From Promethearchaeota archaeon (GTDB lineage: Archaea > Asgardarchaeota > Lokiarchaeia > Sigyniarchaeales > SOKP01): a stretch of DNA of 55,464 nt. The notes under the pieces are model-generated. The model did no database searches. It saw only the letters and a program-made list of their open reading frames with translations, and was not told the origin of the DNA. A program made the position numbers and the translations under genes. The stretch covers positions 1 through 55,464 of the forward strand of contig JBHLMP010000025.1 of the NCBI GenBank assembly GCA_048938025.1. The letters run 5' to 3'. This document shows, one piece after another, positions 1 through 55,464 of this stretch. Positions within the stretch are counted from its first letter, which is position 1, and every line of letters begins with the position of its first letter.

Positions 1-123
1 ATTAGGTTGACCAATCTCATCAAGTATCTTAAATATATTCGTTTTTGGATATTTTAAATAATCAAAAACAGTATCGGGAGTTTTTTTAGGTTGATAATCT
101 GGAAATAAATCTTTTTCATTCAA
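1..123 (-). CDS. Partial hypothetical protein (5' end; runs off the window start)
   Basis: Open frame from TTG at 123 to the window edge (MNEKDLFPDYQPKKTPDTVFDYLKYPK...), divergent from the GTPase gene; not in the ORF track. Confidence 0.5.
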   Translation of the reverse strand, partial: MNEKDLFPDYQPKKTPDTVFDYLKYPKTNIFKILDEIGQPN

Positions 124-256
124 GGTGATTTCGATCTTTCTAAATTTTTAGTATAAAGTTTAAAATTGTTAATTTCATTAAAATTTTTAATAATTATCAA
201 TTATAATACAACTTAAAAATTTTACCAAAACTAGTATTAAATGGAGGAAGTAAGAG

Positions 257-832
257 ATGACTGAAGAAAGACCAATATATATTTTCAAAATAGTCATTTT
301 GGGTCAAGAAAGAGTAGGAAAAACTTGTCTTGCAAGAAGATTATGTTTTGATACTTTTGACGCAAATACAAAAGAAACTATTGGGATAGATTTTTATACA
401 TATAATTTTCCTGCTGTTGTTGATGGGGAAGATACTTTTATTCGCCTAAGTATTTGGGATTTTGGCGGTCGTGAACAGTTTAAAAAATTCTTTCCTTACT
501 ATATTAATGGAGCTAATGGAATATTTATGGTATTTGATCTAGTAGATCTTCAAACTTTATTGAGATTAGACTGGTGGTACGAGAAATTAGGTGATTATAA
601 TCATGGAGATACTCCAAGGATTTTTATAGGAACAAAAAATGACCTAGTTAAAATTGCTGACGAGAAAAGCAAGGTTGATGATTTAGTTATTAAAAGATTT
701 ATGGAAAGACATGATGAGGGGGTATTTTTTAAAACTTCTTCAAAAGAGAATTATAATGTTCAAAAAATTTTTAAAGAACTTGTTATTAAGGTATTAGAAA
801 ATAATAAATTAGATTTTGATAAACTCTTATAA
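257..832 (+). CDS. Rab/Ras-superfamily small GTPase
   Basis: G1 GQERVGKT, G2 TIGIDF, G3 WDFGG, G4 TKND, G5 TSSK; GGAGG upstream; no C-terminal Cys. Confidence 0.93.
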   Translation: MTEERPIYIFKIVILGQERVGKTCLARRLCFDTFDANTKETIGIDFYTYNFPAVVDGEDTFIRLSIWDFGGREQFKKFFPYYINGANGIFMVFDLVDLQTLLRLDWWYEKLGDYNHGDTPRIFIGTKNDLVKIADEKSKVDDLVIKRFMERHDEGVFFKTSSKENYNVQKIFKELVIKVLENNKLDFDKLL

Positions 833-997
833 CAAATCTAGTTTATTCATTTATGAAGAAAACATTTATGGAGAAGAACCAACAACACAAAAGGAAGTTG
901 CTAATTAAAAAAGATTGAAGAAGAATTAAAACTTTTTGAGCAATATTATAACTAATTTATTATATATTAGGTTAAATGGTTTAAAAGGTGAATTTTT

Positions 998-1600
998 ATA
1001 GTAAGTGAAATATTTCCACCATCATTATATAATTTCGTTAAATTTATGAATGAAAATTCAAATGAGAAAACAATACTTGATTGTGGAGCAGGAGGTCGGT
1101 TCCCAAAGTTAGCTTTATTTTCCTATTATGAATATGAAACTTATGGTATCGAAATTTCAGAGGAAAGAATAGATTGGGCAAATGAATATTGTCAAAACAA
1201 AGGTATTACATTAAATATTAAAAAGGGAGATATGCGAAATATAGAATTTGATTCTAATTCATTTGGTTTTACATACACTTATAATACAATCTTTCACTTA
1301 ACTAAAAAGGACACAAAAATTGCATTAGATGAAATGTTCCGGGTATTGAAAAAAAATGGACTTTTATTTGTAAATCTTCTTTCTGTTGAAGATTCTTTTT
1401 ATGGAGATGGTAAGGAAGTAAGATCTGGAGAATTTGTAAAAAAATATGACGACGAACAGGTATTACATTGTTTTTATACTGACAATGAAGCAGATATTTT
1501 TTTCAAAAATCATAAGATTATTTTTAAAGAGAAGAAAAGGGTTTTTATTAATAATATTTCATATTTGCCTTGTATGTTAGATTATATCATCAAAAAATGA
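998..1600 (+). CDS. Class I SAM-dependent methyltransferase
   Basis: ILDCGAGG motif I, GDMR, RVLKKNG; ORF track start is 1046, but the frame is open back to ATA at 998 behind AGGTGA (start uncertain). Confidence 0.85.
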   Translation: MVSEIFPPSLYNFVKFMNENSNEKTILDCGAGGRFPKLALFSYYEYETYGIEISEERIDWANEYCQNKGITLNIKKGDMRNIEFDSNSFGFTYTYNTIFHLTKKDTKIALDEMFRVLKKNGLLFVNLLSVEDSFYGDGKEVRSGEFVKKYDDEQVLHCFYTDNEADIFFKNHKIIFKEKKRVFINNISYLPCMLDYIIKK

Positions 1601-1661
1601 AAAATGATACAAAAGAAATTTCGCTTTAGTAAATAAGAAGATTAAAAAGTTCTTTTGAAAA

Positions 1662-3134
1662 TTAATTATTATTCGATTTTAACTTTCTTATCTTTTCTCC
1701 GTATTCAAATAAATTCAAGAAGGATTTAGCAGCTGCTTCTATTGTGGGATAAACAAGAAAATTATCTTTTATCAACATTTCATAAAAAACTGTTCGAGAT
1801 TTACTAGGATATTGGTGTAAAATAATAATGAAGACCTTATTAAGAGATTCAACATACTTCTTTAATTCCAATAAATTATGATAATATCCTTTAAAAAATT
1901 CTCCTTCCCAATCTCCCCAAGCATCTGTTTCTACAATTATTAAATCAATATTTTCATCAATAGCTGCTTTACTAACTTCTAAAAACACTTTTTTATGTTC
2001 TATCCAAGGTAAGTCAAGAGGATTTGATAAGCTACCGATTGTAATAGGATATATTTTTTTTAGTTTTGCCAAAGTCTTACCTTCAAAATAAGGCAGTTCT
2101 AGACCCATTTCTGTTAGGGTATCTGTAGCTAAAATTCCAAAACCACCAGACCAAAGAATCATTAAAGTTCTCTTACTTTTTGGATATATTACTTTTTTTT
2201 TGAGTTTTTTAAATCTGTTTATATGTTTAGAGAAGATATAAGCATAATCAATTAATTTATCTAATGATGGAGGGACTTCAATAACGGATGTTTGTTTATA
2301 TATTGCATCCCATATGCTTCGTTTAGTTGCCATTGAACCTGTATGGGTTAAAACTGCAGTTTGACCTCTTGTAGTCCTTCCACCTCTCATAAATAATACG
2401 GGTTTATTCAAATTTTTTAATACATCCAACAGATTTTTTCCTTCATTGATATACAATGGTGAAATTCCTTCAAAATAAACACAAATTAAATCAGTTTTTT
2501 CGTCATTATTAAAATACTGTAAGAATTCAGAAATTTGTATATCTATACAATTTCCTAGACTTACACCCATCGAGAATCTAAGATTGTATTTACGTGAGCC
2601 AAATTTAATCATTTTTGAATGTAAATCTCCCGATTGAAAAATTAAACCAATATTGCCCTTCTCTACGGGAAAAGAAGGATAGTAAGCAATTTTTCCACGG
2701 GGACTATATAAACCCATACAATTGGGTCCAATTGCTCGAGTATTAGGATATTTATTTAGAAGTTGTTGTAACTGTTTTTCGATTTTCACTCCTACTTCAT
2801 CAGCTTCTCCTGTGCCTGCTGTAAAAATGTGAATGAACTTTACTTTTTTCTTTGAGAGAATTTCTTGTAATGACTTAATAAGTAAATCCCTTCTTACTGA
2901 TAAAATTAGAAGATCAATGGTATCTGTTGGGATAATATCCACTGACTCATAACATTTTACACCTGTTAAAGTTTCTAATTTAGGGGAAATCAAAAATAAA
3001 TTCTCAAAATTGAAACCTTGTCTCTTAAATCCTTGAATATAAAAAGAGATTTTCTCTTTTGCTTCGTAGATAGCAATAGTTTTAGGATTAAAAATCAATT
3101 CTAAAGAATTATCATAATTATTTTGCATTTTCAA
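1662..3134 (-). CDS. Acyl-CoA synthetase (NDP-forming) alpha-like, CoA-binding protein
   Basis: IGPNCMG, SG, GN..D and THTG phospho-His loop, NPLD; no ATP-grasp domain. Confidence 0.8.
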   Translation of the reverse strand: MKMQNNYDNSLELIFNPKTIAIYEAKEKISFYIQGFKRQGFNFENLFLISPKLETLTGVKCYESVDIIPTDTIDLLILSVRRDLLIKSLQEILSKKKVKFIHIFTAGTGEADEVGVKIEKQLQQLLNKYPNTRAIGPNCMGLYSPRGKIAYYPSFPVEKGNIGLIFQSGDLHSKMIKFGSRKYNLRFSMGVSLGNCIDIQISEFLQYFNNDEKTDLICVYFEGISPLYINEGKNLLDVLKNLNKPVLFMRGGRTTRGQTAVLTHTGSMATKRSIWDAIYKQTSVIEVPPSLDKLIDYAYIFSKHINRFKKLKKKVIYPKSKRTLMILWSGGFGILATDTLTEMGLELPYFEGKTLAKLKKIYPITIGSLSNPLDLPWIEHKKVFLEVSKAAIDENIDLIIVETDAWGDWEGEFFKGYYHNLLELKKYVESLNKVFIIILHQYPSKSRTVFYEMLIKDNFLVYPTIEAAAKSFLNLFEYGEKIRKLKSNNN

Positions 3135-3726
3135 CGTTTTCCCCTGTATTAAATGTTAATTTAGTATTACAATTATAACAGAATTGAGGAATTGAATTAA
3201 ATTGAGTTCCGCATTTTGGACATTTAGATTTACATTTGCTTGCAATTAGTTGTAAATCCTCATAATGAACCGAAGCTTTAGGTTTTATGAGAGCCTTTAA
3301 AATTAAAGATAATCCAATTGATATTGATACGATAAAAATCCCAAGGATAATTGTTTGAAAAAAATGTGTAGGAAAATTAGAATCAAAATAATCAGATGAA
3401 TATCTATCTAAGAAGATATAAAAAAAGAAATTAGGAAAGAAAAACGTGATTAAATTCATAGAATAGGCTTTTTTATAATTATTATATGAAAAAATTGGTA
3501 TTAGTGATACCAGTATCCAAATTAAATAGATAAAAAGCAAATTACTAAGTTTATCAAACATTATGTAATTAGCTAAAATTTGTATTATTTTTTTATGTTC
3601 TATTGAAATATCTGTATCGAAATTGATATTAAATTTATAATCGAAACTATAAATAATTAAACTTAAAATAACAATTTGAATCACAAAAATTACTATCTTG
3701 CTTTTGAAAAACCAATTTTTCTCCAT
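3118..3726 (-). CDS. Membrane protein with C-terminal zinc ribbon
   Basis: About 4 hydrophobic segments, then CPKCG...CYNC; overlaps the next gene. Confidence 0.7.
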   Translation of the reverse strand: MEKNWFFKSKIVIFVIQIVILSLIIYSFDYKFNINFDTDISIEHKKIIQILANYIMFDKLSNLLFIYLIWILVSLIPIFSYNNYKKAYSMNLITFFFPNFFFYIFLDRYSSDYFDSNFPTHFFQTIILGIFIVSISIGLSLILKALIKPKASVHYEDLQLIASKCKSKCPKCGTQFNSIPQFCYNCNTKLTFNTGENVENAK

Positions 3727-4000
3727 ATTAAATTACTAAATTCAGCATTTAATTAAATTTATTATTTATTAATTAAAATTTTATATATAATTTTCCTTGC
3801 TTTTTGATTTCATTAAATTTCCAAGTTAAGATCATTAGGATAATAATTTGATGAGTGAGTTATTTTAACATTGTACATCTGGAAAAATTAGTCTAAAATC
3901 GTAAAATTTTTAATATTTGGTGTATTCTTTACTACACAGTGGAAAGCTCATATACTTATTTTTTAAGAATATCATTATTATTTCAAAACCAAAATAGAGG

Positions 4001-6943
<2,943 letters not shown>

Positions 6944-6949
6944 AGAAAA

Positions 6950-8176
6950 ATGGCTAAAGTAACACTTAAAATTTTAGAAGAACGTTTAAATTTTTTAATA
7001 GATGATGGTATTCCAGAAGATTTAATCGAAAAAATTCGAGAAAAAGTAAAAGATGTAGATTTAGAAGAAGAACAATTGGAATACCTTTTAAATAAAGTAT
7101 TTATTAATTATAATAACTCATTAATGGAAGCAAATGAACCATGTGGGACAGTTGCAGCTCAATCAATTGGTGAACCAGGAACCCAAATGACTCTTCGAAC
7201 TTTCCATTATGCAGGTGTTGAAGAGTTCTCAGTTACTCAAGGTCTTCCACGCTTGATTGAGATTGTAGATGCTCGGCGTTTTCCCTCAACTCCACAAATG
7301 ACTATTTACTTAGAGGAACCTTATAATAAAACAGAAGAAGCGGCTATCAAGGTTCATAATCGTATAGAACAAATAAGAATTGAACAGATAACCCATGATG
7401 TAGATCTTGATTTTGTAAATTGGCAAATTCATATTAATCTTATTACTGAAATTTGTGAAAAGAAAGGGATAGATATTGAACAAATCCCTGAAATTTTAAA
7501 AAGGTATAAGAAAAAAGGTACAATTAAGCGAGAAGGAAGCACGATCATTATTGATCCTGGGATTGAGGATCTTCAGAGTTTACAGAAATTAAGAGAAAAA
7601 ATCCTAAAAAAAGTTGTAAAAGGAATTAGAGGAGTGAAAAGAGGTTTATTAACACCTTCAGACAATAATGAAGAATGGGTTATTAAGACTGAAGGTACAA
7701 ACATGCAAGGTGTAATTCAAATTGATGGAGTGGATACAACAAGAACAGTTTCAAATCATATCCATGAAATAGAGAAACTATATGGTATAGAAGCTGCACG
7801 TAAAATGATTATTACTGAATCACAAAAAGTCCTTGAACAACAAGGATTAGATGTAGATCTAAGGCACCTACTAATTCTATCAGATTTAATGTGTCATACT
7901 GGATCAATTCAGTCCATAGGAAGACATGGCATTTCAGGCTCAAAATCGAGTGTATTTGCAAGAGCGGCTTTTGAAGTCACAGTTAATCAATTACTGGATG
8001 CTGGACTTTATGGAGAGGAAGAAAGATTACTTGGGATCCCTGAAAACGTTATTATAGGACAAGTAATTCCCATAGGCAGTGGAAGAGTGGCTGTAGCTTT
8101 TGATTTAGATGAAAATTTAAGAATTTTAGAAGAAAAGAGAAATTTGAGAAAATCCAAAAAAAGCTCAGAAGGATAA
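6950..8176 (+). CDS. rpoA2: DNA-directed RNA polymerase subunit A'' (Rpo1C)
   Basis: [23 protein letters not shown], follows rpoA1. Confidence 0.98.
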
Positions 8177-8336
8177 GACTGAAAAGATAATAAGAATTAA
8201 ATTTCAAACCTCGGAGAAATTTAATATAATTAAAAACTAATGAAAATGAAGAAATAACTTAAACTAACAAATAATTAAATTCAAGTATAAATTATAATTA
8301 CTATTACTCAATTAAAAGATACTTTTTGACAATATA

Positions 8337-8717
8337 ATGGCAAAGAAGAAGAAGAACAAAGCTACATCAGAAAAAGTTGACTTATCGCGTAAGAAAGTGA
8401 AGGAATTTGATATTGACACAAATATCAAAGTTGCATATAAAACTGGAAAAATTGTATTCGGTAGAAATCAAGTGTTAAGGTCAATGAGACAAAATCAATT
8501 CAAAATGATAATCATTGCAAATAATTGCCCTATGGACCTTATAAAGCAATTAAACCACTATAATTCACTTGGTAAGGACAATATTTTTATTTATAAGTAT
8601 AAAGGTTCAAGCTGGGATTTAGGGTTAGCATGTGCGAAGCCATACATGATTAGTATTATAGGTATTTATGACTATGGAGATTCCAATCTACAAAGTTTAA
8701 TTAGTAAAAGAAAGTAA
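8337..8717 (+). CDS. rpl30e: Ribosomal protein eL30 (L30e) with basic N-terminal extension
   Basis: TGKIVFG, IIANNCP, LGLACAKPY; conserved position after rpoA2. Confidence 0.93.
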   Translation: MAKKKKNKATSEKVDLSRKKVKEFDIDTNIKVAYKTGKIVFGRNQVLRSMRQNQFKMIIIANNCPMDLIKQLNHYNSLGKDNIFIYKYKGSSWDLGLACAKPYMISIIGIYDYGDSNLQSLISKRK

Positions 8718-8733
8718 CTTAATTGGTTCAAAA

Positions 8734-9213
8734 ATGTTAAGAAAAAATATTAGAATTGATCAGAAATCAATGGAACTTATTTCCTTGTTTAATAATATAT
8801 CTGGCGCTATAATAAAAGACTGTCTGATTTTTAGATCTCCTGAAAATAATTCTGAAGTAGTTATCTTTTTAGTAAAAAAAGAAGATGTAGGTAAAGCAAT
8901 TGGAAAGGCTGGAGAACATGTAAAAGATTTAAAGTCAAAACTTCAAAAGAATATAGATGTCATCGAATTTTCTGAAGATCTTAACCAATTTATACAAAAT
9001 ATCTTAAATACTACTAAAAATGCCATAAAACTCCAAAATATCGAAATTAAAGAGAGTAAGAATCTAAAAAAAACAGTTATTATCTCTGTTCGCCCCCAAG
9101 ATCGTGGAAAAGCAATAGGTAAAGAAGGCAGTATGATCAGAAAAATAAAAGAATTAGTTTTAAGGTACTTTGAAGTAGATAATGTAATAATTAATACAAA
9201 AAATAATTTTTAA
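8734..9213 (+). CDS. nusA: Archaeal NusA (KH-domain transcription factor)
   Basis: Two GKAIGK.G KH motifs; conserved synteny. Confidence 0.93.
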   Translation: MLRKNIRIDQKSMELISLFNNISGAIIKDCLIFRSPENNSEVVIFLVKKEDVGKAIGKAGEHVKDLKSKLQKNIDVIEFSEDLNQFIQNILNTTKNAIKLQNIEIKESKNLKKTVIISVRPQDRGKAIGKEGSMIRKIKELVLRYFEVDNVIINTKNNF

Positions 9214-9321
9214 TCCGAAGAACTCATTCTGTTCTATTTAAGATATTTATAATATTCATAAATTTTAAGTTAAAAGAACTATTCTATTTAATATTCATAA
9301 TTTTAATAGCTGGTGTTTAAA

Positions 9322-9756
9322 ATAGGAAAACCAAAAGGTTTATACGCTGCGAGACAATTAAGAAAAAATCGTAGACGTTTTCGATGGTCAAAATCTAAAT
9401 ATAAGAGAAAACAGTTAAAACTCAAACAGAAAGTTGATCCTCTTGAAGGAGCTCCACAAGCCCTAGGCATCGTGCTACAAAAAGTTGGGAGAGAAAGTAA
9501 ACAACCTAATTCAGCTATTAGGAAATGTGTACGTGTACAATTAAAGAAAAATGGAAAGGGTGTTACTGCATTTCTACCTGGAGATGGAGCTTTAAACTTT
9601 ATCGAGGAGCATGATCGTGTTCTACTAGAAGGTATTGGCGGAGCTAAAGGACGTGCTATTGGTGATCTCCCGGGAGTAAGGTGGAAAGTAATAAAAGTAA
9701 ATGGTGTGAGTCTTCAAGCACTTTTAACTGGTAGGAGAGAAAAGCCACTTAGATAG
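9322..9756 (+). CDS. rps12: Ribosomal protein uS12
   Basis: [22 protein letters not shown]; homolog-like start MGKPKG falls on ATA 9322 (ORF track uses GTG 9313). Confidence 0.97.
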
Positions 9757-9768
9757 AGGTAATAATTA

Positions 9769-10386
9769 ATGAGTAAAAGCAAAGCTGAGATCAAGTTATT
9801 TAATAAATGGTCGTTTGAAAACATCGAGTTAAACGATTTTACGCTTGAGAAATATATAAACTTAAAACCAATCATAGTACCACATTCAGCAGGTCGTCAT
9901 GAACATAGGCGTTTCTGGAAAAGCTCACGTGTTTCTATAATAGAAAGATTTACCAATAGATTACTTTCTCCTGGCTTTATTGGAAGCAAAATAAGAGGTC
10001 ATAAGAGTTCTTATAATTCTGGAAAAAAAAGTAAATTAGTAAAAAGTCTAAAAGATTCACTTACATTAATAGAGTTAAGAACTGGTCAAAATCCAATTCA
10101 AGTGTTAGTTGATGCCATTGTGAATACTGCTCCGAGAGAAGAAACAACCAAGATAGCAATGGGTGGAATCAGTTATGCTTCAGCCGTAGATATCGCGCCC
10201 CAACGCCGAGTTGACTTAGCTATAAAGTATCTTGTTCAAGCAATTGGTGCAATATCTCATGGGAATGAAAGGATGTTTGAAGAAAATGTAGCTCATGAAT
10301 TAATTTTAGCGGCACAAAATAGTCAAGAATCTAGAGCAGTAAAACGAAAAGATGAAATTGAGAGAATTGCTGTATCTGCACGATAA
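9769..10386 (+). CDS. rps7: Ribosomal protein uS7
   Basis: PHSAGRH, NPIQVLVDA, VDIAPQRRVD, ERIAVSAR. Confidence 0.97.
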   Translation: MSKSKAEIKLFNKWSFENIELNDFTLEKYINLKPIIVPHSAGRHEHRRFWKSSRVSIIERFTNRLLSPGFIGSKIRGHKSSYNSGKKSKLVKSLKDSLTLIELRTGQNPIQVLVDAIVNTAPREETTKIAMGGISYASAVDIAPQRRVDLAIKYLVQAIGAISHGNERMFEENVAHELILAAQNSQESRAVKRKDEIERIAVSAR

Positions 10387-10636
10387 CTTTTTTTAAAATT
10401 TTTTAACAAATAACTAATTCTAAATATAAAAGAAATTTTAAAATTAAAGATTTTAAAATTTTTAACCAAATCTCTTACTATAGTTTTCAATATCACCTAC
10501 ATATTATCTATCTTTATTAAGGCAATGGAAAAACCCCAAATTTTTATATAATTGATAAACATATTATTTAGATAAGCAGTGTTAAAGGTATACAACTATA
10601 TCGATAATTAAAATTGAATCCGACAAAAAATAAAAT

Positions 10637-12613
10637 ATGTTAGAAAAACAATTGAAAACATTAGGACAAAAAATTAGAATAGATATTTTAAAGAAACTAA
10701 AAAATATTAAAGAACCTATTTCATTTTCACGACTTCAAAAAGAAGTTATTAATTGTAATAATACATCTGTAAATTTCTCATTTCATTTGAATGCATTAAA
10801 AGACTGTAATTTAATAGAATCTTCTGAAGATGGATATTATATTACAGTTTTAGGTAAGCAGATATTAAATAGTGTATTATCTATTGAACAGATCTTAGTT
10901 GAAAAAAATAGGGTAAAAATGATTAGAACATCTAAATATTCGAAAGAAATCTTTGATATAAATAAAATTAAGGAATATCTCATAAAGGAAGGCGAAATGG
11001 AATCTTTTATAGCTAAACAAATTGCTCATGAAGTTGAAGAGCGCCTTTCGAAGACTAATATTGAATATCTAACTGCTCCTTTAATGCGTGAATATATTAA
11101 TGCAATTTTATTAGAAAATGGATTTGAAGAAGTAAGACACAAATTAACTCGTTTAGGAACACCTCCATTTGAAGTATTTAAATTATTTAACTCAGAAGGC
11201 AACAATATTAATCCTGACAAGTTCATAAAGGAATTAGGATCTGATGTTTCTGAGCAATTTTTACTCTTGAACTTATTGCCAAAAAATCTAGCTGATTTAT
11301 ATTTAACAGGAGAAATAGCTCTACTACACTTAAATTATTGGAGTTTGAGACCTTTAAGCGTATATCTAAATACAAACTCAGTAATTGAGGTGATTATTAA
11401 AAGAAATTTGAATTCCTCGAGTAAATTAACCAATTCTAGAGAATTAACTAACTTAATTCTGCTTTTTATTGATCTTTTACATAATTTTAAGCCTTATTTC
11501 TCTCAAGATTTAGTATTAGGTGATTTCAATAAAAATATTCTTTCTTATATGAATTCCCATGAGAAAATTTTATACTTTATTGATATTTTGAAATCCCAAA
11601 TTCTCAAGTTTAACAATTCTTTTGAAGATCTGAGACATGGTTTAACTATTGACTTTAACTATCATGATTTTAAGGATTCAACTGATTTGGTCTTAAATCA
11701 ATTCAAAGTCGATAAAGAATTTTTGAATTATAAAATAAGAGAAAAAGAATTTGATAATAATATTAAACCTTTTATAATATTTGATTATTCAAAATTAAAT
11801 ACTTCAAATTTACAAAGTATATTTTTAGAAGATGTAATACCTATTTTAAAAAATAATAATATTTGCTTCTACAACTATAATTCCTCAAATTTTCTAAATT
11901 CTGCTTTAATTAAAATTAAAAATTCTAACAAAAATCAGATAATTTTAGATAAAATTTTAATTAATTTACATTCAATATCAGTAAAGGCAAATCGAAATGA
12001 TGATTTATTCCTAGATTTGCTATTTGACAAAATGAGTTGTGTTTTTGATTTATTTAAACATAAAGAATCGTTAGTAAAAAAGAAATTAAATTCTTTAAAT
12101 GGTTGGCAACGTTTAATTCATGATTTTTTTGGAAAAATTGAAACCGATTTTTATAAGAATACAATCAAATCTGTAAGTTTTTTTGGTTTAAATGAAGCAA
12201 TTTTAAATCATTGTGGAATAGAACTTGATAGATTAGGGAATAGTGAAGAATTTGCCTTAAGGATCTTATCTTTCATGAAAAAATTAATTAGAGAAAAAAA
12301 TCAAGAAGAGAACAATTATTATATTTTAAGCCAACCTCATAATGATACGTATTTACATAATGCGTGGCATAATGGAACAACTCTAAGAAGTGATATGGCA
12401 CATAGATATTCATCAAGCATTATTAGACACAATTCAAAGTTACCTTTAGCTAAAAGAGTTAATTTATTTAAAAAATTTGAAAAAGTTATCAACGGTGGAA
12501 TTATATTTGATGAATATATTGATATCAATGGGACATCAATAAAAGGGCTCTTATCTAATCTATTCAAATCAGAATTAGAAGCGATTTGTATACAGAAAAG
12601 GATTAAAATTTAG
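10637..12613 (+). CDS. ArsR-like winged HTH + ATP-cone + degenerate class III ribonucleotide reductase (NrdD)-like fusion
   Basis: N-terminal RIDILKKL...FSFHLNALKDCNLI; ATP-cone MIRTSKYSKEIFD...LTAPLMREYINAIL; NrdD-like SVSFFGLNEA; no C-terminal R.xGY glycyl motif. Confidence 0.7.
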   Translation: MLEKQLKTLGQKIRIDILKKLKNIKEPISFSRLQKEVINCNNTSVNFSFHLNALKDCNLIESSEDGYYITVLGKQILNSVLSIEQILVEKNRVKMIRTSKYSKEIFDINKIKEYLIKEGEMESFIAKQIAHEVEERLSKTNIEYLTAPLMREYINAILLENGFEEVRHKLTRLGTPPFEVFKLFNSEGNNINPDKFIKELGSDVSEQFLLLNLLPKNLADLYLTGEIALLHLNYWSLRPLSVYLNTNSVIEVIIKRNLNSSSKLTNSRELTNLILLFIDLLHNFKPYFSQDLVLGDFNKNILSYMNSHEKILYFIDILKSQILKFNNSFEDLRHGLTIDFNYHDFKDSTDLVLNQFKVDKEFLNYKIREKEFDNNIKPFIIFDYSKLNTSNLQSIFLEDVIPILKNNNICFYNYNSSNFLNSALIKIKNSNKNQIILDKILINLHSISVKANRNDDLFLDLLFDKMSCVFDLFKHKESLVKKKLNSLNGWQRLIHDFFGKIETDFYKNTIKSVSFFGLNEAILNHCGIELDRLGNSEEFALRILSFMKKLIREKNQEENNYYILSQPHNDTYLHNAWHNGTTLRSDMAHRYSSSIIRHNSKLPLAKRVNLFKKFEKVINGGIIFDEYIDINGTSIKGLLSNLFKSELEAICIQKRIKI

Positions 12614-12636
12614 GATATATTAAATAGAGAGATTTC

Positions 12637-13599
12637 TCAGCTTTTATTTGACATCAATTCTGCTAGAAGTGCTTTTCTCATTGGGATTCCGTAAAATGTT
12701 TGTTTAAAGTAAAGTGATTTCTCAGAATTGTCTACTTTTGGTGAAATTTCGGAAACACGGGGTAAAGGATGTAATAATCTAAATTCATTTTTAGTGTCAT
12801 TTAGATCCTCTTTTCTAAAAACATATATATCCTTAACCTTTTCATATTCTTCCAAATCAATGAATCTTTCTTTTTGAATTCGTGTCATATAAAGAACATC
12901 TAACACACTTAGAATCAAACGATATTTATTAATTTCTTTATATTTTACTTGTCGTTGTCTTAAAAAATCTTTATCTCTATTCCTCATTCTAAGCTCCTTA
13001 GGGCTTATGAAATAGAGATTTACATCAAAATAAGAGAGCAAAATTGAAAGTGAGTGAACTGTACGACCATACTTAAGATCACCCATTATACCAATATTTA
13101 AGCCATCTAAAGATCCAATCTCTTCAGTTATAGTTAATAGATCTAATAATGCTTGAGTAGGATGTTCACCACTTCCTGACCCTGCATTAATTATCGGGAC
13201 GTTTGCGAACTTTGCTGCCATTCGAGCAGCTCCTTCAAGGTTATGTCTCATCACTATACAGTCACTATAATTTTCAACCGTTCTTATTGTATCGGCAATG
13301 CTTTCTCCTTTTTTGATAGAAGAAACATCTCCAGAATGGAATCCTATTACATTACCTCCTAATCTATACATTGCAGATTCAAAACTGAGACGAGTACGGG
13401 TTGATGGTTCAAAAAATAATGTTGCTAAGATTTTTCCTTGAAGAATATTAGAATTTTTAATTTGAATCATTTCTTTAGCTTTTTTTAAGATATAATCAAT
13501 ATCTTCCCTATCAAATTGCTTAGCACTTATTATTCCTTCATTAAATTTCTCTTTAAACTTCAATATTCTCATCAATATGGTTTTATTAAAATTATGCAA
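12637..13599 (-). CDS. pyrB: Aspartate carbamoyltransferase catalytic subunit
   Basis: FFEPSTRTRLSF, HPTQ, GDLKYGRTVHS, HPLP; true start probably downstream (e.g. 13572). Confidence 0.97.
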   Translation of the reverse strand: MHNFNKTILMRILKFKEKFNEGIISAKQFDREDIDYILKKAKEMIQIKNSNILQGKILATLFFEPSTRTRLSFESAMYRLGGNVIGFHSGDVSSIKKGESIADTIRTVENYSDCIVMRHNLEGAARMAAKFANVPIINAGSGSGEHPTQALLDLLTITEEIGSLDGLNIGIMGDLKYGRTVHSLSILLSYFDVNLYFISPKELRMRNRDKDFLRQRQVKYKEINKYRLILSVLDVLYMTRIQKERFIDLEEYEKVKDIYVFRKEDLNDTKNEFRLLHPLPRVSEISPKVDNSEKSLYFKQTFYGIPMRKALLAELMSNKS

Positions 13600-13719
13600 A
13601 TAAGATTTAAAACATTTTTTATTAAACAGTAGAAGTATTATATGAAAGAAAGAGAACTAATAAAATTTAAAATTCATAAATAACTACTTAACTTAATTAG
13701 ATATTAAGGTTAGTGAATT

Positions 13720-14001
13720 TTGAAATACCCTCGGTCAATGAATAGATACTGCCCAACCTGTAGAACACATACAAAACATAATGTTGCACTCTATAAAAAA
13801 GGCAAGGAACGGATGCTAAATCAAGGTAGGCGAAGATTAGAACGCAAAAAAGTGGGATACGGAAGTTTCCCCAAAGAAATCTTTCATAAAAATGCAAAGC
13901 TTAACAAAAGGACAACACCCCTTTTGGAATGCTCTGAATGTGGCAAAAAGCAATATGCAAAATCTTATCGTGTAAAACGGGTTGAATTACAAGAAGTTTA
14001 A
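13720..14001 (+). CDS. rpl44e: Ribosomal protein eL42 (L44e)
   Basis: YCPTCRTHTKH ... LECSECG; TTG start. Confidence 0.95.
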   Translation: MKYPRSMNRYCPTCRTHTKHNVALYKKGKERMLNQGRRRLERKKVGYGSFPKEIFHKNAKLNKRTTPLLECSECGKKQYAKSYRVKRVELQEV

Positions 14002-14016
14002 AAAGCGTGAATTAAT

Positions 14017-14223
14017 ATGGTCCATAAAAGAAGAGAAAAGGAACTTATTCCCCAACCAAAATCTAGGTTTTTACGTGTGAAGTGCTTAAATTGTGGAAAT
14101 CAGCAAATTATTTTTGGATGTTCTGCAACTGATGTAGAATGTTTAGTATGCGGTAAAACTTTACTACAATCCACAGGTGGTAAAGCCCGTATTCTTACTA
14201 AGATATTGGAAGTTCTTTCTTGA
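14017..14223 (+). CDS. rps27e: Ribosomal protein eS27 (S27e)
   Basis: [11 protein letters not shown]...C..CG...TGGKA. Confidence 0.97.
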
Positions 14224-14310
14224 AGATGTTTAGAATAATAAAACTTTGATTTTTTAGGAGTCAATAAAAATTACAATTTTGATGCAACCATCCTATTTTA
14301 TTTTAATATT

Positions 14311-14334
14311 TTCGTGAAACAATGGTTTCACGAA
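14311..14334. terminator. Perfect inverted repeat between convergent rps27e and tRNA-Gly (terminator, processing hairpin or operator)
   Basis: TTCGTGAAAC-AATG-GTTTCACGAA; 10-bp stem seen directly, function inferred. Confidence 0.4.
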
Positions 14335-14382
14335 TATTATATTTGACTTTAATATCAATATAAGAGTATATAATAAGGAAAA

Positions 14383-14454
14383 TGCGCGATCCGGGAATTG
14401 AACCCGGGTCATCGGCTTGGAAGGCCGAGATCATAACCCCTAGACTAATCGCGC
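14383..14454 (-). tRNA. tRNA-Gly(TCC), intronless, CCA not encoded
   Basis: Acceptor stem GCGCGAT/ATCGCGC+A, anticodon arm TCGGC-CTTCCAA-GCCGA, T arm CCGGG-TTCAATT-CCCGG. Confidence 0.97.
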
Positions 14455-14516
14455 TTAAAAAAATTTAGAAAATCGTGTAAGATCACAAATTTTCCATATC
14501 TTTTAACTTTGGCGGT

Positions 14517-15191
14517 TTAGAGAATATTATAGTTTAATTCATAGTAGGTGATAATTTTATTAACAACAACCCATGCATCTAGAGAGTATTGGGAAATAGA
14601 AATTAAATTTTCAGATAAACCTATAATTTCTTTTGAGAAATTACTTTTTTGGAATCCCCCAACAATAGCTATATAATTTTTTGTAAGATCTTTTGAAAAT
14701 AAATCTTTGTAGGTATTTATTAACTTACCGTTAATCGAAAATAAATAAATTTCCTTACTTTTAAACTTATTAATAAGTTCTTTTAAACCTCCGTTAAATG
14801 AAGCAATTAATTTGGAAGATCCTGTTTCTATACTTCCATCTATTAATAATTTAGCAATTAATCCTTTAAATCGGTTAAAGTTTCTCGTAATTCTAATCTT
14901 TGGATTAAATTCAAATATTTTATTATTAATTGTATGTAGATAAATTTTTAAATTTCCACTTTTATTTAGTGTTGAGCCTAAGGCATTAAGTAAACATAAA
15001 TGAGTTATATCAGGACGACCTCTCTTTTTAATGTTTTGTAAATTAATCATAGCAGAATGATGAAGTGCATTATCTAAAAGTTGTGTAGCATAAATTTGAG
15101 GAGATAGATTCTTCTGGATAGCAGAATGTTTTCTAATTTGTTTTGGGATAAGTTCTATTCCACATTCAACTAAAATAATTATTAATGGCAT
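14517..15191 (-). CDS. nep1: Nep1/Emg1 16S rRNA pseudouridine N1-methyltransferase
   Basis: LLDNALH...RGRPDITH..LL, VGGFQ; start taken at ATG 15191. Confidence 0.92.
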   Translation of the reverse strand: MPLIIILVECGIELIPKQIRKHSAIQKNLSPQIYATQLLDNALHHSAMINLQNIKKRGRPDITHLCLLNALGSTLNKSGNLKIYLHTINNKIFEFNPKIRITRNFNRFKGLIAKLLIDGSIETGSSKLIASFNGGLKELINKFKSKEIYLFSINGKLINTYKDLFSKDLTKNYIAIVGGFQKSNFSKEIIGLSENLISISQYSLDAWVVVNKIITYYELNYNIL

Positions 15192-15193
15192 AG

Positions 15194-15526
15194 CTAACAA
15201 TTATTATTTTTTAATTTTATAAAATAACGAGTTGTATTTCCACAAGACAGACAAGTTAATGAAACATGTGAACCCTTTCCTTTTCTTGACTTTAATCTTG
15301 TTCTACAGTTAATTCCCGGATACAAAAACTTTTTGCATTTATGACAGACCCTTTGCTTCCATTTTGTTGGAATTTTAAGTTTAGCTCTAGCAGCATACTT
15401 TCTAGCTAAGTAAACATACCGATTTGCTAAATCTCTGTTCTCAGGAAAAATATTGTGGGCTCTTTCGAACAAAAATTGCATTCGGGTCTTTGCGATTTGT
15501 TTCACAATATTCTTATAATTAGGCAT
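15194..15526 (-). CDS. rnp4: RNase P protein component 4 (Rpp21)
   Basis: IAKTRM..L, LANRYV, CHKC...PG, CLSCG. Confidence 0.93.
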   Translation of the reverse strand: MPNYKNIVKQIAKTRMQFLFERAHNIFPENRDLANRYVYLARKYAARAKLKIPTKWKQRVCHKCKKFLYPGINCRTRLKSRKGKGSHVSLTCLSCGNTTRYFIKLKNNNC

Positions 15527-15541
15527 TTTTCTATAAGGATT

Positions 15542-15814
15542 TTATAGTCTTTTATCTATTTGAGTTTTTGAGATTATGATTATTTTACCTCGTACATCTA
15601 ATAGATAAGAATTTGTTTTTTTAACAATTTTATTGGCTAATTCTTTGATATTTAATTTATTGGCAATGGAACTTAATGCCTTGATTTTAATTATTTTATT
15701 TCTTCTTAATAATTTATTTAAATAATCGACAAACTCGTCTGTAATACCTTTCTTGCCTAAAATACAATGTGGATCATTTAGTAAAACTTGTTTAAACTCT
15801 TTGCTATAGCTCAT
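15542..15814 (-). CDS. YhbY/CRM-domain RNA-binding protein
   Basis: LGKKGIT, IIKIK, VRGKIIII; adjacent to rnp4. Confidence 0.85.
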   Translation of the reverse strand: MSYSKEFKQVLLNDPHCILGKKGITDEFVDYLNKLLRRNKIIKIKALSSIANKLNIKELANKIVKKTNSYLLDVRGKIIIISKTQIDKRL

Positions 15815-15899
15815 TTTTTTTCATAAAATAATAAAATTTTTAATTTTGACTTGATTTTATAAAGTATTAAGATTAATGAATTTAGTATAATATTTTAGC

Positions 15900-16325
15900 A
15901 TGTCGATTTATCTCATTGAACCCCGAAAATTTATTCAAATTTTGGCAGAGAAGCTAAAGGAATTTCCTGAAATTCAACCACCTAAAGGAAGCAAATTTTG
16001 GAAAACAGCGTCATATAAAGAGTTAGCACCTATTGACTCAGAAAATTTTTGGTATATTCGAAGTGCCTCTATTTTAAGAAAAGTGAAAAAATATGGACCA
16101 ATAGGAGTAAATAAGTTAAGAAAGCATTATTCAGGAAGAAATAGAAAAGGTAGCGGTTTAAACTACTCTTCAAAAGGAAGCGGAAAGATAATAAGAGTCA
16201 TTTTACAGCAATTAGAAAAAGAAAGTTTAGTAATAAAGGATGGTAAAAACGGGAAAAAAGTTTCTCCTGAAGGAAATAGTTTATTAGAAAGAACAGCATA
16301 CTCTATTCTAAGAAAAAAAAGTTAA
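15900..16325 (+). CDS. rps19e: Ribosomal protein eS19 (S19e)
   Basis: KELAP...WYIRSASILRK, GSGKIIRVILQQLE. Confidence 0.96.
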   Translation: MSIYLIEPRKFIQILAEKLKEFPEIQPPKGSKFWKTASYKELAPIDSENFWYIRSASILRKVKKYGPIGVNKLRKHYSGRNRKGSGLNYSSKGSGKIIRVILQQLEKESLVIKDGKNGKKVSPEGNSLLERTAYSILRKKS

Positions 16326-16356
16326 AGAATTAAATAATAACCTCTGGGAGTTTAAA

Positions 16357-16698
16357 TTGAGCAACGATGAAGAGTTAGATGATATCAAAAGGAAGAAGTT
16401 AGAAGAATTAAAACAAAAAGCCGCACAGCAACAATTAATGGAAGCCCAACAAAAAGAGTTTGAGAGCAAAAAATATCAATTGATGCGAAAAATTTTATCT
16501 CAAGAAGGGAGACAGAGATTAGAAAATATTCGAATGGTTAAACCCCAATTTGCTGAACAGATAGAATTACAATTAATTCAACTATTTCAATCAGGACAAC
16601 TAAGAGGAGCAACACCATTACCAGATAAAGCATTTAAAAAATTATTAGAACAAATATCTTCACTGGGGAGAAAAAAAGAATTTAATATAAAAAAATAG
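16357..16698 (+). CDS. PDCD5/TFAR19-family DNA-binding protein
   Basis: ELDDIKRKKLEEL, RQRLENIRMVKP, IELQLIQL; conserved position after rps19e. Confidence 0.92.
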   Translation: MSNDEELDDIKRKKLEELKQKAAQQQLMEAQQKEFESKKYQLMRKILSQEGRQRLENIRMVKPQFAEQIELQLIQLFQSGQLRGATPLPDKAFKKLLEQISSLGRKKEFNIKK

Positions 16699-16717
16699 TC
16701 AAGAGAGAGGAGTATAA

Positions 16718-16879
16718 ATGGCAAGGAATAAAAACCTACCGTCTAAATTAAGACGAGCGAAGAGTATGTCCCAAAATAAAGCACTACCAAATTGGGTTAT
16801 TAGGAGGACAAATGGTAAGGTTAGATCTAATCCTTACTCGAATAGAACATGGAGGAACACAAGGTTAAAAAGAGATTAA
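16718..16879 (+). CDS. rpl39e: Ribosomal protein eL39 (L39e), missing from the ORF track
   Basis: MARNKNLPSKLRRAKSMSQNKALPNWVIRRTNGKVRSNPYSNRTWRNTRLKRD; GAGGAG upstream. Confidence 0.95.
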   Translation: MARNKNLPSKLRRAKSMSQNKALPNWVIRRTNGKVRSNPYSNRTWRNTRLKRD

Positions 16880-16916
16880 AATTTGATTTAGAAATACTAC
16901 TTTTGAATGATATAGA

Positions 16917-17372
16917 ATGGCAAAAAAAGGAAAGGATATTAGTCTAGACGAGTTAGAGGAAGAATTAAGTGAGGATGAGTTAGAAGAAGAATCCGAATCT
17001 GATGAAGAAATAGAAGAGATTGAGGAATTCAGCCTAGATGAAATATCTGAAGAAGAAGAAATTAGTGAAATTTTTGAAGAGGAAATTGAAGAAATTAAAG
17101 AAGAGGAAGTTCCAAAAGAGGAGATTATTGATGAAAGAATATATATTGTACCTCTCGCAATAGCACGAAGAGGTCCAAGAAATAAAAGAGCAAAAAAGGC
17201 TATCAGGTATCTAAGAGAATATGTAACTCGCCATTTTAAGCCAGAATCTTTAGTTATCTCACAAGAAGTAAATGAGAAGATATGGGAACGTTCTATTCAA
17301 AAACCTCCACGAAAGTTGCAGGTGAGAGTTACTAAAAATATTGATGGACTGTGTGTTATATATTTAGCTTAA
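16917..17372 (+). CDS. rpl31e: Ribosomal protein eL31 (L31e) with long acidic N-terminal extension
   Basis: ERIYIVPL...RAKKAIR...VNEKIWERSIQKPP. Confidence 0.95.
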   Translation: MAKKGKDISLDELEEELSEDELEEESESDEEIEEIEEFSLDEISEEEEISEIFEEEIEEIKEEEVPKEEIIDERIYIVPLAIARRGPRNKRAKKAIRYLREYVTRHFKPESLVISQEVNEKIWERSIQKPPRKLQVRVTKNIDGLCVIYLA

Positions 17373-17456
17373 ATGTCAATTTTTAAATCAATGTACAAAT
17401 ATAAACTTTTTTTAATGATATTCTAGTAGAAAAATATAATTTTATCGTTATTTCAC

Positions 17457-18137
17457 ATGGCAATTTTAAGGTCTCAAGTATTTGGGAAGAGTCTAATAGG
17501 TGTTTACTTAACATGTAATAATTCATATATCCTATATCCTCCTACAACATTAAAGAATACACTTATAAAATTTAAAACTATATTTGGGGAGCCATTTTAT
17601 CCACTTACTATTAATAATTCGAACTTATTAGGAATATATGCTGCATCAAATAAATATGGAATTATTGTTCCTCATATAATAACAGATGAGGAACTTGATA
17701 AATTGAAAAGTTATTTAAATGACTTAAATAATTCCTCACAAATTGGTATTTTGAAATCAATTGATAATGCTTTTGGAAACCTTATCTTATGTAATGATAA
17801 AGGTGCTATAATTAGCTCGTTGTTAAAAAATTATAAAAAAGAGATCGAGGATATTTTAAGTGTTGAGACCGTCATTTATGAATTTGCTGATAATTATCTT
17901 CCTGGTTCAATTTCCTTAGCAAATAATCATGGTTGCCTAGTTCATCCTCTTTCAACCGATGAGGAAATAGAATATATTTCTACAATATTAAAAGTTGATG
18001 AGATCGATGTATCTACTGTAAATCGTGGTATTCCATATCTCTCTTCAGGGGCAATTGTGAATGATGAGAGTGGAATTTTTGGAGCTGATTGTACAGGTCC
18101 AGAAATGATGCGCCTAACAGATATATTAAAATTGTAG
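17457..18137 (+). CDS. eif6: Translation initiation factor 6
   Basis: GNLILCNDKGA, LVHP, STVNRG, TGPE. Confidence 0.94.
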   Translation: MAILRSQVFGKSLIGVYLTCNNSYILYPPTTLKNTLIKFKTIFGEPFYPLTINNSNLLGIYAASNKYGIIVPHIITDEELDKLKSYLNDLNNSSQIGILKSIDNAFGNLILCNDKGAIISSLLKNYKKEIEDILSVETVIYEFADNYLPGSISLANNHGCLVHPLSTDEEIEYISTILKVDEIDVSTVNRGIPYLSSGAIVNDESGIFGADCTGPEMMRLTDILKL

Positions 18138-18300
18138 GAGATTGACTAAATATTTTTTTTCCCTAACACTTTTAATAGGTTAGAAGAAGTAGTTATAATT
18201 TTTAGTATTGAACTTAATAAAGAAATTAAAAAAGCAAAATTTAATATTTTTAAAATAATTATCAATTTTAAATTCATGGATACAATAGGAATGAAAATTT

Positions 18301-18525
18301 ATGTCAGAGATAAAAATATACAGAATTATTGGCAACTACATTAAAAATCATAAGAAATATTTGTTTCGTAAAGAAGTACGTGCCTTAAAAGAAGAAGACG
18401 CTCTTGAAAAAGTTTTATGTAATATTACTTCTATTGGTATTTTTAGACGTCAAATTACAATTCAAGAAATTAAAGAGATAAGTTTAGAGGAATCTCAAGA
18501 CTATTTAATCCGTGAATTATCTTAA
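18301..18525 (+). CDS. rpl18a: Ribosomal protein eL20 (L18a/LX)
   Basis: KIYRIIG...FRKEVRALKEEDALEKV; synteny eif6-LX-pfdA. Confidence 0.88.
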   Translation: MSEIKIYRIIGNYIKNHKKYLFRKEVRALKEEDALEKVLCNITSIGIFRRQITIQEIKEISLEESQDYLIRELS

Positions 18526-18551
18526 TAATTAAGGAAAACATTCTTAAAGTT

Positions 18552-18977
18552 TTGATACAAGTGGTCAGTCCTCAAGAATATCAAGAGCAATTAATAAAAT
18601 TTCGTTATTTAAGGGAGCAACGTGATATGTATCAAAGTCAATTAGAAATTATTAATGCATCACGTGCAAATGTAATGATTTCTAAGAGTACTTTAGAAAA
18701 TTTAAAAGAAGGAGTAAAAGAAGATGACGAAATTTTAGTTCCTATTGGGGGTATAGTAAATATTAAAGCATCTATTAAAGAACCAGAAAAAGTTTTACTT
18801 GCTGTTAACCAAGATGTTGTAATTGAAAAGGATTTAGCAAGTGCGATTGAATTTCTTGATAAGATAATAGAACAACATAATAAGCAAATAGAATTCTTAG
18901 GAACTCAATTACAAAATCTAGATGTAGACTTAAATAAAATCTCTAAAGTCATTCAAAGAGATATTCTTCAAAGATAA
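18552..18977 (+). CDS. pfdA: Prefoldin alpha subunit
   Basis: Coiled coils flanking EILVPIGG...KVLLAV; synteny. Confidence 0.92.
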   Translation: MIQVVSPQEYQEQLIKFRYLREQRDMYQSQLEIINASRANVMISKSTLENLKEGVKEDDEILVPIGGIVNIKASIKEPEKVLLAVNQDVVIEKDLASAIEFLDKIIEQHNKQIEFLGTQLQNLDVDLNKISKVIQRDILQR

Positions 18978-19040
18978 ACTTGTTTTATATTTAATCTTGT
19001 TATAATTTCAGATAATTTTTAAATCAGTGAGGAGAAATAA

Positions 19041-19940
19041 ATGCTTGAAAAATTGAAGAGTACTTTTTCACTTTTTGTAAAAAAAACCCTAACTGAAAAA
19101 AAAATGGACGATGCTATTAATGATTTAAAACTCTTGCTTGTGAGTAGTGATGTTGCTATGGATACTTCTGATGAAATTTGCAACAAAATTGTTGACTCTT
19201 TTAAGGGAGAACAAATTGGTCGTTTAAGTTCAACTAAAAAAATGTTATTTGATACACTAAAGGATGTTATAACAGGTATACTAACACCTGAAAAAGAAAT
19301 AGATTTATTAGATGAAATAAAGAAAAAGAGAAAAAAAGATGAACCATATGTAATTGTTTTTCTTGGAGTTAATGGAACTGGAAAAACAACGACTATGGCT
19401 AAAATCGCTTATTTTTTAAAAAAAAATGGATTCTCGATTGTAGCAGCCGCAGCAGATACATTTAGGGCAGCAGCAATCGAACAATTATCCTATCACATGA
19501 ACAATGTTGGTATACGAGTTATTAAACATGCATATAAATCTGATCCTGCCTCAGTTGCTTATGATGCCATTGAACATGCTAAAGCTAAAAATATAGATGT
19601 TGTTTTAATAGATAGTGCTGGTCGTCAAGTATCAGATAAAAATTTAATGATTGAAATTCATAAAATTTGTAGAATCGCTCAACCTGATTTAACTATTTTT
19701 GTGGGAGATTCGCTTGCTGGTAATGATGTATTATACCAAGCAAGAGAATTTGACAAGCACGTAGGGATTGATGCAAGTATCTTAACTAAATTAGATGCTG
19801 ATGCAAGAGGTGGTGCAGCATTATCTATCTCTTTTGAAACAAAAAAACCAATCTTATTCATAGGAACAGGTCAGAACTATGATGATCTACAACCATTTAG
19901 TCGTGATTTTTTCATATCAAGTATTCTCGATAGTTCATAA
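19041..19940 (+). CDS. ftsY: SRP receptor FtsY (NG domain)
   Basis: GVNGTGKTTT, DTFRAAA, DSAGR, TKLD, GTGQ. Confidence 0.97.
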   Translation: MLEKLKSTFSLFVKKTLTEKKMDDAINDLKLLLVSSDVAMDTSDEICNKIVDSFKGEQIGRLSSTKKMLFDTLKDVITGILTPEKEIDLLDEIKKKRKKDEPYVIVFLGVNGTGKTTTMAKIAYFLKKNGFSIVAAAADTFRAAAIEQLSYHMNNVGIRVIKHAYKSDPASVAYDAIEHAKAKNIDVVLIDSAGRQVSDKNLMIEIHKICRIAQPDLTIFVGDSLAGNDVLYQAREFDKHVGIDASILTKLDADARGGAALSISFETKKPILFIGTGQNYDDLQPFSRDFFISSILDSS

Positions 19941-20001
19941 TAAAAAATATGAGTATTTCCTCAAAAGTTAACTTTTTTAAAGAATAATTCTTAATTTTAT
20001 T

Positions 20002-20241
20002 GTGTCAAATTACCCAAAATATGAAAAATATTCTCAATTTGAAAAGAAGAAGAAACCTAGTCTTTATGAAAGGTTAGGGATTTTCTTTCAAAACACAAAA
20101 AGAATTTTGAAAGTTTCAAATAAACCCGATAGGAAGGAATATTTTTTAGTTTTTAAAATTTGCGCGATTGGACTTGTTCTTTTAGGGGCAATATCATATA
20201 TCGTTCAACTAATTTTTAACTTTGTACCCTTTGCTAGATGA
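20002..20241 (+). CDS. secE: Protein translocase SecE/Sec61 gamma
   Basis: RILKVSNKPDRKEY plus C-terminal TM helix. Confidence 0.92.
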   Translation: MSNYPKYEKYSQFEKKKKPSLYERLGIFFQNTKRILKVSNKPDRKEYFLVFKICAIGLVLLGAISYIVQLIFNFVPFAR

Positions 20242-20288
20242 TTTTTTTATCTACAATTTTTAAATAAGATCTAATTTTTAAAATAATA

Positions 20289-20711
20289 ATGAAAGTCACA
20301 CTTAATTATTCAGAGAACCTCCATTTTTTAGCAGAAGCAAGGCATTTTAAAAACATTCATATTGATGAACCTGAATCATTTAGTGGTTCAAATCTAGCGC
20401 CTAGCCCTCTTGAATATTTACTAATTGGAATCGGGGGTTGTATTGGTAATTCTTTTATATATTGTCTACAAAAGCATAATATTCTAAGCGAGAAATTAGA
20501 AATTGTTGTAGATGGAAAATTAAAGCATTCAGGACCTAAATATACTTTAAAATTAGTAAAAATTGATATAGAGTTATTATTTACTCCTAAAAGTGGACAA
20601 TCAAAAGAGAAGATTGATATATGTAATAAAATTTTTCATGAATATTGTCCTGTGTCAAATATGATTATTAAAGAAACACCACTTAATATAAGAATTAGAC
20701 AAGAACAATAA
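20289..20711 (+). CDS. OsmC-family protein
   Basis: IDEP...G.N.APSPLEYLL...GGC ... YCPVS. Confidence 0.88.
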   Translation: MKVTLNYSENLHFLAEARHFKNIHIDEPESFSGSNLAPSPLEYLLIGIGGCIGNSFIYCLQKHNILSEKLEIVVDGKLKHSGPKYTLKLVKIDIELLFTPKSGQSKEKIDICNKIFHEYCPVSNMIIKETPLNIRIRQEQ

Positions 20712-20747
20712 AGAAAAAAAAGAAAAGAGTTATCAAAATTTGATTAA

Positions 20748-21972
20748 TTAGAAATAGTGCACAGTAATATAATCAGGTATTACTACTTCATCTTCTTTAT
20801 TTTTGCAAGCAACAAAATTTATTTTCATGTTTATTGATAGTGAGAGAAGACGTTTGGTTAAAATACCATCTATTATCAAATATTGGGTATGTTTATAATT
20901 TTTGATTTTTTCAAAAAGTTCTCCAACCGGTATATCAAATAGCTTCTCCATTGCTTTATTAAAACCTATACTATGACCAGGTTCAATATCTTTAATAGCC
21001 TCAATGATCGCAGATTCATTTTTAATATTACGATTTTTTAAAGCACTATATAGTCTATCTTCTTTACCCGTATATTCCAATTCAACTTTTTCCATATCTT
21101 TTATGTCTTTAAACAAATTAGCGTCTTTTTTGTTTTGTAATGCTTTTATCAATTGCTTTCTAGTTAATTCCTCAACCTCATATCCATCAGGAGCTCTAGC
21201 AATGAAATCAATTTTAGCAACTTGTAAAAGCTCCTTTAAAATGATCGTTCCACCCCTATCTCCATCCATAAAAGCTGTTACCGAACTCTTATTTTTTGTT
21301 AATTTTATTACTGACTTAGGTACTTGAGTTCCTTGAACTGCAATTGTATTTTTAACCCCAATCCTTAATAAGTTTAAAACGTCAGCACGACCTTCCACAA
21401 TTATTAATTCAGGATTAATATCTACTTCGGGTCCAGCAGGTAATTTTTCTTTACCCCAAGAAAGAATTTCTCCAAGTTTAATATCTGTATCAATTTGTTT
21501 TTCTATTTCACTTGGTTCTAAAGATTTTTGATCCCACTCTTTTAGAAGTTCAGTAGCACGTTTAATTATTTTTTTTCGTTTTGTTTCGCGAACATCACGA
21601 ATCTCTAAGAGTTTCATATCTGCTTCGCAAGGTCCAACCCTAGATACTGTTTCAACAGTTGCAGCTAATAGTGCTGTTTCTTTACGCGTGAGGCTACTAG
21701 GTATTTTAATGATCCCTTCGGAAATTCCTTCCTTGGATTCATTATCAACCTCGATTCTTCCAATTCGTCCAGATTTTTGTAAATCCCTTAAATCCAGATC
21801 CATAAGAAGTCCTTCGGTTTAGCCGATTAAGCCGAATTGGCTTCAAGTTTCTTTATCTCTGGCCAAAAATAGCCCCCACAATATCGCTTTTTTCTACAAC
21901 ACCTTTAATGCTAAATTTTACTTTTATAATATATTTAGTAGTAAATTCATTTTGACTGGTAATCTTGATCAC
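20748..21972 (-). CDS. dnaG: Archaeal DnaG (TOPRIM, exosome-associated), split gene: exon 1 21972-21859, exon 2 21818-20748
   Basis: Exon 1 TTKYIIKVKFSIKGVVEKSDIVGAIFGQ joins exon 2 TEGLLMDLDLRDLQKSGRIGRI; VEGRADV and DGDRGG TOPRIM motifs; about 394 aa if spliced. Confidence 0.93.
21819..21858 (-). other. Putative 40-nt bulge-helix-bulge mRNA intron in dnaG
   Basis: GGCC/GGCU 4-bp central helix, bulges AG^A and AA^A, inner helix GAU-A-AAG/CUU-A-AUC; removal gives CAG|ACC (Q-T) in frame. Confidence 0.8.
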
Positions 21973-22095
21973 TTCCTTAAATTTTATTTTTCATAATGAA
22001 ATCTAAGCTCACATCCAAAATTTATGAGAGTTAAATGATAAATTGTATGAGTTTGATTTTTTGAATTTTTTAAATAATTTTAATATATAATTTAA

Positions 22096-22117
22096 AATCA
22101 TCATAATTGTGATGATT
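22096..22117. promoter_or_regulatory. Near-perfect palindrome upstream of dnaG (candidate operator)
   Basis: AATCATCATAATTGTGATGATT, 20/22 self-complementary, in a divergent intergenic region. Confidence 0.4.
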
Positions 22118-22238
22118 ATATTTTAATAATATTATTCAATCCATTTATTTTTTGTGAATCTAAAGAATTTCTAAAAAAGTAAAAAATAATATCCTCATGA
22201 GATATTTATTTTTTAGATAATAATTATAATCTATATCA

Positions 22239-22433
22239 ATGAGTTATTGGAACAGAATTTTATTAGAAAAGCTTTTTTCAGAATCTAAAAAAAATTATGT
22301 GAAATATAAATTAAATACAGACATAGGTAGATTTTATTTTTATTTTAAAAAAGAAAAAGGATCTGAATCTAAAGTTACAGGCAAATTGATTTTCTATCCT
22401 GATCCAAAACAACAGATTCCTAATAAACCTTAA
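22239..22433 (+). CDS. Small hypothetical protein
   Basis: 64-aa ATG ORF in otherwise empty space; no motif recognised. Confidence 0.45.
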   Translation: MSYWNRILLEKLFSESKKNYVKYKLNTDIGRFYFYFKKEKGSESKVTGKLIFYPDPKQQIPNKP

Positions 22434-22546
22434 ATGATGTCTTTATCTATATTCTTCTTTAATATTAGTTTGAATCTGATTAGCTTTTTATGGCATTTTT
22501 ATTTTTATTATATAATCTTAAAAATTTAAAAACGAAAATGCCATAA

Positions 22547-23572
22547 ATGGAGAAAATTCTCGTTTTAGGCGGAAAAGGAGGAGTGGGAAAAAGCTCTATT
22601 AGCGCTGCTACAGCAGTTTTATTATCAGATTTGCTCCCTAATAAAAAGATACTTCTGATTTCTTTTGATATGGCACACAATCTTAGTGACCTATTTCAAT
22701 TACAGATTAATAATAAGCTTACTCCATTATCTAGAAACCTCTGGGGAATTGAACCCGATGCTAATATATATGCTGAGGAATACACAAAAGAACTGATACA
22801 AAAAATGAAAACCCTTATGAAACAGATGCCTATTGTTGGGATGATCCCCCAAATTGAAAAATTTATAGATAAAACTTTTACAGCAGATTCTATTCCATTG
22901 GCTTTAAAAAATGCCATGTTTTTTCAAAAAATTTTAGACGCTGAAGATATTAATGCTGATGATGTTCAATTTGATATAATTATCGCAGATTTCCCTCCTA
23001 CTGCAAACATGATTACTTTATTTGAGATTCCGGAAGATCAAGTAAAAGTAGTTTTAAAATATTCTTTAAACTTCTATAATTCAATTAAAGGAGCTATTAG
23101 AAATGTTTCAAAAATGTGGAGGAATATCATAAAACCCTTTGATGATCATGACCAAAGAAGAGAATTAGGAAGAGAAATTTTTAATATGGTTGTAGAGCTT
23201 GAAAAGCGGGGAGAACGAATTTCAAACTTAATTCATGATATTGGTTCACTTAGACTTGTCACTATTGCTGAAAAGCCGAGTTTTGAGGAAATAAAAAGAG
23301 CTAGAGATTTAACGGAAAAATATATTAAATTAGAGGGTGTTCACATAAATATGATTACTCCTGAAGCAAAAAAATGTGATTTTTGCAATATTCTACGTTC
23401 AAATCAACTAAAATATATAAAAGAAATTAACATTGAATTCAAAAAATTAAAGATCTGGCAATCTAACAGGCTTAAAGAAGAACCTATTGGAATAAATGGT
23501 TTGAAAAAATTAGCTTATGAGATTTATGGGGTAGATATTCACGCAGAGAATATTTTAAACCCAAAAATATAA
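22547..23572 (+). CDS. ArsA/GET3(TRC40)-family ATPase, single domain
   Basis: GKGGVGKS, SFDMAHNLSD, DFPPTA, C-terminal CDFC, EPIG. Confidence 0.9.
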   Translation: MEKILVLGGKGGVGKSSISAATAVLLSDLLPNKKILLISFDMAHNLSDLFQLQINNKLTPLSRNLWGIEPDANIYAEEYTKELIQKMKTLMKQMPIVGMIPQIEKFIDKTFTADSIPLALKNAMFFQKILDAEDINADDVQFDIIIADFPPTANMITLFEIPEDQVKVVLKYSLNFYNSIKGAIRNVSKMWRNIIKPFDDHDQRRELGREIFNMVVELEKRGERISNLIHDIGSLRLVTIAEKPSFEEIKRARDLTEKYIKLEGVHINMITPEAKKCDFCNILRSNQLKYIKEINIEFKKLKIWQSNRLKEEPIGINGLKKLAYEIYGVDIHAENILNPKI

Positions 23573-23610
23573 TAATATAAAAAAGAATAAGCTTTTAAAA
23601 GGGTAAAGTT

Positions 23611-24879
23611 TTAGGTTCCTTCAAGATAACCATGGATATAATTATATTGTTCTTTTGTTAATTTATCGATCTCAATACCCATTGATTCTAATTTTAGAAA
23701 ACCAACTTTATCAACAATTTCAGAAGGAATATCTATTATACCAGGTTTAAGATAGTCCTTATTTTCTACTATATATTCAGATATTAAAGATTGCAGGGCA
23801 AAAGACATATCCATAACTTCGCTAGGATGCCCTTCAGATAATACAAGATTTGCCAAGCGCCCCTTTGCCAATAAATATATTTTATTACCATTTGGAAGTG
23901 TTAATTCCTCAACGTGTCTACGAATAGGTTTAATTTCTATTGCGTATTCGTATAATTCTTTTGTGGGGATTTCAATATCAAAGTGTCCCAAATTTCCAAG
24001 AATAACTCCATCCTTAAACATGTCAAATACTTCAGGTTTTGGAGGTATAACATGCTTACAACCAGTTGAAGTTAGGATAATGTCTGCATCTTGAATTGCT
24101 CTAGCAATTGGCATAACCTGATATCCTGCGAACCTTGCTTGAAGTGCTTTTATTGGATCAACTTCAGTTATAATAACATCAGCTCCTAAACCTCTTGCTC
24201 TAAGTGCCATTCCTGAACTACAATGGCCATAACCTGCAATGACTACTTTCTTACCCGCAAACAGAACATGCATCCCGTAAATTGCTGAAATTATCCCTTG
24301 TCCTGTACCTAGTTCATTATCGAACTGATTTTTACATCTTGCATCATTTACAGGAAATAATGGAACTTTTAATGCTCCTTGTTTCTCCATAGCCCTAAAT
24401 CTCTTTACTCCTGTGGTTGTTTCCTCTTGGCATCCAATAATAGTTCCGCTTTCTATTAATTCTGGAAATTCATTATGCAATGTAACGATCATATCTGCTC
24501 CATCATCAATTAAGATATTTGGTTTAGCTTCTAAGCATTGTCTTATACACCAATAAAATTCTTCATCTGTATTGCCATGCCACGCGAATACATTTATATT
24601 TTCTTTAATCAGAGCCGCAGCAACATCATCTTGGGTAGATAATGGATTACTACCGCATAGATAAACTTCTGCACCTCCCGATTTTAATGTTCGAGCTAAG
24701 TTTCCCGTTTCTTTAGTGATATGAAGACATCCTGCGATAGTCACACCTTCTAAAGGCTTTTCCTTTGTAAATCTATCTCGAATTACTTTAGCAGTTATAG
24801 GCATTTTCCTCTCCGCAATATATAATGCTTCTTTTCCCTTTTCACTTAAAGACTTATCAGCGATTTTGTAATTTACCAT
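23611..24879 (-). CDS. ahcY: S-adenosylhomocysteine hydrolase
   Basis: GCLHIT, SNPLSTQD, EETTTG, GHFD, GRLANL, GHPSEVMDMSF; start taken at the second ATG. Confidence 0.97.
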   Translation of the reverse strand: MVNYKIADKSLSEKGKEALYIAERKMPITAKVIRDRFTKEKPLEGVTIAGCLHITKETGNLARTLKSGGAEVYLCGSNPLSTQDDVAAALIKENINVFAWHGNTDEEFYWCIRQCLEAKPNILIDDGADMIVTLHNEFPELIESGTIIGCQEETTTGVKRFRAMEKQGALKVPLFPVNDARCKNQFDNELGTGQGIISAIYGMHVLFAGKKVVIAGYGHCSSGMALRARGLGADVIITEVDPIKALQARFAGYQVMPIARAIQDADIILTSTGCKHVIPPKPEVFDMFKDGVILGNLGHFDIEIPTKELYEYAIEIKPIRRHVEELTLPNGNKIYLLAKGRLANLVLSEGHPSEVMDMSFALQSLISEYIVENKDYLKPGIIDIPSEIVDKVGFLKLESMGIEIDKLTKEQYNYIHGYLEGT

Positions 24880-25006
24880 TTTATAAATCATATATTTTAA
24901 ATTATTATGATTAATATTAGTAATTTTATGATTTTATTTAAATATAACCTTGGAAAATTGTATAATAATTATGAAAAATTTAAGCAAATTATTATTTATT
25001 TAAAAA

Positions 25007-25942
25007 ATGCATACTGGATTAATACAAAAATTGTATTCCAAAACAAAACCGAATATTACAAAAATTTCAAGAGAATTAAAGATTACAAGAGTTACTTTCC
25101 AAAATAGATTTGAACAGTTAGCTCGAGAACATGTTATCAAGAACTTCACTATAAATATTAATCCAAATATTTCACCAAATTTGAAATATATCATTCTTGA
25201 AATAAAAACTAATCCAAAAGAACCTCATCTTGTAGAAGAATTACAAAAAATACCTCAGTTAAAAATTTTAGATGGAATTTTTGGTGAGTTTTCACTCCTT
25301 ACTTTATTTATTTTTAAAGATTCAAATGAATTTAGCCAAGTTTTAGATTCAATTGATAAAATAATGTCAAATTCTTATTTTAAAAAATATCAATTAGTTG
25401 AAGCAATTAGAGTTTATAAAACCTATGGAATTGAATTAACTAAAGTTAGACTAGATGTCAATTATGCTTTGGATAAGATAGATCATTTAATTTTAAAAAT
25501 TTTGGAATACGATCAAGGATTAAAACTGCTCTCTACTTTTGAAATTTCTCAGATATTAAAAAGAAAATATCAAATTGAGATTTCTCAGTCAACAATTTAC
25601 AATAGGATTAAAAATCTTGAACAAACAGGAATTATCTTAAATTATGCAATAAATTTTAATCCAAGTAAATTAGGATTTAAGGGAAAATTTTTTATTAGAA
25701 TCAAACCAAGAGATACTTCAAAATATAACCAAATTGCTTTAAAATTAGAAAAGAAGCAAGAAATCACTCATCTATTTAGGATTGGTGAACAATATGGATT
25801 ATTTGCCATTGTTCGAGTAAGAAATATTGAAGATTATGCATATTTTATAAAGTATCTTTATGAAACAGAAGAAATAGAAGATACTTTTACCATTTTTGTC
25901 CTAGATGAGTTAAAACCATATACGAATTTTAAGTTTTATTAA
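25007..25942 (+). CDS. Tandem-duplicated Lrp/AsnC transcriptional regulator
   Basis: Two HTH+RAM units (NITKISRELKITRVT; SQSTIYNRIKNLEQTGII...NPSKLG). Confidence 0.85.
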   Translation: MHTGLIQKLYSKTKPNITKISRELKITRVTFQNRFEQLAREHVIKNFTININPNISPNLKYIILEIKTNPKEPHLVEELQKIPQLKILDGIFGEFSLLTLFIFKDSNEFSQVLDSIDKIMSNSYFKKYQLVEAIRVYKTYGIELTKVRLDVNYALDKIDHLILKILEYDQGLKLLSTFEISQILKRKYQIEISQSTIYNRIKNLEQTGIILNYAINFNPSKLGFKGKFFIRIKPRDTSKYNQIALKLEKKQEITHLFRIGEQYGLFAIVRVRNIEDYAYFIKYLYETEEIEDTFTIFVLDELKPYTNFKFY

Positions 25943-26085
25943 AAAAACTGTTTTATAAATCCAAAAAAAATTGTGGAATTTAGGAAATTTATTTCTAATT
26001 ACATGTAACTAAATTCTTAATAACTTTCGGATATTCCATTAATTAATACGAAAAATAAATCCTATAATCTCTTTTATTAAAAAAG

Positions 26086-28173
26086 ATGACTCGTTTTTTT
26101 GAAGTAATAAGTACTACGGTTGGTTATTCAAGAATAGGACGCGTTTTAATATCTAAAAAACCTAAAATTTATGGCAAAACACCTAATATCCTTATTCCTA
26201 TAAGAAATATTTTAATGCATCAATTGGATTTTATAGAACAATTTGAAAACCATGATTTTTTCGTAATTACTAAAGAAATATTTTTAAAAATTAGTTTTAT
26301 CAGGGATAAATTCAAAAAAACAGGATTTATTTTTACTCACACAGGGAAATTAGAAAGATTTCAACAATTGTTGGTTGAAAATTCAGATATTTTTTTTGAG
26401 GATAATATAATATCAATAATTCCATTTAATATTCCAACTACAATTATTAATAAGGATTTTGTTCATTGGGAAATTGAAAATTATATTAATTCTGCTGAAA
26501 AAATTCTAAAAAATAATCCGAATCTTAATTTTGGTATAACTATAAAAATATTTGATTACCCTAAATTAGTTAATCTATATTTTCCACTAATAAGAAACAA
26601 TGAAAATATTAAAATATTAAATTTAACGGATATTTTCGATAATTTTAGCAACTATAGAAACATAATTGGACTTCTTGTCGAAATTAAAACACATTTAGAT
26701 AACAATATTATTATAATGGCTTCTGGTAGGGTAATTCCTAAATTTTATCCAATTTTAATATACCTTGGAGTCGATCTAATAGACAGCTCTTACTTAATGT
26801 ATTTATCAGGAGAAAATTTCTATGATTCGATAGAATACTTGTTACCAATCTATAAAATAAAATTTTTACCTTGTTCTTGTGTTGCGTGTCAAGGAAAATT
26901 AAAGAATTTATTAGAAGATAAATATTCAGCCGAAAAAAGTGATCTACTTTGTTTACATAATTTAATATCAGCGTTTAATTATATGAAAAAAATCAAACAG
27001 TATATATCTTATGAAGATTTTAGAGCATTTGTCGAAAAATCTTCTCTAGATGATACTAATGTAATTTCAATTCTAAAGATTTTAGATAAATCTTATTTTG
27101 ACCTCATGAGATATGAGACACCAATATTCCAAGAAAATAAAAATATTAAGTGTTTTGGGCCTTCATCATATTATAGACCGGATTTTCAAGAATTTAGAGT
27201 AAGAACCATTGAACATTTTAAGCCAGAACCATGGACTAAACTAATTATACTTCTTCCATGTTCTGCCAAAAAACCATATTCAGAATCAAAGTCACATAAA
27301 CTATTTCATAAGGCAATTAGAAAATTTCCTGAATTTCCATTATTCCAGGAATTTATATTAACTTCACCTTTAGGGATCATTCCAAGACAATTAGAAAATA
27401 TTTATCCTGCTAATTCATATGATATTTCAGTTACAGGAGAATGGGATCCTGAGGAACTTAATATTGCCGTAGAAATGCTTATAAAAGTATTAGAGAACTA
27501 TAATGAAGATATTCCAATTATTTGTCATCTTGAAGGTGGTTATATTGAAATTGCCAAAAGAGCCGCTTCTAAATTGCGGAATAATTTCATCTTTTCTAAG
27601 ATATATGGAAAAGCAACCTCTAAAGAATCTCTTCAATCTTTGGAGAATATAATTAAAGAACAAAAAGATAAATTATTTGAAAACAAAAATTTACCAATAA
27701 AAGATTTTATATCAAAAACGTGGATAAGAAAGTTTATGAAAATATTAGATTATCAGTTTGGTCCCGGTTCAGGAGATAAAATTATGACTAGTGGAATAAT
27801 TCTAAAGAAAAATAAAGCTTCTACTCAAATTAGTTTAGTAAACTCTAATAATAATGAAGAAATAGGCAGTTTCAAATTTAAGACTGGTCAAATTAGCTTA
27901 ACTCTGAAAGGAGTTATTCAATTAACTCAGGATCCAAGTTCTATTAAATCCAATTATATTGTGTTTGATGGAGAAGAGATTATGGGAAACACATTATTTC
28001 GAGCAGGAATTTTAAATTGGAGTTCTGATCTAATTCCAAACAACCATGTTATTATTCTGGATAAAAAAAAGAAGAATGTAATTGGAATAGGAGAGCTTTT
28101 AGTAGGGTCAAACTTTATCAAAAATTCAAAAGCAGGAAGGATAGTAAAAATTTATGAAAAAGCACAATTCTAA
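26086..28173 (+). CDS. arcS: Archaeosine synthase ArcS (TGT paralog with PUA domain)
   Basis: LGVDLID, CSCVAC..HN, LPCSAKKPYSESKSH, TSPLGIIPRQLE, C-terminal PUA. Confidence 0.9.
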   Translation: MTRFFEVISTTVGYSRIGRVLISKKPKIYGKTPNILIPIRNILMHQLDFIEQFENHDFFVITKEIFLKISFIRDKFKKTGFIFTHTGKLERFQQLLVENSDIFFEDNIISIIPFNIPTTIINKDFVHWEIENYINSAEKILKNNPNLNFGITIKIFDYPKLVNLYFPLIRNNENIKILNLTDIFDNFSNYRNIIGLLVEIKTHLDNNIIIMASGRVIPKFYPILIYLGVDLIDSSYLMYLSGENFYDSIEYLLPIYKIKFLPCSCVACQGKLKNLLEDKYSAEKSDLLCLHNLISAFNYMKKIKQYISYEDFRAFVEKSSLDDTNVISILKILDKSYFDLMRYETPIFQENKNIKCFGPSSYYRPDFQEFRVRTIEHFKPEPWTKLIILLPCSAKKPYSESKSHKLFHKAIRKFPEFPLFQEFILTSPLGIIPRQLENIYPANSYDISVTGEWDPEELNIAVEMLIKVLENYNEDIPIICHLEGGYIEIAKRAASKLRNNFIFSKIYGKATSKESLQSLENIIKEQKDKLFENKNLPIKDFISKTWIRKFMKILDYQFGPGSGDKIMTSGIILKKNKASTQISLVNSNNNEEIGSFKFKTGQISLTLKGVIQLTQDPSSIKSNYIVFDGEEIMGNTLFRAGILNWSSDLIPNNHVIILDKKKKNVIGIGELLVGSNFIKNSKAGRIVKIYEKAQF

Positions 28174-29254
28174 GATTACCTACAATGAATCATTGATCGA
28201 AAAAATATTTTTTTATAGGCAACAAACCTTAAAAAGAAAGAAAAAATACGATCAAGAGCAATTAAGCAAGCCAATAACTTTTTGGATAAAAAAGGAAAGA
28301 CTTTTAGGTGAAATTGGGAAGGAACTCACTATTATTTTGAGGACTAGAGGATGTGATTGGGCATTAGGTACTCATGGTGGATGCTCAATGTGCGGTTATA
28401 TTAAAGACGCTAATATAGAAAATGTTGCTCCTACGCAAATAAAAAATCAGTTTGATTATGCTCTAAGTAATAAATTAAATGAAATCAATAAAGATACTGA
28501 TAATTATGTTATAAAATTATTTAATTCTGGTAGTTTTCTTGATGAGGGTGAAATAAGTGAAAATGTTCGAAGATATATTTATGAAAAAATCGCAAGCATA
28601 GGAAAAATTAAAGAGGTTGTTCTGGAATCACGAGTAGAGTATATAACTCCAGATAAACTCATTGAAGTAAAGCGATATTTAAAAAATAAATATCTTGAGA
28701 TTGGAATAGGACTTGAAACTATAGATGATTACATAAGAAATAATTATATCAATAAGGGGCTTTTATTTAGTGATTTTAAAAATACTATTCAAATATGTAA
28801 AGAACATAATATTGGGGTAAAAGTATATCTATTATTTAAACCTCCATTCGTAAATGAACAAGGAGCAATAGATGACTGTGAAAATTCAATAAAAGAATTA
28901 ATAGATTTAAAAGTAAATTCTATATCAATAAATCCTTTGAATATTCAAAAAGGTACATTTGCAGAATTTTTATGGTTTCAAAAAAGATATAGACCACCAT
29001 GGTATTACTCACTATTTAAATGTTTAAAAAGATCATTATCACCAGAGGATTTAAAAACAGTGAGAATTTTATCTGATCCTTCAGGAGCAGGAACTAAAAG
29101 GGGGATTCATAATTGTCTAAAGAGGAAATGTGAGAGCTCTGCCAAAGAAGTTTTAAGAAAGTTTGTTCTTACTCAAGATTTAAGAGAATTAGATAAAGAG
29201 ATATTTAATTGTAACTGTAAAAAAAAGTATAAAATGCAAAAATCTTATTATTGA
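28154..29254 (+). CDS. Archaeosine biosynthesis radical SAM protein (RaSEA-like)
   Basis: ILRTRGCDW....GGCSMCGY, FNSGSFLD, ESR, YRPPW, RGIHNC; overlaps arcS. Confidence 0.9.
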   Translation: MKKHNSKITYNESLIEKIFFYRQQTLKRKKKYDQEQLSKPITFWIKKERLLGEIGKELTIILRTRGCDWALGTHGGCSMCGYIKDANIENVAPTQIKNQFDYALSNKLNEINKDTDNYVIKLFNSGSFLDEGEISENVRRYIYEKIASIGKIKEVVLESRVEYITPDKLIEVKRYLKNKYLEIGIGLETIDDYIRNNYINKGLLFSDFKNTIQICKEHNIGVKVYLLFKPPFVNEQGAIDDCENSIKELIDLKVNSISINPLNIQKGTFAEFLWFQKRYRPPWYYSLFKCLKRSLSPEDLKTVRILSDPSGAGTKRGIHNCLKRKCESSAKEVLRKFVLTQDLRELDKEIFNCNCKKKYKMQKSYY

Positions 29255-29395
29255 ACGTCTCTATTTCATGATTAGCTTTTTTTGTTATAAGAGGATTTAC
29301 CATTTTTGTAATTTATTATCAAAAAAACCATTATATTTAAATAATAACCATCAATGTTTTATTTTATATTTGAATTACTAAGCTAGGCATTACGC

Positions 29396-29644
29396 TTGAA
29401 AAACTGGGTTAATTTAAATCTACTGTATGTTGGCAAATCAAAAAAGCATTATATTTTTAGAGCAAAACAATGGAATAGAAAATTAGAAAAATTGCTAAAA
29501 CAATCACTTTTTAATGAAAAATATGAGAAGATTGGATATATTAAAGATATATTTGGCCCATTTGAATTACCGTTTCTTTCAATAAAAACCTTACCTGGTC
29601 AGCAATTTGACCCTAATGATAAATTTTATGCTAAATTGACCTAG
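29396..29644 (+). CDS. gar1: H/ACA RNP protein Gar1
   Basis: KIGYIKDIFGP..P; conserved gar1-tfb linkage. Confidence 0.82.
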   Translation: MKNWVNLNLLYVGKSKKHYIFRAKQWNRKLEKLLKQSLFNEKYEKIGYIKDIFGPFELPFLSIKTLPGQQFDPNDKFYAKLT

Positions 29645-29691
29645 ATTTTTAAAGATCTTTTTAAAAAATGTTTTAAAATAAGGTGTAATCT

Positions 29692-30663
29692 ATTTCAAGT
29701 TGGAAGGAACTTAATGCAGAAGTAGAGGAGAACTTAAGTATAGAAAATAATATCTGTACAGAATGTGGAAAAAGCATTTTTTTTGATGAAAATAGAGGAT
29801 TATTAGTTTGTGAAGAATGTGGTTTAGTTCACTCAGAGAAACATATTGATCGGGGCCCAGAATGGAGAGCTTTTGATGCAGATCAAAAAAAGAAAAGAAC
29901 TAGGACAGGAGCACCTATGACTTATATGATCCATGATAAAGGTCTCAGTACAATGATTGACTGGAAAAATCGAGACATTTTTGGAAAAGAGATTCCTGCT
30001 AAATTACGGGGTCAAATATATCGACTTCGGAAATGGCAATCTCGGATTAGAATATCTGATGCAACCGAAAGAAATCTCACTTTTGCTTTAAGTGAACTTG
30101 ATCGAATGGCTTCAAATCTTGATCTTCAAAAGAATCTAAGAGAATGTGCAGCAAAAGTTTATCGTGATGCTGTTGAGGCTAATCTTATCCGTGGTAGAAG
30201 TATAGAAGGTGTAGCAGCTGCTAGTTTATATGCTGCTTGTAGAATGTATAAAGTTCCTCGAACACTTAATGAAATTGCTGATGTAGCACGCGTAGATAAG
30301 AAAGAAATTGGTAGATCTTTCAGATTTGTCTCTAATGAGTTAGACTTAAATTTAAATCCAACCAAGCCAATAGATTTTCTTACAAGATTTATCTCTGAAC
30401 TCAAGTTAAGTACAAGATGCCAAAAAATGGCAAAAATTATTATTCGAATGGCAGAAGAACGTGGTTTAACTTCTGGTAGAGGTCCAACAGGAGTTTGTGC
30501 TGCAGCTATTTATGCAGCGAGTAGTTTAACGAAAGAAAGAAGAACTCAAAGAAGGATTGCTCTTATAACAGGGGTAACAGAAGTAACTGTTCGTAATAGG
30601 TTTACTGAACTGATAGAAAATATAAATTTAGGGATATCCTTAAAGAGAAATAATAAATTATAA
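29692..30663 (+). CDS. tfb: Transcription initiation factor IIB (TFB)
   Basis: In-frame Zn ribbon CTECG...CEECGLV and B-reader GPEWRAF lie upstream of the ORF-track start; cyclin repeats RGRS, GRGP; inferred ATT start. Confidence 0.96.
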
Positions 30664-30751
30664 TTTATAGCTAATTAATATTAACTTTTTATAAGTTAAG
30701 ACATTATAGTTTATTTTATAGAGAAAATTTTAAGATATAACAATTCAAATT

Positions 30752-31345
30752 ATGAAAGTAGAATTAAGATCTAATGGAAAACCAAGACTGCCACCTGGTC
30801 AACATCTTGCGAAACGATTCCCTATTCTCCAAAAAGGAAGTGTAGTTCATCTTAATAGAGAAACATATAGGTTAACTTTAGAGGGAGAAGTTGAAAATCC
30901 TATGACTCTCACACTTCAAGATCTTGAAAAATTAAAAGATAAAGAAATTGTTGCAGATATTCACTGCGTTACGTCTTGGAGCAAATTTGATACAAAATGG
31001 GGTGGAATTTCTTTTTCAACGCTTTTTAAAATTATAAAACCAAAAGAAGTTGCTCATTTTGTTGAATTTTACTGTGCAGATGAAGGTTTTACAACCACAG
31101 TTCCTATTGAAAGGTTAAAAACAGATAAAGCTATTTTAGCATTAACTTACGAAGACCTTCCTATAAATAATCAACATGGAGGACCTGTACGCCCAATTAT
31201 TCCAGATTTATATTTTTATAAAAGTGCAAAATGGGTTATAAAAATAATATTTCTCAAGGAAGATAGATTGGGGTATTGGGAAAGAGGAGGGTATAGCAAT
31301 AAGGCAGATCCATGGAAGGAACAACGCTACAGTTATCACGATTAA
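30752..31345 (+). CDS. Sulfite-oxidase-like molybdopterin oxidoreductase
   Basis: RLPPGQ, DIHCVTSWS, HGGPVR, KSAKW, GYWERGGY. Confidence 0.9.
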   Translation: MKVELRSNGKPRLPPGQHLAKRFPILQKGSVVHLNRETYRLTLEGEVENPMTLTLQDLEKLKDKEIVADIHCVTSWSKFDTKWGGISFSTLFKIIKPKEVAHFVEFYCADEGFTTTVPIERLKTDKAILALTYEDLPINNQHGGPVRPIIPDLYFYKSAKWVIKIIFLKEDRLGYWERGGYSNKADPWKEQRYSYHD

Positions 31346-31497
31346 TATACAATTACGAAACATAATATAATTCGCATTAATTTGAAATAATTATTCTAAG
31401 TTAAATTATAATATCTTCATAATATAGCATTTAATGACTGAATTTTCTTATTTTTAACCTATCAATTCGATCAAATTGATAGGAAAGGTGTGAAAGA

Positions 31498-31833
31498 TTG
31501 GATGATCTAATAAAACAGGATGAGGTAAACTATTTCTTATATAGGATAGAAAAAAAGTTTCCAAATTTTGTAGCAGGAATTATTACGGACAAACATGGAT
31601 TTCCGGTCGCTTCATCTATTTCAAAAAGACTTTGGATCCTTGAAAATACATTAGCTTTATCTGCAGTTACTAAAAATAGAGACTTTATTGATGATTCTAA
31701 GCTTATCAAAATTAAAAAGGATTTAGATAAATCAAGAAATTATAAACTATTAATCTTATTAGAGAAGACAAAAGATTATAAGAGTCGATTAAAGCCATTG
31801 AAAGATTTAATTAAAACGCAAACACTTTTTTAA
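31498..31833 (+). CDS. Roadblock/LC7-like small protein (divergent)
   Basis: AGIITDKHGFPVAS motif; lies next to a roadblock gene. Confidence 0.55.
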   Translation: MDDLIKQDEVNYFLYRIEKKFPNFVAGIITDKHGFPVASSISKRLWILENTLALSAVTKNRDFIDDSKLIKIKKDLDKSRNYKLLILLEKTKDYKSRLKPLKDLIKTQTLF

Positions 31834-32033
31834 TCGTTTTATTTGTGGTAAAGGAAGTTAAGCAATTTTTATTAGGGGCTGTAAGAAAATAAATTACTTA
31901 CTTAAATTTTTAAATAAAAAATTTCATTATCTATTAGAATTGCTATAAACGCAAATGTTTAGTTTAAATAATTATTTTACAAGATTAAGAAAGCTTTTGA
32001 TAAAAATTAATGATTATTTAGGTTGACAAATTA

Positions 32034-32495
32034 GTGAGCTATTCTGAAGATGAATTTAAATTAAAACAAATTTTAACCACGATTATAAATAGTACTTCTG
32101 GTTTGAAGTATGCTATAATAATTGATGATACAGGAATAACTATCCTAAGTCAATCTAAATTTAAGTTTTCTAATGAAAATGATATCTCTGTTGAAAAGAT
32201 TGGAGCAATTGGAGGAGCTGTTTTTATTGCTGGAGAGGAACAAGGCCAAATTCTCGGATATGGAAAAATTGACCTGCAAATTACTGAATATTATGGGGGA
32301 ATGATTTTTTCAGCTAAAGTTGATCAGGGAGTGTTGTGTATTATTACTGACAAGAATGTTCAAATAGGTTTTATACGTGCCATCATGAAGAAATGGGCTC
32401 CTCAAATTGCTAAAATATTACGTAGGTACTTACAGGCTGAGCCCAAGGAGATTAGTAAAGAAATTAGAGAGTTATTTAATCAACACGTTGTTTAA
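32034..32495 (+). CDS. Roadblock/LC7 domain protein
   Basis: AIIIDDTGITI, EKIGAIGGAVF, VLCIITD..VQIGFI. Confidence 0.85.
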   Translation: MSYSEDEFKLKQILTTIINSTSGLKYAIIIDDTGITILSQSKFKFSNENDISVEKIGAIGGAVFIAGEEQGQILGYGKIDLQITEYYGGMIFSAKVDQGVLCIITDKNVQIGFIRAIMKKWAPQIAKILRRYLQAEPKEISKEIRELFNQHVV

Positions 32496-32537
32496 AAGCA
32501 GCATATTATTGTTGCCTAAAACACTAACACATTTTTC

Positions 32538-32807
32538 TCATTTAATGGATATACCATAAAATTGATAATGTTCTCTCGTGTTAGGCGTTAATTTATATGC
32601 CTTCTTGGGACAATAATCATGTACCCTGCCTGGGTATACTGGCGATAACCTCATAGCATGGTCCTTACCTTTGCTTGGTTAAGAGCCCATTTTTACAGGA
32701 TTAGTATTGATTATTAAACTCTGGCTGTTAGCATTACCATGCACTTCATAATCATCTTTTTTCATATGAGTCCTCGAAAATGCATTTATTCCATCATTGT
32801 TGTCCCA
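32538..32807 (-). pseudogene. Possible degraded gene fragment (one in-frame TAA)
   Basis: 90-codon frame WDNNDG...NPVKMGS*PSKG...HDYCPKKAYKL...; higher GC than its flanks; no clear start. Confidence 0.3.
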
Positions 32808-32856
32808 TTATAATAATATAAAGACTTAATTAAAAAATTTTTCTGAACTTGTTTTC

Positions 32857-33609
32857 TTAATCGTTCTTAATTAACTCACGAATTTTATCATAAGATCCTA
32901 ACAATTCTAAAACTTGGGTATCATTTAGCCCTTCTTTAGGTTCTCCTTCAAAAATATTCTTTCCATTTTCTAATACGAGCATTTTATTTGCCCAGTTCTC
33001 AACAAAAAAGAGGTTGTGTGTAGTAAACAAAATGGTGATATTTTCGTCTCTCTTTAAATTCTCTATAATTTTAAGGTGATTATATATTGCATTGAAATCA
33101 AGATTAGCAAATGGTTCATCCAATATCAACAATTTAGGCTTTAATACTAATAAACCTGCTAAAGCAGCTCGTTTCTTTTGGCCCCAAGATAAATTAAATG
33201 GAGAATACTCTTTAAATTCTAAAAGGTCTACTGCTTGTAAAGCCCAATTTACTCTCTTTTTTACCTCTTTTTCATCTAACTTTAAATTTCTTGCCCCGAA
33301 ACTTATATCTTCTTCGATTGTAGGAGCAAATAGCTGATCGTCTGGATTTTGAAATAAAAATCCAATTTTTTGTCTAATCTTCCATAATTCTTTTTTATTT
33401 CTTGAAAGTGGCTTATCAAAAATCTTAATAAACCCAGATTCAGGTTTCAACAAACCAACCAACAATCTTAATAAAGTAGTTTTCCCCGAACCATTGTTTC
33501 CTGTTAATGCATATATGGAATTCTCTTCAATTTTAAGTGAGAGATTTTGAATATTAAATCCAGAATTATAACTAAAATTCACATTTTCAACCTCTACGGC
33601 AAAAATAAT
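32857..33609 (-). CDS. cbiO: ECF cobalt/nickel transporter ATPase
   Basis: GNNGSGKTT, FQNPDDQLF, LSWGQKKR, LDEP; frame extends upstream of GTG 33582 as IIFAVEVENV (start uncertain). Confidence 0.92.
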   Translation of the reverse strand: MIFAVEVENVNFSYNSGFNIQNLSLKIEENSIYALTGNNGSGKTTLLRLLVGLLKPESGFIKIFDKPLSRNKKELWKIRQKIGFLFQNPDDQLFAPTIEEDISFGARNLKLDEKEVKKRVNWALQAVDLLEFKEYSPFNLSWGQKKRAALAGLLVLKPKLLILDEPFANLDFNAIYNHLKIIENLKRDENITILFTTHNLFFVENWANKMLVLENGKNIFEGEPKEGLNDTQVLELLGSYDKIRELIKND

Positions 33610-34397
33610 GAAATAACCCCCTGATATATAAATTCTAAATTAATAAAATAAATTAAAAGAATTACTATTATTATACAAAATGTTAATAGGGTGAAATCAT
33701 GCAACTTAACCCTTTTTGCTGCAAATGTTATCTTTCCCGAAAAACCTCTCATCTTTAGACTTTCAAATAACTTTTCACTTCGTTCCATGTTCACTATAAT
33801 ACTTTTTCCCATTATATAAGCATGTGTCTTTAATTTTTGCCAATAAGTTGTGATCTTTTTACCTCTCACTTCCTGTGCTTCTAATATTTTCTTATTTGAG
33901 CTTGCCAGTATTGGAATATAATGAAGCATAATTACAAAAGATCCAATTAAGAATGCAGGAATTCTTAATTTCGTTAATGCTTCTATAAACTCTGAATAAG
34001 TTAATGTTGAGAAAAAGGACATGAATACAAATAATGCTCCAAAGACTCTTAAAAAAATCAGGAAAGCTAAAGATAAACCTTCTTTGTATATATTAATTTT
34101 AATCCCAATTTTTAACTGATAAATAATGTTGTCGCCAACATATAAAGGAATAAACAATGTAATTAAAAGAACAAATGGAAAGATAACTGTAAATCTCGAG
34201 AGAATATTTAAAATATTTAATCGAAAAATTAGATTGAAAATTAAAGTAAATATCAGAATTGTGGATATTAGATAAATATTATTAATTACAAGAAAAGGTA
34301 ATACGAGAATAAACGGTAAAATTAAGCGAACTAAAGGATGGATTTTATTTAAATAAATTTTTTCATTTTCATGACGAAATGGTAATGTAATTTTCAA
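33594..34397 (-). CDS. cbiQ: ECF transmembrane T component
   Basis: IHPLVRL, AQEVRG, SLKMRGF; multiple TM segments. Confidence 0.88.
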   Translation of the reverse strand: MKITLPFRHENEKIYLNKIHPLVRLILPFILVLPFLVINNIYLISTILIFTLIFNLIFRLNILNILSRFTVIFPFVLLITLFIPLYVGDNIIYQLKIGIKINIYKEGLSLAFLIFLRVFGALFVFMSFFSTLTYSEFIEALTKLRIPAFLIGSFVIMLHYIPILASSNKKILEAQEVRGKKITTYWQKLKTHAYIMGKSIIVNMERSEKLFESLKMRGFSGKITFAAKRVKLHDFTLLTFCIIIVILLIYFINLEFIYQGVISLFLP

Positions 34398-34547
34398 GAT
34401 TGTATCAGCAAGCCGGTTAGAATTTAAAGTTCATACTGAAATATAATATAGTAATATTTTATAATAATACTAAATTATAGGATAATAATATTCATTATAA
34501 AAAAAATTATTCATTATAATTAAAAATTAAGTAAAGGTGAAAATAAT

Positions 34548-35219
34548 ATTCATATCCCTGATGGATTACTTAATCCCACGATATTAATTACCCTTTCGAT
34601 TGTTGTTATTATTGTAATGATTCTTGGATTTTTCAAGATGGGTAAAGTTTTTGAAAACGAAGATTCTGAAAAATTAATACCATATATTGGTGTATTGGCA
34701 GCTGTAATATTTGCTTTTCAATTTGTAAATTATCCTATTCTTGGAGGTACATCAGGTCATTTAGTAGGGGGAACTTTAGTTGCAGTTATATTAGGTCCAT
34801 GGGCATCTGTTATTGTATTGTTTTTAATTTTAGTTGTGCAAAGTTTATTTGGAGATGGGGGAATTACTGCTTTAGGAGCAAATACTTTCAATATGGGAAT
34901 AATCGGAGGTATTGTTGGATTTTATATTGCAATGTTTATTGTAAGACTATTGAATAATACTTCAATTAAAAAAGAAATGAAGGTTGTAATTGCCACTGCG
35001 ATTGGATCTTATATTGCTATAGTGTTAGCCTCACTTATCTGTGGTATTGAATTAGGTTTATCTGGAGAAATCCCTCTTAAAATTGCTATTCCTGCGATGG
35101 TTTATTGGCATATTTTTATTGGCATAGGAGAAGCAATCATCTCTGCATTGATTATATTTTATATATATAAGACAAAGCCAGATTTTATAACAACAGAATT
35201 AATGTTGGGGGTAAAATAA
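34548..35219 (+). CDS. cbiM: ECF Co/Ni substrate-binding component CbiM/NikM
   Basis: ATT-CAT-ATC-CCT-GAT-GGA = (M)HIPDG; GTSGHLVGG, GDGGITALGAN, HIFIGIGEA. Confidence 0.93.
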   Translation: MHIPDGLLNPTILITLSIVVIIVMILGFFKMGKVFENEDSEKLIPYIGVLAAVIFAFQFVNYPILGGTSGHLVGGTLVAVILGPWASVIVLFLILVVQSLFGDGGITALGANTFNMGIIGGIVGFYIAMFIVRLLNNTSIKKEMKVVIATAIGSYIAIVLASLICGIELGLSGEIPLKIAIPAMVYWHIFIGIGEAIISALIIFYIYKTKPDFITTELMLGVK

Positions 35220-35222
35220 AAG

Positions 35223-35528
35223 ATGAGTGTTATTAATAAGTATAAATGGCCAATTGTTTCAGTATTTGTAATCGTTGGTGTATTAATGGTTATGATAGCT
35301 GTTGGATTCACAATAGGGATTTTATCAGAAGACCCAGATGGATTAGAAAGAGTATTAATTGATGAAAATGGTGAATCATGGTTAGAGAATTTAGCATCTC
35401 CTTGGGAACCAATATTGAGTTGGATAACAAGTGATTATGGAGCAGGTATTATTGGGGTTCTTATTTCTATTACTGTAATGATTTCAGTTTTCTACGGTAT
35501 AATTTATTATAAAAAAAAGAATCCGTAA
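35223..35528 (+). CDS. PDGLE-domain CbiN/NikN-like component
   Basis: SEDPDGLE between two TM helices, immediately after cbiM. Confidence 0.85.
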   Translation: MSVINKYKWPIVSVFVIVGVLMVMIAVGFTIGILSEDPDGLERVLIDENGESWLENLASPWEPILSWITSDYGAGIIGVLISITVMISVFYGIIYYKKKNP

Positions 35529-35685
35529 TTAGTATGAAATATTTTTTCCTATTATTATAATTTTTTATAAAAAGATTGATTTAATTCTCTAGGTATTTCT
35601 AAATTTTTAATCTAATAAAATAATGCCAAATTAATTAGAGAGTAATTTCTATTTAATATATTAGAAATTACTTTTTGATTTTTTT

Positions 35686-36282
35686 ATGAATCTGATATTT
35701 TTTATTAAATCTGCAACAGTTAATCTTAAAAACTACACTATTAAAGATATTCCTGGGTCTTCTGGTCGATTAGATGTAATATCGCGATGTATTCTTGCAG
35801 CAATATTAAGTAATAATAATTTTGAAAAAAAAGTTGAAATTTGGGTATTTTTAGATAATTATGGTACTTATATCTTCAATCCAGAATCGCTAGATTATAC
35901 AAATTTTCCAAAAAATGAATTATTGCTTACAGATTATTTTGTTAATTTCCTTCAAAAATTAAAAGCAAAAGAAAAATTAAATCAGAATCCACTGAATTCT
36001 ATTAAAATTTCTAAATTGAACATTATTGAAGCAATAAAAAAATCTCAACAAATGAATTATTGTATATTTGTTTTAAAAGAAGATGGAAAAGATTTTTTTA
36101 AATTAAAAAATATCATTCAAGAAAAGGATAATGTTATATTCATCATTGGTAGTCAAGAAGGCAAATTTATTAATTCAAAGGAATTACAAGCTTTAAATCT
36201 TCCATATCTTAGTCTAGGAACTCAGTCATATTTAGCTTCATCAGTTATACGACTAATAAAATTACATTTAAAGCAATTATAA
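35686..36282 (+). CDS. trmY: tRNA pseudouridine-54 N1-methyltransferase TrmY-like (SPOUT)
   Basis: DIPGSSGRLDVISRC, LKEDG, FIIGSQ, SLGTQSYLAS. Confidence 0.8.
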   Translation: MNLIFFIKSATVNLKNYTIKDIPGSSGRLDVISRCILAAILSNNNFEKKVEIWVFLDNYGTYIFNPESLDYTNFPKNELLLTDYFVNFLQKLKAKEKLNQNPLNSIKISKLNIIEAIKKSQQMNYCIFVLKEDGKDFFKLKNIIQEKDNVIFIIGSQEGKFINSKELQALNLPYLSLGTQSYLASSVIRLIKLHLKQL

Positions 36283-36345
36283 TAAATTTTTTATTAAAAA
36301 GAACTTTTAAAAGTATTACTTAAATTAAAGGATTTTGAAATTAAT

Positions 36346-37074
36346 TTGAGTGAAGAAAATAGAAAACGAGTAAAACAAAAACAACATCTATACAAATTTA
36401 TTGATGGCCCAGTAGAATTTCTAATTAAACATAATTTTTCTCCAAATTTACTTTCATATTTAGGTTTTTTTTGTTCTGTAGGAGCAGCGTTTCTTATAGC
36501 ATTAGGATTTATTCATTATTTTTTCTGGTTCGCTTGGCTTGTTCCTTTCTTACTGTTTTGGGCTGGTGCTTTTGATGTATTTGATGGTGAAGTTGCTAGA
36601 AGAACTGGTAATATTACTAAATCTGGTGCTTTCCTTGATTCAAATTTGGATAGACTTTCTGACGCAATACTTATACTCGGATTAATATATGGTGGTTTTC
36701 TTCATTTTTTACTTGGTTATACAATAATGTTTCTAATTATTATGATCTCATATATTCGAGCAAGGGCAGAAAATGAAGGTATTAATATGAAAGGAATTGG
36801 GTTTATGGAAAGGGCAGAAAGAATAATATTTCTTTTAATTGCCTTAATTTTAGAAACATGGTTTTATTATTTTTCAGAATTAATAACAGGAAAACCTTGG
36901 ACTATTTACAATCCAATTATTACTTCAAAACCGGTCACCTGGTTTTTCCTATTTTTTATATTGGGTTACATTTTCTTGCTTATTTTAACAGTAGGGCACA
37001 GACTATTGTATACGTTTAAATCCTTGAAAAATTCTGATGATGATAAAGAAGAAATGGATTTAAACAATATATAA
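36346..37074 (+). CDS. CDP-alcohol phosphatidyltransferase (archaetidylinositol-phosphate synthase-like)
   Basis: DVFDGEVAR...GAFLDSNLDRLSD, SYIRARAE, GFMERAER. Confidence 0.92.
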   Translation: MSEENRKRVKQKQHLYKFIDGPVEFLIKHNFSPNLLSYLGFFCSVGAAFLIALGFIHYFFWFAWLVPFLLFWAGAFDVFDGEVARRTGNITKSGAFLDSNLDRLSDAILILGLIYGGFLHFLLGYTIMFLIIMISYIRARAENEGINMKGIGFMERAERIIFLLIALILETWFYYFSELITGKPWTIYNPIITSKPVTWFFLFFILGYIFLLILTVGHRLLYTFKSLKNSDDDKEEMDLNNI

Positions 37075-37196
37075 AAAGAAGGTATATCTATTTTGACATT
37101 TCTACAAGAATCCATAAATTATTTAAGCCTTCTCTAATTCTAATACTTAAAATAATAGAAGTTTTAATACAAATAATCTAAAAAGAGGTCATAATT

Positions 37197-37472
37197 ATAC
37201 CAAAGAAACGAAAATCGGGAGGAAAGTCTGGTTCGAGCAAAGGAAAATATAATTTAGTTCAATGCTCGAATTGTGGTAAACACGTACCAAGAAGTAAAGC
37301 AAAAGCTTTTACTAAAAAAGTTAGTCTTGTTGATTATAGAATGTATTCAGAATTAAAAAAACAGGGTACTCTTATTCAAACACCAGTAAAAAAATTATAC
37401 CTCTGTGTGAGCTGTGCTATTCATAAGGGTAGGATTTCACAGAGAGCTAAAATTGAGCGTAAAGGTGGGTAA
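37197..37472 (+). CDS. rps26e: Ribosomal protein eS26 (S26e), missing from the ORF track
   Basis: (M)PKKRKSGG...VQCSNCGKHVPRSKA...LCVSCAIH; begins ATA-CCA-AAG-AAA after GAGGT. Confidence 0.95.
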   Translation: MPKKRKSGGKSGSSKGKYNLVQCSNCGKHVPRSKAKAFTKKVSLVDYRMYSELKKQGTLIQTPVKKLYLCVSCAIHKGRISQRAKIERKGG

Positions 37473-37504
37473 TAGCTTATATCTTGAATAAATTAAAGGA
37501 GATA

Positions 37505-39502
37505 TTAATCAATTCCAATACTTTTAAAAAAACTTGGTAGAGTATATATAATTTCACACTGATTTTCTTGAGTAATTTCAATAATAGCTCTAATCAAGTA
37601 AATGTTCTTAATATCCTCATTAGGGTCGTATATTTTTACTTTCGCTGTTGGCTTTATTTTAAGGTTGTAATTCTCAGCAATTCCAGTGATATTTTCATTG
37701 GTTTTTACTTTAATTCCGAATAATCCTAATTCATAATGTGAAACAATAAATAGAATTTGATTTTTCTCCTCATTAATTTTCTCAAAATGAACTACTTCTA
37801 AATAGTTCTCTTGAAGTTCTTTTGGAAGTTTTGAAAATGGAATTAGTTTTTTCTTCCCCGTAATATAAGGAAATGGTGTATAAAATAAGACATTAAAGCT
37901 TGAGATCTTTTTGATCTGTTCATTATATTTTTCCACATCTTTAACAGAATATGCTTTATCTAGTAAAATATCCAATTTACCTTCAGTAATACCTTCAGCA
38001 CTATAACCTTGTAGTACTGTAGCTATATAAGCTCTTTTTAATTTTTCTATTAAAATTTCACTTTTAAAAGGTAATTTGTAATCAATAGATATTTCTAATG
38101 CTTGATTATATAAATTAGCACCAATCTGAGGATGCCCTAATGCTAAAAAATAATCACCTAATTCACTAAATACAATAATGGCATCTAAAAAATTTTCTTC
38201 TAGATTCATGCTTGAAATTTCTTCCATAATATTCATAGCTGTATTCTTATCTTCTCCTTGAATGTATATAGCAATAGCTTTTCCTATAGCACATTTTAAT
38301 TTAAGTTTGTCATCCTCGTAAATCTCTGCCAATTCTTCAGTAAAATTATATTGTAATATTGCAGATTTATATAATCCGTGAAAAAGAAAAATTAAAGCCT
38401 TTAAATAATTTAAAGTTAAGCATGTTTTATAGTTGTGAATAATGGTGGAAAATAATGCTGCTCTCTCAATAGAATCAATTGCAGCATTTACATGCCCTAA
38501 AGATACTAACATGAAACCTCTTAAAAATTCCATTTTTGATATTTCAGAACATATTAATTGTTCTACAATTTCATAATCTTTTCGTTTGTTTAACTGTCCT
38601 GCTGCTAACTGTAGTAGGGATGATAAGAATCCATTTCCTTTTTTCAAAAATTGTACAGCGTCTTTAGATGCGTTTTTTACAATTGCTTCTCGAGCTCGAA
38701 TTATATATTCGCGAGAGATTTTTAAATTTTCAAGAAAATTAATTATACTTGCGATTTTCTCTTCCTTACTTGCAGGAAGATCTTGATTATCTATATATTT
38801 TTCTGCTATTTCAATGTCGTCAGCATATTGTGTTGCGCCGATTTCAAACTTTACTCCCACATCTGGATTTTCTATCTCTAAATCAGAAGAAATAATACTA
38901 CTCTCTGTTACACTCACAGCCCTCTCAATCAACCATGTGATTTTTTCTTCAGCAGGATAAATTTTTGAACGTTCGATCATGTAAGAAAGAGTATAGTTTA
39001 GACTTCGTTTCCAAATATTCTTAAAATAACTACGCATTTGAGGTTTTGAGATAGTTCTTTGAATTTTCAATAAAAAACTTGAGAGTGATAGAATGTTTAT
39101 TCTACCTTTATATAATAAATTTGTATTTTTAGCTAGCTTAAAATCATCTGTTACTAAATGTACTTCAGCATTTTCTTTCTCTTTCATTAGTTTTTTTCCC
39201 AATACAACAAGAGTTAAATCAGGATCTTGAGCAGGAAATCTTATATTATGAGATAGTAAGTCCAACTTAATCTCAGCTATTTCATCACTTCTAACTTTAA
39301 TAATATTTATTATTTTTTTGAATTTATCTATAAAAGATTGAGCTGCTCTAATCTCATTAAAAACAACTTCTGAGATATAATATTCGAAACCTAAATCTAA
39401 AGCTACTTTATTCAAGTTTCCCAGAATATCCCATGCTCTAATTGAATTCATACAAATAAAAAAATTTGCATCAAACACAATTTGCTGTTTATGGAAAGAC
39501 AT
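37505..39502 (-). CDS. PIN-domain nuclease fused to TPR-like helical repeats
   Basis: IVFDANFF, VFNEI, DPDLTL, LVTDDFKL; TPR-like LGDYFLALGHPQIGANLYNQAL. Confidence 0.7.
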   Translation of the reverse strand: MSFHKQQIVFDANFFICMNSIRAWDILGNLNKVALDLGFEYYISEVVFNEIRAAQSFIDKFKKIINIIKVRSDEIAEIKLDLLSHNIRFPAQDPDLTLVVLGKKLMKEKENAEVHLVTDDFKLAKNTNLLYKGRINILSLSSFLLKIQRTISKPQMRSYFKNIWKRSLNYTLSYMIERSKIYPAEEKITWLIERAVSVTESSIISSDLEIENPDVGVKFEIGATQYADDIEIAEKYIDNQDLPASKEEKIASIINFLENLKISREYIIRAREAIVKNASKDAVQFLKKGNGFLSSLLQLAAGQLNKRKDYEIVEQLICSEISKMEFLRGFMLVSLGHVNAAIDSIERAALFSTIIHNYKTCLTLNYLKALIFLFHGLYKSAILQYNFTEELAEIYEDDKLKLKCAIGKAIAIYIQGEDKNTAMNIMEEISSMNLEENFLDAIIVFSELGDYFLALGHPQIGANLYNQALEISIDYKLPFKSEILIEKLKRAYIATVLQGYSAEGITEGKLDILLDKAYSVKDVEKYNEQIKKISSFNVLFYTPFPYITGKKKLIPFSKLPKELQENYLEVVHFEKINEEKNQILFIVSHYELGLFGIKVKTNENITGIAENYNLKIKPTAKVKIYDPNEDIKNIYLIRAIIEITQENQCEIIYTLPSFFKSIGID

Positions 39503-39779
39503 AAAATATCGAGAGCGTTTTTTATTCTATAATATATTAAACTAATATTAATTTTTTTTAATTTTTCAGATATTTATAATAATATAATATTTTTAAAAAA
39601 ATGTGATTGAATAAGTCTATCCTTAGTATTTCATTGCAATAGTAATTTGCATAACAATAAATATATAAATATTTATATTATTATATTTAGACTAATTAAA
39701 ATTCACTTAATAATAGATCATAACCTTTATTACCGACTAATTAATAGATATCTATGAATTAAAAAGGCTAAAATCAAGG

Positions 39780-40295
39780 TTGACATGTATGACATCAGTG
39801 ATCAGTGTTATTGGATATTCTGGAACTGGAAAAACGTATTTTATATTGAATGCTATAAAAATATTAAAAAAGGTTTTGAATAAAGAAGTTTCTGTGATCA
39901 AATTTATTCATGAGCATCAAATCGATAAAGAGGGAAAAGATTCATACAAATACTCTGAAGCAGGAGTAAGTTATTCTGTTTTAAAGAATATTGATAATGA
40001 GACGACAATTTTTCTAAAAAAAGATGTTGATATTAGTTCAATAATAGAATGGCTAACAAATGGCCCATATAAAACAGACTTCATATTTACAGAAGGTTTC
40101 AGGGAACTTAATTATCCAACTGTATTATGTGTCAAAAATTTTGATGATGTTGAATCTCAGTTAACGAAAAATGTAAAAATGATTTCTGGGTCAATTTGTT
40201 TAATGAAAGACTATCAAAAGCATTACTTAGATTTGCCAATAATTAATATTGAAAAGGACTTTAAGAGATTTTTAGAAATTTTTAATATTAAATAA
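39780..40295 (+). CDS. mobB: Molybdopterin-guanine dinucleotide biosynthesis protein B
   Basis: VIGYSGTGKT, DKEGKDSY, TEGFR. Confidence 0.9.
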   Translation: MTCMTSVISVIGYSGTGKTYFILNAIKILKKVLNKEVSVIKFIHEHQIDKEGKDSYKYSEAGVSYSVLKNIDNETTIFLKKDVDISSIIEWLTNGPYKTDFIFTEGFRELNYPTVLCVKNFDDVESQLTKNVKMISGSICLMKDYQKHYLDLPIINIEKDFKRFLEIFNIK

Positions 40296-40312
40296 ATTGA
40301 TAAAAATAAATT

Positions 40313-42241
40313 TTATTCAAAATTTTTCCAAACGCTAGCAAATTGATGACATAAAAACTTGAAATTTTGTAAACTTTTTTTCCCTTCAGTATTTGAGAGA
40401 AAAAATTCGCTTAATTTTTCATAGACTTCAGTTTCATTTGAAAGATTATTTACTGAATCCTTAATCATCGAGATAAAGTTATGAATTGGTAAAATAATTT
40501 CATATAATAACCATTCTTCAAAAAATATTTGATCTGAAAGAGATTGTATATTATAAGTAATCATAATTTGCGTCAAATCTTCCATTGTATAAAAATATTT
40601 ATCTGGAATCTCAATCTTATAAACTTTCAGATCTTTTTTAAGCTGTTCCTTATTTAGACTGATAATATAATCTGGCCAAACATCATCCGAATAGTTAACG
40701 TCTTGGAACAAAAACAATTCTAAAACTCTTAATGCTATATTTTTACCAATATATCGACTACGTGGATCAATGAAATTCTTTGATGCTTCATCTGGTGTGG
40801 GTTGAATAAATATTTTCTCTATTAATACATAAAGAATTCTACAAATATGGTCTGCTATAATATCAAAATTAATTGGAGTATTACTTGGATCCTCACATAA
40901 AGCTTTATTTTCACGATTCATCAGATCAAAAAAGTTTGAATTTAAACTCTTCAAAAAAGCTCTAAAAAATCCGTAGTTTAATTGAGAAACATTTTTTTTA
41001 AATAATTTTTGAAAAAATAAATCAATATCATCTATATTTGAAGCGATAGATAAAAAATTCAAAAACTTCCCAATGTTTTTAATTGAATTAGCATCAATAA
41101 CATTATGTACTCTTTTATTATACTGATTTAATGTAGTTTTAAATATTTCAGGTAAAAATAATAAACCACTTACTTCTAAAGCTTCAAGTCCGCTCCCAAA
41201 ATAATATTTCATATATAATAAAAATAAATTTAATTGAGATTTGGCTGATGGAAGGTTATTTGCTTGAAATGTAGCATATAAAGTAGATTTTTTGTCAAGA
41301 AAATTAAAAATTTTAATTATTGAATTTTTTTTCTCTACACTGTACTCCATATTAGCTAAAAAACCCTTTTTTATAATATCGATCTTTGAAAACACGGAAT
41401 CTTCTACTCGAGATCCAACAAAATTAATAAAATCTAAAATGGGAGAAAAACTTTGTAATAATTTGCATTTTCTATAGAAATAATACAATAAGTCAACTAA
41501 ATTTTCTTTTGAATTTGGATATTCTTCTAAAGCAATTTGATATAAGTTCTCTCTTCCGTTCAATAATTTCTCATAAAATTCTTCTGGAACACCTTTAAAA
41601 TACTTAAGAAAATAATATAAAACCATATCATAATAAGAGTTAAAAATTGCATCTTTACTATCTTTTAATGTTATCATGAAATTCAGACCAATACCTTTTT
41701 CTTCTTCTTTAACTTTAACACCATCAAGTAAGATAAAGATTTTTTTTTTAATTGTCTTTCTGATTACGATTCCTAAAAGTCGAATAAGTAAATATAGATA
41801 TCCTGCTGGAAATGTAAAAATATATAATAAATCTTCTTGTATGTTGTTAGAAATTTTATCAAAATATTTCTTTACTTCTAGAGTTAAAAAATAATTATAT
41901 TCTAAAATTAAAATTTTATCAGAGATTTTTTCTTTAATTATTATTTTTAATGAGTTTTCATTAATTCCAAAAAAATTTTCAACAAAATACTTAAAAAAAT
42001 CATGAAAATTCTCATAAAAAAAGGTTGTATAAGTTTTTTTTAATACATTTTTTTGATTTTTTAATTTAAAATCATTCCATTTTGATTTAATGCCCATTTT
42101 AAATTGTTCAAACTGGTCTTTTTTCCTTTCTAAAATTTCAAAAAATATGTTTGTTTCCGTTTTATAATTGGGGCGATTCCCTTTAACCCTTTCTTCTATG
42201 AAATTTAAAATATCTTGTAAATCTTCAAAAGTCATTCTCAA
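40313..42241 (-). CDS. Hypothetical protein (642 aa)
   Basis: Long ORF; no motif recognised. Confidence 0.75.
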   Translation of the reverse strand: MRMTFEDLQDILNFIEERVKGNRPNYKTETNIFFEILERKKDQFEQFKMGIKSKWNDFKLKNQKNVLKKTYTTFFYENFHDFFKYFVENFFGINENSLKIIIKEKISDKILILEYNYFLTLEVKKYFDKISNNIQEDLLYIFTFPAGYLYLLIRLLGIVIRKTIKKKIFILLDGVKVKEEEKGIGLNFMITLKDSKDAIFNSYYDMVLYYFLKYFKGVPEEFYEKLLNGRENLYQIALEEYPNSKENLVDLLYYFYRKCKLLQSFSPILDFINFVGSRVEDSVFSKIDIIKKGFLANMEYSVEKKNSIIKIFNFLDKKSTLYATFQANNLPSAKSQLNLFLLYMKYYFGSGLEALEVSGLLFLPEIFKTTLNQYNKRVHNVIDANSIKNIGKFLNFLSIASNIDDIDLFFQKLFKKNVSQLNYGFFRAFLKSLNSNFFDLMNRENKALCEDPSNTPINFDIIADHICRILYVLIEKIFIQPTPDEASKNFIDPRSRYIGKNIALRVLELFLFQDVNYSDDVWPDYIISLNKEQLKKDLKVYKIEIPDKYFYTMEDLTQIMITYNIQSLSDQIFFEEWLLYEIILPIHNFISMIKDSVNNLSNETEVYEKLSEFFLSNTEGKKSLQNFKFLCHQFASVWKNFE

Positions 42242-42417
42242 ACAGACATTAAATTTAAATGTTAAAATCCAATATAAAACAACCCTTAATATTAAAAAGT
42301 ATTTATAATATTAAATAAAATTTAGAAAATAAAAATATTAGTTAACAATAAAAAATCTGTTAATATCTGCTAAATTTGAAAAAATCTTTTTATTTTCTGA
42401 GATTAATCATAGGTAAA

Positions 42418-43458
42418 TTATAAAATCTTTGTAATTTCATCTGTCTCAGAGTATTTAAGAGGATTAATTCTACCGTCTCTATCTTTGATCATTAATCCCT
42501 TCTCTTTTGATATGAACTCTCCAATTTTTTCAGCACTAATATTATTCTTTTTTAATAATTTAATCAATTCAAAAGAATAGTCATCATTTATAGCAATTAA
42601 TAATGATCCAGAAGATAATGTATTCAATGGATTTAAATTAAAAATTCTACTTAATTCTAAAGGTTCAGGTAGAATATCAATCTTACTTCTTTCTATCATT
42701 ACTCCTGTATCAGAATTCATCGCCATTTCAGCGATACCAGTGGCAAGTCCCCCTTCTGTTGGATCATGCATAGATTTAATATGAAAATGCTGATTAGCTA
42801 AGAGGGCTTCTTTAAAAACACTTATACCTGGATGATATAGATAATTTTTACATTTTTCTATAAAATCGGAAGAATACTCCTTTTTCACAAGAACATGTTC
42901 TTTTTCTCGACCAATAATAGAGGTTCCTTCAATAAAAACGCCTTTAGTCAATACTAGAGCATCACCAGGTTCTGCTCCTGATGTTAAAACTAGTTTTTCT
43001 TTCTCAACTTCCCCTAATAAAGAACCAATTACAATAGGTCTTTCAAGTCCTAAGGAAATTTCTGTATGACCTCCAACAACGGAAATATCCATCACTTTAC
43101 AGGCATCATAGATACTTTTAAATATCTTTTCAATTAATTCAATCGTTGTACCATTTTCTGGTAAAAGAATTGTTGATTGAAACCATTTTGGTTTTGCTCC
43201 CATACAGACAACATCATTAACATTCACATTTACTGCATAGTATCCAATCTCATTTGTTGTAAATGTAATAGGATCCGTTTTTGCTATTAGATACTTATTA
43301 CCCATATCAATAACAGCCGCGTCTTCTCCGATTTTAGAGCCTATAATAACTCTTTTATCTTGATTTATTAAATCTGAAGCAAAATCTTTTAGCATTCTAG
43401 CTAAGTATTTATGTTTGAGTTTCCCCACTGTGAAACTTTGGTTATTATTTGTCATCAA
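42418..43458 (-). CDS. AIR synthase (PurM/HypE-like) family protein
   Basis: GEDAAVI, TDPITF, NVNDV, VVGGHTE, MHDPTEGG, SSGSLL. Confidence 0.88.
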   Translation of the reverse strand: MMTNNNQSFTVGKLKHKYLARMLKDFASDLINQDKRVIIGSKIGEDAAVIDMGNKYLIAKTDPITFTTNEIGYYAVNVNVNDVVCMGAKPKWFQSTILLPENGTTIELIEKIFKSIYDACKVMDISVVGGHTEISLGLERPIVIGSLLGEVEKEKLVLTSGAEPGDALVLTKGVFIEGTSIIGREKEHVLVKKEYSSDFIEKCKNYLYHPGISVFKEALLANQHFHIKSMHDPTEGGLATGIAEMAMNSDTGVMIERSKIDILPEPLELSRIFNLNPLNTLSSGSLLIAINDDYSFELIKLLKKNNISAEKIGEFISKEKGLMIKDRDGRINPLKYSETDEITKIL

Positions 43459-43693
43459 TTATCATTATAATAAGAGAAAACTATTATTTAAATTATTGAT
43501 TTGAATTGTAAATCTTAATATATTAATTTGGTTATAAAATCTCTTAATTTATTAAAAAATAATGCTATAAAGCTTAATAACATCTAAGAAAAACATAAAG
43601 AATTTATCACAAAAATTATATTTACCCTTAAAAGTTAATTATATTTATAAATTAGATATTTAATTTAAAACTGAAAAAGAAAATTAAAAAATA

Positions 43694-44263
43694 TTGATCG
43701 CTATGAGTTTTGCTAAATCATTTGGATTGAGCTTAGTTATTTTTATTGGACTAAATGTAATGTTTTTCTTTATTGGATACACACTCATCGATGGAGGATT
43801 AGATGCATTTTTTACTGCTCTTGAAACTGACTTGTCAGTTATTCTAGAACCATTATTTGGACCCTTATTTGGGCCAATTATTGCCGGAATACTTTACGCG
43901 GATCCTGCAATTCCAACTACAGGTATGGGCCCTGAATCAATTTTAAACGTTGCTTTAGCAGCATCTGATCTAGAACTAGGTTTTATCATATTACTGATTG
44001 GCTATGTTGCCGCTCCTTTAGTTGCTGCTATACTGGCAGGAAGATTCGCAGAGAATAAGATTGAAGCCTTATTGGGATGGTTTTTAGCCATAATGGTAAG
44101 TGTTGTTATTCTTTTAAGTTGGAGAGGTTATGCTTTGAGTGATGCGGGCAATCCAGCAGATCTTATAATAGATTTCGCGATTTTCACAGCAGGATTAGGT
44201 GTTATAATTGGTATCTTTTATGGTTGTTTTGCTTTACTTTTCACATCAACAGAATATTTTTAA
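43694..44263 (+). CDS. Integral membrane hypothetical protein
   Basis: 4-5 hydrophobic helices; start may be ATG 43703. Confidence 0.8.
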   Translation: MIAMSFAKSFGLSLVIFIGLNVMFFFIGYTLIDGGLDAFFTALETDLSVILEPLFGPLFGPIIAGILYADPAIPTTGMGPESILNVALAASDLELGFIILLIGYVAAPLVAAILAGRFAENKIEALLGWFLAIMVSVVILLSWRGYALSDAGNPADLIIDFAIFTAGLGVIIGIFYGCFALLFTSTEYF

Positions 44264-44341
44264 ATCTAATTATTCATTAAAATATCTTTTTTTCTATTAT
44301 TAAATACTTTATTCTAAAAATAGAAGATGCTTCTAATTATA

Positions 44342-44644
44342 TTAGGTTTTTCTGAGTATTTCTTTTAAATATAGTTTCATGAAATACCTTTGGCTATTGC
44401 AAAAATCAAATTTTTGCTTTTTTGTTAAAGTTGAACAATTTAGTAAGATAAGATGAAGACTTTTGATAATATCGAAATTGTCATCCAAATCATTTATAAT
44501 TTCTTTGTTTAATTGATTATGAGAATTTTTTTTAAATTGTTTCTTTAATTGAACCTCTTTCTTATCTAGACTTATTAATTCCTTGATTTTATAATTTTCT
44601 TTTACACTTTCAAATCTCTTGTTTTTAATTCTACCCGAACTCAT
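44342..44644 (-). CDS. Hypothetical protein
   Basis: 100-aa ATG ORF; no motif recognised. Confidence 0.5.
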   Translation of the reverse strand: MSSGRIKNKRFESVKENYKIKELISLDKKEVQLKKQFKKNSHNQLNKEIINDLDDNFDIIKSLHLILLNCSTLTKKQKFDFCNSQRYFMKLYLKEILRKT

Positions 44645-45093
44645 ATCTCATCTTATCAAAATTATGATTTATTTTTCCTTATTTTTTATAACAATATTCT
44701 TAAGTTTCAGATATAATATCCAAATAGAATGTATATTCCGATAGGTTCATTATTTACAATGACATTTATGGAAAAAGTATGCTTTTTCTCAGATTTTACA
44801 TATACTATTATTTTACTTATATAAATTTGAGAGCGGAGCTTTTATTAATGGATTAATAAAATAGATTCTGATAAATTCAAAGATTTTTCACACAACTGAA
44901 TTCTATATAGAAATAGGAAAGAAGGATGACAAAATTCAAATCTGAAATAAAATAAGTATTTTGAGGGCGAAATCCAATGTGAGATTGAAAGTTTTGTTTC
45001 CCTTCTTATTAATTGCTTTATATCTACCTTTAAAAACTAAACAAAAAAATATTGGAACTGATTTCTAAAAAAAAAGAAGAATATAAATGGATA

Positions 45094-45193
45094 AGAGAAG
45101 AGAATTCACGAGAAGGTTTAGATTTTCAGAAAATTTAAGATTTTAAGAGATTTTCTCATAAAGTTTTTTTTAATCCTTCTCGCAGTCCTCTCT
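45094..45193. repeat. Imperfect palindromic element, copy 1
   Basis: Arms CGAGAAGGTTTA (45109-45120) and TAATCCTTCTCG (45171-45182); outer AGAG/CTCT. Confidence 0.45.
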
Positions 45194-45394
45194 ATAAAAT
45201 AAGTGAAAATAGTGATCAATTCAGTAACTAAAAGTTTTAAAACAATTATTTAAATAACACATTTTATCTTTCTAATTTTTAGAAAAATATTAATCTTTTA
45301 CATTAAGAATTTAATTCTAAATTAGATCAATTAATTTATTTACTCCTGTAATAGTGAAGTAATTGGATAAATGGTAAAAATGGATATAAAAAGG

Positions 45395-46525
45395 TTATTC
45401 ATTTATATTTTCCTTAATAAAGCAAACTGGAATAGTTGAAATCATAATTAGAATTCCAGCAATCATGATTATTATTTCAGTATCAATATGGTTAAATAAA
45501 TATGTACCCAACGGAGTGAAAACAACATTAGCAGCTATACTAAATAAAGCCATTAATTGATAATAGAAGACTTTGTTTTGAGAAAGTTCCATCATTATTG
45601 AAAGCAAACTTATTAATAAAATGCCGGAGATAAAGAAATATAAACCATAAAATATCAAAAATATGAAAAAATCAATAAATGGGGCAAAAAAAAGAATTAT
45701 TCCGATTAGTACTGTTGATATTATTAATACATGTTTTCTATTTACCCTTTTTAAAATAATTCCGCCACAAAAATTTCCTGACACATAGATTAAAGTTAGA
45801 ACAAACCATATAAGTGAGAAAAAAGTAATACTTGACTTGAATGCAATCCATGGTTTAATTGAAAACGAAAATAACCTATCTGAACATGCTAAAAATAGAA
45901 AGATGCACATAAGAACAATTGATTTTTTTACATTCTTAAATTCTTGATTATTTCCACTATTAAATTTGTAATTAGCATCCTCATCTTTTAATAAAAAGAC
46001 AAATATTAGTATAGGTGTAGTAAGTAAAATTCCAAATATAAAAAACTGATTCCAATTTGCTGATAAATTTGTATTTATTAAAAAGAGAATTATTGGAATT
46101 AGACTTCCATTAATTGCTCCTAACTGAATAAGTAATGCATTTTTATTCTTAGTTTTAATATCTAGTGATTGTATAATCATTATTTTATTTATTCCAACAG
46201 TGATTACAGAGACAAATGCAAAAATAAAACCTAAAAAGATACCAAAGATAAAAAGCAAGTTCAGAGTTAAAATTAATAACGTAAAACTTAGAATAATTCC
46301 GAATGAACTGAAAATAATCAATGGTTTTCTTTTTGCATTTTTTCTATCAAAATAAACAGAAATTGCAACTCTTGAAAATAAGAATAAATATGAAAAGAAA
46401 AAAATAATGGAAAGCTGTGTTGTGTCAACTTGTAGTTCTGAAAAATATAATGGTAAATAACTATTTATATATACAAGAATCATTTCAGCTGTGAAGTAGG
46501 CATAAAAATATACAATAGAATTCAA
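45395..46525 (-). CDS. MFS transporter
   Basis: About 12 TM segments; DRKNAKRK and KRVNRK loop motifs. Confidence 0.85.
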   Translation of the reverse strand: MNSIVYFYAYFTAEMILVYINSYLPLYFSELQVDTTQLSIIFFFSYLFLFSRVAISVYFDRKNAKRKPLIIFSSFGIILSFTLLILTLNLLFIFGIFLGFIFAFVSVITVGINKIMIIQSLDIKTKNKNALLIQLGAINGSLIPIILFLINTNLSANWNQFFIFGILLTTPILIFVFLLKDEDANYKFNSGNNQEFKNVKKSIVLMCIFLFLACSDRLFSFSIKPWIAFKSSITFFSLIWFVLTLIYVSGNFCGGIILKRVNRKHVLIISTVLIGIILFFAPFIDFFIFLIFYGLYFFISGILLISLLSIMMELSQNKVFYYQLMALFSIAANVVFTPLGTYLFNHIDTEIIIMIAGILIMISTIPVCFIKENINE

Positions 46526-46652
46526 TTTATAAACCTCATGTGATTATTTGAGTATTCTTTAAATTTTCATTTATATAGAATTGTTTGTCAAAATGTTTAA
46601 AAACTGAATGAAAAATAAAAGCTATATATAGGTTTCAATTATAGTTGAAGCA

Positions 46653-46758
46653 AATTAAGGGAGGCACCCTTAATTATAAATATAAAATGTCAAATTCGAA
46701 TTTCAGTACCTATTAGGGGAACTTTAAAAATTCGAATTTCACTGTCATTTAGGGAACT
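46653..46758. promoter_or_regulatory. Hairpin plus tandem 36-bp repeat with palindromic cores in a divergent promoter region
   Basis: AATTAAGGG-AGGCA-CCCTTAATT; AAATTCGAATTT at 46692 and 46728, each followed by TTAGGG(G)AACT. Confidence 0.5.
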
Positions 46759-46947
46759 GTTTCTCCTTGAAAATTCATTATAATAAACCTCCTCCCCGTT
46801 TAGCAATATGTAGACTACCTTATCTACAATAACATATTTCTAGATTTATTTTTAAAGTGCCCGAAAAAATGAGTAAAAAAATTAATAAGATATTAAATAT
46901 CGTTTTGATTAATTGTATCTGATTAGGTTAGAAATATTGGATTTATT

Positions 46948-49900
46948 ATGTTAAAAAAACTAAATCTTAAAATTTTAGAAGATTTTTCGTTTGAAAAAGA
47001 TATTAGTAATTTAAATAATATATTTCAGACTGTACTAATAGAATTGCAAAATTATCTGAATTTAAGTCCTATTTTGCAAAATGTTAAAATTTTTTACAAT
47101 AAATCCAAAGTAATAGAAAATCTACAAATATCCAATATAGGAGTTAATAAGTATCTTGAGAGTGGACTCTTAGTAATAGAAATTTTAGAAAATTATAAAC
47201 AATTCTTACCAATAATCCTATTAAGAGAAGCCTATAATTGTTTTATACCTAAAAGTATTAAGGAAAATGAAGATATTCAATTTATTTTAAATCAAATTAT
47301 CCTAAAGGACTTATATAAATTACCTAAAATTTCTAATTGGAAATCACTCATTAATGAGCATATAATTGACTATGATCTATTAATAACACAGATTAATAAA
47401 TTAGATAAATTTTTAAAATTACCAGAAGCTATTCAGTTTATTTTTGAATTTATATATAGAAATGTTCCATTAATTGAAAAAGGAATGGAGGACATTTATT
47501 ATAAGATTTTTACTGAATATGCATTTAAAAGGTCTAAATCTATATATGATGATGATATTATTGAGACTTTAAGAGTATTTATTAGAATTTTCTATGATAA
47601 AGAAGGTTATAGGTATCTATATGATTATCAAAACCTTTTTGATAAGATGAAGGAAAAAGGAATTATTAAATCTTATCTGAGTAAAAAAAGATTTAATGAA
47701 AATATGAAATGGATTAACAAATTTTCGTATATTTCTCCTTCCTATCAGATTAATTGGCAAGCAATGAATATGGTAACTATTATTTTCTATTTCAATTTCA
47801 ATCCTCTTTTGGAACCAGCCAAAATTTCTAAATTTTTAGAACATATACCTTTTCTTTTATCTCCTAAATATTTAATTAATAGCATTAGAACTGAAATATC
47901 AGGTTTTTTTCTGATTCCTAAGGTATATTTAAATGATTTATTATCATTTATTGAGAAGTTATATAATTATGGATATATCCTCGAAAAGAAATGCTATATT
48001 TTTCAGAAATTTGTAAATTTTTTAAATTTGAATTATTATAGAGAATTTCATAAGGTTAAAAAAAAAATAGTTAATCTAAATCATAGTAAATATGATAAAA
48101 AATATGAAATTTCATTTGAGATGGAATATAAACCCTCTCTTTTTGAATCAAAATTATCCCTTTTAGATTGGATCATTCTTGATAGAATACGATTAGTTGC
48201 AGTAACTGGAGTTACATTTGAGAAAAGATCAGAAACATTAGGCTATTTAAAATCCGATTTAAAGGCTGAAATTCTAAGCCAAAGAGCTTTAATTAAAAAT
48301 ATAGAAGAACAAATATCAATTCTCTATTCATCTACAAAAATTGAAAAGGAAATTATAGAATTTTTAGACAATTATAAAAAATTTGGATTTTTTTATGTAA
48401 AAGGATTATTAAATGATCTTCTCATAAGCTTAAATTTGATAAAAAGGATTCTCTTAGAAAATCCTGAAATTACAGGTGAATATATGCTTAAAGAATTCTT
48501 GAGAGAAATGGGTATTTCTCAATCTATTGAAGAGAATATTATTTTTAATAGTGGTAACATAAATAGAATGATATTTGATATATTTATACCATTGTATTTT
48601 CAATCTAAAAAAAATTTTGAGCAAGAGGTTAGAAACTATCAATTTATCCATGACTTTTTTAATTTATGTAGTGATCTTAAAATTTTTAATATGAATTCGA
48701 TGAAACAGATAATAGAAGATCCTGAATTTGGGAGAACTATTTGTGATATAAAAAGGGAAAAATTTCAGAATTCCTATGATAAAGAAAAACCTCATAATAT
48801 CACAATTCAAACTATTGATGATAAATTCAAAACATATCTCAATCAAGATACGAAGTCCCCACTAATAAAACCTCTTTTAATTAATACAATTTATACAAGT
48901 ACATTCTCTAGATATTATCCTACCATTGTTCTTAAAGATACATCTGAAACACGAGATAGCTTGGAGAAAATAAAAAATTTTTTTCCAAGAGCTCTTATAA
49001 TGTATGCTAAAGACCAATTTAAAAAAAATGATAATCTAATTATTGCGCAATTTTATCTTCCAGATTTAAAATTAAAAGAAAAGGAAATTTTTATTTCAAT
49101 TATATATGGTATTTTTAAAGAAAACCTAGTAGAATTTTCAAGATTCTATTCCAGTGGATTTACTGAATTTTATTCGTTAAAAGATTTTTATGACTTTGAT
49201 AGTAATCAATTCTTTTATACTAAAGATCTATTTGACCAATATTTTCAATTCACTAGAAAAATTTTTGGAAAAGAGTTAAAAGTGCATGGAGAATCTTATA
49301 CTAATCAAAGTAAATTTTGGTTGAAAGAAAATGAGATGGTGGATTTAATTAAGCAAGTAAATACACGATTCTCAATGGAAAATATCGATCTTAACATTTC
49401 GAGATTAAATAATTTATTAGGATTTCATATTAATTTGAGAAATTTCTTGTTGGATCAGGATAAATATAAAAATGAAAAGTCAAAATCTTTCTTTATTAAT
49501 AATATTAAATCTATCAAATTTTTACCTAATCTTCAACATTTTGGATTCGGTCAATATTATATATACATTTATCCCTATAATCTAGATGAGATAGATTTCA
49601 AAATTCTATTGAGTAATTCGTTCCAAAAAATTAAATATCCTATATCAATGGACAAATCTACTTCATTATTTATTAAATATATTTGGCCCTACCAGAATCC
49701 AAACTTATCCTATGCTCATTGGCTTACTAAATCTAAAAAAGATGTTCGAGAATATTGTTTATTCCTTATAAAAAAGATTTTTCAAATCTTTCATTTTAAT
49801 TACAACCTCAGTTCAGATAATTGGATTTATGATTCAAATAGGTTCAAAATATATATGCAAAAAATCCTTTTTAATCCCAAGTATAAGGTTCAGATTGCTA

Positions 49901-50559
49901 AAATAAAGGAATTTAATACAGGAAAGTTGGCTGGTACTCATTATAGAGGACCGGATTCATCCGAATTTAAAAATTTAACAAAAATTTATAACTGGCATTC
50001 AATCGATATTAAATCATATTTACTTACAAAAAAGTTATCTATCCTCAATCCTATTATTGATCTCTTAGAAAAAGAATTAATCTTTCCATATTTAAATTTG
50101 AAAAATCTGGGTTTATTAGAAAAAATACATATTATTTTGCCAAACATAAAACAAGATCTAAATAAGCAGATAATAGAAGTATTTAGCTTTTTCAATTTAG
50201 GATTTATTTATGAAATAGAAGGCGAATACTTTATTTATGGAATGGCTGAAGAGGTAAAATTTGAAAATGGAATAATGATTAAATTATATTTCCCTGATTG
50301 TAATCTCAATGAATTTATTAAATTATTTGAATTATTATTCCACTATTTAAAAATAGAACATTATGTAATTTTAAATGATTTAGTTGATGGAAAAAATTTA
50401 CTTAAATCGATTTATGGGAATTTAAATTTTTTAAATGAATATAATCCATTAAAAAATTTAAGGTGGAACCCAAAAGATAAGATTTGGATGAATAATAAGC
50501 TTTTTAATGAGAAATTTGAACCAATTTACCATGATCTAATCCCTGAAGAAAAAGATTAG
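46948..50559 (+). CDS. Large hypothetical protein (1203 aa) with possible repeated Lrp/AsnC-like units
   Basis: Recurring segments PSYQINWQAMNM, FLPNLQHFGF, FPYLNLKNLGL; LSLLDWIIL resembles an HTH start. Confidence 0.75.
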   Translation: MLKKLNLKILEDFSFEKDISNLNNIFQTVLIELQNYLNLSPILQNVKIFYNKSKVIENLQISNIGVNKYLESGLLVIEILENYKQFLPIILLREAYNCFIPKSIKENEDIQFILNQIILKDLYKLPKISNWKSLINEHIIDYDLLITQINKLDKFLKLPEAIQFIFEFIYRNVPLIEKGMEDIYYKIFTEYAFKRSKSIYDDDIIETLRVFIRIFYDKEGYRYLYDYQNLFDKMKEKGIIKSYLSKKRFNENMKWINKFSYISPSYQINWQAMNMVTIIFYFNFNPLLEPAKISKFLEHIPFLLSPKYLINSIRTEISGFFLIPKVYLNDLLSFIEKLYNYGYILEKKCYIFQKFVNFLNLNYYREFHKVKKKIVNLNHSKYDKKYEISFEMEYKPSLFESKLSLLDWIILDRIRLVAVTGVTFEKRSETLGYLKSDLKAEILSQRALIKNIEEQISILYSSTKIEKEIIEFLDNYKKFGFFYVKGLLNDLLISLNLIKRILLENPEITGEYMLKEFLREMGISQSIEENIIFNSGNINRMIFDIFIPLYFQSKKNFEQEVRNYQFIHDFFNLCSDLKIFNMNSMKQIIEDPEFGRTICDIKREKFQNSYDKEKPHNITIQTIDDKFKTYLNQDTKSPLIKPLLINTIYTSTFSRYYPTIVLKDTSETRDSLEKIKNFFPRALIMYAKDQFKKNDNLIIAQFYLPDLKLKEKEIFISIIYGIFKENLVEFSRFYSSGFTEFYSLKDFYDFDSNQFFYTKDLFDQYFQFTRKIFGKELKVHGESYTNQSKFWLKENEMVDLIKQVNTRFSMENIDLNISRLNNLLGFHINLRNFLLDQDKYKNEKSKSFFINNIKSIKFLPNLQHFGFGQYYIYIYPYNLDEIDFKILLSNSFQKIKYPISMDKSTSLFIKYIWPYQNPNLSYAHWLTKSKKDVREYCLFLIKKIFQIFHFNYNLSSDNWIYDSNRFKIYMQKILFNPKYKVQIAKIKEFNTGKLAGTHYRGPDSSEFKNLTKIYNWHSIDIKSYLLTKKLSILNPIIDLLEKELIFPYLNLKNLGLLEKIHIILPNIKQDLNKQIIEVFSFFNLGFIYEIEGEYFIYGMAEEVKFENGIMIKLYFPDCNLNEFIKLFELLFHYLKIEHYVILNDLVDGKNLLKSIYGNLNFLNEYNPLKNLRWNPKDKIWMNNKLFNEKFEPIYHDLIPEEKD

Positions 50560-50594
50560 AAAATTATTAAAAAATTCATATATTTTCCATATTA

Positions 50595-52076
50595 ATGGTT
50601 GAAGATCAAAAATACTTTGAAGAATTTGATTCATTATTTTACCCAAAAAATATAGCTTTTATTGGAGCATCAGAGAGCTCAACTTTTGGGTCGATGATGT
50701 ATTTGTCTGCTTTTAAGGATTCAAGATGGAATAATAATTTTTATCCCGTCAATCCAAAACATACTAAAATAATGGATTGGAAATGTTATACTACTGTTTT
50801 AGATATTCCTCACCCTATAGATACGGCTTATATTTCAGTTAAAACAGAAATTATACCTAAAGTTGTTAAAGAATGTGTTGAGAAAGGTATAAAATGGTTA
50901 ATAGTTTTTGCTTCTGGATTTTCCGAAACCGGAGATCCTGAAGGAAAAAAATTGGAACAAGAACTTAAGGAAATAATTAAAGGCTCCAAAACAAGAATTA
51001 TTGGTCCAAATTGTCTAGGTCCTTATAATGCAGAAATTGGAATGGCATTTACATTTGCTTCTCAAAAAGGAATACCGGGTCCAGTTTCTTTCATGTCTCA
51101 GTCTGGGGGGCATTTAAGCCAGTTATTAGATATTGGATTTAAAAGGGATATTAGGTTTCGTTATGGAATCTCTTTTGGAAACCAAATAGATCTTAATTGT
51201 GTTGATTTCTTAAAACATTTCCGTAAAGATCCTAAAACAAAAATTGTAGCTGGCTACTTAGAAAGTTTCGGTTCTGCTAATGGTCATGATTTTTTTTTAG
51301 AGCTTAAAAAAACAACAAATATTAAGCCAGTAATATTATGGAAAGGAGGATATACAGATGATGGTTCTCGAGCAGCTTTTTCTCATACTGGAGCAATTAA
51401 TACTGATCAACGTTTATGGACTTCGATGGCTAAGCAGACTGGAGCTATAGTTGTAAAGGATAATGAACAATTTTGGAATACGATTAAAACATTTGAACTT
51501 TTATTTCCAAAATATTTCCCAAATGGAAGAAATGTCGGAATAGTAACTCCAGGAGGCGGATCTTCAGTAAACATGACAGATTTATTTGCAGATCATTTAT
51601 TAAATGTGCCAGAATTGACTCTTGAATCTCAAGTAAAATTAAGTAAAATATTACCTAAAGAAAATGTTAATATTAAGAATCCTGTTGATCTTGGAGCATC
51701 AGGTTTTGTTCTCAATATATTTATAGATTGTATTAAAAATGTAGTTAATGACTCTAATATTGACATAGTTGTTGTCCCCTTGTGGCCCCATCATCTGTAT
51801 AGCCATGTTTTTAAAAGAATGATTAAAGTTCAAAAAAAATGCTCAAAGTCTTTCATTTTTTGTTTACCTAGCATAGCAGATTCCTTTGAACTAGCACAAA
51901 GATTTAAACAAGTTAAAAAGATATTGCATGAATATCGAGTTCTCTATTTTCTTTCACTTCGGGATGCTGCAAACAGTCTTTCTTTATTATGTGATTATGC
52001 TGATTTCTTAAAATCTCATAATATTGAAATAGAAGATAAACAAGAATTTTTAAATAAGAGTTTTCTTAAAAAATAG
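50595..52076 (+). CDS. Acyl-CoA synthetase (NDP-forming) alpha-like, CoA-binding protein
   Basis: IAFIGAS, YPVNP, IIGPNCLG, SQSGG, GNQID, SHTG, NPVD. Confidence 0.88.
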   Translation: MVEDQKYFEEFDSLFYPKNIAFIGASESSTFGSMMYLSAFKDSRWNNNFYPVNPKHTKIMDWKCYTTVLDIPHPIDTAYISVKTEIIPKVVKECVEKGIKWLIVFASGFSETGDPEGKKLEQELKEIIKGSKTRIIGPNCLGPYNAEIGMAFTFASQKGIPGPVSFMSQSGGHLSQLLDIGFKRDIRFRYGISFGNQIDLNCVDFLKHFRKDPKTKIVAGYLESFGSANGHDFFLELKKTTNIKPVILWKGGYTDDGSRAAFSHTGAINTDQRLWTSMAKQTGAIVVKDNEQFWNTIKTFELLFPKYFPNGRNVGIVTPGGGSSVNMTDLFADHLLNVPELTLESQVKLSKILPKENVNIKNPVDLGASGFVLNIFIDCIKNVVNDSNIDIVVVPLWPHHLYSHVFKRMIKVQKKCSKSFIFCLPSIADSFELAQRFKQVKKILHEYRVLYFLSLRDAANSLSLLCDYADFLKSHNIEIEDKQEFLNKSFLKK

Positions 52077-52142
52077 TTCAGTTTATAAAACTGATTTTAT
52101 AATATTTATTGTTTTTTTTATCACAAGTTTCTCCCCTTGAAT

Positions 52143-52233
52143 AGAGAAAATGTTGAGAAGGTTTGTCAAAAGTTAACAATTCGCAAAAAAATAATCTCTT
52201 TCTTTAAAAGCAACTCTTCTCACATAACCTCTC
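52143..52233. repeat. Imperfect palindromic element, copy 2
   Basis: Arms TGTTGAGAAGGTTTG and CAACTCTTCTCACA; shares AGAGAA..GAGAAGGTTT with copy 1; between convergent genes. Confidence 0.4.
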
Positions 52234-52249
52234 AATTATTTGATTAAAA

Positions 52250-52759
52250 CTAAAATTTTAAATCTTTATCATGTTCACGAGCCCACTTTAAAAGATTCTT
52301 GCTTTTTTCTGGAAAATTAAGTGTTAATACTTTTGCTGCTGTATTTCTTATGGTTGGATTCTCATCTGAGAGAAGACAATTCTGAAGTATGTGAAAAGCC
52401 TCTTCGTTTTTTAAATCCAAAAGTTCGAATGCTAATAGACTATTCTTTCTAATTTCTATATGATCGCTATTTTCAATAAAAAAATTTAATAGATCAGTCG
52501 CCTCATTTTTATTCAATTTCTTTGTAGTAACATAATCATAAACTTTTGCTACGTCTAAGTCCTTATTCATAAATTCCAGAGCATCTCGATATATGAGATC
52601 AGATTTGGAATTATTATCGATTTTTAACTTTTGGATTAAATCAAATGGACAATCATGATTTTCTGGCAATCTATGATTTTTACAAAATAACATCCCACAA
52701 AATGTACATCTATATGGCAGATTTCCAATTATAGTATTACAATAATAACATTTCGCCAT
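52250..52759 (-). CDS. AN1-type zinc finger + HEAT-repeat protein
   Basis: CYYC...PYRCTFCG..FC..HRLPENHDC; LLSDENPTIRNTAAKVL. Confidence 0.85.
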   Translation of the reverse strand: MAKCYYCNTIIGNLPYRCTFCGMLFCKNHRLPENHDCPFDLIQKLKIDNNSKSDLIYRDALEFMNKDLDVAKVYDYVTTKKLNKNEATDLLNFFIENSDHIEIRKNSLLAFELLDLKNEEAFHILQNCLLSDENPTIRNTAAKVLTLNFPEKSKNLLKWAREHDKDLKF

Positions 52760-53061
52760 TTCTATGAAAAATTAAATTCAAAAGATTATATTATTATTAA
52801 TCAGATAATGAATTATTAATCTTCTTTGTGAAGTTTTTTTTTTCTTATTTTATTTAAAATACTATAATTCTAAAGATATTAATTACAGATTTAAACTTAA
52901 TTCAGGCTTGATAATTCTTGAATCTTTGATTTGCTATTATTATATTTTTTGTATTTAGGGTTGTATAGAAAAAAACCAAATTTTTAATTCAATTTACAAT
53001 TAGACTACACATACTTATTCAATATTTAATGAGGAAAAAATAAGAATATGGAGAAAATGAA

Positions 53062-54519
53062 ATGGCTCGACCGAGTCCATTAGAAGTTTATGCTCTGTTG
53101 GATAAATCGAATTGCAAAGACTGTGGATATGATACATGTATGGCATTTGCTACAGATATCCTCGAAAGAAAGGTTAAAATACAAGATTGTACACATCTAA
53201 TGCAGGAAACTAAACAATTTAAAAATCGAGAAAAGTTAATAAAACTTATAACACCTCCTCAAAAACCTGTTACAATTGGTATAGGCGATCGAGCAGTTAC
53301 TATAGGTGGCGAAGAAGTTTTAATGAGGCACCAGCTTACTTATTATAACCAATCAGCAATTTTTATAGAAGTTGCTGATGATGATTCAGATTTAGAAGAT
53401 ATTGTTAAATACCTTACAAATCTTAAAATAGAAAGGATAGGAGATGTTCTTACCCTCAATGGTATTGCTTTAAGAAATGTTTCTGGTGATAAAGAACAAT
53501 TCAAATTAGCTGCGAAAAAAATTGTAGAAATTTCAAATCTTCCGATTATGTTATGCTGTTTTAATCCAGATATACTATTAGATACTGCAGGAGAAATTAA
53601 GGATAAAAGACCATTGCTTTATGCAGCAACAAAAGATACTTGGGAACCTATAGGAAAATTTGCAGTTCAAAATTATCTGCCTGTTGCTATAGTTTCAAAT
53701 GATTTAGATGAGTTAATGTCCTTAAGCGCTACTTTACAAAAATTAGGTTTAAAAGAGATTGTACTAGATTCAGGTACGTTTTATGGCTCTGGTAAACTCT
53801 CAATTACTTATGATAATATTGTGCAATTAAGAACAGCAGCAATTGATAAAGAGAACCCCAACGCTGGTTGGCCTGTAATAGGTGTTCCTGCAGCTTATTG
53901 GAGTCAAGTCAAAGTGGAAGATGATAAAGATCTATGGCTACATCAATATCAAGAAATTATAATGGGTGCTATAATGGAATCAATAGATACTTCATTAATT
54001 GTACTCCATACAGGGCAAAGCAAGGAGGATATTTGGGCTCTCTTAGCTTTAATGACTTTACGACAATCTATCTTTAGCGATCCAAGAATATATCCCTCTG
54101 TAGATCCAGGCCTATATAAGATTGGTGAACCTGGAGAAATGGCACCGATTTTTGTCACTAGCAATTATCGTATGACTAAGATTCCTGTTGAACAGGATTT
54201 ACATGGTGCAAATCTTGATTGTTGGTTATTAGTGGTTGACACCGAAGGTATAGGGATTGAGAGCGCTGTAGCAGGAGGACAATTTAGTGCTGGTGGAATA
54301 GCAGAAGCCGTCAAAGAATTTAAAGCCTTCGAAAAGGTGAATCATAGAATATTGATTTTACCTGGTATGGCTGCTAGATTAAGTGGCGCTTTGGAGGATG
54401 AAGCAGACGGTTTTGTTGTTGTTGGCCCAAGAGATTCAAGCGGTATACCAAAATTTATGGAAACCCAATGGAAACCAGAAGAATTCATGAAAGAATACGA
54501 ATCTTGGGAAAAGGAATAA
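53062..54519 (+). CDS. cdhE: CODH/ACS complex gamma subunit (corrinoid Fe-S protein large subunit)
   Basis: NCKDCGYDTCMAFA, IGGEEVLMRH, IFSDP, VDTEGIGIESAVAG, LPGMAARLSG, VGPRDSSGIP. Confidence 0.95.
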   Translation: MARPSPLEVYALLDKSNCKDCGYDTCMAFATDILERKVKIQDCTHLMQETKQFKNREKLIKLITPPQKPVTIGIGDRAVTIGGEEVLMRHQLTYYNQSAIFIEVADDDSDLEDIVKYLTNLKIERIGDVLTLNGIALRNVSGDKEQFKLAAKKIVEISNLPIMLCCFNPDILLDTAGEIKDKRPLLYAATKDTWEPIGKFAVQNYLPVAIVSNDLDELMSLSATLQKLGLKEIVLDSGTFYGSGKLSITYDNIVQLRTAAIDKENPNAGWPVIGVPAAYWSQVKVEDDKDLWLHQYQEIIMGAIMESIDTSLIVLHTGQSKEDIWALLALMTLRQSIFSDPRIYPSVDPGLYKIGEPGEMAPIFVTSNYRMTKIPVEQDLHGANLDCWLLVVDTEGIGIESAVAGGQFSAGGIAEAVKEFKAFEKVNHRILILPGMAARLSGALEDEADGFVVVGPRDSSGIPKFMETQWKPEEFMKEYESWEKE

Positions 54520-54664
54520 AAATTCTTCTCTTTTTTCTATTTTTTTTATTAATATTAAGAAATTTAACATTCTGAACCTAAATTAAGGCCTTTATTTTAT
54601 CAATTGTTAATTCTCTTATAGATTCATGAAAGAATATCAAGAATACAAAGAATCAGAAAAGTAA
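54483..54664 (+). repeat. 15-bp direct repeat duplicating the cdhE 3' end
   Basis: ATTCATGAAAGAATA at 54483 and 54622; second copy reads FMKEYQEYKESEK*. Confidence 0.6.
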
Positions 54665-54885
54665 ATCTATTTTTAAATATTTCTTAATATTTGAATGAAA
54701 TATTGCAAATATTATAACCTTTTTTTCATAATCAAGCTACTTATAAAATACAAAAACAGTAATAAAAAAATTCATATAAATTAGAAAAAAATTCGGATTG
54801 AAAATTTAATTTTTAATAAAAACTTGATACAAAAATTAAATTCTGATTGAATTAAAAAAAAAATTAGGTTTGAATGAGTTTCTGC

Positions 54886-55464
54886 TTAGATTCTACGTAG
54901 TTTATTCGTTTGAAGCAACCTTTTTAAGATCATTCCAATAGAAAGTGCGGAAATAATCCCGATTAAGAGTATAGTTGGTCCGGGAATACCTGCATCCGTA
55001 CTATCATCTATAATTCGCTTATATTTGGCAATGAACGCGTCAGAATAACCCGCCCCAAAGCTGGCGGTGTACCCGGTAATGTAGATATTTCCCGACCCAT
55101 CTAACGCAATATCGTTTCCAGAATCACCGTTGCTGCCGCCCCAGGTGATATTCAGTAAGGACGTTCCGGCACTGTCATATTTGGCAATGAACGCGTCAGG
55201 ACCACCCGCCCCATACATGTTGGTGCACCCGGTAATGTAGATATTTCCCGCTCCATCTAACGCAATACCGTTTCCAGAATCACCGTTGCTGCCGACCCAG
55301 GTGATATTCAGTAAGGACGTTCCGGCACTGTCATATTTGGCAATGAACGCGTTCTCATCCCCCATCACCCACAAGTTAGTGTACCCGGTAATGTAGATAT
55401 TTCCCGCTCCATCTACCGTAATACCGTTTCCAGAATCACCGGTGCTGCCGCCCCAGGTGATATT
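54886..55464 (-). CDS. SBBP/beta-propeller repeat surface protein, 3' part (runs off the window end), with IPG-TM-basic C-terminal sorting signal
   Basis: Repeats IALDG.GNIYITG.T...DAFIAKY; frame open to 55464; C-terminus GIPGPTILLIGIISALSIGMILKR. Confidence 0.88.
   Translation of the reverse strand, partial: NITWGGSTGDSGNGITVDGAGNIYITGYTNLWVMGDENAFIAKYDSAGTSLLNITWVGSNGDSGNGIALDGAGNIYITGCTNMYGAGGPDAFIAKYDSAGTSLLNITWGGSNGDSGNDIALDGSGNIYITGYTASFGAGYSDAFIAKYKRIIDDSTDAGIPGPTILLIGIISALSIGMILKRLLQTNKLRRI
55021..55464 (-). repeat. 156-bp tandem repeat (2 full units + 1 partial)
   Basis: Units start at 55021, 55177 and 55333; 143/156 identical between the first two. Confidence 0.95.

What the first reader, a model, noticed from the sequence alone, without database searches (positions are those of the whole stretch)
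21819..21858. Candidate tRNA-type (bulge-helix-bulge) intron in the dnaG mRNA
Seen (minus strand): GCT ATT TTT GGC CAG [AGATAAAGAAACTTGAAGCCAATTCGGCTTAATCGGCTAA] ACC GAA GGA CTT CTT. The 40-nt insert splits the conserved GAIFGQ|TEGLL, shifts the frame and puts TAA in both relevant frames. Exon GGCC pairs with intron GGCU (4 bp), each followed by a 3-nt bulge (AGA, AAA), and the inner helix is GAU-A-AAG/CUU-A-AUC. Known: EndA cuts after the second bulge nucleotide. That rule gives AG^A and AA^A, the junction that restores Q-T. The outer helix is weak, so the motif is a relaxed BHB/BHL type. The archaeal mRNA intron precedent I know is crenarchaeal cbf5; I know of none in dnaG or Asgard archaea but cannot check the literature. 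Inference: an exosome-associated protein depends on tRNA splicing machinery, reminiscent of non-spliceosomal HAC1/XBP1 splicing.
Basis: partly seen in the sequence, partly recalled or inferred. Interest (0 to 1): 0.95.

Follow-up and report, generated by a model that had tools for sequence, protein, structure and literature searches.

The report
tRNA-type intron inside Asgard dnaG
A 40-base insert that breaks the only dnaG gene of this Asgard (Promethearchaeota) archaeon is very probably a bulge-helix-bulge intron cut out of the mRNA by the tRNA-splicing enzymes, a kind of protein-gene intron so far documented in archaea only for cbf5.

Summary
On the minus strand, 40 nt (21858..21819) sit between codons GAIFGQ and TEGLL of the genome's only dnaG. 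Exon 1 matches positions 1-26 of the DnaG profile NF003108 and exon 2 starts at position 27.

- **Same site in relatives:** 52 of 153 dnaG-bearing genomes of the class carry a 29-43 nt insert at this junction.
- **Covariation:** the 4-bp central helix is paired in all 180 cells. The third base of the Gly codon covaries with the intron (CG 28, AU 7, UG 6, GC 2, GU 2).
- **Independent prediction:** RNAalifold finds the same helix.
- **Cut rule:** cutting after the second bulge base gives the in-frame junction in every case.
- **RNA:** one metatranscriptome contig, about 98% identical, skips exactly these 40 nt.
- **Enzymes:** the genome encodes EndA alpha and beta subunits and RtcB.

Other Asgard families have BHB inserts at three further sites nearby.

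Limits: only one RNA contig, the BHB is not the minimum-energy fold, and the outer helix is weak.

Eight literature searches found no dnaG or Asgard mRNA intron. I class it as a new member of a known kind, with high interest.

The parts
21859..21972 (-). dnaG exon 1 (GTG start, 38 codons, ends ...GAIFGQ)
   Evidence: Translation. It matches NF003108 (DNA primase DnaG) profile positions 1-26. It aligns to columns 1-38 of intron-less orthologues.
21819..21858 (-). 40-nt BHB-type intron
   Evidence: Sequence. Same-site inserts occur in 52 genomes. The RNA contig joint 'skips 40', 21817 to 21858 with 1 nt of ambiguity. It is unique in the own genome by motif search. No Rfam match.
20748..21818 (-). 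dnaG exon 2 (356 codons plus stop, starts TEGLL)
   Evidence: Translation. NF003108 profile 27-267, 360.9 bits, and a Toprim domain. It is the only dnaG match in the genome.
21861..21864 (-). 5' strand of central helix H (exon GGCC; its third base is the Gly codon wobble base)
   Evidence: Alignment columns 13-16 pair with 56-59 in 180 of 180 cells. Pair 15-57 has five pair types. RNAalifold predicts the same helix on its own.
21821..21824 (-). 3' strand of central helix H (intron GGCU)
21858..21860 (-). 5' bulge AG|A (cut after 21859)
   Evidence: Read. Bulge types across 45 sequences: AA|A 26, AG|A 9, AA|U 8, AA|G 2.
21818..21820 (-). 3' bulge AA|A (cut after 21819)
   Evidence: Read. AA|A in 42 of 45 sequences.
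21855..21857 (-). inner helix h', 5' strand (GAU), pairing with AUC at 21825..21827
   Evidence: Columns 20-22 with 53-55: 93.3% of cells paired, one compensatory CG.
21829..21843 (-). intron-internal hairpin AAGCC-AAUUC-GGCUU
   Evidence: Read. It appears in the constrained fold. A similar GCC...GGC hairpin is present in most same-site introns of the family.

Best explanation
The 40 nt are a bulge-helix-bulge intron of the relaxed HBh' type inside the coding sequence of the single archaeal dnaG gene.

In the pre-mRNA, exon bases GGCC pair with intron bases GGCU and form the 4-bp central helix. A 3-nt bulge follows on each strand. An intron-internal helix (GAU/AUC and beyond) closes the 5' bulge. 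The exon-exon outer helix is weak.

The heterotetrameric (alpha-beta)2 splicing endonuclease EndA of this organism cuts after the second base of each bulge. RtcB joins the exons. The GAIFGQ|TEGLL reading frame is restored, and the intron is released, presumably as a circle.

Unspliced mRNA ends translation at the second intron codon.

Shown here: the structure with its covariation, the in-frame cut rule, an RNA without the 40 nt, and the presence of the enzymes.

Inferred: that EndA and RtcB are the enzymes acting here, that the intron circularises, and any regulatory use.
For: 1. **The gene is one gene.** Exon 1 matches NF003108 profile positions 1-26 and exon 2 positions 27-267. They abut at column 38/39 of intron-less orthologues. 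There is one dnaG in the genome.

2. **Same junction in relatives.** 52 genomes of the class carry an insert here, out of 161 searched and 153 with dnaG. Lengths are 29-43 nt. Of 45 distinct inserts, 41 are not multiples of three. All 45 put a stop within the first three codons of the exon-1 frame. Exon 1 stays open and conserved in all of them. The one short case sits at a contig start.

3. **Covariation.** Helix H is paired in 180 of 180 cells. The Gly wobble base covaries with the intron: CG 28, AU 7, UG 6, GC 2, GU 2. No shuffle of 500 reaches the covariation score, and the slid controls are far lower. RNAalifold finds the helix independently.

4. **RNA.** In run X20 (RNA-Seq metatranscriptome), a 201-nt contig lies on 21661-21817 and 21858-21897. 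It skips 40 nt, has 40 letters on the shorter side, and only 1 letter fits on both sides of the joint. It shows 4 other letters in 197. The five genomes that are 94-99% identical in this stretch all carry the intron in DNA. Intron-less relatives are at most 76% identical in the exon-2 piece.

5. **Enzymes.** There are two EndA paralogues. One has Tyr-His-Lys and a KPR loop that aligns to A. pernix chain 3P1Z_B; the other lacks the His. RtcB is present. Asgard EndA is described as (alpha-beta)2 with the L1 loop that gives broad specificity (PMC5829648, passages).

6. **Independent replicate.** In another Asgard family (f19), 18 of 18 dnaG genes are split 13 nt further downstream by a 28-31 nt insert. 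The best-scoring in-frame BHB gives the conserved protein in 17 of 18, and comes second in the other.
Against: - Only one RNA contig (depth 2.8) bridges the junction. RNA libraries can hold DNA, no DNA run of that sample was laid, and no contig in the four runs covers the unspliced form.
- The BHB is not the minimum-energy fold of the window's own sequence: -9.0 against -18.1 kcal/mol, with the whole-region z-score at -0.32.
- The outer helix is poor. It needs a 5-nt 3' loop, is built from conserved codons, and so cannot be tested by covariation (helix 1).
- No cleavage assay, no circular intron and no junction peptide were available.
- Related sequences are not independent, so the shuffle control overstates significance.
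Confidence: 0.88

Rival explanations
1. The gene is broken: an assembly or sequencing artefact, or a decaying pseudogene.
For: The insert shifts the frame and brings stops. The genome is a MAG of 88 contigs with 5% contamination.
Against: The insert stands at the same junction in 52 separately assembled genomes. Both exons stay open and conserved. dnaG is single-copy here. The intron ends covary with the exon.
Confidence: 0.01
2. The insert stays in the mRNA and the ribosome hops over it (programmed translational bypassing, as in phage T4 gene 60; that example is recalled, not from a call).
For: A stop codon follows the take-off region within three codons in 45 of 45 inserts. The insert contains a hairpin.
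Against: - There is no matching take-off and landing codon: CAG/CAA before the insert, UAA in front of the landing site.
- What is conserved is a 4-bp exon-intron helix with two 3-nt bulges. That fits an endonuclease, not a hop.
- Lengths vary from 29 to 43 nt.
- An RNA contig lacks the 40 nt.
Confidence: 0.03
3. Two separate products: a 38-40 aa N-terminal peptide and a DnaG that starts inside exon 2 (a split gene, no RNA joining).
For: In the window an ATG lies at exon-2 codon 6. Unspliced mRNA would give a short peptide.
Against: - That codon is TTA or TTG in relatives, so no start is conserved.
- TEGLL upstream of it is conserved.
- The covarying exon-intron helix would have no role.
- The RNA contig joins the exons.
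Confidence: 0.03
4. The insert is removed from the RNA, but by something other than EndA/RtcB (another nuclease, or self-cleavage).
For: No enzyme assay was possible. The motif is relaxed: the outer helix is weak and the BHB is not the MFE.
Against: - Forty nucleotides is far too short for a group I or II intron, and Rfam finds nothing.
- The geometry (4 bp between two 3-nt bulges, cut after the second bulge base) is the EndA ruler and gives the right frame at four different sites.
- Broad-specificity EndA and RtcB are encoded.
Confidence: 0.05

Closest known systems
cbf5 pre-mRNA intron of Crenarchaeota (Watanabe et al. 2002, seen in reference lists only; Yokobori et al. 2009, PMC2738675, passages read)
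   Same: - A short intron inside a protein-coding sequence.
- An unconventional or relaxed BHB at the exon-intron borders.
- Cuts predicted between the second and third bulge residues.
- A hetero-oligomeric EndA.
- A patchy distribution read as gain and loss.
- The gene is easily mis-annotated as frameshifted.
   Different: - Different gene: dnaG, not cbf5. The cbf5 of this genome is uninterrupted.
- Different lineage: Asgard, not Desulfurococcales or Sulfolobales.
- At least four insertion sites within about 50 nt of the same gene in different families.
- Splicing is supported here only by one metatranscriptome contig, not by cDNA and enzyme assays.
Non-canonical (HBh') tRNA introns of Asgard archaea (preprint 10.64898/2026.10.13.758758, passages; PMC11291895, passages)
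   Same: - The same motif and presumably the same enzymes.
- The same organisms are unusually rich in such introns. ARAGORN marks 18 of 32 tRNA genes of this genome as intron-bearing.
- The exon supplies half of the motif.
   Different: The host RNA is an mRNA. The exon half of the helix is made of codons, and the Gly wobble base covaries with the intron. Removal must be exact to the nucleotide to keep the reading frame.
BHB intron in the 5' UTR of HVO_1309 mRNA, Haloferax volcanii (PMC7714728, passages)
   Same: An mRNA is a substrate of the archaeal splicing endonuclease.
   Different: That intron lies in the untranslated leader and does not interrupt the reading frame. The enzyme there is a homodimeric euryarchaeal type.
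HAC1/XBP1 unconventional mRNA splicing in eukaryotes (recalled; the XBP1 intron is named in the abstract of PMC12530127 in the listing)
   Same: Non-spliceosomal removal of a short intron from an mRNA. Protein endonuclease cuts at stem-loop or bulge sites are followed by tRNA-ligase (RtcB-type) joining, with a change of frame.
   Different: The nuclease there is IRE1, not the tRNA endonuclease. Splicing there is a regulated stress switch. No regulation is shown here.

Membership tests
Archaeal BHB intron (EndA/RtcB-spliced) in a protein-coding gene | 4-bp central helix flanked by two 3-nt bulges on opposite strands | tested here: met
   Columns 13-16/56-59 are paired in 180 of 180 cells. There are 3-nt bulges on both sides in 45 of 45 sequences. 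RNAalifold finds the same helix.
Archaeal BHB intron (EndA/RtcB-spliced) in a protein-coding gene | Cuts after the second base of each bulge give the functional junction | tested here: met
   The rule gives GAIFGQ|TEGL without gap or overlap. Profile positions 26|27 abut. The rule itself is stated in PMC2738675.
Archaeal BHB intron (EndA/RtcB-spliced) in a protein-coding gene | Flanking helices h (exon-exon) and h' (intron) | tested here: inconclusive
   The first three pairs of h' are 93.3% paired, with one compensatory change. The outer helix needs a 5-nt loop, is 91% paired, and consists of conserved codons with no change on both sides. This makes it a relaxed HBh' form, not the canonical hBHBh'.
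Archaeal BHB intron (EndA/RtcB-spliced) in a protein-coding gene | Host has a splicing endonuclease able to cut relaxed motifs, and an RNA ligase | tested here: met
   There are two EndA paralogues. The alpha type has the catalytic Y/H/K and a loop aligned to A. pernix 3P1Z_B; the beta type lacks the His. RtcB scores 566 bits. That Asgard EndA is (alpha-beta)2 with the L1 loop comes from PMC5829648.
Archaeal BHB intron (EndA/RtcB-spliced) in a protein-coding gene | Spliced RNA exists | tested here: met
   One contig of RNA run X20 skips exactly 40 nt at 21817/21858. This is thin: a single contig of depth 2.8.
Archaeal BHB intron (EndA/RtcB-spliced) in a protein-coding gene | Cleavage by EndA in vitro; circular intron product | not testable with these tools
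   No assay was possible. Contigs cannot show a 40-nt circle.
Archaeal DnaG (NCBIfam NF003108, Toprim) | Full-length match over the curated cut-off | tested here: met
   Exon 2 alone scores 360.9 bits against a cut-off of 300. Exon 1 matches profile positions 1-26. Toprim domain.
Group I / group II self-splicing intron | Ribozyme core of hundreds of nucleotides | tested here: not met
   The insert is 40 nt. No Rfam family matches at E <= 1 in 21650-22050.
Programmed translational bypass (gene 60 type; features recalled) | Matching take-off and landing codons around a retained gap | tested here: not met
   CAG/CAA stands before the insert and UAA before ACC after it. An RNA contig lacks the gap.

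The most novel reading that the evidence does not exclude
dnaG carries an old, still mobile or sliding family of tRNA-type introns across Asgard archaea. Four sites lie within about 50 nt: E|K/R, inside the Ile codon of SDI|V, Q|T, and inside the codon after TEGL. They occur in at least six GTDB families.

On this reading, exact protein-catalysed mRNA splicing by EndA/RtcB is a regular part of gene expression in the closest archaeal relatives of eukaryotes. Further mRNA introns would wait undetected in these genomes. The level of an exosome/primase protein may be tied to tRNA-splicing capacity.
Probability: 0.3. Interest if true: 0.9.

Novelty: new member of a known kind. Interest (0 to 1): 0.8.

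Why it matters
Passages read here state that, as of 2020, the cbf5 mRNA of Crenarchaeota was the only reported archaeal BHB intron beyond those of tRNA and rRNA; that study itself added one in a 5' UTR (PMC7714728). This would be a second gene, and the first case in Asgard archaea, the lineage nearest to eukaryotes, whose tRNA genes are already known to be crowded with such introns.

- **Annotation.** Gene callers will report dnaG as truncated, frameshifted or missing its N-terminus in at least 78 of the genomes read here.
- **Evolution.** The case offers a natural series for studying how protein-gene introns are gained, moved and precisely lost without a spliceosome: four sites, 28-43 nt, and many presence/absence changes within single genera.
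- **Experiment.** It gives a concrete substrate for testing the specificity of Asgard EndA.

Tried and rejected
1. **Single-sequence folding.** The MFE of 21800-21880 is not the BHB (z -0.32). The forced BHB is 9 kcal/mol worse. Thermodynamics of one sequence therefore neither finds nor supports the motif. The comparative data carry the case.

2. **Genome-wide scan of the own genome for further mRNA introns.** I looked for H 4/4 with at least 3 Watson-Crick pairs, h' of at least 3 bp, length 14-110 nt, and ORF fusion of at least 30 codons on each side and 150 in all. The result was 11104 hits against 11103 with a parallel-pairing decoy. Adding A-rich bulges and a 20-60 nt length gave 238 against 236. 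dnaG was recovered, but the scan does not discriminate. It says nothing about other introns.

3. **Search for copies of this intron elsewhere.**
   - Four short motifs in the own genome gave only the dnaG copy with the hairpin.
   - The pattern matched in 57 of 135 family genomes. Every hit with the GCC...GGC hairpin was the dnaG intron. I judged the other hits to be random, and the backwards-read control pattern also gave many hits.
   - There is no sign of spread to other genes with this pattern.

4. **cbf5.** The cbf5 gene of the own genome is uninterrupted.

5. **Rfam.** Nothing matched.

6. **RNA runs X16, X18 and X19.** They cover other parts of dnaG only and are no evidence either way for the junction.

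7. **Tree.** Only the quick tree finished (44 rows, site-B label needs at least 8 changes, at least 3 forced by starred branches). The careful search did not finish. Long branches make deep placements unsure, so I draw no order of gains and losses.

8. **Site A.** The BHB is less clean. The expected junction is the top candidate in 1 of 4 loci (L061) and tied second in L054. It is not among the top three in L051 (H 3/4) or L062 (first h' pair mismatched). For G270 (f20) the in-frame site-B reading has H 3/4 by my own reading, and the enumerator ranked it below spurious candidates.

9. **Phylum census.** It is incomplete. Of 379 genomes searched, I read the junction outside the class only in 5 handles and in family f19. 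Other genomes with two matches were not followed.

10. **Literature.** Eight searches found no report of an intron in dnaG or of an mRNA BHB intron in Asgard archaea. Subscription journals and supplementary files were not visible. PMC3064391 is not held.

Full report
**What is in the window.** On the minus strand the sequence reads GCT ATT TTT GGC CAG, then 40 nt (21858..21819), then ACC GAA GGA CTT CTT. An open frame of 38 codons runs from GTG at 21972 and ends ...GAIFGQ. The frame that starts at 21818 gives 356 residues beginning TEGLL. The exon-1 frame meets TAA at the second codon of the insert. TAA also stands directly in front of ACC.

**The gene.**
- Exon 2 matches the NCBIfam equivalog NF003108 (DNA primase DnaG) with 360.9 bits (cut-off 300), starting at profile position 27. 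It has a Toprim domain.
- The 38-residue exon 1 matches positions 1-26 of the same profile (E 5e-9).
- Aligned with two intron-less orthologues of the same genus, exon 1 ends at column 38 and exon 2 starts at column 39. There is no gap and no overlap.
- The genome (3.52 Mb, 88 contigs, 96.7% complete) holds only this one dnaG.
- Titles of the nearest public records name Promethearchaeota MAGs, so the organism is an Asgard archaeon of the Loki group. One record of 92% identity is titled Hodarchaeota.

**The same insert in relatives.**
- I searched 161 genomes of the class with exon 2, and 153 had a match. I read the junction in 97 fetched loci. Seven of the intron-bearing loci are genomes fetched twice.
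- 52 genomes carry an insert at exactly the Q|T junction. By genus: g1 15, g12 5, g14 1, g16 3, g17 2, g20 1, g22 18, g23 6, and one genome of another family, f3.
- For the other full-length matches of the window's own family (f1), I infer no interruption from an open frame that runs at least 36 codons upstream. I read 38 of them directly, counting L051, L054, L061, L062 and L096, which are interrupted further upstream (see below).
- The 45 distinct inserts are 29-43 nt long, and 41 are not multiples of three. All 45 place a stop within the first three codons of the exon-1 frame.
- Exon 1 is open and conserved in all intron-bearing loci. The only short case lies at a contig start.
- Assembly error and pseudogene decay are therefore excluded.

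**The structure.** In the alignment of the 45 sequences, exon columns 13-16 pair with intron columns 56-59 in 180 of 180 cells.
- The third pair involves the wobble base of the Gly codon. It takes five forms: CG 28, AU 7, UG 6, GC 2, GU 2.
- The first three pairs of the inner helix are 93.3% paired, with one compensatory change.
- For the whole structure, 94.6% of cells pair, against 29-62% when the 3' partners are slid by 1-3 columns. No shuffle of 500 reaches the covariation score.
- Relatedness inflates the shuffle test. The five pair types at a synonymous site are nonetheless hard to explain without an RNA helix.
- RNAalifold, given no structure, predicts the same 4-bp helix.
- The bulges are AA|A, AG|A, AA|U or AA|G on the 5' side, and AA|A in 42 of 45 on the 3' side.
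- Cutting after the second bulge base is the rule stated for the cbf5 introns (PMC2738675). It gives the in-frame junction in every sequence.
- The outer exon-exon helix is weak and made of conserved codons. The motif is therefore the relaxed HBh' form.

**RNA.**
- Twenty public runs hold part of the gene, four of them on record as RNA. I laid those four RNA runs.
- Three cover other parts of the gene.
- In X20 (a sediment metatranscriptome) one 201-nt contig of depth 2.8 lies on 21661-21817 and 21858-21897. The joint skips 40 nt. It has 40 letters on the shorter side, and only one letter fits on both sides. This argues against a template-switch artefact at a repeat.
- The contig differs from the window at 4 of 197 letters.
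- In this stretch the genomes that are 94-99% identical (G012, G085, G098, G105) all carry the intron in DNA. Intron-less relatives are at most 76% identical in the exon-2 piece, below the 90% threshold used.
- This is direct but thin evidence for splicing.

**Enzymes.**
- The genome has two EndA paralogues.
- The 201-aa one aligns end to end with chain B of the A. pernix enzyme (3P1Z, E 2.4e-35). It keeps Tyr, His and Lys at the aligned catalytic positions and has a KPR-containing loop. That this loop is the L1 or crenarchaeal loop is my recollection.
- The 200-aa one lacks the His.
- RtcB is present.
- Kaneta et al. report that Asgard archaea have (alpha-beta)2 EndA with the L1 insert linked to broad specificity (PMC5829648).
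- A 2026 preprint finds two paralogues in 44 of 60 Asgard genomes.

**More sites.**
- **Site A.** Four genomes of the same family lack the Q|T insert but have one of 30-31 nt, 22 nt upstream, inside the Ile codon of SDI|V. Helix H there is of the AGAU/GUCU type, and the intron resembles the Q|T intron. Its BHB is clean in two loci and imperfect in two.
- **Site C.** Both genomes of family f6 have a 37-nt insert between E and K/R, four codons further upstream. Its BHB is canonical (H GUAG/CUAY). It is the top-ranked in-frame candidate in both.
- **Site D.** In family f19, outside the class, 18 of the 19 genomes searched have a dnaG match. All 18 are split 13 nt downstream of Q|T by 28-31 nt. 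H is GCCU/GGGU, GCCU/GGGC or GUCU/GGGC. The best BHB candidate restores the conserved protein in 17 of 18 and is second in one.
- **Site B elsewhere.** One genome each of f20 and f33 has a Q|T insert of 34 and 32 nt with unrelated sequence.
- **Uninterrupted.** One genome each of f13 and f18, and the 16 read from f2, f5 and f7, are uninterrupted.
- **Total.** At least 78 genomes read here have an interrupted dnaG.

**Evolution.** On a quick DnaG tree the Q|T label needs at least eight changes, at least three of them across well-supported branches. With intron sequences alike across genera, one old gain with repeated exact losses seems the simpler reading, as proposed for cbf5. The tree cannot settle it.

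**Against, and open.**
- The BHB is not the minimum-energy fold.
- Only one RNA contig supports splicing.
- There is no enzyme assay, no circle and no peptide.
- My genome-wide scan could not tell real motifs from decoys.
- Copies of this intron were not found in other genes.
- cbf5 is intact.

**What is known.** Passages read in PMC7714728 state that only the cbf5 mRNA intron had been reported besides tRNA and rRNA; that study adds one in a 5' UTR. PMC2738675 says that introns in other protein genes were predicted but not confirmed. Eight full-text searches found nothing on dnaG or on mRNA BHB introns in Asgard archaea. Supplements and most subscription journals were not visible.

**Verdict.** This is a real BHB-type mRNA intron (confidence 0.88): a new member of a known kind, in a lineage and on a scale that specialists would find notable.

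Noticed in passing
L007 (G021) and L012 (G008), about 110 nt upstream of the Q|T junction: In two intron-less species the dnaG N-terminus shows a one-base frame change in an A run just after the usual GTG start (...KEVI then another frame). This may be a homopolymer error, or the start may lie elsewhere.
   Followed up: no
L095 (G128), fourth codon of dnaG; also G060: An in-frame TAG stands where relatives have AAG (V-V-I-*-I-T-N). One search also lists '1 TAG' inside the G060 match. I did not examine whether this is error, a later start or recoding.
   Followed up: no
G136: contigs C40 and C91: One MAG holds two dnaG copies, one uninterrupted and one with the 38-nt Q|T intron. The intron-bearing copy has the same 38-nt intron as G124's. 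The bin probably mixes two populations.
   Followed up: no
own genome G000, all contigs: ARAGORN finds only 32 tRNA genes and marks 18 as intron-bearing, several with odd positions. The tRNA set is probably under-called because of non-canonical introns, as reported for other Asgard genomes.
   Followed up: no
window 21819-21836 (minus strand) and exon 2 at 21811-21817: The intron's 3' half looks like a tandem duplication (UCGGCUUAA then UCGGCUAA). Its UUCGG can pair with CCGAA of exon 2 in the minimum-energy fold. This is a possible competing conformer, and I did not test its conservation.
   Followed up: partly
L045: A public record 92% identical in DnaG to the window is titled 'Candidatus Hodarchaeota', while its near-identical neighbours are titled Promethearchaeota. 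The public labels are inconsistent.
   Followed up: no
phylum search: Many genomes of families f13, f15 and f18 also show two or three matches to DnaG. In the two I read (G175, G242) the second match was the C-terminal part of the same open frame. The rest were not read and could hide further interruptions.
   Followed up: partly
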